64,000 nt of DNA from Saccostrea echinata (taxonomy: Eukaryota). The stretch is taken from assembly GCF_033153115.1 (NCBI RefSeq), contig NW_026889800.1, positions 6,510,001 through 6,574,000 of the forward strand, read 5' to 3'. Within the stretch, counting starts at the first letter, position 1; each line of letters opens with the position of its first letter. This document shows positions 1 to 64,000 of this stretch, piece after piece. Both the position numbers and the translations under genes were made by a program. The notes below the pieces were generated by a model that saw nothing but the letters and a program-made list of their open reading frames with translations, was not told where the DNA came from and did not search any database.

Positions 1-883
1 TCTTTTCTAACCTCAATGGCTTAGGATTGGACTGGGTTGGTGCATTTTATCTTCGAAATCTGGTGATATATGATTGTCGATGTCAATACAAATATCAATT
101 ATGTGACTAAAATAATTGAACTCTTCACGCAATCCTCAACATGCTATTCGAATAATTTTGTATTGCGAAATAAAAGTGGCAGCGGAACTTCTAAACAATT
201 TCAATCCTTATTCTTAATAGCATTCTTACTCCCTCAAGACACCTGATCCCACCTCTGATGTTTCAAAGGTCCTTGTTTGCTCTTCTTTAATTTGTATTGT
301 TTAATTATACTTTTGGGCATGATAACTGTTCGTTAACTTCACACACTGCATTGAGTACAACTTAAAGCTTTTGAAGCAAACTAAACCAAATCGATGTACC
401 TAAATTTCCTTCTTTGAAATTTAGCAATGCTAATTCTATCTCATTTTGCTATACTGCAGTGATATATTTTTTATAATAGTTCCAACGAAAAAGGTAAAGA
501 TAACGAACAGTGATCGATCTAAAAAAAAAAAAAAAATCAACAAACAATACAATTCTGTGAACATGACATAAAACACGGTCCCCCGGATATTACATGTTCC
601 AACATTCACCTTGTTTACCGGATCTAGTTCTATTCGTGTGTCATATAGTTTTAATGTTTGTTTGCATAAAAATAAAAATGAATGAGAATTCAAAAAGACT
701 GATGTAAGACCTGGTCTCCAAATAGTACGTGGATACTGTCAATGAGGGACTTCGTCATCTTTTTATTCATCAGATTAATATCAACTTCAAAGTACGGGTG
801 TATCGAATTTTTAATTTACAAGGTATGGAAATTCCAAGTAAAATTTTCCTTAAAGAAGTAGATGTCTTTAAACAAAAACATTC

Positions 884-1527
884 ACTAGACCCCGCATTAT
901 AACTCTGTAAGGACACCCACTAGACCCTGCAATATATCCCTGTTAGGACATCCATTAATTCTGTAAGGACATCCACTAGACCCTGCAATATATCCCTGCA
1001 AGCACATCTAGTAGACCCTGTAATATATCTCTTTAAGGACATCCACTAGACCCTGCAATATATTCCTGTAAGGACATATACTAGTCCCTGCGATATATCC
1101 CTGTAAGGACATCCATTATCCTTGTGAGGACATCCACTAGACCCTGCAATATATCCTTGTAAGGACATCCATTATCCCTGTAAGGACATCCACTAGACCC
1201 TGCAATATATCCCTGTAAGGACATCCACTAGACCCTGCAATATATCCCTGTAAGGACATCCAGTAGACCCTGTAATATATCTCTTTAAGGACATCCACTA
1301 GACCCTGCAATATATTCCTGTAAGGACATCCATTATCTCTGTAAGGACATCCACTAGATCCAGCAATATATCCCTGTAAGGACATCCACTAGACCCTGTA
1401 ATTTATCTTTGTAAGGACATATACTAGACCCTGTAATATATCCCTAGACCCTGTAATATATCCCTAGACCCTGTAATATATCCCTGTTAGGACATATACT
1501 AGACCCTGTAATATATCCCTGTAAGGA
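884..1527. repeat. 35-bp minisatellite (GACATCCACTAGACCCTGCAATATATCCCTGTAAG) with interspersed ~21-bp short units
   Basis: Tandem units read directly; ORF 1137-1385 is just the repeat cycling through frames. Confidence 0.95.
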
Positions 1528-1819
1528 TTTTTATGAAGTTCGTTGATATATAATTTTAGTCTCATTTCATTCATACATTACTTTCATTCACACTTTTTAA
1601 AAATCGCCTTTAATAACATCATTGTAATAATGAAGAAATCGACAAAGAATATATTAGAGAGAAATAATTTATATTTCAAGAGTTAAATGGATAAATCATC
1701 CAAGGAAAATAAGTCTAATAATTTGTTTGATGAATGATTGCCCATTAATTGTAAAGCAATTAAAGGAAAACTTCTGATCTTTATTAAGGTCTTCAGTGTA
1801 ATGAAAAAGGTGGAGCCAA

Positions 1820-2131
1820 CCAACAACAATCGATCTCAAACAATACGAATCCACAAACAATACAAATCAACAAACAATACAAATCTACAAACAATAAAAA
1901 TCCACAAACAATACATATAGACAAACAATACAAATCCACCAACAATACAGATCTACCAACAATACAAATCCATAAACAATTCAAATCCACAAACAAAAAA
2001 AAAAAAAAAAACCCACAAACAATACAAACCCACAACACAAATCCACAAAACAAACAATACAAATCCACGACCAATACATATACACAAACAATACAAATCC
2101 ACAAACAAAACATATACACAAACAATACAAA
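1820..2131. repeat. Low-complexity ~18-bp degenerate repeat (ACAAACAATACAAATCC)
   Basis: Direct reading; explains spurious ORFs 1738-1920 and 1793-2281. Confidence 0.9.
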
Positions 2132-2920
2132 TTTGTGTACAGGGATTAAAACATGGATCCTAGAAAACTCCTGTGGTGATTTATATTTTAAGAAGAGAAA
2201 TAAAACAACACAGACTGTGCATTCTTCTTTGCAATTGTCCTCAAATTTCATGGCAGATAAACATACACTTTGAAAGGCCATATACGATTGTAAACTCTAT
2301 ATGTAGGTAAATAAAATTGCATTTAAATGAATATGAATATAACCTATCCAACTTTTGAATCACTGATTTCGCTACAAAACAAATCATACGTAGACTGGTA
2401 GAGTTATTTTAACATTTAATTTGTGCATAAAAGTGAAAGGGAAACGAAAGACAACGTATCAGCTAAATAAATGTTTTATCTACGGTAACGGTTTTGTAGC
2501 AAATTGAATTCAAGGATATGCTAATGATACTATATTTGTACTAGAATAAACTACAGAGGGTGTACAAACACAAAATGTGTGTATTGCAATATCAATTATT
2601 TTAAAAATAATACGGATAAAGGCTTTTTATATCCACTTGCTTTATAGGAATGAATGCTAGTTTATATCCGTTTGCTTTATAGGAATAAAGGCTTAAATCC
2701 ACTTACTTTATAGAAAAGAAAACAAGTTTATATCCACGTTCTTTACGAACCATTACCCTCATTTTTATTCCGAATGTAAACTAAAAATTAAAAACTTTGT
2801 TTATAGTATAAAGGTGCCTTAGTTTATTAAAATTTCAATCGCATTTCTCTTTTTACTTGTATACAGATGACCACGAAATTTATTTTTTTTTTCTAGTTTG
2901 GCTATATGTGAAAGAATTTA

Positions 2921-3262
2921 AAAGGTAAAGATAACAAACAGTGATCGATCTCAAAAATCCACAAACAATACAATTATGTGAAGAAGGCATAAAACACGGA
3001 CTCCTGGGAATACCAGAGGTGGGATCAGGTACCTAGCAGGAGTAAGCATCCCCTGTTGATCGGTCACACCCGTCGTGAGCCCTATATATTGATCAGGTAG
3101 ACGGAACGTTCCGTAGTCAATTCAGTACAAAAACAAAGGCCAAACAATCGGTATGAAACAAGTCAGCCAAAATACGATCCAACGATAGGCTACATTTGCT
3201 AGCAAGGTCATTATAACGATCATAAAATTTACGAAATGCTGACTTTAAACGAGGCTGTTGAA
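2921..3262 (-). mobile_element. 3' end remnant of Penelope-like (Naiad-type) retroelement
   Basis: Reverse complement of the 3' ends at 20000-20300 and 20640-20968; further fragments at ~220-340, 490-600, 5790-6230 and 8460-8600. Confidence 0.75.
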
Positions 3263-3320
3263 ATAAATAGTTATAAATTATATAATTAACGCTTCTTCTT
3301 TTTTATGATTCCTTTCAGGA

Positions 3321-3872
3321 ATGGACTGGGTTTTGAAATTAGCATCTGTAATACTTTTGTTTGAATTAGGTAAGTCTGCTATAAGATTTGTCATTTTTTT
3401 TTTTCGAAAACCAGTCATAAATCTAGTAAACACGGTTTTACTTTTCACAGTTAAAGGTTTTCCTCGTAGAGAGAAAGATGCAAATAAATACGAAAGCAAT
3501 ACCAGTCATGGAAATTTAAAGCTAGAGCTTCACCACGAAAAAGATGTTCCTCAACACCAAAATAATATTTTGGTGCCTTATGAAAACTCTTTGAAACAGA
3601 TAGCGAAAGAACCGGCATCAAGTACAAGCCATAAATTTCACAACCTTTGGTCAGAAAGAACGGTACAAACTCCTGAGAACAGAGTACCATCTTTGCAAAA
3701 CAGCAAGGACTCGGTTGAAAAATATGCCATGCTGGCTTTGATTCCAGTGAGGGGAAGAAGGACTTGGAGGCGAAGAGGTTTTAAGATTTACAACGCAGTT
3801 CCGGATGCAAGATACCATTTTGACTCAATGGCTATTGACCCAATGTTTAACTTTCTTGGCATTGGAAAGTAA
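3321..3872 (+). CDS. Secreted prepropeptide, putative neuropeptide precursor (156 aa; exons 3321-3369, 3451-3872)
   Basis: Donor G|GTAAGT at 3370 and acceptor TTTTCACAG| at 3450; removing the 81-nt intron gives signal peptide MDWVLKLASVILLFELVKG-FP; polybasic RGRR/RRR sites; C-terminus ...AIDPMFNFLGI-GK-stop (amidation signal); acceptor just before the ATG implies an upstream non-coding exon; AATAAA at ~3941. Confidence 0.8.
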   Translation: MDWVLKLASVILLFELGKSAIRFVIFFFRKPVINLVNTVLLFTVKGFPRREKDANKYESNTSHGNLKLELHHEKDVPQHQNNILVPYENSLKQIAKEPASSTSHKFHNLWSERTVQTPENRVPSLQNSKDSVEKYAMLALIPVRGRRTWRRRGFKIYNAVPDARYHFDSMAIDPMFNFLGIGK

Positions 3873-5789
3873 AGGCTCATTTTCGTAAATGTAATGGAAA
3901 TCCGAAGGTGAATAACGAAAACAAAAATTAATTTATGCACAATAAAGAAACTTGAGCTTCAAGTATTTGTGTTAAGGGACAAAATATAGTTTAAAAATGT
4001 CGCCCAACCTCATCCAGTCACTATATATGTGGTCTGTTATAAGATGCAATGTATCTATAGGAATCTGGAGTAGACAGTTGTATTTGTAAGCTCGGAGTAT
4101 GAACCTTCGAATTGATTATATACTTTTTATATCTCAAAACATAACACTGTATGTAATTTTTTGCCATTATGAAGACCTCAATGATAGCCCACTACTAGCT
4201 GTTCCGGGATGTAATTTGACCTTAGCAAAGGTTTACCCATGTAACATACTAGTAATACGTTTAAGATATGAATTGTTATCATTGCTCACTTCCTACAGAA
4301 AAAAGTATAGAATTTGACAGAATTGTGAATTTAGCACATTGGTATAATAAAAAACCTAAAAACATAAAACCTAGTATTATTAAGATTGTCTCTATCAAAA
4401 ATAGGACGATAGCAAGCAGTCTTTTTCTATTATTTTAAGGATAAAATCTTGTCATCAAAATATGTTAGTGACAAATCTCCATTTGTAAATAATTAAGCTA
4501 GAAACGTATACTTTGTGGACGCAAAGAGATAAAATAAACATATATCTTAAGATTGTTTTTAATTGACACACATTTGTCAAAATACAATGGCCTGGGTTTG
4601 GGAAAAATAATATACAGAGACGTTTTCCATAAGTAAAAAAAAAATTCTTAGATTAGGAATTGTGAATATGTAAATATCGTTTAAATAATTTTGCCAGTAT
4701 ATTGTTATTTACCAGTTTTACAAATGATTAGCTCTTTAGTGGTCCTTTTGTAATCTGATTTCAATGTTCTCATGAGGCATTACTATATCAGTGAGATTGA
4801 ATTGTAATAAAGTGAAAAATGATATCCTTGGTTCATCGAAATATAAGTCATATGTTTTCGTCAAATGCACTTAAGAAAACCGTGTATCATGTATTATGTC
4901 GATACCTATATCTAAAAGTTAAGTTTATAAAAGGTCTTCTATGAAAGAAAATTTCTTGATTTACTGTAATTGTTAAGCAATATACAAAATTCTAGTGTCA
5001 AGTATTCAAACACGTTGAGATCCAGAATGAAAAACAAAATTTATTTGTTTCAATCAAAATATGTATATTTTGAGTACATTAACAATGAATTCTCGTCACT
5101 CAGCCCCTGAAGTATAATGATATATGATTACATCCATAGATGGTATAAATTCAAAAAAGATTAAACATCATTTCCATAAAAAAGGAGACAGGATACTTAC
5201 ATTCACTGACCGTGACCGGAAGCCACACCGTGATGTGCATTAATAGGGCCCTGAGCTTCTAGTGTTAACCGCTGGACAGAGAAAGGACAGAGTCAAGTTA
5301 CTCATAATGGTCGTATTTTGGGTTCATTGTGTCTTTTCTTCACATGGCATATCTTTGTATGATTGATATATTTTGATTTATTACCGTAAAATAATAAAAT
5401 CACTTTGAAAAACCCATTGACGAATATGCAGTTACAGATTCAAAAAGAACCTAATGAGGAGCTGCCATACTTTTACTTGTTATGACATAGTTATACCTGT
5501 TTGACATAGTTATACCTGTATGGCAGCTTTACCTTTATGATATTGATTTACCTGTATGACATAGTTTTTAAAGATTCGCTCGTCGTCAGCACTCAGGGCT
5601 GTAAAAGATAAGCATTAAATTCAATATCATAAGCACAAATTCTAATTTATATATATACCAAACTGCAAATATTCAATATTAAACCTACCTATGAGGATCT
5701 CTAGTATTCTTGAGTATCCAACAGTATTAATGAAATTTGTTAGAGTTCCAGCATCTGCGTGAGAAACCATATCAACAAGCAACAATTGT

Positions 5790-6228
5790 TGATCTACCGA
5801 TAACGTTGATAGAAAGTTGTTAAGTTGAAGTTGTTTTAAAACGTCGAGAATATCACGTTCCTAAACAAAAGAACATAGAAGGTTATCAACAGCCTCGTTT
5901 TCGTCATCATTTTGCAAGTTTTATGGTCGATACAATGACCTAGCTTGTCAGCAAATACAACCTATCATTAAGTCAAATGATGACTGCCGTTTTTCATACT
6001 GATTTTTAGGTCATAATTTACACACTGAATTGTCTACGAATTTTTCCGTTTTTCCCGACCTTGACAAGGAGCAAACGGCGGGTGTGACCGATCGGCAGGG
6101 GATGCTCACTCCTCCATGACACGTGATCCCACCTCTGATTTTTGGAGGTCCGTATTTTATCTGCTCTCGATTTGTATTATTCAAATAGACTTTGAGCCTG
6201 AATAATGTTCGTTATTTCCATATTTCAT
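5790..6228 (+). mobile_element. Penelope-like retroelement 3' remnant
   Basis: Same sequence family as 20590-20968 (GGGTGTGACCG...CCTCCATG...GATCCCACCTCTG...GTTCGTTATTTCC). Confidence 0.75.
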
Positions 6229-6426
6229 TAATAAATATTCATTGGTATCATTGGGATTGACAGACCTCTAAAATAGACCTGATAAATTTATGATTGTTTG
6301 TTTGTTGTTTAACGTCCCTCTCGAGATTTTTTCACTCATATGGAGACGCTAGACCTGATAAAAGATTTAAGTTTGACCAATATCGAAATATTTTGTGGAA
6401 GCTATGTATTGTTTTCGTAAGGACCC

Positions 6427-6469
<43 letters not shown>

Positions 6470-7443
6470 ATAAAGATTTTTGAAAACTGTGTTGAGTGCC
6501 CGAGTCTCCCTGACGAGATTCCTGTCAAAAATCAATTGACTGGTTCAGGGCAAAATAAATGACATTAATTATTGGGAATTTGGTACAGACAGCTCTGGGC
6601 AAGAACTTCATATCTATTCTAGGAATTTCTGTGGCAGAAATAAGAAAGCTGGTAATGAGCTCTGAATGTATTGGTTCATTTCCGTGTAGACTGAATTTGT
6701 GAGAGAATGACTGGATCATGAAATTATCAAATAATACTTCACTAACTCTATACCAAGGTTTTATTTAATAAAGGATAGGCATTATTTTTATTCAATTTGG
6801 TTCCATCAACCTGGTTTCTTTTACATAATAAATATATTACCGTTCAGTAATTTAGGGAATGCCTGATAACATGAATAATTTACCTCTGTGATTACAGCAC
6901 AGAGTGGTTTGTAATTATGGAGATTTTGGATGAAATCACTCACCACGAGACCACAAAGACAGACACCCACCAACATTGTCAAAATCAGGATCTTCATTCT
7001 GGGAAAGGATGTGTTCTGTAAAAATTGGAAAAAGGAAATAAAACATTAGGTCGTCTTCTAACTTCCATATCATAACCCACGTATCTAAATTTTCTTGATG
7101 AACGTATCTGATGTCGATTAAATTGGCAAGGTTTTTAGTGTTTGACATTTGAGTTTAAAACTAATAACTGTTTGTATTCATTTTAGGAAATAATCATTTA
7201 AAAGCCACAATAATGAAATGCTCAACGTAAAAATATATATATTAACTATAGAGGAGAGCCCACTACAGCCTAGCTAATTTGTCGTTATTGAGATACATGA
7301 CTAGTAGGAAAATACTTATTAGAGTTTTGTAATGAAAGGTTCGGGCTTTCTATCCGGGGGTTTGTTTGGTTTTTTTTTTTTATTTCAATAGTACATTTCG
7401 TTATTGTTAATGATCTAGTATGCCAGTTACTTTGATCACTTAA

Positions 7444-8226
7444 AGGTGCTTGGACACAGATTTGAAGTTAATATTTTCTCAAATTTTCTGTAAAATTTCA
7501 TGACTTATATGTTGCTATAGAATTTCATACTAAAATATAATAAAAATCTTATTGCATCTCGAAGTTATTGAAACTTCAAATTTCTGGACACGTTTGATTG
7601 ACACATCCTTGCACTTTCACAAATTTTAATTTTATTCTTAATACTTAAGAAAAGTGGCAATTTTGTTGTGTATTAATGAAATATATCAAAACTATAATCC
7701 AGAAAATTCAGAGTAGAAATGTTCGAAAACAAAACCCACTCACAGTATTGTCAGTCCGTTCTCAGTGGTGTGTGCAGACTTTAACACTTGAACACACCCG
7801 GTGAATCGTAAACATTAACAATAACAGAGCTCGTGCCCTTTTTACAAAAACAGTTTACGTTTCACGGGTGTATTCAATTTGTTAAACTCTGTACACAACA
7901 CTTAGCACGGGCTGACGATATTAGTGAGGGGGTTTGCTCTCGCACATTTCTACTCTGAATTTTCTGGATTATAGATGTAATGTTTTTCATTAATACACAA
8001 CAAAATCGCTTCTTTTTTTCCTAAAATATTAAGGATAAAGATAACATTTGTGAAAGTGCAAGGATGTGTTAATCAAACGCGTCAAGGAATTCGTAGTTCC
8101 AATAATTTCCAGATAAAATAAGTTTTTAATTATATTTTCGTGTGAAATGCTATTGCAATATATAAGTCGTGATTTTACACAGAAAATTTGAGAAAATATT
8201 AACTTCATATCTGTGTCTAAGCACCT
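7444..8226. mobile_element. Palindromic non-autonomous DNA transposon, Kolobok-like
   Basis: TTAA target duplications at 7440-7443 and 8227-8230; AGG...CCT termini; the two halves are inverted copies over almost the whole length. Confidence 0.85.
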
Positions 8227-8622
8227 TTAAGGGACTGATATGTTTGACGAGTATAGAATACCAAGAAAACGGATCATTATTTTACAGTAAATATTTTAAA
8301 GATCTTCAACATGTTTAATTACATGTACACTATACAAAGGATGAAGTAAAATAATTCATGCATCGACATCAGACACGATGAATAAACCAAGGATGCAGAA
8401 AAATATTTAATATATAAACATCTTTAGATAAGTTGAAGTTACATGGATTTTAACAATCCCCTTCAACAAGTTCAAAGTCAGCATTTCGCAAATTCTATGG
8501 TCGTTATAATGGCCTTGTAAGCAAATAACACCTATCAATGGCTCATATTTTGACTGATATATGTCATACTAAATGTTAAATCTTTGTTTTTATACTTAAT
8601 TTGCCTGTGGATAACTTCTGAT

Positions 8623-9183
8623 AATCAACATGTCTAATTACGTAAACACTCTAAAAAGGATACAGTAAAACATTTAATATATCAACATGTCTAATTACGT
8701 ATATACTTTATAAAGTATACAGTAAAATATTTAATATATCAACATGTCTAATTACGTGTACACTCTGTCAAAGATACAGTAAAATATTTAATATATCAAC
8801 ATGTCTAATTACGTATACACTCTGTCAAAGATACAATAAAATATTTAATATATCAAAATGTCTAATTACGTATATACTTTATAACGTATACAGTAAAATA
8901 TTTAATATATCAACATGTCTTATTACGTGTACGCTGTACCAAGGATACGGTTAAATATTTGATCTATCAACATGTCTAATTACGTGTACACTCTAAAAAG
9001 GATACAATAATAATATTTAATATTTCAGTATGTCTAATTGGTCTACAGTCTATCAAGTTTACAGTAAAATATATACATCAACATGTCTAATTACGTTAAG
9101 TACACCAGGGACACATTAAAATTTTGATATATCAACACGTCTGACATGTACAGTCTTTGTCAAGGAAACGGTAAAATATTTAA
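8623..9183. repeat. ~59-bp tandem repeat (ATCAACATGTCTAATTACGTATACACTCTGTCAAAGATACAGTAAAATATTTAATAT), ~9 copies
   Basis: Direct reading. Confidence 0.9.
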
Positions 9184-9287
9184 CGTTTCCCACTCTAGTA
9201 ATTCAGAAATACCAAACTAACGAGAGGCGTTATATCGTACTCCAGCACCTGGTAAATTAAGTAGAATACTTTCTGAATGTAAAGCAA

Positions 9288-10373
9288 AACAAGAGGCCCA
9301 GTGGCCACATCGCTCACCTGAGCACTATGGCTAGGAAAAAGCAGAAATCATTTCAATCTTGAAAGGTTGAAAAGTTTAAATATAAAAGTGGTTGGGGGGG
9401 GGGTGTCAGGAATTGAACAAATTTGAATCTACATTATCTGAGGATGCTTCCATTTAAATATGACCAATCATGGCTTTGCTGTTCTCGAGTAGAAGATTTT
9501 TAAAGATTTAACCTATGTATTCCTATGTAAAACTTTGATCACCCATTGTGGCCCCACCCGATCCCCAGGGGTCATGTTTGAACAAACTTGAGTGTACACT
9601 ATCTAAGAATGCTTCCATATAAATATGACCAATCATGGCTTTGCTATTCTTAACAAATTGTTTTTTTTAAAGATTTTTACTATGTGTTCCAATGTAAAAC
9701 TTTGATCGCCCATTGTGGCCCCACCCTACCCCCGGGGGTCATGATTCGAACAAATTTGTATGTACACTATCTGAGGATGCTACCATATAAATATGACCAA
9801 TCATGGCTTTGCTGTTCTTGAGAAGAAGATTTTTACTATGTGTTCCTATGTAAAACTTTGATCGCCCATTGTGGCCCCACCCTACCCCCGGGGGTCATGA
9901 TTTGAACAAACTTGAATCTACACTACCTGAGGATGCTTCCAAGTAAATATGACCAATCATGGCTTTGCTGTTCTTGAGAAGAAGATTTTTGAAGATTTTT
10001 CCTATATATTCCTATGTAAAACTTTGATCTCCCATTGTGGCCCCACCCGACCCCCGGGGGTCATGATTTGAACAAACTTGAATGTACACTATCTGAGGAT
10101 GCTACCATATAAATATGACCAATTATGGCTTTGCTGTTCTTGAGAAGAAGATTTTTAAAGATTTTTCCTGTATATTTCCTATGTAAAACTTCGATCGCCC
10201 ATTGCGGCCCCACCCTAGCCCCGGGGGTCATGATTTGAACAAACTTGAATCTACACTACCTGAGGATGCTTCCACATAAATTTCATGTTTTCAAGCACAG
10301 TGGTTCTTGAGAAGAAGATTTTTTAATGATGCCATTAATTTTTCACGAATTCTTAATTATCTCCCCTTGGAAG

Positions 10374-10423
<50 letters not shown>

Positions 10424-10426
10424 ACT

Positions 10427-10481
<55 letters not shown>

Positions 10482-10551
10482 GTGAAAAGTTTACAGACGG
10501 ACAGACGGACAGACGGACAGACAGACGGACAGACGGACTACAGACAAAATG

Positions 10552-10597
<46 letters not shown>
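9288..10597 (+). mobile_element. Non-autonomous Helentron-type element (HINE) carrying a ~166-bp Cg170/HindIII-like satellite array
   Basis: AACAAGAGG start; subterminal inverted motif GCTCACCTGAG / CTCAGGTGAGC; ~5-6 tandem ~166-bp units; (GACG/GACA)n microsatellite; 3' hairpin TGAGCC-TTC-GGCTCA; A-rich flanks. Confidence 0.85.
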
Positions 10598-11444
10598 CTA
10601 TAACACTAGTACAGTTAAGAAAAGCATGCGCACCGCCTCAAGATTTACTGCTAAAAATATCTTTTAATCCCTTTACAGATAGTGATTTATTTGAATTCAC
10701 TCCGACAGTTTAGGCTTATTTCTGATAAAACCGTTATATAGTGCTGACGTTTACTGTACTGGATTTGGTTTTATAAGAATTAGATATATAATACTAAGAT
10801 GTACTTTTATTTGTTGATTATCACCAGTAAAACGCCAGTGTATCAACAAATCGGATAATGGGAGGAGGTACCTATTAATCTCGCTAAAGAACCCTGATAG
10901 AGGTCTCATTGTACTTTATCCACAGGTGTATAATTTTTTTTTTCTGACTTATGAAAGAAAAATGTTCAAAACGAACATATTTGTGACTTCCTCGGTTAGA
11001 CATTTTCATTGAAATAAACACTTTCAATATAGAATTTAAAGATCATTTCAAAATAGAAGATTCAAAACTGGCATTTTTGCTGATTTTTTTCGCATGGTTT
11101 AAAAGAAGCATTAAGCTATTTAGTAACGTCCAGTTAGAAATTTTTTGGTCTAAGAAAAATAAGACTTTAACTTTGTTAATGCCCTAGATACACTCTCCCG
11201 TTCTTTTCAAAACAAGTCTCAGCATAAGCTGTTTAGTAACGTCCAATTAGACATTTTTTGGTCTAAGAAAAATAAGACTTTAACTTTCTTAATGCCCTAG
11301 ATTCATTCTCCCGTTCTTTTCAAAACAATTCTCAGAAATGAGGTTTCTCGGGCAAAATTGAACACTTACTAATTTTGAAAAGTTAAAAGACATGTAAACA
11401 TTTTAATTAATCCTTTTTTCATGTATTATACATCTGCTTTTTTT

Positions 11445-11486
<42 letters not shown>

Positions 11487-12933
11487 TTTTTTTTTTTTTT
11501 TTGTAATTATTAAAAAAAGCTATAGATACCATAATGTTCACAGCTACTAGATATTATTAAGCATTATTGAGCACAGCGATTCTTAATATATACACAAGTA
11601 TCTTGACAAAGAATCTAGAAATTCTTTAATTTCCATTTTTTAGGTATATCCCTACCAATCTAGATCCTCGAATTCTCTTTATTATGATTTAAATAAACAT
11701 ATCTATAACTTTACATTCGTTAAATTTATATATTTTGTGTAGTAATAATTTGATAAAAATATGTATAAATAACAAAACGTATTTTTTCTACATGTAATAA
11801 CAGTTATTGATTAATATTCAGTTTCGTAAAAATTCGAAATTTATTTCTTACCCTCTTGTCAATTGCCAGATACGTACTGTAGAGTAGTTTTGACAATAAA
11901 TTCACAAATTGCTAATCAGATAAAAAGGAGGTCAGACTCTGAGAAAGGAACCAGTTGATTTTAAGAAGATTTCGCCGAGTCGTCATTCTGTCCAGATGGG
12001 TCACACGAATACCTCGTTAACTTGGTCAAGCGAACCTGTTTCCCTGACGTTTTGAGTGAAACATCCAAAAATTTGTACTTAAGGCACTTTAGAAACTCTC
12101 AGACGCCCTTTCTGATATTGAACTTGAGATACTGAAATTGTCAAAATGAACTAAGATGAAGGTTAAAGAGCACCTATAGTACTCAAAATATAGAATTCTC
12201 AGCACAGACTGACCTCATATAAGCACACATATCACTAACCTCAATTAAAGGTCATTAAATTGTTATGATGTGCTTTTATGCTGATGATGAATTATTATAT
12301 AACTAAAAACCTAAAAGGAGAAAAAAAGTTTTTTAAAAAAAAAAAATACAGAAGTGCTGCTTTCACTCGGATCTACTTATCTGAATATTTTACTGACTGA
12401 TATATTTACTGAATTGTACTGGAGATCTTTGAAAAAAGTTTGAATTCTAAAATAATATTTCTCTTTCTATTTTGTTTGATTAACGAGTCTATAACAATAC
12501 GATAAGTTGTATTATTTTGTTTTCCTATTTTTTGACATGTTCCTATGATGTTATGGCCGTGTCTTATCGTAGGAGAAGATTATGACGTATCTTATCTCAT
12601 GTTGTGCCAGTATTTCAACAGAATTTGGTCACCTACAGGTATGTACATATGTTATATACAGTATGATGAACATAATATTTACGTTTTTGAGAATATAACA
12701 AATCTCACTTATAAGATTGCTTTATAATTATTTGGATTTCCATACTGTAAACTGTTATAAAAATCCCATCCCCTTGTGTACTTCACAAGATAATTATACG
12801 TAAGTGTGAAATACGAGCATGCTATATAGGGTTATTTCAGCACCATGCACAGTATCTATACTTAAATTGAAAAGCAAATTACAAATTTTCAAAAAACCTT
12901 TCATTTTTCATTATTTATTTAAGCAGCGCAACC

Positions 12934-26124: not shown

Positions 26125-28756
26125 ATGGATAAAAACAGAAAAATAATCATCAACAATAACAAAGACGAACTAAAGATTGTTTCAAATTGGGGTCAGGTCA
26201 AACGGAACGTCAAACTCTCAGACGTGGTGGACCCACTGATAGAGAAAGGACTCATCACGCCCGACCAATGGATGGACATCAAAAATCGACCAATCAGCGA
26301 GCCAGAAAAGATGGAGGAATTCATGTATATACTTCTGAAACAGAAGTCAGGAGCTCTGGGGATTTTTCTGAAAGCATTAAGAAACTCCGGTTTTCATCAT
26401 GTTGCCGACGAATTAGAAGGGATTCCTCATAAAGATGGTCTGTATGGAGAATTTTCTTCCATTACTTTTAAATGGAATTCAGTTCAAATTTTATTTAGAT
26501 TTCAAATATTACTAACCATAACTTACTTCCGCAAGTAAAGGCTTTTATACAGTCAAATGAGGGACATACGCAACGTAGTTTTGAGCTTTTTTCCCCTAAT
26601 CTCCTGAAATTGAAGAGGTCCAATTGCGTGTGACTCCTTTGATGCTGTGGACCTTTTCTAAAGCAAATTTTGAAGAAATACCGATTAAAGCTGTATGTTT
26701 GGCCATTCTTTGTGAATTTTTCATTGAACGTTGATAGTACAATGACTTTTTTTAGTATCTTGAAGAATTATGTTGCATATGACCTTAACCCCAAAATATA
26801 CCATTAACAAATTTATTAAAGAAATTATATTTTGATTTTTAAAAAGGAAAAATAAAAATTGATACTTGTACAATAAACTAGACAAACCGAGATCCAACAT
26901 TGTAGATAAACAAACATTTCTATTTTGGGGAAATCATCCACTGCCTTGACTAATTTAAATGCATTGTCCTGATTCTTTTTGTTAAATAAAGCAACAAAAC
27001 AAAATGAATTTCAAAAATATTTAACCATATGATACCATTTTAAAGTTCATCAATGATATGGACATTGGTATCGATTGATGTTAATTTTACCTCCTTGACT
27101 TATGTTTTCTTTGCTTTAATGAATAAGTAATTCAAAGTCTATCAATAAGGTTGATATACTGGTTAAGAATTTATGTTGGTCTCATTTCCCTCTCCTATTT
27201 TTTCATTAAAGGTTGTGATCATTCGAGGACACACCCCAGGGTAAGTAGCTTACTTAAAATTTTAATAACTCTCAAATTTTATAAAAGTTGTTATGTAGAG
27301 TTAACAAATCGCAAAGATTAAGTATAATATCGATTCTTCACATGCTATTCTATTTGAAATACACATGTACTATATTAAAACATTTATGAAATAATTCAAT
27401 GATTTTTTATTCTATAGCGATGTATGATTCTATAACATAAATTTCCACTGTCAAGTGCATATGTGAAAGTAATTTAATTTCTGCGTAGGTTCCTGATGTT
27501 TGCACAACAGAGACGAATAAAGAAGGGAAAAGTGGGGGCCAAGGTTCTGCCTCATCTTCGAAAAGTACCGACACAGTGCGCCAGGAGGATCTCCACAAAA
27601 TGAAAGAGGAAATAAAAGACGAATTGCGCAACATTCGTGAAAATTTGGCATCTGAAAGAAAACAAGACAGAGACCAATTGTTGTTGCTTCAGCGAGAACA
27701 TAAACATTTACAAAATGATTTCGAAAGACTTCGACAACAGAAAAGTGAACTGTCATCGCGTTTGGATGATCTGATGAGTTCTGTTGACAGTTTAAAGAGC
27801 AAACTGGAAGAAAAAGAACGTGAATATCAGGAGCTGAAAAGAATAAATAACGGACTGAGAGAAGATTTGATGAGACAAAATAAGAGTAACTCCAGATCCA
27901 TACAGAAAAAGGACAAAGAGAAAGAGGAAATGGAGAAAAGGTTAGAGAAGAAGGAGGATGAATATAAATTATTACAAGCCATGATGGAGACCTTAAAAAG
28001 TGACCACGAGGAGAGGCTACACAGACTTAAAGTCGTAAACAAAGAAAAGGTAAGGTTAGACGGGGAGTACAAAAACGTTCTGTTGGAGAAAAAAGAACTG
28101 GAATCTAAGTACCAAGCCCTAAACCAGCAGGTAAAGGAAGTACAAGTGAAGCATACAAAGGAAGTGACGCAACTCCAAGGTGACGTCAAGGATCGTATGT
28201 TGAGGATCGAGGAGCTAGAGAGAGACAAAAACGAACTATCACAACAACTAAGCGAGTCCGAAAAAGAAAACGAAGAACTAAAAAAGGAGAACAAGAAACT
28301 AGAACAGGATTTACGCCGCACTGAAGGGGATAAGGAAATTCTGCAAACGAGGCTTCGTCAGTCCGACCTTCAAAAGTATACAGTCCCTCCGTTCTCTTCG
28401 GTGGCTAGGCATCCAAATTATCCTCCCCAGACAAGAGCCCCGCCAAAGCCTCAATGGAGGTATGTTTCTTTTCACAACTTGTCTTTCATTTATGATTACC
28501 GAGTTTTGAAGTTTAAGACCTCTTTTGATATACTACTGTAGAATGTTTCCTATATATACTCAGTATACTTTTCATCGCAATATAACAGACAACTGCCTTA
28601 GATTAATATTCATAGCATTAGTGTTCAGCATTTTTCTGAGAGTGTACTATTTGAAGCAAATATATATGTGCAATGTAAAAAGTTTTAATAATACATTTTA
28701 CACGATTTAATTTTCAAACATTTTGCAGGTTGGGAGCACGTGGCAAACATCACTAA
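26125..28756 (+). CDS. CARD (death-fold) plus long coiled-coil protein, 446 aa (exons 26125-26437, 27212-27240, 27489-28459, 28729-28756)
   Basis: N-terminal VVDPLIEKGLIT...KMEEFMYILLKQKSGALGIFLKALRNSGFHHVADEL fits the CARD pattern; ~260 aa of E/K/L heptads; Pro-rich tail; junction phases 1,0,2 are consistent. Confidence 0.85.
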
Positions 28757-29969
28757 AATTCACGTAAAGATACTAATATACGGTCAGAATGATTTGTTGT
28801 AAATATCTGAAATCAGATAAATGTATTTCATAAAAGTGTATCTTCCTTTCACTTAAACACGCACGTCTTTTTCTGTATTGTAGAATTCTCCTTTTCCGTT
28901 ATGAAGATTGTTCGTTGCAGGACCACATGTCTGCATGGTTTAACAGAGACAGAGAAAGGGACATTGTTGAAATATGCCCTGTTTATCAGCTGTTTATTTA
29001 AACATTGAAGGAAATTAAATACATAACCTCTTTTTTCTGCAACGATTGCAGCCGTCATACCTCGTTGAACAAAACAAAGAAATATACACATTGTATACAT
29101 ATTTATATCTGTATGAATTATTAATATAAAGTAGGTGAAAGTATACGTATCATCGATCCGGATGTTAAATGTACACAACTTACATTGTAGGTTGACTCTA
29201 AACACATTTTTCCATGTTTAGAGATACAGAAGGATCTAACTAGTTAAAATGTAAATTGTACTCATTGCCTCAGATAATGTTTGAAGCAATTTGGTTTTAA
29301 CTGTAAGAAATAAAGGAGAAAATATTCACTTGGTGTAAATATTGGTCAATTGCTCAACAATCATATTGTTAATTTTGTGATGTACACAGAAGAAATATAA
29401 CAAGTTTTAGAAAGTCTGGAATACAAAATATTGTCTAATAATAGATACCCAGCTAAAAAAAAAATGTACCAGGTCTAAGTAAGGGATGCATCCTTGCTTT
29501 TTACTACACAAGAAATACTTGTAAGGAAGAAATATTCGGTTACAGAATAGAAATAAATCACATGTATAATTTTTTGTTACTATGTCAATTTACATATTTT
29601 TTTCTTAAAAAATAAAATAAATAAAAAAAAAAAGAATAATAATAAAATTTAAAAAAACCCATATTTAAAAAAAGAAACAATACCAATATAAGTTATATAA
29701 TATATGTCTACACTGTTTGAAAAGTTGATAATTCAGTTTCCCTTCAACTTTACGAGACTTTAAAAGAAGAAACACGTATAACACAATATTTGACAATGTG
29801 CACAATTAATCCCAGTATGTATTATTACTAAGCTACATAAATTTAAGTCATTCTTTTCCTTTAAAGAATTTTCATCTTCCAGATAAAATACATGTATGTA
29901 CCAACAAATCCTGCTACAATACTATGAAAATGGTTGTGACATTAAGATTTCACAAATTCAGTGCATTGC

Positions 29970-30141
29970 CATAGGCGTCGGAAGCAAATTGAAAGTGGGG
30001 GGGGGGGGAGGCTAAACCAAAGGAAAAAGGTAAGCCCCAATTTCCAATGCCTATATTATGTCTATCTTTGAAAAAAGAGTGGGGGAGGGCTAAGCTAGCC
30101 CCCCTAGCCCCCCCCCCCCCCCCCCGGTTCCGACGCCTATG
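29970..30141. mobile_element. GC-rich MITE with 5-bp TSD
   Basis: TIR CATAGGCGTCGGAA / TTCCGACGCCTATG, TSD ATTGC; related elements at 47317-47554 and 61408-61669 (TSD TCCCA). Confidence 0.75.
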
Positions 30142-30388
30142 ATTGCTTGGCTAGTCAAATTCGGGGGCGTATACATATAGTAATTTGAGTCGTAATTATT
30201 AAAAGCTAGATTCCCTTGTTTCAATCGCCAAATGAATTGTCCTCTACAAAAATTTAGAATTTTTCAATTTAAATTTGTATATGACAATTAAATAGTCATA
30301 ACACCAAATTCTCTATTTTAATAAAAATTTGTGGGAAGATAGAATGAATAAATTAATAAAAGAAAAAAGAGAAATTGAAATTAATAGA

Positions 30389-30993
30389 TTTTTTTTTTTT
30401 AATTTTTTTTTTATTGCCCCATCACATGTCCAAGTATATAATAGTGCCAGGGTTGGGGCCCTGGGTTCACTAAGTAATATACATAATACACATATATATT
30501 ACACAATCATAATGTGACAGGACATTTTTTTCACATATCATTCACACACCATTCGCTACATAACATGCATATGATTATATTTATAATAATATTTAACAAT
30601 CTTAATATAATCAGTGAAAAGTTGATGTACATCTGTAACTGCATTGTTTTTTCAAATATATTAATCATATTAAAACATTATCAAATTCCATCGTTTTTTA
30701 AAACTGTCCATTTCCCCATTTTTCTTATAAATATATTTTTCACAATTAAAATAATACATAACCTCTTGTTTGACCCTCTCAAAAGATGGTACACATTTTT
30801 TGCATCTATTTCTATAAATATGCTTTTTTATTATACATACTACTAAATTAAATATATTGTTATATTTATAATGTTTTCCGAACAAAACATCAACTTTGTT
30901 TAGAGATATATCAACTCCAAACTGTTCTTTCATCCACATGATCCAATCCATTACTTTTTCCCAAGTTTCTGCAACACACTCGCATACCCAGAA
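30389..30993 (-). mobile_element. 5'-truncated L1/Tx1-clade LINE
   Basis: ORF2 C-terminal remnant (FWVCECVAETW...KKHIYRNRC...SFKKRW), poly(A) tail at 30389-30412, TSD GAAATTAATAGA at 30377-30388 and 30994-31005. Confidence 0.8.
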
Positions 30994-31905
30994 GAAATTA
31001 ATAGATTTTTATCTGAAATAAATGACAAACATGCCACAATGGACTTAAAATCCCAGCATGTTCAGTCGGCTTAAATAAAAGTGTAGTTTGACCACACACG
31101 TTAAATACGTTCTCTCTCCTTCTCTTCTTGGTGGAATATACAATGTAGTCCGAAATGTGACCTGTCAATGATTTAATATTTTAAAAGTGATCCGTTTAAA
31201 TTATTTTTATTCGCAGGAAAAAAATGGAATATAGCGAATGATTCCTTTGCCTGTCCCAATTAAAATCGATTCTAAAAAGTTCAAATTAAAATCTGAAACC
31301 TTGAGATAAATTTCAATCTCTTAGGAATTGGGAAATTAAAATAAAACATACATATATACACCCTTGGTCCAATGATATTTTTTATTTTCTTCTTTCATAA
31401 ATTATATTTATATGTTTATTATACGATAACGCGGGTAAGATTTTTTTTTTAAATAAAACGTTTACCTGTTTACGTTACTTTTTGGATAAATGTATGCTAG
31501 AAGCATACTTAATTTATGAAGGAAGACAAATAAAAATATCATTGGGTGGGGGGGGGGGGGGGGGGAGACCACAAGCACCTGTTTGGTAATATTCGGGAAA
31601 CACTTAAAAACGTTAATTAATATACCAACGCCGAGCAAAAATTTACTTCTCGTCCAAATTTCTAGATCCGCGCCTGTAGAATGATCTAAACGTGCTAAAT
31701 CAAAACATATTGCTCTTTGTGACTTTTTGATAAAATATTCGTCCTGTGGCGTATTTAACATGCTTTTCCTTCGTCTTAATCGTAACGCGTCGGGTAGGTC
31801 GATCGGACAGGTCGATCCGCTCGCCTCTCCTTCTTACTGATGATGATGTAAGGGGACTTAAGCAGGAAGTGGTACCTGATATGATGTAAGCGGCCACGTT
31901 TGTAA

Positions 31906-37488
<5,583 letters not shown>

Positions 37489-40400
37489 TGGAGGGGGATT
37501 CTTATGTTGCTCCCCAAAAGTCCCATTTATACCATGTACTGGTCAGAGGATATTAGTTTTCTCTTTTAAAGTTAGATTGTACTAATAATAAATGTATTTC
37601 AAGACCGAATCTTCAAGAGTTTCTTTATACCTACAAGTATAAAACAATGTGTTCATATAATAATACAGTTAGTATCTTGTATTTATTAAGCACAATTGTT
37701 TAGCCACTTTTGAAGGACAATATTCACCTCAATCAACCTGTGGTTCAATGAAAATTGTCACAGATACCTACATATAAATTGACTTTGTAAAAGTCAATAA
37801 TTTATATTGAAGGAATCTTATAGGAGACTTGAACTGTGGGATATTGTGACTTGTTATACCTTTAAAAATTTGTTCCTATATAAATCAGTACTAATAAAAG
37901 TCTAACATTTTCAATGTTTTACTGAGCGGGCATGAAAAAATTGATGTTTGACCGCAGAGTGAGATATTGGACCTGTCGATGAGATGTTGGACCACTTATG
38001 TCACACAAAGGGCATGGTCAGCTAAATCTCATTTGCATTCGGTGGTGTTTGACATACATGTACCAGGTATGTCAAAAAAAATAAATAAAAGGTATAACAA
38101 AACATTTATTGACTGTGTTCTCAGGCAAAATGCGTTTTGTCGACCCCTCGAACCAAACTGTTTGCCTTCAGCCTAACGGCCTCAGGGAAACAGTTTGGTT
38201 CTTGGGTCCGACAAAACGCATGTTGCCCTCGAACCCATTCAATAAATGTGTAATGTTACATGATAGAACTCACAATAACATGGCTCTGATCTGCCATATA
38301 TACTTCTGATTGGTGCATACAGTGTAGTTTGTAAACTTTTAACCAAGTTTTGAAATGCAATTTTCTTTTCAAACATCTTTGAATTGCTGTAGCATTTATA
38401 AAGTTAGTAACTTTGTATGTATAAATTTACATTTTACAAATCATTCATTTACTCACTGTTTTGATTCTAAGCTTACATGTAATAAAAATATGCCATCTAA
38501 AAAAATAAATGGGGGAGGGGTAGGCTGGGGAATAATTATGGTGTTAATTTTTGCTATATCCTCACTCTTAATAAAGCCATGAATTCAAAACGGCAGTGAT
38601 TGATTTAAGGAATAAGTGTCTAATTTTTGGATTTTGATGTGATCAAGCAATTGGCTTGCGTGAAAATTTGCATAAAGGCCGAAGGGGTTTATGCATAAAA
38701 TTATCATGCAAGCCAATTGCTTGGTCATCATCATGAAACCAAAAATTAGACAGTTATTCTGTATGTTTATATGCTGCCTCTTGATTCCATAAATTCACGT
38801 GCTCCAAGCCCTGCCTACTTCTCTTTCTGTCTTCCGCCCTGCACATGATTTTTTTAGACCACGCCTTTCGATGAACCAGTAGCTTTATGTAGAAATCAAA
38901 TATTTTTACTATTTGTAGTATTATCTTGGACAAAGAAATTTAAGAATGTAAATATTTACAAAATAAACACAAACAACATGTGAAAATTGAGATTACAATA
39001 ATACTTCGAAGCATCAAATAGAGAATGGAGGTAGATTAATGAAACTTTTACGTATTTTTTGTTTTACAATGTTTAAGTAGCAGTGTAATAAGTCACTCGA
39101 GTTTTGCAAGCATACAATTTTGTGTGTGATAAGACTGTGTATGAATTACGGTGAGTTATTTAATATTAGTCTTAGTCTTCGTTATTTATTTATCTTTATG
39201 AAATCTTAGTTAAATAACTTATTCCATGATGTAAATTATAAAATGGTCTATGCAAGTACATTGTACTTGGCTCCCATCTAATGGTCTCAATACTCGTAGT
39301 CCCATAAACAATTAGTCTGCATTTTTTTAAAATTGAAATATTTTTGATTTAATGGACTTGCCAGAGAATCTAGACCCGGAAGAACATTAGCATGAGGTCT
39401 TACAGAAAAAGTTGTGTATTACTCTTTCTATCTTGTAAGAATGTACCTGTAAACTGTAATTACTGTATTATATTTTGGTTCAATACCCGTGGGTTGTCAT
39501 AAAAATTTGTATATTTTATTGTATAGTTTTAATTTAATCTGCATATTTGTTTTTATGAAAAACTGTTAAGTTTATATATATAATCCTTGAGCTGATTATA
39601 AACCTGATGATTCACAGAATTAAAGTCTTATGAAGAATTATGATGAATACATGTCTTATAATACATACATTAGGCAAGTCGTCGGACTTTAACCATAAAC
39701 TATCTGCTTACCTAGAAAATAATGCTTTTCTTCTCCAAAAATTATTGTAATAACACGAATTTAATTACTGTTAAGAATTATTTCATTGGGACTTCATTTT
39801 ATAGTTTATATTTACAAACCTTGTGTTTATCATTGTTTCTACATAATAATAATAATCCCTGATGAAAATGTCATCCAGGGTTTAATTCGTCATCATAGAT
39901 ATGTTGACTTCTACAGTATATTGTACATGTAGTATACTATTGTGTGATGTATTGCCTGCAAAGCAGGATTTGATTTTCTTCTTGTTTAAATCAGATGATC
40001 ATGTTCATGGATATATCAAGAGATTATATGATATTCTTCTCACAATTACTATTGGGTTTCAAAAATAAAAGGAACATCAGAATTTTTTGTTCATTTTTAT
40101 TTCATTATTTCATCAAAATGCTTAGACCAAGAATGATATATGCATAGATACCTGTGCTCTTCAAATAAATCTACACAGCATATATATGACATGTATGTTA
40201 CCAAAAAATAAAATGCATGTATTTCAATGCTATATGAAATAAATAAACACACATGAATACATTCACATCATTTTGCTTACAATGAACAAAGTGTTTTACA
40301 GATGTTTCAGAGAGTTGGAGAGCTTTTAATTGTCTTTTCTTGAGTGTCAATTGTCAATATTCATCCATGAAAATTTTCTATCATATATGTGGAAAATAAT

Positions 40401-40759
40401 TAGATTTTATGCTTTTCAAACTAATCATAAAATGTAAGGTCTTTCTAAATGCATATCATTGTGTATGTATTTCTTATATGACCACGCTAGTGAAATATTT
40501 CTCTAAACAGTCTGAACAATTCAATTTTATAAATTAAACTGAAACATCAAGACAGCAAAGGGAAGGATATTTATATTACTCAAACATTAATAAAGAAATG
40601 TCAACATTATCTGGGGGAAAAAAAAAGATTTTCAACCCTTCTTTCTAATTGTTCATTAACAAAAACAAGCCTGAATCAAATGAAGTCAAGTGGCCAAAAA
40701 AGCCGACTCTCATTCAGATCACCCATCATTATAATTCCTCTTGCTTGCTGACGTTGGTA

Positions 40760-43700
40760 TCATCCATCATCAAACTCCTCTTCATCGCTAAAGTAAGCAT
40801 CTTTCTTGTATTTCTTACGCTTTGGTTCGTCGTCTTCCGTGACGGAGGAGGAGCCAGAAGCAGCATACCGCAGTGATTCCCGCTCTATCTGTTGTTGCTG
40901 CGTAAAGGGGGATAACTAGAATCATTACACACGTATTGAAATGTTGCTGCAGATTTTGAAGGAGAAAATTAGTTTGATACACATACTGAAATAATGCTGC
41001 AGATAATGATAATCACAATACACACTTTATCAATTTTCTGAAAATATGTTTTTGCTGCAGATCAAAGGGGGATAACTCTGATAATTACTTTGCAAGCTTG
41101 TATAAAAATCAAATAAAGAAGAAAACTAACATGGGGAAAAACGCCATATATGTACTTGATATTTAATGGATACTGATATTGCACATGTTCCTGATATTTT
41201 ATGGATGGTAAGTAAATGTGTACTAATATCTAGTAGCTGCTGAAAGTAGGTACAGTACATGTGTACCTGATATTTAATGGCTACTGACAGTTAGTACATG
41301 TGTACCTGATATTTAATGGCTACTGACAGTTAGTACATGTGTACCTGATTATTATGGCTACTGACAGTAAGTACATGTGTACCTGATATTAATGGCTACT
41401 GACAGTTAGTACATGTGTACCTGATATTTAATGGCTACTAACAGTTAGTACATGTGTACTTGATTATTATGGCTACTGACAGTAAGTACATGTGTACCTG
41501 ATACTTAATAGCTACTGACAGTAAGTACATGTGTACCTGATATTTAATGGCTACTGACAGTAAGTACATGTGTACCTGATACTTAATAGCTGCTGACAGT
41601 TAGTACATGTGTACCTGATACTTAATAGCTACTGACAGTAGTACATGTGTACCTGATACTTAATGGCTACTGACAGTAAGTACATGTGTACCTGATACTT
41701 AATGGCTACTGACAGTTAGTACATGTGTACCTGATTATTATGGCTACTGACAGTAAGTACATGTGTACCTGATATTTAATGGCTGCTGACAGTAAGTATG
41801 TGTGTACCTGATATTTAATGGCTGCTTACAGTTAGTACATGTGTACCTGATATTTAATGGCTGCTGACAGTAAGTATATATATGTGTACCTGATATTTAA
41901 TGGCTGCTGACAGACTTTCCAGGGCAGGATCTTCGACCTCTTCATCACTGTCTTGCTCTTCTTCACTACAAATAAAGAAATCCTCCTTAGTATCCTTCTC
42001 TTACCTATGGAACTATTTTATTTCATCGTCAGTTTGTCTTGCTGGCTAGCTTTCCTGTTTTTGAATTCAGAAAATTACTCTGCAATAGAGCACAATACCA
42101 CCGATAAGAATAGATCATTAGGGTCAATCTCCATACAAGTTCGAGTAAATGTAGGCCTTGATAGGAATTCTCTCAAAGTGATTGTTTCAGTATGCACATG
42201 CATGCATCTTGATAATGGTAAAGTTTCATGTGATATATATTTTTAAACTTCTAGAAACAAAAATTAAGAACCAGTTGTGATATTGATCATGTGTGATATA
42301 TGCATTGATAACTGCAGTAGTACATATAAATATGTCACACCTACAATTGTACAGGTGTAATATTTAAACTAATATTTACACCTTTACATATTAAATAAGC
42401 AGCTGCATTGATGTATGCCATGTCCATTGGTTGTGATAAAACCTGTACATATATGTATGTGGTATGTGTATTGATTACTATATTTGTACACAGGTGATAC
42501 TGTAAACTAACATCATACACATGTGAGATTTGTGAACAACTCAAGCTAGGAACACTGTGAACCAGTAACTTGCAATGCCATGTTTTACAAATCATAAGGG
42601 CTCAATAGTTAATTTTAATTGCCCTGGACTGCTTTTCTGTTGGTGATTCATGAATACAAAATGTCACACATATAAAAGTTGCTTTCTAGTATTTGTCTAT
42701 GGTATAAGTTGTATCCATATTAGCTGATTATGGAATGCATTGTTTACAACACCTATTCATGTTATACCGACCTGTATTCCTCTTCTTTTTGTTTTTTTCT
42801 CTTTCTTTCTTTCTTTGGAGGTGGATCCCTTTCTCCAAGGAGATTTTTTGGACATTTATAACTCAGATGACCTTCTTCCTATAAAATGATTACCAATTCG
42901 AAAATCTCCATATGTATAAAATGTATAAAATCCTTCCTTTTTGTAATAATTATACTTTTAAAAAATCATACTCTCACATACATGTAAATGTTTATTATAA
43001 GCATTACATATTTTTTTCATAAGAAAAAAATTAGAAACAAAAACATCATGAACTACTAACATTACTTATAAGCATTTACCTGTCATTGATAAGTGTATAT
43101 ACTTACAACACTCATTATAACTGGATTGTCTGTCCGTGGTAAAGTTTACTGAGAATCTGGATTTGTCAATAGTAAGTTTACTTAGAATCTGGATTTGTCA
43201 ATAGTAAGTTTACTTAGTCCCTAGATTTTGTCAACGGGAAGTTTACAAAGTATTTGGATTTGTCACTAAGTTTTCTTACACCACACTTATAGTATCTGGA
43301 TTTGTCAGTGGTGAGTTTACATAGTATCTGGATTTGTCGATGCTTTGTTTACATAGTATCTGGATTTGTCAATGGTGAGTTTACAGTGTCTGGATTTGTC
43401 AATAGTGAGTTTACAGTGTCTGGATTTGTCAATTGTGAGTTTACATTGTAGGTAAATTTGTCAATGGTGAGTTTAAATAGAATCTGGATTTGTCACTTGT
43501 GAGTTTATACAGCATCTGGATTTGTCAATGGTGAGTTTACAAAGTGTCTGGATTTGTCAATGGTGAGTTTACATAGAATCTCAATTTGTCAATTATGAAT
43601 TTACATAGTATGTAAATTTGTCAATGGTGAGTTTAAATAGAATCTGGATTTGTCAATGGTGAGTTTACATAGTGTCTGGATTTGTAATGGTGAGTTTACA

Positions 43701-46700
43701 TAGTATCTGGATTTGTCAATGGTGAGTTTACATAGAATCTAAATTTGTCAATGGTGAATTTACATAGTATGTAAATTTGTCAATGGTGAGTATAAATAGT
43801 ATCTGGATTTGTCAATGTTGAGTTTACTTAGTGTCTGAATTTGCCAATGGTGAGTTTATATAGAATCTGGATTTTTCAATGGTGAGTTTACATAGTGTCT
43901 GGATTTGTCAATGTTGAGTTTACATAGTATCTGGATTTGTCAATGGTGAGTTTACATAGTATCTGGATTTGTCAATGGTGAGTTTACATAGATTAGTATG
44001 TAAATTTGTCAATGGCGAGTTTAAATAGAATCTGGATTTGTCAATGGTGAGTTTATACAGTATCTGGATTTGTTAATGGTGAGTTTACATAGTGTCTGGA
44101 TTTTTCAATTGTGAGTTTACATTAGAATCTTGATTTGTGATGGGGGAGTTTACATATCTGGATTTATCAATGATAAGTTTACATAATACATGAGTTTACA
44201 TAATATCTGGATTTGTCAATGGCAAGTTTACTTACACCACATTCATAACATCTGGATTTGTCAGGGTAATCCTTTCTCTTTATAAACTCTGTAGTTCTAC
44301 CATTATCTTTTGCAATGTTGCATTTTATTGTTCTGCCAAACATCTGTATAAAATAAAATTCAAATAACAAGAGGCCCATGGGCCACAATGCTTGTCAAGT
44401 AGCCATGGTTCTTCATCAGCACATTCTTTTTCCAATATATTCTTATATAAAACTTTGATCACGTATTATGGCCCCACCATACCTTCAGGGGTCTTGATTC
44501 AATCTACACTGCCTGAGGACACTTCCATATCATGGCTTTGTTCCTGGGAAAATGATTTTTAAACACTCCTCCTATATATTCCTGAGTTAAACTTTGACCT
44601 CCCAATTCTGTCCCACCTACACCCATGGGTCCTGATTTGACTGCAATCTACACTAACCGAGGATGAATCCTTATAAATATGGCTGATCATGGCTTTGCTG
44701 TTCTTGAGAAGAAGATTTTTATATTTCATGTATATTCCTATGTAAAACTTCCATCCTCTGTTGCATGATTTAAACAAATTTGAATCTACACTACCTGAGG
44801 ATGCTTCTGTATAAATATGACTAATTATGGCTTTGTTGTTCTTGAAAAGAATATTTTTTAAGATATTTCCTTTATATTCCTATGTTAATCTTTGACCCCC
44901 AGTCCTACCCTTAGTGGAACACGATCATGAACAAACTTGAATCTACAGTATGTAATGAAGCTTTCACGTAAGTTTCTTTTTTTCTGGCCCAGTGGTTCTT
45001 AAGAAAAAAATTTTAAAATGTTACCAAATTTTCACAAATTCTTAATTATCTCCTCTTGAAAAAAGGACATGGCACATTTTGTGAACAAAATCAAATCCCT
45101 ATCCACCCAAGAATGCTTTGTACCAAGTTTGGTTGAAATTTGGCCCAGTGATTCTTGAGAAGAAATCGAATATGTTAAGTTTCCAGACAACACACAAGAG
45201 ACAGACAGAAGGATGCCAGATACTTTTGATAAGAAAAGCTCACCTGAGCCTTCAACTCAAGTGAAAAATCCTCCAATATTAGAATTTATGTTTAAGACAT
45301 CTGTTTACAGTGTTATTGGGAAAGTTCAAAAATTTTAGATAACTGTTTCTCCTCCATCCTTACACAGTGTTACAAAATCACATGACAATATACATAAATA
45401 CAAAATATTATTCTTGAGTATTCTAATACTGTACTAAATGACTTTGATGAAAAATATACCACTCAGGTCCTTTTAAATGGGAGAAACTGAAACATTATTC
45501 CCAGAAATGTAGGCTGTTACTTTGGTTACATGGTTAGATCATTTAGAGTAATGTATGCAAACTGTAAGGATGAATAAATACCTCAGTTTTGTTAAGGGCA
45601 CGTACAGCTTTAAAGGCTGAGTCTCTGTCTATAAATAAAATGAATGCTACTCCTTTACTTCTTCGCTCATTGTCCTTTAAAACTGTAACTCTGAAAGACC
45701 AATCAAAATATAGAACATTAAAACTGTAACTCTAAAAGACCAATCAAAATATAGAACATTAAAACTGTTACTCTAAAAGACCAATCAAAATATAGAACAT
45801 TATAAACTGTTACTCTAAAAGACCAATCAAAATATAAAATATTAAAACTGTTACTCTAAAAGACCAATCAAAATATAGAACATTAAAACTGTAACTCTAA
45901 AAGACCAATCAAAATATAGAACATTAAAACTGTAACTCTAAAAGACCAATCAAAATATAGAACATTAAAACTGTAACTCTAAAAGACCAATCAAAATATA
46001 GAACATTAAAACTGTAACTCTAAAAGACCAATCAAAATATAGAACATTAAAACTGTAACTCTAAAAGACCAATCAAAATATAGAACATTAAAACTGTAAC
46101 TCTAAAAAACCAATCAAAATATAGAACATTAAAACTGTAACTCTAAAAGACCAATCAAAATATAGAACATTAAAACCGTAACTCTAAAAGACCAATCAAA
46201 ATATAGAACATTAAAACTGTAACTCTAAAAGACCAATCAAAATATAGAACATTAAAACTGTAACTCTAAAAGACCAATCAAAATATAGAACATTAAAACC
46301 GTAACTCTAAAAGACCAATCAAAATATAAAACATTAAAACTGTAATTCTAAAAGACAAATCAATATATATAGAACATTAAAACTGTAACTCTAAAAGACC
46401 AATCAAAATATAAAACATTAAAACTGTAATTCTAAAAGACAAATCAATATATATAGAACATTAAAACTGTAACTCTAAAAGAATTCAAAATTTGCAAATC
46501 ATTAAACATGTTTTCATTCACAACTGTAAGTTTATTTGTTTTGTCAGTGAGAGGTTTTGCCTGTATTTTAAAGAGAGAGAGCAGGGGTTAAATTTTCCTG
46601 GAATTTAATCCACTAGCCCACTAGCAAAAAATTACTTGCCCAAACCTCAAACTAACTAGCCAAAATTTTTTTTTATATAACATTTGAACGTAACACAGTT

Positions 46701-47406
46701 AAAGTTTCAATGCTATGGTGACAGAAACAAATTTAACTACAATGTAGTTCTCATTCAGAAGAAACCAGTCTATATAGAAAAGTGAAAGTAAAGAGACGAG
46801 AAATTTTTTTTCCGTTCTGCTAGTCCGATGGACTATCATTACATTTAAATAAGTTAGCCCGAGTCTTAAAATGACTAGCCCCGGGCGTTGGTTACTGACT
46901 ATATTTCAACCCCTGGAGAGGCAGGCTGTAAGTGTATGTTTGCTTATCTTGGCTGATTGGGACATCCCTGACTGCAGATAATGAGGTGTGAACTGTGAAC
47001 AATGGTCATGCATGCAATTTGAAGGTTTGAACATGTAGAAGAAGCAGATCAAAGTTACAAGTGTAAGCTGTGTAAAGGTTTTTATGTCTAACTGCGTTCT
47101 ACCAATCAGGGATCGAAATTAGCCAGAAATACTCGCAAAATGCGAGATGATTTTTAAAAAAGCGAGTAAAAATAGTAGACACTCGAAATTTTTAGCGAGT
47201 GGTGATTTTCGACCTCTATTGTCTCGTATCCGTATTTTTCCTGCAATTTGTCTTTTGCTTTTTTGAAACTTTAACACTGATTAAAGCAGCCGTTTTTATC
47301 TCTCTTTTTCTATTACCAGGCCCGTAGGAAGCAATTTCACTTTGAGGGGGCACAAACACACATTTTCAGTTGGGGGGGAACTATTAACTACCAAATTTCC
47401 TTGACA

Positions 47407-47438
<32 letters not shown>

Positions 47439-50400
47439 CGTTTTTATTGAGGGGGCACAAGCATATAGTAGCTACGTTTTCTATAGTATTCTATATATCG
47501 GCAAAATTATTGGGGGGGCATGGCCCCCCGTGCCCCCCGGTTCCTACGGCTATGATTATATTCATATAAGAACATCAGAATCAAACAAACGCTTTAAAGG
47601 TCACAGAAATAAGATGAAGCCTTAAAAAAATCAAGTTTGTTTCCTGTAACCCGACCCATTCAAATTGACCCCAGGTAGATTTTTTTTCTGCCAAATCTCA
47701 ATCAGCTGATTCAATTCATTCATTTTTTTTTAAATTCTAGCTTTATTTGAGATATAAATTATGTCAACCTAGTCAACATTTACCTTAAGGAGGTTCGATC
47801 CTGAGCTTTTGAGCAGATTTTGGTCTGGACCTTTATTTATTAAACTCTGCAACATTTTTACAATGCAAATTGAACTATATCCAATGAAAAAACCGCGATT
47901 AAATTCCATTCAAATAAGGTTAAGCCAGGAGCTATACTTTGTGGCAGAATTAAGGTTTTTTAGGAGAAAATGATCAATTTTTCCCTTTTGAAATATATAC
48001 AGTATTGTTAAATTTAGATTCCTATTTTTCCATGCTGGTTGCACACAGAGCTGTTTTTTGCAGTGCATGAAATGTTTTATGCTGGTTCTGAAATATATAT
48101 TAAATAATTTCTTATGAATTCTTTCATTATATTGTGACAAATATAGTAAATATATTCTGAAAGTCCAGGAAAAAAATTAGCCAATTTTAACATAAAATTA
48201 ACACTTTTTTAGAAAAATCAAAAAATTTACATCATGATAGACCCCACTTTTGTTTTCTTTTCTGAATATACAAGATAACTTTGATCAATCTGCCTAAATT
48301 CAGCAAAAGTTTAAGATTTTAAAATAATTTTCTTGCTTGTTAAATTTTTAATGCAAGAAATATCACATTTTTTGAGTGCAGAAAGGTCAAATAATTGATT
48401 ATGCGAAGCAATTTGAAACTTTTTTTAGTCACAATTTTAAAGTGTCTTTTTTTAAATAGACTAATAGTTTATTTTGTCCCATGATTTATTTGGATAAAAA
48501 TATTGGAGGGAAAACATTGAAGATGTGATTTTTGATTAAGACACCAATTTCAGTGCAAATTTTGTCCTGTAATCGATTGTAATCGATTACTTTGGAAGAT
48601 GTAATCGATTAATAATCGAGTACTTTTAAGTTTTTATCCCTTCAAATATCAAAGCAATATTTAAATGGTAAATGTTGATGTTATCCACTGAAGTTTGAAT
48701 GTGTTCCTGCAGTTTCAGTGCAGATTCTTTTAAGGTTTTATTCTGGCTAACATTCTCACTAAATGCCTAATTGAAGGATTCTCTACCATAGAAAGTGGAG
48801 ACATGATTCCTACAATAAAATATGCCACGGAATTAATTATTCCTTTCAACCTTGGATCTGAACCTCCATACTTATTGACTTGTTGCAAAAATTACTTAAT
48901 ATTTTATTTTGAATTACTTCATTAGAAGTATTTGGGCTGCCCATATGTTGACAGTACACATTAAACATTCCTGTACATGTCTCTTGCAAAAAAAAAAAGA
49001 AGTAAATTAGAACTCTTAGTAATAAACTTGTAAATTAAATGTACGTGTCTTCAAGTAATTAAACTAATAGCACAATTTCATTCTGTATTGAAATAAGTGT
49101 TTTGAGAGCTATTAATTGTTTTAGTAATATTGTTTGTCTTCAATGGAACTATCAATTATAAAAGTTAAACACTAGGTAGTTCACAGTTTACACCTTATTA
49201 TCTGCAAATAGGGATGTCTCAGTCAATTAATTAGTCAAAATAAGCAAACACAGTGACACTTACTCCCTCTCTTACAGACACTTATAACCTGTCACTGATA
49301 TGAAAGCAACCTTACAATTTTGAACGAAAACATGAGAATGATTTTGCAAATTTTAAAGTTACTAAAACTCAAGTTTGAAGTTGTTTAAACATTTTCAGAT
49401 ATGAAAAGTATTTCCATCTTCTTTTTTTCTGAGTACAATGTAGTTTATTTACCAAATTATTTATATTAAATACAGCACTTAAATCTGTTTTTGCTATTTA
49501 TAATTTTCTATTACAAGACAAAGTTTTTCAACATCTTAAATATGAAAAAGGACATGCAGCAAGAGGACAGTGGGTCAAATGTAAAATGCACACAAAAAAT
49601 CTATATATTTTATTAATAAATGGTTGAAATACACTCCTGAATTATTTAATACTAGACCAGAAGGTCTATAATGCAAATTTTTTTGAGAACATTATTAAAC
49701 TTATGATAATAAAAGTTAGGAAATCCAAACATTACACTAGGTGGTTTAAATTTGATATTAATGTGTGACTGACTAGAAATAATTCTCCAAAATAACATCC
49801 ATTTATGTATTAAATAATCGAAAGTAATCGAAAAAGTAATTATAATTACATTGAAAATTTTAGCCGTAATCGATTAAATTACGATTACAAGTAATCGAAA
49901 ATCTCTTCGATTACAGATTACTGTTGATTACTTGACAAAAAGTAATCATTACAATTGATTACGATTACTCGATTACGATTACCCCATCCCTGGTGCAAAA
50001 AGGTCATATTAAATGTACTGTAGCACCAAAAGAAGCATATTGACCCCCATTTTTTGTTTTGATTTTTAATTAAGCTATGTGTTTAGAAACTAAAAATATA
50101 CTTGACAAAAAAAGTTTAAGACTTTAAATATCAGGATCCAACCTCATTAAATAAAAAGAGTAATCATTATTATAACATCAAGCTTTTCTCCGACAACTTT
50201 TTGAAGTTCGTTTTCTGTCGCTAAAAATCCATGTTGTGTGCCTGCTGTAAATATCACACCAAGTCATTTCAGTCCGGGATGTTTGACCCCTTTATTCATT
50301 GACACAAAGAAAATTCAGACCTACCCACCCTTGATTTTTGGGAATGTTACAGGAAACAAATATAATTTTTTTTTAGGTCAGATTACCCTTTTTAAACAAA

Positions 50401-51792
50401 TGAAAAAGGCATTTAATCATTCTTTTAATTTTAGCTTGTAGATCTTCATTTTAGCCTGTGGATTTTATATGTACAGGCTAAAATTAGCCTGTGGATTTAA
50501 AAGTTAATTTCGATTCATGCCATTATATATTTTTTTGTATAACTGCCTGAAGAGCCTAACATGGCGAAAGCGCTTGCAGTAAATATTTTGTGATTTTTTT
50601 TTTCCATTTTTATTTTTAATACACCCAACAAAACTGTACTGGTTCTTCTTTTTGTTTTTGAAATTATATATATACAACATACAATATGTATATGGCGCTA
50701 AAGGTCTTTAGAGAGCGAAAGGCCTCTGTGCAAATCGTCAATAAAGTGAAGGGTCTCATTATCGTAAAAATGACATGACACTAACTATAACAATCTCTTC
50801 CTTTGAGGTACTGTATGTTACTGTATGTCTATCATTTTCAATTCAACAAAACTGGGAAAAGTGTGAGGAACGAGGGAACGACTTTACTTTACCGGTCCCC
50901 AGAAAAACGCGCTAAAATATAGTGTCGCCGTAGGCGACTTCAATATATATGAGATCGCGTGAGCGATCGAAAAAAATAAAAAATATGAGGTTTTAAGCCT
51001 TTTTGACCCCAAATTCGAATTCTACGGTTAAAAGTTTAGTTTAAAACTTCGTTTATAAACGAAGTTTTTAACCTCGTTTTCTGAAAAAAAGTAATAAATG
51101 TTGTTTATTCAGTGAAAAGGAGACAAAAAATAATTGTGAACGAAGCGCGTGCGGCGCATGCTTAGTGCCGTTTCTTTCGTACTTAGCCATTTTTTTCATG
51201 TAAACAAACCAACGAGATGTCGTTGAAGCTGAATTAAGATCTTGCAAAAAATACAGATGCAACTGAATTTCTTAATTAATCTAAAAGAACAAGACACTAA
51301 CCCTAATCTCTCGGATGGTATGCGAGGACTAACCCTAATCTCTCGGATGGTATGCGAGGACTAACCCAAATCTCCCAGGCGGATGCTAGACCATGCTAGA
51401 CTAACCCATGTGCGAGGACTAACCCTAATCTCTGGGATATATGCGAGACTAACCCTAATCAGTCGAAAACTTATGCAAGGACTAACCCTAATCTTTCAGG
51501 TGGATGCAAGACTAACCCTAACCAGTCGAAAAATGTGCAAAACCAACCCTAATCAGTTGAGTGACGTAAATCTTACGTCATAGTGCAATGAGCGCGCGGA
51601 TCTTGCGGATCTGGGGACCGGTAAAGTAAAGTCTACCCGGAACGAGAAATCCAAGCAACATCTATAACAGAATACTCACTTGGCTACTCTCCCATATTTC
51701 TCGAAGATTTTATGGATATCATTATTTGTTAAGGAAAAAGGCAAATTGCCCACGTACACAGTACTTTTACTTGGGGCTAGTCCGCCACTCAT
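40760..51792 (-). CDS. ZCRB1: Zinc finger CCHC-type and RNA-binding motif protein 1 (U11/U12 snRNP 31K), 216 aa; exons 51792-51680, 45690-45582, 44343-44236, 42878-42772, 41965-41890, 40897-40760
   Basis: [25 protein letters not shown] (RRM), [35 protein letters not shown] zinc knuckle, [16 protein letters not shown]; all junctions GT-AG and in phase. Confidence 0.95.
41250..41913 (-). repeat. ~39-bp minisatellite duplicating the ZCRB1 exon 5 end plus donor (~16 copies)
   Basis: Unit CTGTCAGTAGCCATTAAATATCAG|GTACACATGTACTAA on the gene strand. Confidence 0.95.
43120..44265 (-). repeat. ~32-bp minisatellite derived from the ZCRB1 exon 3 end and donor region (~30+ copies)
   Basis: Unit TGACAAATCCAGATACTATGTAAACTCACCAT shares TGACAAATCCAGAT with exon codons PDKSRC. 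Confidence 0.9.
44366..45267 (+). mobile_element. Degenerate HINE / Cg170-like satellite element in ZCRB1 intron 2
   Basis: Homologous to 9288-10597 (AACAAGAGGCCC start, ~166-bp units, AGAAAAGCTCAC end). Confidence 0.8.
45679..46481 (-). repeat. 41-bp homogeneous minisatellite duplicating the ZCRB1 exon 2 acceptor (~19 copies)
   Basis: Unit AATGTTCTATATTTTGATTGGTCTTTTAG|AGTTACAGTTTT on the gene strand. Confidence 0.95.
47107..50519. mobile_element. Nested cluster of non-autonomous DNA transposons in ZCRB1 intron 1
   Basis: Paired inverted termini at ~47107/50519, ~47622/50378 and ~47788/50146; inner (TAATCGATTA)-rich element ~48570-49992. Confidence 0.6.
50875..51638. mobile_element. Non-autonomous TIR element with 8-bp TSD and an internal ~32-bp repeat containing TAACCCTA
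   Basis: TIR core GACTTTACTTTACCGGTCCCCAGA; TSD GGAACGAG at 50867-50874 and 51639-51646. Confidence 0.85.
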
Positions 51793-53483
51793 TTACTCCA
51801 AATTATGAAAACAAGAAATGAAGCTAGTTTCACTGAAATTTCAAGCAGGATGTAATCTTTCCTCTATAAAATAAAAATCTATCGGGGTTTGGAATTCCGG
51901 ACTACGACGACTCAGGAAAAAAAAATCTTTTAATGATTTGCTTTATTTGTATGCCTAAAGACCTTTCGTTGTTTCAATTCTTTTTCCTTCTTTTTTCTTT
52001 ATCAAAATGCCAAATACTTGGGATATAAAGAAATACATTAATCTGCAATCTGGAATCACGAACCCGATCCTGATCGACATGCGACACCTTGAAATCCAGT
52101 CAAAGCGCCCCCTAAGAAAACCGGCCCGGTCAAAGTGTCCCAGATTTTGGTCAAAGCGGCCTAGTCATGATTTGCTCTTTTTAGAAGCGTTGTTTTAATT
52201 TCTAAATTTTTAAGTTATTTGTGCATAAATAATTTTAGAGAGTGTTACTTTTATCTATTTGTTATGGTGTTCTGCAGGTTTCATGCATTTCACTCGGCCC
52301 AATAAATCAACATTAAGTCATTTTCTGTCTAAATATATTATTTCAAAAGATGCATTGGCAATGGAATTCAAACAAACAGAAGCACGGAAGAGGGGGGGGG
52401 GGGGTGTCTTTTACCGTGTATCGCATTGGTTCAAAGAGGGATTTAAATGTACTTTCAATAAAAAAACATGTTTAGTGTAAGTACATGTATTCAACATAGT
52501 GTGCCACTCCTGCATATACATAGCTCTGGCCCTTTGTGCGAACTCTCTTTAAAATAAAGATACATTTCCAGCACCTTCATTTTCAGTATCCAAACATATT
52601 AGAAATCATACTTATACAGCAAAATTCTTACCTCTGTTGCCCATTTTCCCTTGGTTTTTCCAAGTGGCAACATCATTTACATATATACTGACGTGTTTCT
52701 TTTCATCTTAGTTCAGTCAGAGGTTAATCAAAATTTTCCACATGCTTTATTAATATTTTTTCTATAATTTAATTGTTTGTGCATGTAGTATTTGTCATGA
52801 ATCCTGTGCGCGGATATAAGGGGTGGGGTGCCCCCCCCTTCTGGAAATTGCAGTTATTTAATGTATATACTAGTCTAGAGCACTGTAACAAAAAGTGACG
52901 ATGTTGATGTCTATATATGACTTTACTTTTCAGAACTGATCAGTTTACCTTCCGTGACTTTATGATGGCATCATTTAAAGAATTTCTAACGAAAATAAAG
53001 TGACAACATCAGTAGCAAAATGTGAGTCACTTCAGAAAAAATAGTCCAAATTAGTGTAAAAAGACATGTAGTACATAATTACATGTAGTACTACAAGTTT
53101 TGCATTTGTAGCTCTATGTCTTGCCAACTATTTTTTTCCAACAAGTTCTGCAACTAAGTTGATTCAAAAGATGTTAATCAGAAAGCACATCAGTTTGAAT
53201 GGGTTTTTTCAGTTCATTCACGCAAGTCATCTATTAGGTCTTACCAGGGAAGTACATGTATATACTGTCATCCCTGGTCTTTCACATTTCATTTTCTTTA
53301 AGTAATCGGTTATCCTCAATGTCAACTTGCACCTTTAGATCTTACACGTTCAAAATACTTTGAACATAAATCGCTCATCCAGACACACAGATTATTGGTC
53401 GCTCTTTGGGCACATTCGGGATAATTCTGCCAAGGAGACATTAAATTCCCGATGGATATATTCATCAAAGACGCTCTTAACCC

Positions 53484-53563
53484 CATCGTCGCAAGCCACG
53501 GGTTTTGTGTCCATTCTATTTCCACAAACAGAATGGACACAAAACCCGTGGCTTGCGACGATG
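53484..53563. repeat. Perfect 34-bp inverted repeat with a 12-nt loop
   Basis: CATCGTCGCAAGCCACGGGTTTTGTGTCCATTCT and its exact reverse complement. Confidence 0.9.
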
Positions 53564-53679
53564 TTTCAAATGAGGGTACATGTACATAGAAACACAAACA
53601 ATTGAATCCAATTTCTTAAAATTGTGAAATTTCATTGAAGTCTCTAAAATACCAGTAACTTCTTTTGTTTCACTTTAAA

Positions 53680-54090
53680 TACAGTCAAACCTCATTATCT
53701 GGAACTTGATGGGACTCAGGAAAACTTCGAGATATCTGAGGATTCGAGATTTCAGGGGTAACCGTAAAATACTTGGAAGAATAAGGGGTTGGGACTTCCA
53801 AATCACTTCAACATATCCATGGTATTCGAGATATCGAAGTTCAACTGTACATTAAATTTATGTTCTGATCAACTTATTTTAAAGATAACAATTGTATTTG
53901 AAATGTAATGTTCAGTAGAACATGGGTATCCCGAACACTGATATCTCGAATACCATGGATATGTTGAACTGATTTGGAAGTCCCAACCACTTATCCTTTA
54001 AGTATTTTTCCCTCCATATCTCGAATCCTCGGATATCGCAATTTTTTTTCTCGGTCCCGTTGAGTTCGAGATAACGAGGTTTGACTGTAC
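53680..54090. mobile_element. Two inverted Tc1/mariner(pogo)-like MITEs (third copy at 55432-55610)
   Basis: TA-CAGT...ACTG-TA termini, ~170-bp shared sequence. Confidence 0.75.
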
Positions 54091-56056
54091 TTCTCTCCTT
54101 CTTCATTGTAGCTGCTGTTTATACCACTCACTGTAAGTTACGGACCAAAGTCAACACCCGAAGGACGAGGCTTGGATGAAGTATAAGTATTCTAATAGAA
54201 TTGTGTACATGTTGATTGTGTGCTTTTCTGAAGTGAAAAATTGAAATTGTTTAGACTAATCTTTCTTCAACATTTAAATTTTGACAAATTAATTTGGAAA
54301 CAAAAATTTCCTCAGGTAAATCATTATGATTGGCATTTGTACAATTCTATTTCAAGGATGCAGTGGAACAAGACAACATCCCTAGGAACATGATATGTGC
54401 TTGCTATTAGAGACAATTAAAGGCCACAATGTCCACTGCACAAGTTCAGCAACTGAAAAACCTGTAGTCAGCATTTTTAGAGTACCACATATTTCATTCA
54501 TGTGGACATATACCTTCATTCATTATAAAATACAGCAAGATGGAGGACAGTTTTCCCATCCTGGTTTCCCAAAGATCCAGGTAAGGGAACATTTCTGCTG
54601 ATCGAAACAAAAGAAATTTGCCCTAGCTGGAGCATATAGAAAATATTGAGAGGTATAGTCTACAGGTTCAATTAAAAGAGTAACTGGTCTTTCTGCCAAA
54701 ATCACTGTGACAGTTGGAAAGACTCTGCGTGGAGACAGTTTTAGTGTCTCTGTGTAGGCAGCAAAGAATTCCAACCCTATTCTTATTTCCCAATTCCACC
54801 TTCCAAGATTGACAAGCCACCAATCTGAAGAGCACATAAAGGAAACCAGCCTCCACTTGCTGATCTGCATATTATGGCTCCTATTCTTCCTCACAGTGCA
54901 CAGCTAATTACAACCCTGGAATGCTTAGGACAGAAATGACAGTACACAGCTAATTACAACCCTGGAATGCTTAGGACAGAAATGTTGTCATTTTACAGTT
55001 TAAAGACTTGGTCAGAAAAATAAAACTCCAGCTGACATAATGTAAATGTAAATGTGACAGAATGAAATTTAATTGATATATAATTTCAATCAATTAAACT
55101 ATTATGATATGAATTCATTTATTAATTATTTGTAACACATGAATTGATTTATGAATATATTTACAGTACTCAGTTGATTAACCTAAGTATTGTCATGTGG
55201 ATATTTTTAACTTTTAAACACTGTAGCAAGTTTTGTATGGGGTACCTATGCTTAATTATGGTCAGATATACAGGGTTTCCGATCTTGTGATTATAATTTT
55301 GGAGGGAATTTTTCTCTTGTGATGTTTAGTTTCCTTACTGTAGTCATTGTTAAAAAGGTATTTTCAGCCAAAATGAATTGTTTTGTGTAATATTCTTCAT
55401 CAGTCAATTGATTTGTAGATGCATATATAATTACAGTTGAACTTTGATATCTTGAACACTGATATTTTGAATACCATGGATATGTTGAACCGATTTGGAA
55501 GACCCAACTGATTATTCTTTTAGTATTTTACCCTCGATATCTCAATTCCTCAGATATCTTGAAGTTTTTTCTAGGTCCTATCGACTTTTAGATAACGAGG
55601 TTTAACTGTATGCATAAATTAATACAAATGTATATGCTTCTATAATAAAAGAAATATCTTGAAACCTTTTTAATTTTATTATAATGGTTGATCATATTGT
55701 ATTTTTTTTTTATCCATGGATAAATTATTTTCATGATGTGATTATAAGAATCTAGTATTAGTTTATTGCCGTACAATCTTCAATTTTACAACTCATGAGT
55801 GGTAAGCATAAATATTTTCTGAATTCATAATAATAATGATAGTATGCAGTGAAAACTGTATCAGTGTATTTATATTATTTATAATTAATCGTATTTTAAA
55901 ATAATAAGCAGATCTAGATAATTTTGAGACACAAAAATATTTTTGAGTCTTGTGTAGAAAGGGAGTTAACTATTATCTTTATTATATTCGAAAATATGCA
56001 CGCAAGAGTTATCTTTCCTACAATTTTGTTTCTCATATGCTTTTACTTTGTAACAG

Positions 56057-56340
56057 TCGCCCGCGTGACGCAGTGTAGAGTCGCGGTGTAAGGAGTTGAT
56101 CCTTACGTCGCGGGTTCGAATCCACTGCGGGACGTGGAGACCGGTCCTTTGGATGAGACCGTATAAACGAGGTCCCGTGTCGTAGTAGGTGTTGGCTCGA
56201 AAAAGATACCTCACTGCTCAATGACCCTAAGTGCCGAGTATATATAGGTATAAATTTGTAACCCTCCACCGGCAAGTGGTGGCCGTCTCCATATGAGTGA
56301 AAAATTCTCGAGCGGGACGTAAAGCAACAAACAAACAAAC
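56057..56340 (+). mobile_element. tRNA-derived SINE, same family as 17855-18201
   Basis: B box GGTTCGAATCC, shared core GGATGAGACC...CCTCACTGCTCAATG, (AAAC)n tail. Confidence 0.8.
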
Positions 56341-58223
56341 TATGTACATGTAACAGGGTCAATTAACCTATGTGTACCTATAATTGTATATATCAAATAA
56401 AGAAGCAAACCTTACATCGGTCTCATTATTATACAGTACCAGACTGAGTTTAAAGTCCATCCCAAGACCCCGGTTTACATTAATTCTAAATTGTTCAAGT
56501 CATACATGCCCAACCACCCCGACCCACCTCTGCTGGGTGGGGCCACAATTATATGAGATCAAAGTTTTACATTGAAAGATATGTGAACAAATTTTCTCAA
56601 GAACAACAGGGCCATGTGATGATATCAGTATGCAAACATGCATACATTGAAAGATATGTGAACAAGTCTTCTTCTCAAGAACAACAGGGCCATGTGATAA
56701 GTGATATCAGTATGCAAACATGCATCCCAGGGATTCTAGTTTGCTTATAAGTCATAGATGTAAATGAAAGTTGGAGATCTTTTAAAAACTGAAGGCCCGT
56801 GTCCATCTAGTTTGCTTAAGTCGTGCATGTAAATGAAAGTTGCAGATCTTTTTAAAAGCTGAAGATCCGTGTCATGTCAGGTGCTGGCATGCTAAAGAAC
56901 CCTCACTGTTCAATGGCTCTGAGTGCCAAGTAAATTGAAGTCCTTTGCCCGTATTTGATGACATATTATACATATATGTGAAAAAATTTTGCAAGAGACG
57001 TTACGTAACTTTCAAACAATCAAGCAATCAGTTTTGGACATAAAGATGGGGAAACTATCAGAAGAACGTCAAGGCCAGGGTTACTCAGGTTAGCTTTGTG
57101 GTCCATGGGCCTCTGTTTTAACAATATGTAGATACATGTAACTGAAATATATGTCATGTAAAATGTTCACCCAAAGGATATGATTTTTTAATGAACAACA
57201 ATAGCTATAACATGAACTCGTACACATTTAGACCGGAGTCTAATTATGCACTGTCTATTACTTCCTTACAGTTTGTTTTCCTCGTTGGCATAATTTTGGA
57301 AACTTACTTTAAACAGCATATCTAGGTCCTTTTCTCCCCCCCCCCCCCCCAATTTTCCCATAATGAGTTGAAATTCGAATACGCATATGATTTATGATAC
57401 AATTTTTAAAATAGATTGGACATTGATTCCATTCTTCCACAAAAATCAGAGGACAAATATTTCAAGTTTATCTTTGTCATGTGAGAAAAGTACAAGAATA
57501 TACAAGTGTAAAAGATTATATTGAGTCCTTACAGGCTGGAGCCGTAAAGGAAGCCAGTTTTCTATAGTTATATATCGACAAATTTATTGTGGGACACCCC
57601 CCCCCCCCCCGGGCCGCGGTTCCTACTAGCTGCCCGCCCCCTTATTGTAACCAAACTTTCAGCAGAAACCTCAAATAATAAGGTTATCTAAAAAAATAAA
57701 TTTCTTTTTTAGATAATATATTCCTTTTATTTTAAACAAAGCACAAAATTATGGACTCACCACTGATTGGTCACATCCAACTCTGACACACAACTTCCAG
57801 ATACTTATGGTTATTGATTACTACGTTTGCAAAACAAATAAATTCAATCGATTCATTATCGTATTATGTGTTATAAATGATGAATTATGATGGGTTTTTC
57901 TTGTTTGATAGAAGCCAACAAATAGTTTGAACATACACATGTATCAATAATCTTACATGCATTGATTTTCGCGGGAAAAAAATAATGTACCGAGGAGGAT
58001 ATTGAATTTAAATCATGTATTTTCCTCGAAAAATTTATTTTGAAAATTTAAGTTGTTTTAAAGATGTTTCCATATTCCTTTTTTTATAAGAAAAAGAGAG
58101 AATCCCTCAAACTAATCAGGTTTATAGAAAAAAAGTATTCCTTATCACTTAAAAAAACCCCGACAAATAGTAGACACCTTGGGGATACCTTGTCATTTAT
58201 TCTTTCTTGCACCCCATTTTTTG

Positions 58224-58255
<32 letters not shown>

Positions 58256-59933
58256 TTAAAAAAGATGCTACGTGCCTTATTAAGATGTCATGTAATGAAG
58301 AAACAAGAAATCAGAAAAGAGCATTTTTTAGGTTCCCAGACCTGTAATTTTCTGAAACCCAATACTTTCAGGAATTGAACAAAATTTGCACGGGTCATGC
58401 AAAAATTCTATGTTTGTCAATTTTACCTGTTGTGCGTCACAGTGTCACTTAAAAATAATATTTTTTCAAAGTAAAATGATATAAAATTTGAAATTTGAAT
58501 TTGAATTTTACATAATTCTGGCAAATTCCTGGACAAAGACAGAGACATATACACAGGAATTGTAAAGAGCATATCTTTAGGAATTTATTAATTTTCTTAT
58601 TATTATAGCTTATGTTCGTGTTTGAAGACCTACAGCTGTAAGGTAGACTTGGTTCATTAATTTCATTATTTTGCTATATAGGAAAGATAACTCTTCACGA
58701 TGGTGAAAAGTATTTCAATTAAGGTTATAAGAGTTCCCTCCCTTTATACGTGTAAAGCATTAGTAATTCCATATTGTGAAATATTTATTTATGACACAAT
58801 GTGTATAATGATTCTTATGTATATCTATCATTATATTTTTATTGCACCATTCTAGTATTATTGTGTGTTTTATATTAATTTCAGAGCCAGTTGTTATATC
58901 ATATATAAATATTGAATCTACGAGAAAAATTGCTGATTTCTGAAAAACAGTTTGCTTGTGTTATTTATCCTTAAGTACATATCAGGAATTGAATATCACA
59001 CCTAACAAATCTTTTTATTAAGCGTCAAGGATGTTTTTTATCTATCTAGTATTTGATTAATTGCATGTAGAATTTTTAATGACAGTTAATGAAGAGTCGT
59101 ACAGCGAAACAGCCGATTAACAAATGCAGATTATTACTTTGCACAGTTTGGTGATAAATTATGCATTGATGATCTCTATCTATGAGGGAAAAAAAATGAA
59201 ATTTCGTCATTTATTTATTTATCTTTTTTTTTTAAACATTTTTATTCTTAAAACTTTTTTTGTCTGAAAAAAAAAATAAGTGTAGACACGTGCCTTTAGT
59301 GCCTAGCTTAAGGCATCTACGCCCCTTTCAGAATTATGTTGAAGGAAGAATTATCAGTCGTAAAGCAGCATGTTCTTTGACAGACTAAGAGAAGAAGTAA
59401 AAAAAAAGGGGGGGGGGCTTTCTCTAAATTTTCTCAAATACAATTATTTCCCACAAGATCTTCAAATTAGGTTTTCTTTTCACAATCAGAAACTACATGG
59501 CACCCCCCTCCCCGCCCTCATTTTTACCTGTGATTCCGTGAAGGAAGGGGTCAAAGGCGTCTTTGTCTCACGTCTCCGACCAAGGCCTCTCAAATGAAAA
59601 TCCTGGATCCGCCGTGGCAGTAGGGCTTTTATGAAATAAAGAAATGAATTTTGCATAAAGTACATGTACCTAATGTGCTTGAAAAAACTTATTCAACCAT
59701 TTTAAGATCAAATCCCGATAGCTATATTTACTGTGTACTTAATAAATATGTTTTTAAATATGGCTATTTATCTTTTTGTGGAGATTTCTGAGCATGAAAA
59801 AAGAAGCAATTAGTCATTGTAATCGTGAATCGCTGGAAGATCCGATGACAAAGAAATTATTGGTATTGATGTAGATGAAATTGTTGCTGGTGGCGAAATG
59901 TGGGTAAACATTCCAATTTAAAACTGAAACTAA

Positions 59934-62652
59934 ACAAATCTAGAGGTAATGTGAGCACTGAGCTCACAAAATGATACCCCGCCTCCCATATGATTATAAT
60001 GGCAAAGTCCATGTTTTGGTACGGGAGACCCGAAATAAGTGTCAGATCAAAAAGTAAAATAAGAGGTGCACAATAACATCATGTAATAAAGTTTCTCTGA
60101 AAGTATATCATTAAATTTTATTCAGTGGTATAGGGGGAGTTGCGGATAAGAGATGGGTACCCCTCAAAAATATAGAAAGAATGGCAGTTTCTGTTTTGCC
60201 ATTGCAAACCCGAAATATGTGTCCAATCAAAAAGTAAAATAGAAGGTGCACAATGCACCATGTAACAAAGATTCTGTGAAAGTCTCATTAAATTTCATTC
60301 AGTGGTATAGGAGGTGTTGCGGAAAAGATGTGTACCCAAAAGCGTAACGGACGGACGTTCACCTATGGAACGCCTTCACTGCCTTATAGCAGAACACTTT
60401 AATTGAATTGTGTCAACCTTACATTATATTTTGTCAACTCTTTATGGCGTTAGAATAAAAGTTTATTATGTGATGTGAAGATATCTTTACATTATTTCAA
60501 GTCTTTATTACGTGAGGTTAAATGTTCATTACGTGACGTAATGATGTGTTCACATCATGGCGATTCAGTGCTACATCAAGTCAAAGATTCTTAACTTTAT
60601 GTAAAAATTTATCTGTTTTAAGTCAACATAGCTATTATATTATGTCAACTCTTTATCAAATGTTCTTGAAAATTCATGACTTCTCTGAAAATACCTATAT
60701 TGTATCATCTTATCATTACATTATGTGAACTCTTTACTATGTGGTGCAAGTAGTTCATTACATTATGTGAATTTATCCTTATATCAATATCAAGTCTTTA
60801 TTATATGATGTCAGAATTTCATTACATGAAGTGAAAAAATGTTCACATATGGTCAATTCTTTACTACATTATGTTAATAATATGCTACATGATGGCGGAA
60901 ATCCATTACGTGATGTGATTTTGCCGTTACGTTTCGGCAAATCATTATTACGTTATGTCATTGTATCTTTACATTGTGCCAAAAGTGCGTAGCCTGTTGT
61001 CATCATATCTTATATTATTTCAACTCTTTGTGAGAAGTGAATAAATCTTTATACGATACAGAAAGTTTACTATATGAAGTTTGATAAAAATATCTTGGAT
61101 AGTTTCTTTAAAACTGAGCTTTGAACAGAGCTAAACGCAAAGTGTGACGGAAGGACAGACGGAATTGTTCTTTCATAAAAGTCTATTATTTCTAATCTTT
61201 CTACAAGACACTGTCCTTAGCTTTTTATCAGCTGTTAACCCTCCCTTTTTCCAATAAGTGTAAACTCCTCGTATAACGTGTGTGCGTGCTTTCTATGGCA
61301 CGAACATTTGGTTTAGGTGGGGGGGGGGGGGTGGAAGATTTTGGAAATAAATATTCTGGCCCTGGAATGTTTGGAAAAAGGACTGGATCACCCCAATCCC
61401 CCTCCCACAGGCCCGTAAGTAGCAATGGTTTCAAAGTGGGGAGGTGGGGGGCAACTTCCCAAAAAAATCTGACAAGAAAAAAAAAACCCTTAACTGACAA
61501 AAACGGGGGGGGGGGACTTCCCAAAATATTCTGACAAGCAACAAAAAGTGGGGGGGGGGGCAAACAGCATCTAAAGGTCAATTTACAACAGTAAAGTGCT
61601 ATACTCAGAAAAAAGTTGGGGACCGCAACCCCCACCCCCCCCCCCCCACCCCGCGTTCTACTGGGCCTGTCCCAGTAGCAAAAATGTAGTCGTCCACGTC
61701 CACTCTACACTCATTTGACGCAATTACGTCCTCTTTCAACAACACAAATGGAAAGATAAATTCACTGAAAACGTACCAAACATTTGTTATCACGTAATGA
61801 GTACTGACAATAAAGATGTTTTCACAATAAATATTTCGAGAGATACAGATTTGAAATAATGTAAATGTAATTTTACATCACGTTTAATGAACTTTTGGCA
61901 CCAACGTAATAAATGATTAACACAGTATGAAGATGATTTTACATCACACCAGAAAGAGTTAACATAACCTAACTATATATCCACATCATGGAATGGAGTT
62001 TTGACATCACGTAATAAAGTGCTGATATAATATAAAGATATGTTCATATTATGTAATTAACTTTTTCACACAACGTAATAAAGTATTGACATAACGTTAA
62101 GATATATTCACCTCACATCATCATGCTTTTGGCGTAATATAAAGATACATTCACATCATGTTATAATGCTTTGATATAATGTAAAGATACACTCACATCA
62201 AGAAATGGACTTTTGACCTAACGTAATGCTAAGCTTAATTACAGAATATACAATGTAATTATGTAAAGATATTTTTACTTTACACAATGCAGTTTTGACA
62301 TCACACAATAAGAAATGAAATGATGTAAAGAAACATTCATTTCACGTAATAAAGTTTTGACACAGTGTAAAAATATTTTCACTTCACATAATGAACTTCT
62401 GGTATCAAGTTATAAAGTGTTGACATAATGGAAGAATATATTTACTTCGTGTAATATAGTATTGACATAATGTTAAGATATTTTTACCTCACTTCATAAA
62501 AATTTGACATCACGTAAAGGTATGTTCACATCATGTAATGATAAGTTGACATAATGAATGTATAGTTTTAGCCTATAAGGCAGTGATGGCGTTCCATATT
62601 CACCCCTATCACTATACATCCCCGCTTTTCAAGCGGGAGGGGGGTATAATAA
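59934..62652 (+). mobile_element. HINE-like element (second family, two ~180-bp units) split by a nested insertion
   Basis: Repeat units ~60005-60345, ACGG microsatellite at ~60350, 3' hairpin ATCCCCGC...GCGGG..GGGGTATAA after the insertion. Confidence 0.6.
60364..62598. mobile_element. IS3EU-like non-autonomous DNA transposon
   Basis: TIR TATGGAACGCC(T/A)TCACTGCCTTATAG, 6-bp TSD TTCACC (60358-60363, 62599-62604); long inverted arms of degenerate TTACATTATGT-type repeats. Confidence 0.75.
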
Positions 62653-63202
62653 CAAAGTATGGATTGCTGACAACCATAAAAGAACAAAAATTCTTGCCAC
62701 AGGTGATCAGTCACTAGAGTCCCCCCTCCAGTTTTATACCTCCTTCCCTGGGCTGTACGCTTGTTATATGTATCATGAATTATATTTTTCTATTTTTCAT
62801 TTACAATATGATTCTTTACATTTTTGTTGATTTCGATACAGAATGTAACGCTATATATACTGTATTTTTGCTTAATTGATCCGGACTAGGGAAAGTTTTC
62901 TACCAAATTATTAGATATATTGGAGAGAAAAAGTGTTTCAAAATTCAAATCGGCATTGGAAAGAAGTTTCGGATGTTTTCGAAGTAAAATTATTTGAAGG
63001 CATTCTCTATGGTGACTTTAACTCCAATCTTGGCCATGGCTTTTCCAACTTCAATCTTGGCTTTTCCAAATTAAAGTTGGTAATTCCAACTTTAATCTTG
63101 GCTTTTCCAACTTTAAAGTTGGTAATTCCAACTTTAATCTCGACTGTTGTTTATCAGAACTGTAAAATAACTGCTTGTTGATATGAATGTCCAGTTTTTG
63201 TG

Positions 63203-63535
63203 TACTGTTACAGTAGCTAGATAGCTCAGCTGGTAGAGCACCTTACTAATGATTCAGGGAGCACAGGTTTTAATCCAGATCTTATCCATCATATTTTCTT
63301 TTTTCCTGTGACCATGCCCTGGATGTGACAGTTGAAAGACCTGCCAGGAAAGAACCTAGGTAAGTGTCTGTGGGAGTGAAGATCTTTAAGGAGAGAGGAA
63401 TGTAGGGGCTTGGCAGCTTGGTTAATTACCATTGACAAGATATGGCTCAGTTGGTAGAGCACCTCTCTAGTGATTCAGGGGGGCCCAGGTTCAAATTCTG
63501 GTCTGATCATTTACATTTTCCTCTTTCCTGTTACA
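63203..63535 (+). mobile_element. Ajax-like TRIM: two LTR-like repeats each with a tRNA-like A/B-box segment
   Basis: TAGCTCAGCTGGTAGAGCACC and TGGCTCAGTTGGTAGAGCACC heads; polypurine tract AAGGAGAGAGGAA directly before TGT at 63401; second repeat ends TGTTACA. Confidence 0.6.
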
Positions 63536-64000
63536 ATTGTATGATAAAGATTTCAGGTTTTTCTAGCAAGTTCACCAACATCAACATCTCTGGAAAACGG
63601 TGTATTTTCCTTTAACATAAATTACACATTTCAGTATTTCTTCATGTTTTTGAGAAGAATGCAACAGCTATACCCTTTCCCAAGGCACCTGCCTAGTAAC
63701 TACATGCACTGCATCAACCTTGCATTGGATAATAATTGTTGACCTCTCTGCCAGATTTTATTTTTAGAATGGAGAATGGTTTAAATAAACCCCATCCCCA
63801 TCGAATAAAAAAAATAACCTTGAAAAGATTTAAATTGATTAGATTTGTGTTCACTTGAATTATACCAATAATATGATAGCAATGTGAGGACCGGATAATA
63901 ATGATGAAACTACGTGTATGTATTCATGTATATTTCTGATTGTTGATTTATTAAATTTTTTTCATTGAAAAGTGTCTTGAAGAAAAAAATGGCTAATCAA

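What the first reader, a model, noticed from the sequence alone, without database searches (positions are those of the whole stretch)
3321..3872. Candidate undescribed single-copy amidated neuropeptide precursor
Seen: after removing an in-frame, stop-free 81-nt intron hidden inside the ORF, the protein has a clean signal peptide, a long spacer, RGRR/RRR sites and a terminal GFKIYNAVPDARYHFDSMAIDPMFNFLGI-GK. Established: G-K at the C-terminus signals amidation, and molluscan buccalin/allatostatin-A peptides end in G(L/I)-amide but usually occur as many copies per precursor. Inference: a 29-aa (or 17-aa, after a monobasic R) amidated peptide, possibly a divergent AstA/buccalin relative. Retention of the intron would add 27 hydrophobic/basic residues to the signal region.
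Basis: partly seen in the sequence, partly recalled or inferred. Interest (0 to 1): 0.7.

Follow-up and report, generated by a model that had tools for sequence, protein, structure and literature searches.

The report
Oyster single-copy allatostatin-A-like peptide precursor
An unnamed, spliced oyster gene, separate from the known buccalin gene, encodes a protein predicted to be secreted and cut into one 29-residue amidated peptide that likely acts as a second allatostatin-A/buccalin-type signal.

Summary
Removing the 81-nt intron (3370-3450) gives a 156-aa protein identical to the RefSeq 'uncharacterized' Saccostrea echinata LOC133203756, and one contig of a probable RNA run carries the splice. 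Orthologues were found only in oysters (Saccostrea, Ostrea, Magallana, unnamed records). Identity is 19% in the spacer, 81% at the RxRRxWRRR site and 67% in the terminal 29-mer, with G-K/R-stop kept. The 17-mer is unlikely: its arginine is not conserved. Intron retention is unsupported: an orthologous intron has an in-frame stop. The last 11 residues are in register with annelid allatostatin-A copies and a second Pomacea buccalin gene (D-P-x3-F-x-G-L/I-amide), and the Magallana form ends YFFGI-amide, the textbook motif. But S. echinata's own ending (NFLGI) fails that motif, the precursor is single-copy, and its gene structure differs from the genome's multi-copy buccalin gene. The genome holds four allatostatin-A/galanin-type receptors. 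It is not in the two oyster neuropeptide lists read. Verdict: a likely new single-copy variant of the allatostatin-A kind; peptide, tissue and receptor untested. The scan's notes held nothing like it.

The parts
3319..3369 (+). Exon holding 2 nt of leader, the ATG (3321) and codons 1-16 plus one base of the predicted signal peptide; preceded by a splice acceptor at 3317-3318
   Evidence: Sequence; the same AG|GA-ATG and 49-nt coding length in L002
3370..3450 (+). 81-nt phase-1 GT-AG intron, in frame and stop-free, probably by chance
   Evidence: RefSeq model; loose end of the X1 contig; orthologous 99-nt intron in L002 has an in-frame stop
3451..4156 (+). Last exon: rest of the coding region to 3872 and 3' UTR to at least 4156 (first AATAAA at 3941)
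   Evidence: X1 contig 3449-4156, X2 3508-3824, X3 3989-4133
3451..3458 (+). End of the predicted signal peptide (cleavage after residue 19, VKG|FP, inferred from the -3/-1 rule)
   Evidence: Hydropathy; not tested with SignalP
3459..3722 (+). Pro-region / spacer, residues 20-107; poorly conserved except K25, N38, L39, L41
   Evidence: 36% (20-57) and 19% (58-107) mean identity over 6 pairs of 4 lineages
3723..3749 (+). Conserved hydrophobic segment (ALIP invariant) between a single basic residue and the RxRR site; role unexplained, possibly a second short peptide or a processing element
   Evidence: 74% mean identity; invariant columns
3750..3776 (+). Basic cluster R-x-R-R-x-W-R-R-R, residues 117-125: predicted convertase sites
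   Evidence: 7 of 9 residues invariant
3777..3863 (+). Predicted mature 29-residue peptide, residues 126-154 (amidated monoisotopic mass about 3347.6, net charge -1, no cysteine)
   Evidence: 29 aa in all 7 orthologues tested, 13 of 29 invariant over 4 lineages
3831..3863 (+). AstA-like core AIDPMFNFLGI (D-9, P-8, F-4, G-2, I-1)
   Evidence: Register match with Capitella and Pomacea copies read; invariant columns
3864..3872 (+). Gly-Lys-stop: predicted amide donor and basic residue for carboxypeptidase trimming
   Evidence: 51 of 52 stored homologues end G-K or G-R (cluster members, not independent)

Best explanation
This is a spliced, single-copy oyster gene whose product is predicted to be secreted and cut at a conserved basic cluster into one 29-residue amidated peptide that likely signals through an allatostatin-A/galanin-type receptor. 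Steps: (1) the gene is transcribed and spliced (shown by annotation and one contig); (2) the signal peptide is removed after residue 19 (predicted); (3) a prohormone convertase cuts after RxRR/RRR, a carboxypeptidase trims the last Lys and PAM turns Gly into an amide (inferred from established processing rules and conservation); (4) the C-terminal D-P-x3-F-x-G-I-amide enters the pocket of one of the genome's four AstA/galanin-type GPCRs, perhaps a duplicated one, while the conserved N-terminal 18 residues would add selectivity (inferred); (5) the effect would be modulation of muscle, gut or neuroendocrine cells as for buccalins (inferred by analogy). Origin: likely a second AstA-type gene reduced to one long terminal copy.
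For: Spliced product = RefSeq 156 aa; splice in an X1 contig; spliced 154-aa Magallana forms called on short Logan contigs (P0012). Conservation profile of a prohormone: spacer 19%, basic site 81%, peptide 67%, GK 100%; pN 0.20-0.22 in the C-terminus against 0.54 in the spacer at similar, near-saturated pS 0.72-0.91 (window vs L002). Of 6 invariant positions in the last 11 residues (D146 P147 M148 F151 G153 I154), 5 are those shared with Capitella AstA copies and the second Pomacea buccalin gene (by eye 6 of 11 identical to Capitella AIDPWMKFAGL, 7 of 11 for the L002 form against AMDPSMKFAGI, 5 of 11 against Pomacea SIDPRHLFVGL). Chance of hydrophobe-10, D-9, P-8, F-4 given a G-I/L end is about 2.6e-5 on assumed background frequencies (motif picked after seeing the match, so roughly 1e-3 after allowing for the registers and families looked at). 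Magallana forms end YFFGI, matching the Y/F-X-F-G-L/I-amide motif stated in PMC12509031. Against the genome's own 9 buccalin copies the non-Saccostrea forms score above 98.6-99.2% of 20,000 random G-I/L-ended 11-mers. Four receptors 58-100% identical to the query form one clade (99/99), best solved relative galanin receptor 1. Second AstA-type genes are on record in Pomacea, Conus, abalone and nemerteans.
Against: The S. echinata ending NFLGI fails the textbook motif at -5 and -3 and scores only at the 6.6% level against the genome's buccalins. AstA/buccalin precursors are multi-copy with short peptides; this one has one copy and no basic site before the core. The genome's buccalin gene is on another contig with an intron-free coding region; this gene has an intron in the signal peptide. 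No homologue outside oysters among 1.84 billion representatives (5 hits: 4 oyster, 1 repeat protein judged spurious) or among 456 candidates with a C-terminal profile (8 hits, all already known). No Pfam family at a meaningful level. Not among the 96 C. gigas ganglion precursors or 20 S. echinata ones that I read. The match rests on 11 residues. Tissue of the runs is unknown and depth is low. Whether the four receptors are AstA-R or kisspeptin-receptor-like was not resolved.
Confidence: 0.55

Rival explanations
1. An oyster-specific amidated peptide hormone of its own family; the AstA-like ending is convergent and the peptide acts on an unrelated receptor, with the conserved N-terminal part (F-x-x-Y-N-x-x-P-D-x-x-Y-x-F) as the active face.
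For: Seven invariant positions lie in the first 15 residues of the peptide, outside the AstA-like core; no homologue outside oysters; architecture and intron differ from buccalin; S. echinata ending departs from the motif.
Against: Five of six invariant positions of the last 11 residues coincide in register with annelid and Pomacea AstA-type copies; exact motif in Magallana.
Confidence: 0.25
2. It is the missing ligand of the lophotrochozoan kisspeptin-type receptors rather than of the buccalin receptor.
For: Molluscan KISSR-like receptors are orphan and did not respond to 19 buccalins in Aplysia; three are predicted in Magallana gigas (PMC12509031; PMC8557429). AstA and kisspeptins share an FGL motif. 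Single C-terminal long peptide.
Against: KISSR-like receptors occur in annelids, molluscs and nemerteans, but the peptide was found only in oysters; it lacks the RF/RY-amide end given for kisspeptins.
Confidence: 0.08
3. A non-neural secreted product (mantle, gut, gonad, mucus, defence or pheromone) in which the cationic RxRRxWRRR stretch is functional or the protein is not processed as predicted.
For: The invariant Trp between two basic sites and the invariant ALIP segment are not explained by simple cleavage; absent from ganglion lists; its neighbours are small secreted-type genes.
Against: G-K/R-stop is kept in 51 of 52 stored homologues; the 29-mer is anionic (-1 to -3) with no cysteine, unlike typical cationic antimicrobial peptides (recalled); the lists were built by similarity to known precursors, so absence says little about tissue.
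Confidence: 0.1
4. Regulated retention of the in-frame intron yields a 183-aa form with an altered signal region.
For: The intron is a multiple of three in both lineages seen as DNA (81 and 99 nt), and some alleles of the second lineage are open (P0007, P0019, P0037).
Against: L002 has an in-frame stop after 29 codons; open alleles translate differently from each other (P0007 vs P0037); the inserted residues show no likeness between lineages; 5.5% chance per intron; the only informative contig is spliced.
Confidence: 0.02

Closest known systems
Annelid/brachiopod allatostatin-A peptides (Capitella ELU12101.1; last copy of Platynereis allatostatin-A-2; Lingula XP_013384620.1) as printed in the supplement of PMC8514136
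   Same: C-terminal register D-9, often P-8, F or hydrophobe at -4, G-2, L/I-amide; the Platynereis A-2 fragment also ends in a D-P copy followed by G-K and stop.
   Different: Those precursors are multi-copy with about 10-12-residue peptides behind KR/KK; here one copy, predicted 29 residues, with a conserved N-terminal extension.
Second buccalin-type gene of Pomacea (XP_025108540.1)
   Same: A second AstA-type gene beside the ordinary buccalin gene; copies of the form D-P-x3-F-V-G-L-amide in the same register.
   Different: Multi-copy, short peptides; orthology with the oyster gene not shown.
Oyster buccalin (G000:C1 near 380 kb; C. gigas XP_011425482.2)
   Same: Hydrophobe-10, D-9, aromatic residues, L/I-amide; its last copy is also N-terminally extended to about 30 residues.
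   Different: Separate gene and contig, about 10 copies, core F-5/G-3 rather than F-4/G-2, intron-free coding region; no similarity in the extensions.
Arthropod allatostatin A (Y/F-X-F-G-L-amide) and vertebrate galanin
   Same: Magallana forms end Y-F-F-G-I-amide; PMC9263205 says canonical Y/FXFGLamides were not known outside panarthropods. One long amidated peptide per precursor is galanin-like (29 residues for galanin is recalled, from no call).
   Different: I instead of L; S. echinata and Ostrea forms lack F-3; no sequence likeness to galanin was tested or claimed.

Membership tests
Amidated peptide precursor (prohormone) | N-terminal signal peptide, no other membrane segment | tested here: met
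   Hydropathy peak at residues 7-17 in 4 of 4 forms that start at the orthologous Met, none later; SignalP not run
Amidated peptide precursor (prohormone) | Conserved basic cleavage site and Gly-basic end around a conserved peptide, variable spacer | tested here: met
Amidated peptide precursor (prohormone) | Mature amidated peptide detected; expression in neurons or endocrine cells | not testable with these tools
   Runs have no tissue on record; not in the MS table of PMC8398477, which covers other precursors only
Allatostatin-A / buccalin | C-terminal Y/F-X-F-G-L/I-amide (PMC12509031) | tested here: inconclusive
   Met by forms ending YFFGI (28 of 52 stored homologues end FFGI-GK), not by S. 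echinata NFLGI, Ostrea YFLGI or YFWGI forms
Allatostatin-A / buccalin | Lophotrochozoan core hydrophobe-D-x4-F-x-G-L/I-amide of the annelid/Pomacea type (my reading of the printed precursors, not a published definition) | tested here: met
   All 8 forms listed
Allatostatin-A / buccalin | Molluscan buccalin core F-x-G-x-L/I-amide | tested here: not met
   G is at -2, not -3; own buccalin copies
Allatostatin-A / buccalin | Several short copies per precursor between dibasic sites | tested here: not met
   One copy, no basic site before the core; 7-11 copies in bivalve buccalins
Allatostatin-A / buccalin | Activates an AstA/buccalin receptor | not testable with these tools
   Needs a cell assay; candidate receptors L017-L020
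Allatostatin-A / buccalin | Shared gene structure or synteny with the buccalin gene | tested here: not met
   Different contig and intron pattern; wider synteny not tested
Kisspeptin / galanin | N-x-F-G-L-R-Y/F-amide end (kisspeptin, PMC9263205) | tested here: not met
   Ends G-I-amide; galanin N-terminal motif not tested

The most novel reading that the evidence does not exclude
Oysters keep a second, ancient allatostatin-A paralogue (the D-P-x3-F-x-G-L/I type of annelids, Pomacea and perhaps nemertean AstA2) that has collapsed to one 29-residue amidated peptide, a galanin-like layout, and it is the dedicated ligand of one of the duplicated AstA/galanin-type receptors or of the orphan kisspeptin-type receptors, so ligand and receptor were split up together.
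Probability: 0.2. Interest if true: 0.7.

Novelty: new variant of a known kind. Interest (0 to 1): 0.48.

Why it matters
It adds an overlooked candidate signalling peptide to a farmed animal whose neuropeptide list was thought near complete, and it gives a ready ligand to test on four oyster AstA/galanin-type receptors and on orphan kisspeptin-type receptors. If it activates them it shows how a multi-copy short-peptide precursor can turn into a single long-peptide one, the difference that separates allatostatin A from galanin. It also shows why similarity searches with multi-copy precursors miss such genes. If it acts elsewhere it is a new oyster peptide family. It is not a new kind of system.

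Tried and rejected
Complex prediction of receptor L017 (residues 25-345) with the 30-residue peptide: no verdict (score 0.02, alignments not used, peptides untested for this tool). Pfam: nothing meaningful for the precursor, its C-terminus or four orthologues. ESM Atlas: all hits under 0.9; peptide-hormone clusters (DH31-like, urotensin-2B, PBAN, PDF) appear at 0.80-0.83, leads only. PDB sequences with the C-terminal profile: 9 matches, best E 0.24, unrelated. P0053 (E 3.6e-9) rejected: a 1479-aa repeat protein of bacterial look matching only profile positions 129-147. Metagenome scan: 93 pattern matches, 1 confirmed locus, L002. Paralogue search in G000: 1 match each by protein and by a D-P-x3-F-x-G-hydrophobe-G-K pattern (1 match, own gene; reversed control 4). 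No listed run is on record as RNA; X4 had no contig on the gene. 17-aa peptide rejected. Likeness to allatotropin (GF-K/R start), cerebrin/PDF (YN-x-PD), PYKIamide/QSamide (D-P near the end), LASGLVamide and FYFY considered by eye and rejected: different register or ending. My first reading of Platynereis allatostatin-A-2 as single-copy was wrong; it is multi-copy. Paper searches for the locus ids (0 papers) and for peptide motifs (2 and 10 listings, none on a molluscan peptide by title or abstract) found no description. Look-ups in the scan's notes: nothing by sequence or place, one unrelated note by words.

Full report
1. Observation. The window holds an ATG at 3321 and an open frame of 183 codons to 3872. 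Inside it lies an 81-nt GT-AG intron, 3370-3450, phase 1, with no stop in frame; removing it gives 156 aa. That protein is letter for letter RefSeq XP_061195517.1, 'uncharacterized protein LOC133203756 [Saccostrea echinata]', so the window is very likely from this oyster. Of 4 runs laid on 3270-4400, three had one contig each; the X1 contig covers 3449-4156 and starts with 16 letters that equal 3352-3367, which is the spliced junction. This is one low-depth contig of a run only guessed to be RNA, of unknown tissue. A splice acceptor lies 2 nt before the ATG, so the gene has a further upstream exon that I did not find. The gene has one match in the 923-Mb genome by two protein searches.

2. Relatives. 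Three word-index searches returned 3, 8 and 8 proteins from 13, 792 and 456 candidates; cluster look-ups name S. cucullata, Ostrea edulis, Magallana gigas (XP_011415256.1, LOC105319413) and M. angulata, all 'uncharacterized', and leave several unnamed. An HMMER scan of 1.84 billion representatives gave 5 hits: 4 of these oyster-type proteins and one repeat protein I judge spurious. So nothing was detected outside oysters; short divergent peptides can escape such searches. One metagenome contig (L002) holds an orthologue with the same acceptor-GA-ATG, the same 49-nt signal exon and the same tail-to-tail neighbour.

3. Anatomy and selection. Over 6 pairs of 4 lineages mean identity is 46% in the signal peptide, 36% and 19% in the two parts of the pro-region, 74% in the ALIP segment, 81% in RxRRxWRRR, 67% in the 29-mer and 100% in G-K. 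Between the window and L002, pN is 0.54 in the spacer and 0.20-0.22 in the C-terminus at pS 0.72-0.91, near saturation. The peptide is 29 residues in all 7 orthologues measured, without cysteine, net charge -1 to -3. Of 52 stored homologues (cluster members, not independent) 51 end in G-K or G-R and one reads on; the residue that would give the 17-mer is R in 27, S in 22, G in 3, so that site is not kept. The in-frame intron is probably chance: 5.5% by shuffle and length; the 99-nt intron of L002 stops the frame after 29 codons, while other alleles of that lineage are open with different translations. That both introns are multiples of three is noted but is a 1 in 9 event.

4. How it most likely works. 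Signal peptide removal after residue 19, convertase cleavage at RxRR and RRR, trimming of Lys and amidation from Gly follow from established prohormone processing and from the conservation pattern; none is shown by experiment. The product would be one 29-residue peptide ending in Ile-amide. Its last 11 residues carry six invariant positions. In the AstA/buccalin precursors printed in the supplement of PMC8514136, Capitella copies and the copies of a second Pomacea gene read D-P-x3-F-x-G-L/I-amide, exactly in register: by eye 6 of 11 identical for S. echinata against Capitella AIDPWMKFAGL, 7 of 11 for the L002 form against AMDPSMKFAGI, 5 of 11 against Pomacea SIDPRHLFVGL. Five of the six invariant positions are the shared ones. 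On assumed background frequencies the four upstream positions would co-occur with probability 2.6e-5; the motif was chosen after seeing it, so I take about 1e-3. As DNA the pattern occurs once in the genome, at this gene, and its reversed control four times, so no second intron-free gene with that exact ending was seen. Magallana forms end YFFGI and meet the Y/F-X-F-G-L/I-amide motif of PMC12509031; S. echinata (NFLGI) does not. Against the genome's own buccalin copies the S. echinata form is unremarkable (6.6% of random 11-mers score as high), the 7 others score at 0.8-1.4%. The genome has four single-exon receptors 58-100% identical to the query among 27 matches, three in tandem on C22 and one on C16, forming one clade (99/99) with galanin receptor 1 as best solved relative. 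PMC8514136 counts three buccalin receptors in C. gigas; PMC12509031 places three M. gigas sequences with kisspeptin receptors; I did not resolve which label fits these four. I commit to: the peptide is a ligand of one of these receptors (0.55 overall; about 0.85 for being an amidated peptide precursor at all).

5. Against. One copy, no basic site before the core, a conserved N-terminal 18 residues with no counterpart in AstA peptides, a different intron pattern and contig from the genome's buccalin gene, and no relative outside oysters. Two defining features of the family (multi-copy layout; molluscan F-x-G-x-L core) were tested and not met, so I do not file it as a buccalin; the claim is that it likely works like an AstA peptide. 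The invariant ALIP segment and the invariant Trp between the basic sites are unexplained.

6. What is in print. Searches of the held library for six locus or protein ids found 0 papers; motif searches found 2 and 10 listings, none on a molluscan peptide by title or abstract start. Papers as seen: PMC8398477, first two parts of the text, supplement parts 6-7 of 7 and two term searches: the list of 96 precursors has no row with this protein or locus id, but many rows give only transcript or contig ids and alignments are printed in blocks of ten, so this is not airtight. PMC12564202, supplement part 1 and a search of the whole file: 20 listed sequences, none is this. PMC8514136, passages, a supplement search and file 1 parts 1-2 (two image files unread). 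PMC12509031, passages and a supplement search (one file unsearched). PMC8557429, PMC6425005, PMC9263205, PMC4200219, PMC10396302: passages only; their supplements were not read and could list this precursor. Most subscription papers are not in the library. The 29-residue length of galanin and the traits of antimicrobial peptides are recalled.

7. Verdict. Real gene, good prohormone, apparently unnamed, probably a single-copy long-peptide variant of the allatostatin-A kind confined (as far as seen) to oysters. Interest 0.48: a clean, directly testable lead for molluscan neuroendocrinology, not a new kind of system.

Noticed in passing
window 5200-6997 (-) and 12934-13164 (+): Two related small secreted-type genes of no Pfam family: a 113-aa minus-strand gene (exons 6944-6997, 5689-5860, 5552-5598, 5200-5271; joints seen in X1/X4 contigs at depth 99-285; His-rich tail) and a plus-strand exon with a KR site after the signal peptide. 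Local alignment score 101, 0 of 5000 shuffles. The first is tail-to-tail with the precursor also in L002.
   Followed up: partly
G000:C22:16181073-16194675 and G000:C16:16288608-16289459 (L017-L020): Four single-exon AstA/galanin-type GPCR genes, three in tandem; the two most divergent have shorter or altered third loops and tails.
   Followed up: partly
L011 (G000:C1 near 380 kb): The buccalin precursor has an intron-free coding region, 9 regular copies and a last copy extended to about 30 residues behind a Tyr/Trp-rich stretch; similar extended last copies appear in other bivalves' precursors.
   Followed up: partly
window 3649 and 3887: X1 and X2 contigs read T for G at 3649 (Trp83 to Leu in the spacer) and X1 has one extra base at 3887 in the 3' UTR; probably alleles.
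   Followed up: no
window about 2950-3265 and 5900-6240: Interspersed repeats hit by hundreds of unrelated contigs; the first lies just upstream of the signal exon, inside the inferred 5' intron.
   Followed up: no
window 26041-26535, 27489-28538, 31906-32355 (+): A CARD-domain exon (Pfam E 2.7e-8), a 350-aa coiled-coil frame, and an exon of a triose-phosphate-transporter-family (SLC35-like) gene (E 0.0036, below cut-off).
   Followed up: no
window 878-1527, 8624-9189, 9401-10326, 41148-41913, 43102-44234, 45677-46512; 7436-8234 and 53677-54092: Several tandem-repeat arrays, and two long self-complementary (inverted) stretches of about 800 and 400 bases.
   Followed up: no
L012:3-1350 (10 kb upstream of the window): Open frames of 317 and 217 aa that look like pieces of a retrotransposon reverse transcriptase (label recalled, not tested).
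   Followed up: no

What the first reader, a model, noticed from the sequence alone, without database searches (positions are those of the whole stretch)
45679..46481. ~19 tandem 3' splice sites where only the functional one is CAG
Seen: the upstream units read TTGGTCTTTTAG|AGTTACAG while the exon-proximal copy reads GGTCTTTCAG|. Using the nearest decoy shifts the frame, and using further ones meets a TAA within two units. Units are nearly identical, suggesting recent expansion or homogenisation that spares the single T/C difference. Inference: one nucleotide plus exon definition discriminates the true acceptor, and leakage would make poison transcripts.
Basis: partly seen in the sequence, partly recalled or inferred. 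Interest (0 to 1): 0.7.

Follow-up and report, generated by a model that had tools for sequence, protein, structure and literature searches.

The report
Oyster ZCRB1 splice-acceptor "mirage" minisatellite
The end of an intron and the first 14 bases of the next exon of an oyster splicing-factor gene (ZCRB1) are repeated 19 extra times head to tail, yet the assembled transcripts use only the last copy, so this is likely a tolerated repeat of a kind already known from lancelets and humans, in which position probably counts for more than the single C/T difference.

Summary
The array is real: 19.5 copies of a 41-bp unit (45677-46482, minus strand) holding 27 nt of intron end and 14 nt of coding exon 2 of ZCRB1 (U11/U12-31K) in an oyster, probably Saccostrea. 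Nineteen copies end TAG; the last ends CAG. Spliced contigs from two runs of one sample join exon 1 to that CAG, and every decoy would give an early stop. This is a 'mirage' minisatellite (amphioxus; human F7 and CBS are analogues), and this scan has noted the kind before in this genome and others. The C adds strength (about 1.9 bits) but is probably not the switch. TAG is 123 of 384 kinase-gene acceptors here and serves two other ZCRB1 exons; one TAG decoy scores as high as the used site. A kinase-like gene has five upstream TAG decoys, four matching its inferred TAG acceptor over the last 14 intron bases. ZCRB1's exon-5 donor has 15 decoys with the same CAG|GTACAC core. Such duplications touch about 1% of splice sites and are rarer than in intron interiors. 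The C lies near the array edge, where homogenisation likely fails. No decoy junction was seen, but contigs drop rare forms. No USSE element.

The parts
45677..46482 (-). 41-bp minisatellite, 19.5 copies; unit = last 27 nt of ZCRB1 intron 1 + first 14 nt of coding exon 2 (acceptor-type mirage)
45691..45693 (-). Used 3' splice site CAG (the unique C is the G at + strand 45693); exon starts at 45690
45731..46501 (-). 19 TAG decoy acceptors (first bases after AG at 46474, 46431 ... 45772, 45731); 18 of 19 have a TTAAT branch-point-like motif at -28/-30; all lead to early stops
46461..46507 (-). Divergent edge unit 1, likely the original intron end; the TTTAA just 5' of it matches TTTAA at exon +10..+14 (microhomology bounding the duplicated segment)
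   Evidence: origin inferred
51680..51792 (-). ZCRB1 coding exon 1 (ATG to donor AA|GTGAGT), RRM start
   Evidence: joined to 45690 in contigs
45582..45690 (-). ZCRB1 coding exon 2, 109 nt, RRM core
44236..44343 (-). ZCRB1 coding exon 3
   Evidence: (its 5' end joined to exon 2)
43143..44185 (-). 32-bp minisatellite, 32 copies, derived from the exon 3 end/intron 3 start; mostly without GT, one full donor copy at 43280
42772..42878 (-). ZCRB1 coding exon 4 (TAG acceptor)
   Evidence: ungapped match to P0001
41890..41965 (-). ZCRB1 coding exon 5 (TAG acceptor)
41254..41913 (-). 39-bp donor-type mirage, 17 copies; 16 CAG|GTACAC sites, the first of which is inferred to be used
40898..41090 (-). 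Three degenerate CAG acceptor copies (41054, 40996, 40946) ahead of the exon 6 acceptor at 40897
   Evidence: seen by motif, below the automated copy threshold
40760..40897 (-). ZCRB1 coding exon 6 with stop

Best explanation
The array is a 'mirage' minisatellite, a tandem amplification of the ZCRB1 intron 1/exon 2 boundary that likely arose by slippage at a TTTAA microhomology and is likely tolerated because the spliceosome favours the copy next to the real exon, with the C probably only a helpful extra. Shown: unit anatomy, 19 TAG plus 1 CAG, use of the CAG copy in spliced contigs, stops after every decoy, an intact 216-aa product, ordinary strength of the TAG decoys, and other duplications in this genome without a C/T difference. 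Inferred: (1) the first duplication copied 27+14 nt between two TTTAA words; (2) later slippage or unequal exchange spread a T-bearing internal unit, while both edges escaped (unit 1's tract; the last 17 nt of unit 20, which include the C), so the C is probably the old base; (3) exon definition across the 109-nt exon, plus the C against the nearest few decoys, picks the last copy; (4) rare decoy use would be removed by nonsense-mediated decay and has no regulatory role.
For: Spliced join exon 1 to 45690 to exon 3 in 2 of 2 runs, no decoy junction among loose ends. Protein is 204 of 216 identical, without gaps, to S. cucullata ZCRB1. TAG is 123 of 384 kinase acceptors; consensus decoys sit at the 40th percentile, decoy 10 equals the used site. 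L184 has five upstream TAG decoys at 37-nt steps, four of them matching the inferred TAG acceptor over the last 14 intron bases, and a stop-free frame over four introns; L158 has an unchanged GTAG duplicate. ZCRB1 exon 5 has 15 decoys with the same CAG|GTACAC core, and by protein match the weakest-scoring of four exon 6 acceptor copies is used. Boundary duplications: 4 of 384 acceptors and 6 of 384 donors against 53 of 625 and 49 of 642 intron-interior AG/GT sites, so they look filtered rather than favoured. Microhomology and edge divergence. Amphioxus mirages show normal splicing and edge exclusion from homogenisation (PMC3087553); F7 pseudo-sites are functional yet unused by position (PMC1557585).
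Against: The one difference in the last 17 nt of homology falls on -3, the position that matters most after AG (about 1 in 17 by chance, my arithmetic). Two of the four kinase acceptor duplications have weaker decoys: L111 has the same TAG/CAG contrast and L076 lost the AG. The nearest decoy would make a 150-nt exon, and 41% of 263 internal kinase exons are that long or longer. ZCRB1 has more boundary-derived arrays than kinase genes. The RNA evidence is contigs from one sample, which drop rare forms; run X2 holds a 71-nt array-unit contig at depth 4.46 against 13.4 for the mRNA, source unresolved. Kinase splice sites are inferred from protein homology, not RNA, and the L184 kinase has atypical catalytic motifs.
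Confidence: 0.72

Rival explanations
1. Still a mirage, but the C/T contrast is selected: an array of 19 acceptors ahead of an essential exon is viable only because the decoys are TAG and the true site CAG, so one base does real discriminating work against the nearest decoys.
For: C gives +1.9 bits (40th to 65th percentile). The only change in the terminal 17 nt is at -3. L111 shows the same contrast and L076 lost the decoy AG. The nearest decoys give normal exon sizes.
Against: L184 and L158 have unchanged -3..-1; decoy 10 matches the used site's score; TAG is a third of acceptors. Variants inside the array both weaken and strengthen decoys. The edge effect explains a retained C without selection (inference; edge exclusion described in PMC3087553).
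Confidence: 0.2
2. The arrays are a regulatory device: decoy splice sites at several ZCRB1 boundaries tune the level of this minor-spliceosome protein through unproductive splicing or intron retention, in the spirit of USSE control of 48K and 65K.
For: ZCRB1 is U11/U12-31K, and related subunits are controlled by AS-NMD (PMC3584512). Three of the four long arrays in the gene derive from exon boundaries and arrays cover 24% of it, against 2.6% on average and 23% at most in 72 kinase loci. All decoys are poison. Array sequence is present in one run.
Against: No U12-type 5' splice site or branch motif in or near the array, and no tandem pair in the gene. No decoy junction in contigs. Units are young and homogeneous, unlike conserved AS-NMD elements. 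The enrichment shrinks to about p 0.11 (my arithmetic) when the exon 3 donor copy, which lies beyond the 600-nt span used for kinases, is left out.
Confidence: 0.06
3. The array is an assembly artefact (collapsed or inflated repeat), or the C is a consensus error.
For: Only one assembly haplotype was seen; no DNA run was listed to check it.
Against: Units carry structured variants (43-nt pair, runs of shared changes). An animal differing at 3 letters in exon 2 holds a 71-nt contig covering about 1.7 units.
Confidence: 0.02

Closest known systems
Amphioxus 'mirage' minisatellites (Adh3, troponin C, PGBD5; globin BflGb6 is acceptor type). PMC3087553, passages read; PMC3902484, one passage; the original Adh3 paper was not held
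   Same: Tandem unit spans an intron/exon boundary and duplicates the splice signal; unit length inside the 10-72 bp range given for Adh3; the terminal, authentic copy is used; internal units homogenised, edge units excluded.
   Different: A bivalve; about 20 copies against 3-6 in BflGb6; one base separates the used site from the consensus; three or four such arrays in one gene.
Human F7 intron 7 37-bp VNTR (PMC1557585; abstract and Discussion read)
   Same: Identical, functional pseudo-sites stay silent because of position; the direct analogue of the ZCRB1 exon 5 donor array.
   Different: F7 is a donor array, where the true site is transcribed first; here the decoys come first.
Human CBS 844ins68 (one passage in PMC1802585; primary papers not read)
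   Same: Duplication of a 3' splice site plus exon start in which the downstream copy is selected.
   Different: Two copies, chosen through G runs between them; the oyster unit has no run of three G and 20 copies.
USSE feedback element of U11-48K and U11/U12-65K (PMC3584512, passages)
   Same: Minor-spliceosome subunit gene; repeated splice-site sequence; unproductive splicing would lead to decay.
   Different: USSE is a conserved tandem of U12-type 5' splice sites activating an upstream U2 acceptor; here a young array of U2-type acceptors with no U12 motif.

Membership tests
Mirage minisatellite | Head-to-tail minisatellite | tested here: met
   41 bp x 19.5, 95% matches
Mirage minisatellite | Unit spans an exon-intron boundary and duplicates the splice site | tested here: met
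   27 nt intron + 14 nt exon, 20 YAG junctions; boundary fixed by spliced contigs
Mirage minisatellite | Normal mRNA uses the authentic copy | tested here: met
   Exon 1 joined to 45690 in 2 of 2 runs of one sample; minor forms not measurable in contigs
Mirage minisatellite | Concerted evolution inside, edges excluded | tested here: met
   9 of 20 units equal consensus; unit 1 differs at 12 of 41, unit 20 at -3
Mirage minisatellite | Copy-number polymorphism or somatic instability | not testable with these tools
   One locus in the assembly, no DNA run listed
USSE-type AS-NMD element | Tandem U12-type 5' splice sites | tested here: not met
   No RTATCC in the array; one RTATCCT in 40500-52300, at 40570 beyond the stop codon
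USSE-type AS-NMD element | Detectable unproductive isoform | tested here: inconclusive
   No decoy junction in contigs; a 71-nt unit contig of unknown source
USSE-type AS-NMD element | Deep conservation | not testable with these tools
   No relative genome held; metagenome scan gave two distant loci, 35-40% identity
CBS 844ins68-type duplicated acceptor | G runs between duplicated acceptors steer choice | tested here: not met
   Unit has no GGG
ZCRB1 / U11/U12-31K | N-terminal RRM plus CCHC knuckle, orthologous sequence | tested here: met
   Best PDB hit 2e5h ZCRB1; 204 of 216 identical to P0001, which has RRM_1 and zf-CCHC over cut-off

The most novel reading that the evidence does not exclude
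A minor-spliceosome gene has amplified three or four of its own splice boundaries into decoy arrays and uses them as a copy-number-tunable rheostat: the -3 C is held by selection as the discriminator, leakage to TAG decoys feeds nonsense-mediated decay, and array length sets ZCRB1 dose. More broadly, acceptor mirages may need weakened decoys while donor mirages do not (2 of 4 kinase acceptor cases weakened, 0 of 6 donor cases at the nearest copy).
Probability: 0.07. Interest if true: 0.6.

Novelty: new member of a known kind. Interest (0 to 1): 0.2.

Why it matters
As it stands it is an ordinary example of a described repeat class that touches about 1% of splice sites in the kinase genes sampled here. 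Its value is as a natural test object: 19 complete upstream acceptors differing from the used one by a single base let a minigene separate position from -3 identity in 3' splice-site choice. The kinase sample also gives a first rate for such duplications in this oyster (10 of 768 boundaries). If leakage were regulated, it would be a new feedback route for a minor-spliceosome protein.

Tried and rejected
U12/USSE motifs: none in the array. Dispersed element: rejected, pattern and flank unique in the genome. Boundary-specific mutational hotspot genome-wide: rejected, duplications are rarer at boundaries than inside introns (null sites share introns, so the Fisher p values are too small). Regional minisatellite excess: the flanking 100 kb on each side hold 7.0 and 5.0 arrays per 100 kb against 5.7 in kinase loci, so any excess is confined to the gene. 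Run search: no holder on record as RNA; two guessed-RNA runs of one sample; their spliced joins show mRNA origin. No read-level data were obtained for the exon 5/6 junction or for intronic background, so those rest on protein homology. Orthologous genomic DNA: metagenome scan gave only two distant loci, not examined further; look-alike search of earlier findings gave nothing. Papers not held: Canestro 2002, Tsai 1996; PMC2630376 gave reference-list hits only. A search requiring oyster, tandem repeat, exon-intron boundary, splice site and intron found 0 papers, and the mirage search listed no mollusc study of mirages by title; these are narrow searches of an open-access library, not proof of absence. 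No supplements were opened. Dropped rows: 12 of 137 kinase loci as duplicates; of 6 flagged acceptors, L106 (spurious exon in a repeat) and L164 (one distant weak match); of 7 flagged donors, L106.

Full report
Observation. TRF finds a 41-bp array at 45677-46482, 19.5 copies, 95% matches. On the minus strand it holds 20 acceptor-like junctions; 19 end in TAG and the last in CAG. The exact 30-nt junction pattern occurs 11 times in the 923-Mb assembly, all in this array, and the flank is single-copy. Nine of 20 units equal the consensus. Unit 20 differs only at -3, unit 1 at 12 of 41 positions, and units 2 and 4 are 43 nt.

Gene. The exon behind the array encodes an RRM piece whose best PDB match is ZCRB1, 2e5h. 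Six coding exons (51792-51680, 45690-45582, 44343-44236, 42878-42772, 41965-41890, 40897-40760) give an open 216-aa frame. It is 204 of 216 identical, without gaps, to Saccostrea cucullata ZCRB1 and 189 identical to Ostrea edulis. ZCRB1 is the 31K subunit of the U11/U12 di-snRNP (PMC3584512, passages).

Which site is used. Two runs of one sample, guessed to be RNA and held as contigs, each have a contig covering 45582-45690 whose loose ends are the end of exon 1 and the start of exon 3. So the CAG copy is used. No loose end marks a decoy junction, but contigs drop rare forms. Run X2 also has a 71-nt contig over 45690-45760 at depth 4.46 against 13.4 for the mRNA, with one letter different. Its length fits a collapsed 41-nt cycle (inference). 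The two halves of that stretch differ only at -3, so the other animal's unit may carry T or C there; the output does not say which. Pre-mRNA, genomic DNA or decoy use could each supply it.

Consequence of decoy use. All 19 decoys give a stop: 18 within 28-52 nt of the junction, including the nearest, and one at 94 nt. Eighteen of 19 decoys, like the used site, have a TTAAT branch-point-like motif at -28 or -30 with no AG before the acceptor, so each is a complete module. Seventeen of 19 also hold a second CAG 8 nt downstream.

Is the C the discriminator? I built a comparison set from this genome. Kinase exons found with PF00069 and PF07714 led to 137 fetched loci. After setting aside 12 duplicates, 116 loci gave 384 introns, called by profile continuity, phase and trained matrices. 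Acceptors: CAG 221, TAG 123, AAG 39, GAG 1 (some AAG are probably miscalls). The used site scores 9.61 (65th percentile) and the consensus decoy 7.7 (40th); decoy 10 scores 9.64. ZCRB1 exons 4 and 5 themselves use TAG. The C therefore helps by about 1.9 bits, but the decoys are normal acceptors.

Other duplications. The same copy test flagged 6 acceptors and 7 donors of 384 each. I dropped L106 (both kinds) and L164, leaving 4 and 6. Splice-like sites inside 117 long introns were duplicated in 53 of 625 and 49 of 642 cases, so boundary duplications are depleted. Among the four acceptors, L184 has five upstream TAG copies at 37-nt steps, four matching the inferred site over the last 14 intron bases; the frame is open over four introns and the three decoys tested give stops, though its catalytic motifs are atypical. 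L158 keeps an unchanged GTAG. Against my reading, L111 has a TAG decoy before a CAG and L076's decoys lost the AG. All six donor cases keep GT at the nearest copy. These sites are inferred from homology, not RNA.

Controls inside ZCRB1. A 39-bp array at 41254-41913 carries 16 CAG|GTACAC donors; the ungapped match to P0001 implies the first is used, and the next four give a stop. Three degenerate CAG copies precede exon 6, and the site implied by homology is the weakest of the four (9th percentile against 10th-34th). A 32-bp array derives from the exon 3 end. Arrays cover 24% of the gene against 2.6% on average in 72 kinase loci (maximum 23%), while the flanks are average. Given one boundary by selection, two more of nine has p 0.006. 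That used a 1200-nt donor span for ZCRB1 against 600 nt for kinases; at 600 nt only one more counts and p is about 0.11 (my arithmetic). The excess is suggestive only.

Origin (inferred). TTTAA lies just 5' of unit 1 and again at exon +10..+14, which suits a slippage duplication of 27+14 nt. Homogenised sequence runs from about -8 of unit 1 to -4 of unit 20. The C is 17 nt from the end of homology, where exchange would rarely overwrite it. It is thus probably the old base and the T a change that spread internally. The chance that the one difference in those 17 nt falls on -3 is about 1 in 17, which leaves room for selection. No outgroup DNA was available.

Known kinds. Tandem repeats spanning exon-intron boundaries are described as 'mirages' in amphioxus Adh3, troponin C, globins and PGBD5, with normal splicing and edge units excluded from homogenisation (PMC3087553, passages; PMC3902484, one passage). 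In human F7 identical pseudo-donors are functional but unused by position (PMC1557585, abstract and Discussion). In CBS 844ins68 the downstream of two identical acceptors is chosen (PMC1802585, one passage). The array meets four mirage features; instability could not be tested. It fails the USSE test. Earlier notes of this scan report the same kind in this genome and in annelid, urchin, clam and abalone genomes; I did not check those loci, and I had reached the mirage reading before seeing them.

Verdict. A real acceptor-type mirage in oyster ZCRB1, a new member of a known kind. Position is the likely main selector and the C a contributor of unproven necessity. Interest 0.2.

Noticed in passing
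window 41254-41913 (-): 39-bp donor mirage at ZCRB1 exon 5 with 16 CAG|GTACAC sites; the four nearest decoys all give the same early stop.
   Followed up: partly
window 43143-44185 (-): 32-bp array derived from the end of ZCRB1 exon 3; most units lack the GT, but one full donor copy (GGT|GTAAG) sits at 43280.
   Followed up: partly
window 40898-41090 (-): Three old, degenerate copies of the exon 6 acceptor; the site implied by homology is the weakest by matrix score and begins a CAG CAA CAA CAG run.
   Followed up: partly
window 45582-45690: Oyster ZCRB1 is one residue shorter than human and chiton in the RRM loop (KDNERRSKG); shared by the oyster proteins viewed.
   Followed up: partly
L184:3783-4012 on the gene strand (locus G000:C46:8085750-8095749, minus): 37-bp acceptor mirage with five TAG decoys in a tyrosine-kinase-like gene with atypical catalytic motifs (HMR, AGFG).
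   Followed up: partly
L155, L099, L192, L058, L162, L187 (donors); L076, L111, L158 (acceptors): Further splice-site duplications in kinase genes; donor decoys stay near-identical, while two of three acceptor decoy sets are weaker.
   Followed up: partly
window 31906-37280 (+): Gene convergent with ZCRB1 with weak TPT and EamA Pfam matches below cut-off, likely an SLC35-type transporter; no long arrays in it.
   Followed up: partly
window 26041-28538 (+): CARD domain ORF (E 2.7e-08) followed by a 350-aa ORF with weak coiled-coil-type matches.
   Followed up: partly
window 51296-51557: Degenerate 30-32-bp array containing TAACCCTAA words about 120 nt into ZCRB1 intron 1.
   Followed up: no
window 9401-10473 and about 44480-45200: 166-bp satellite array and degenerate pieces of similar sequence inside ZCRB1 intron 2, resembling the oyster Helitron-linked satellite (recalled, not tested).
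   Followed up: no
G000 C46/C19, C64/C14, C59/C30, C4/C43, C47/C142: Several kinase genes occur twice with matching exon scores on different contigs, suggesting retained haplotigs in the assembly.
   Followed up: no
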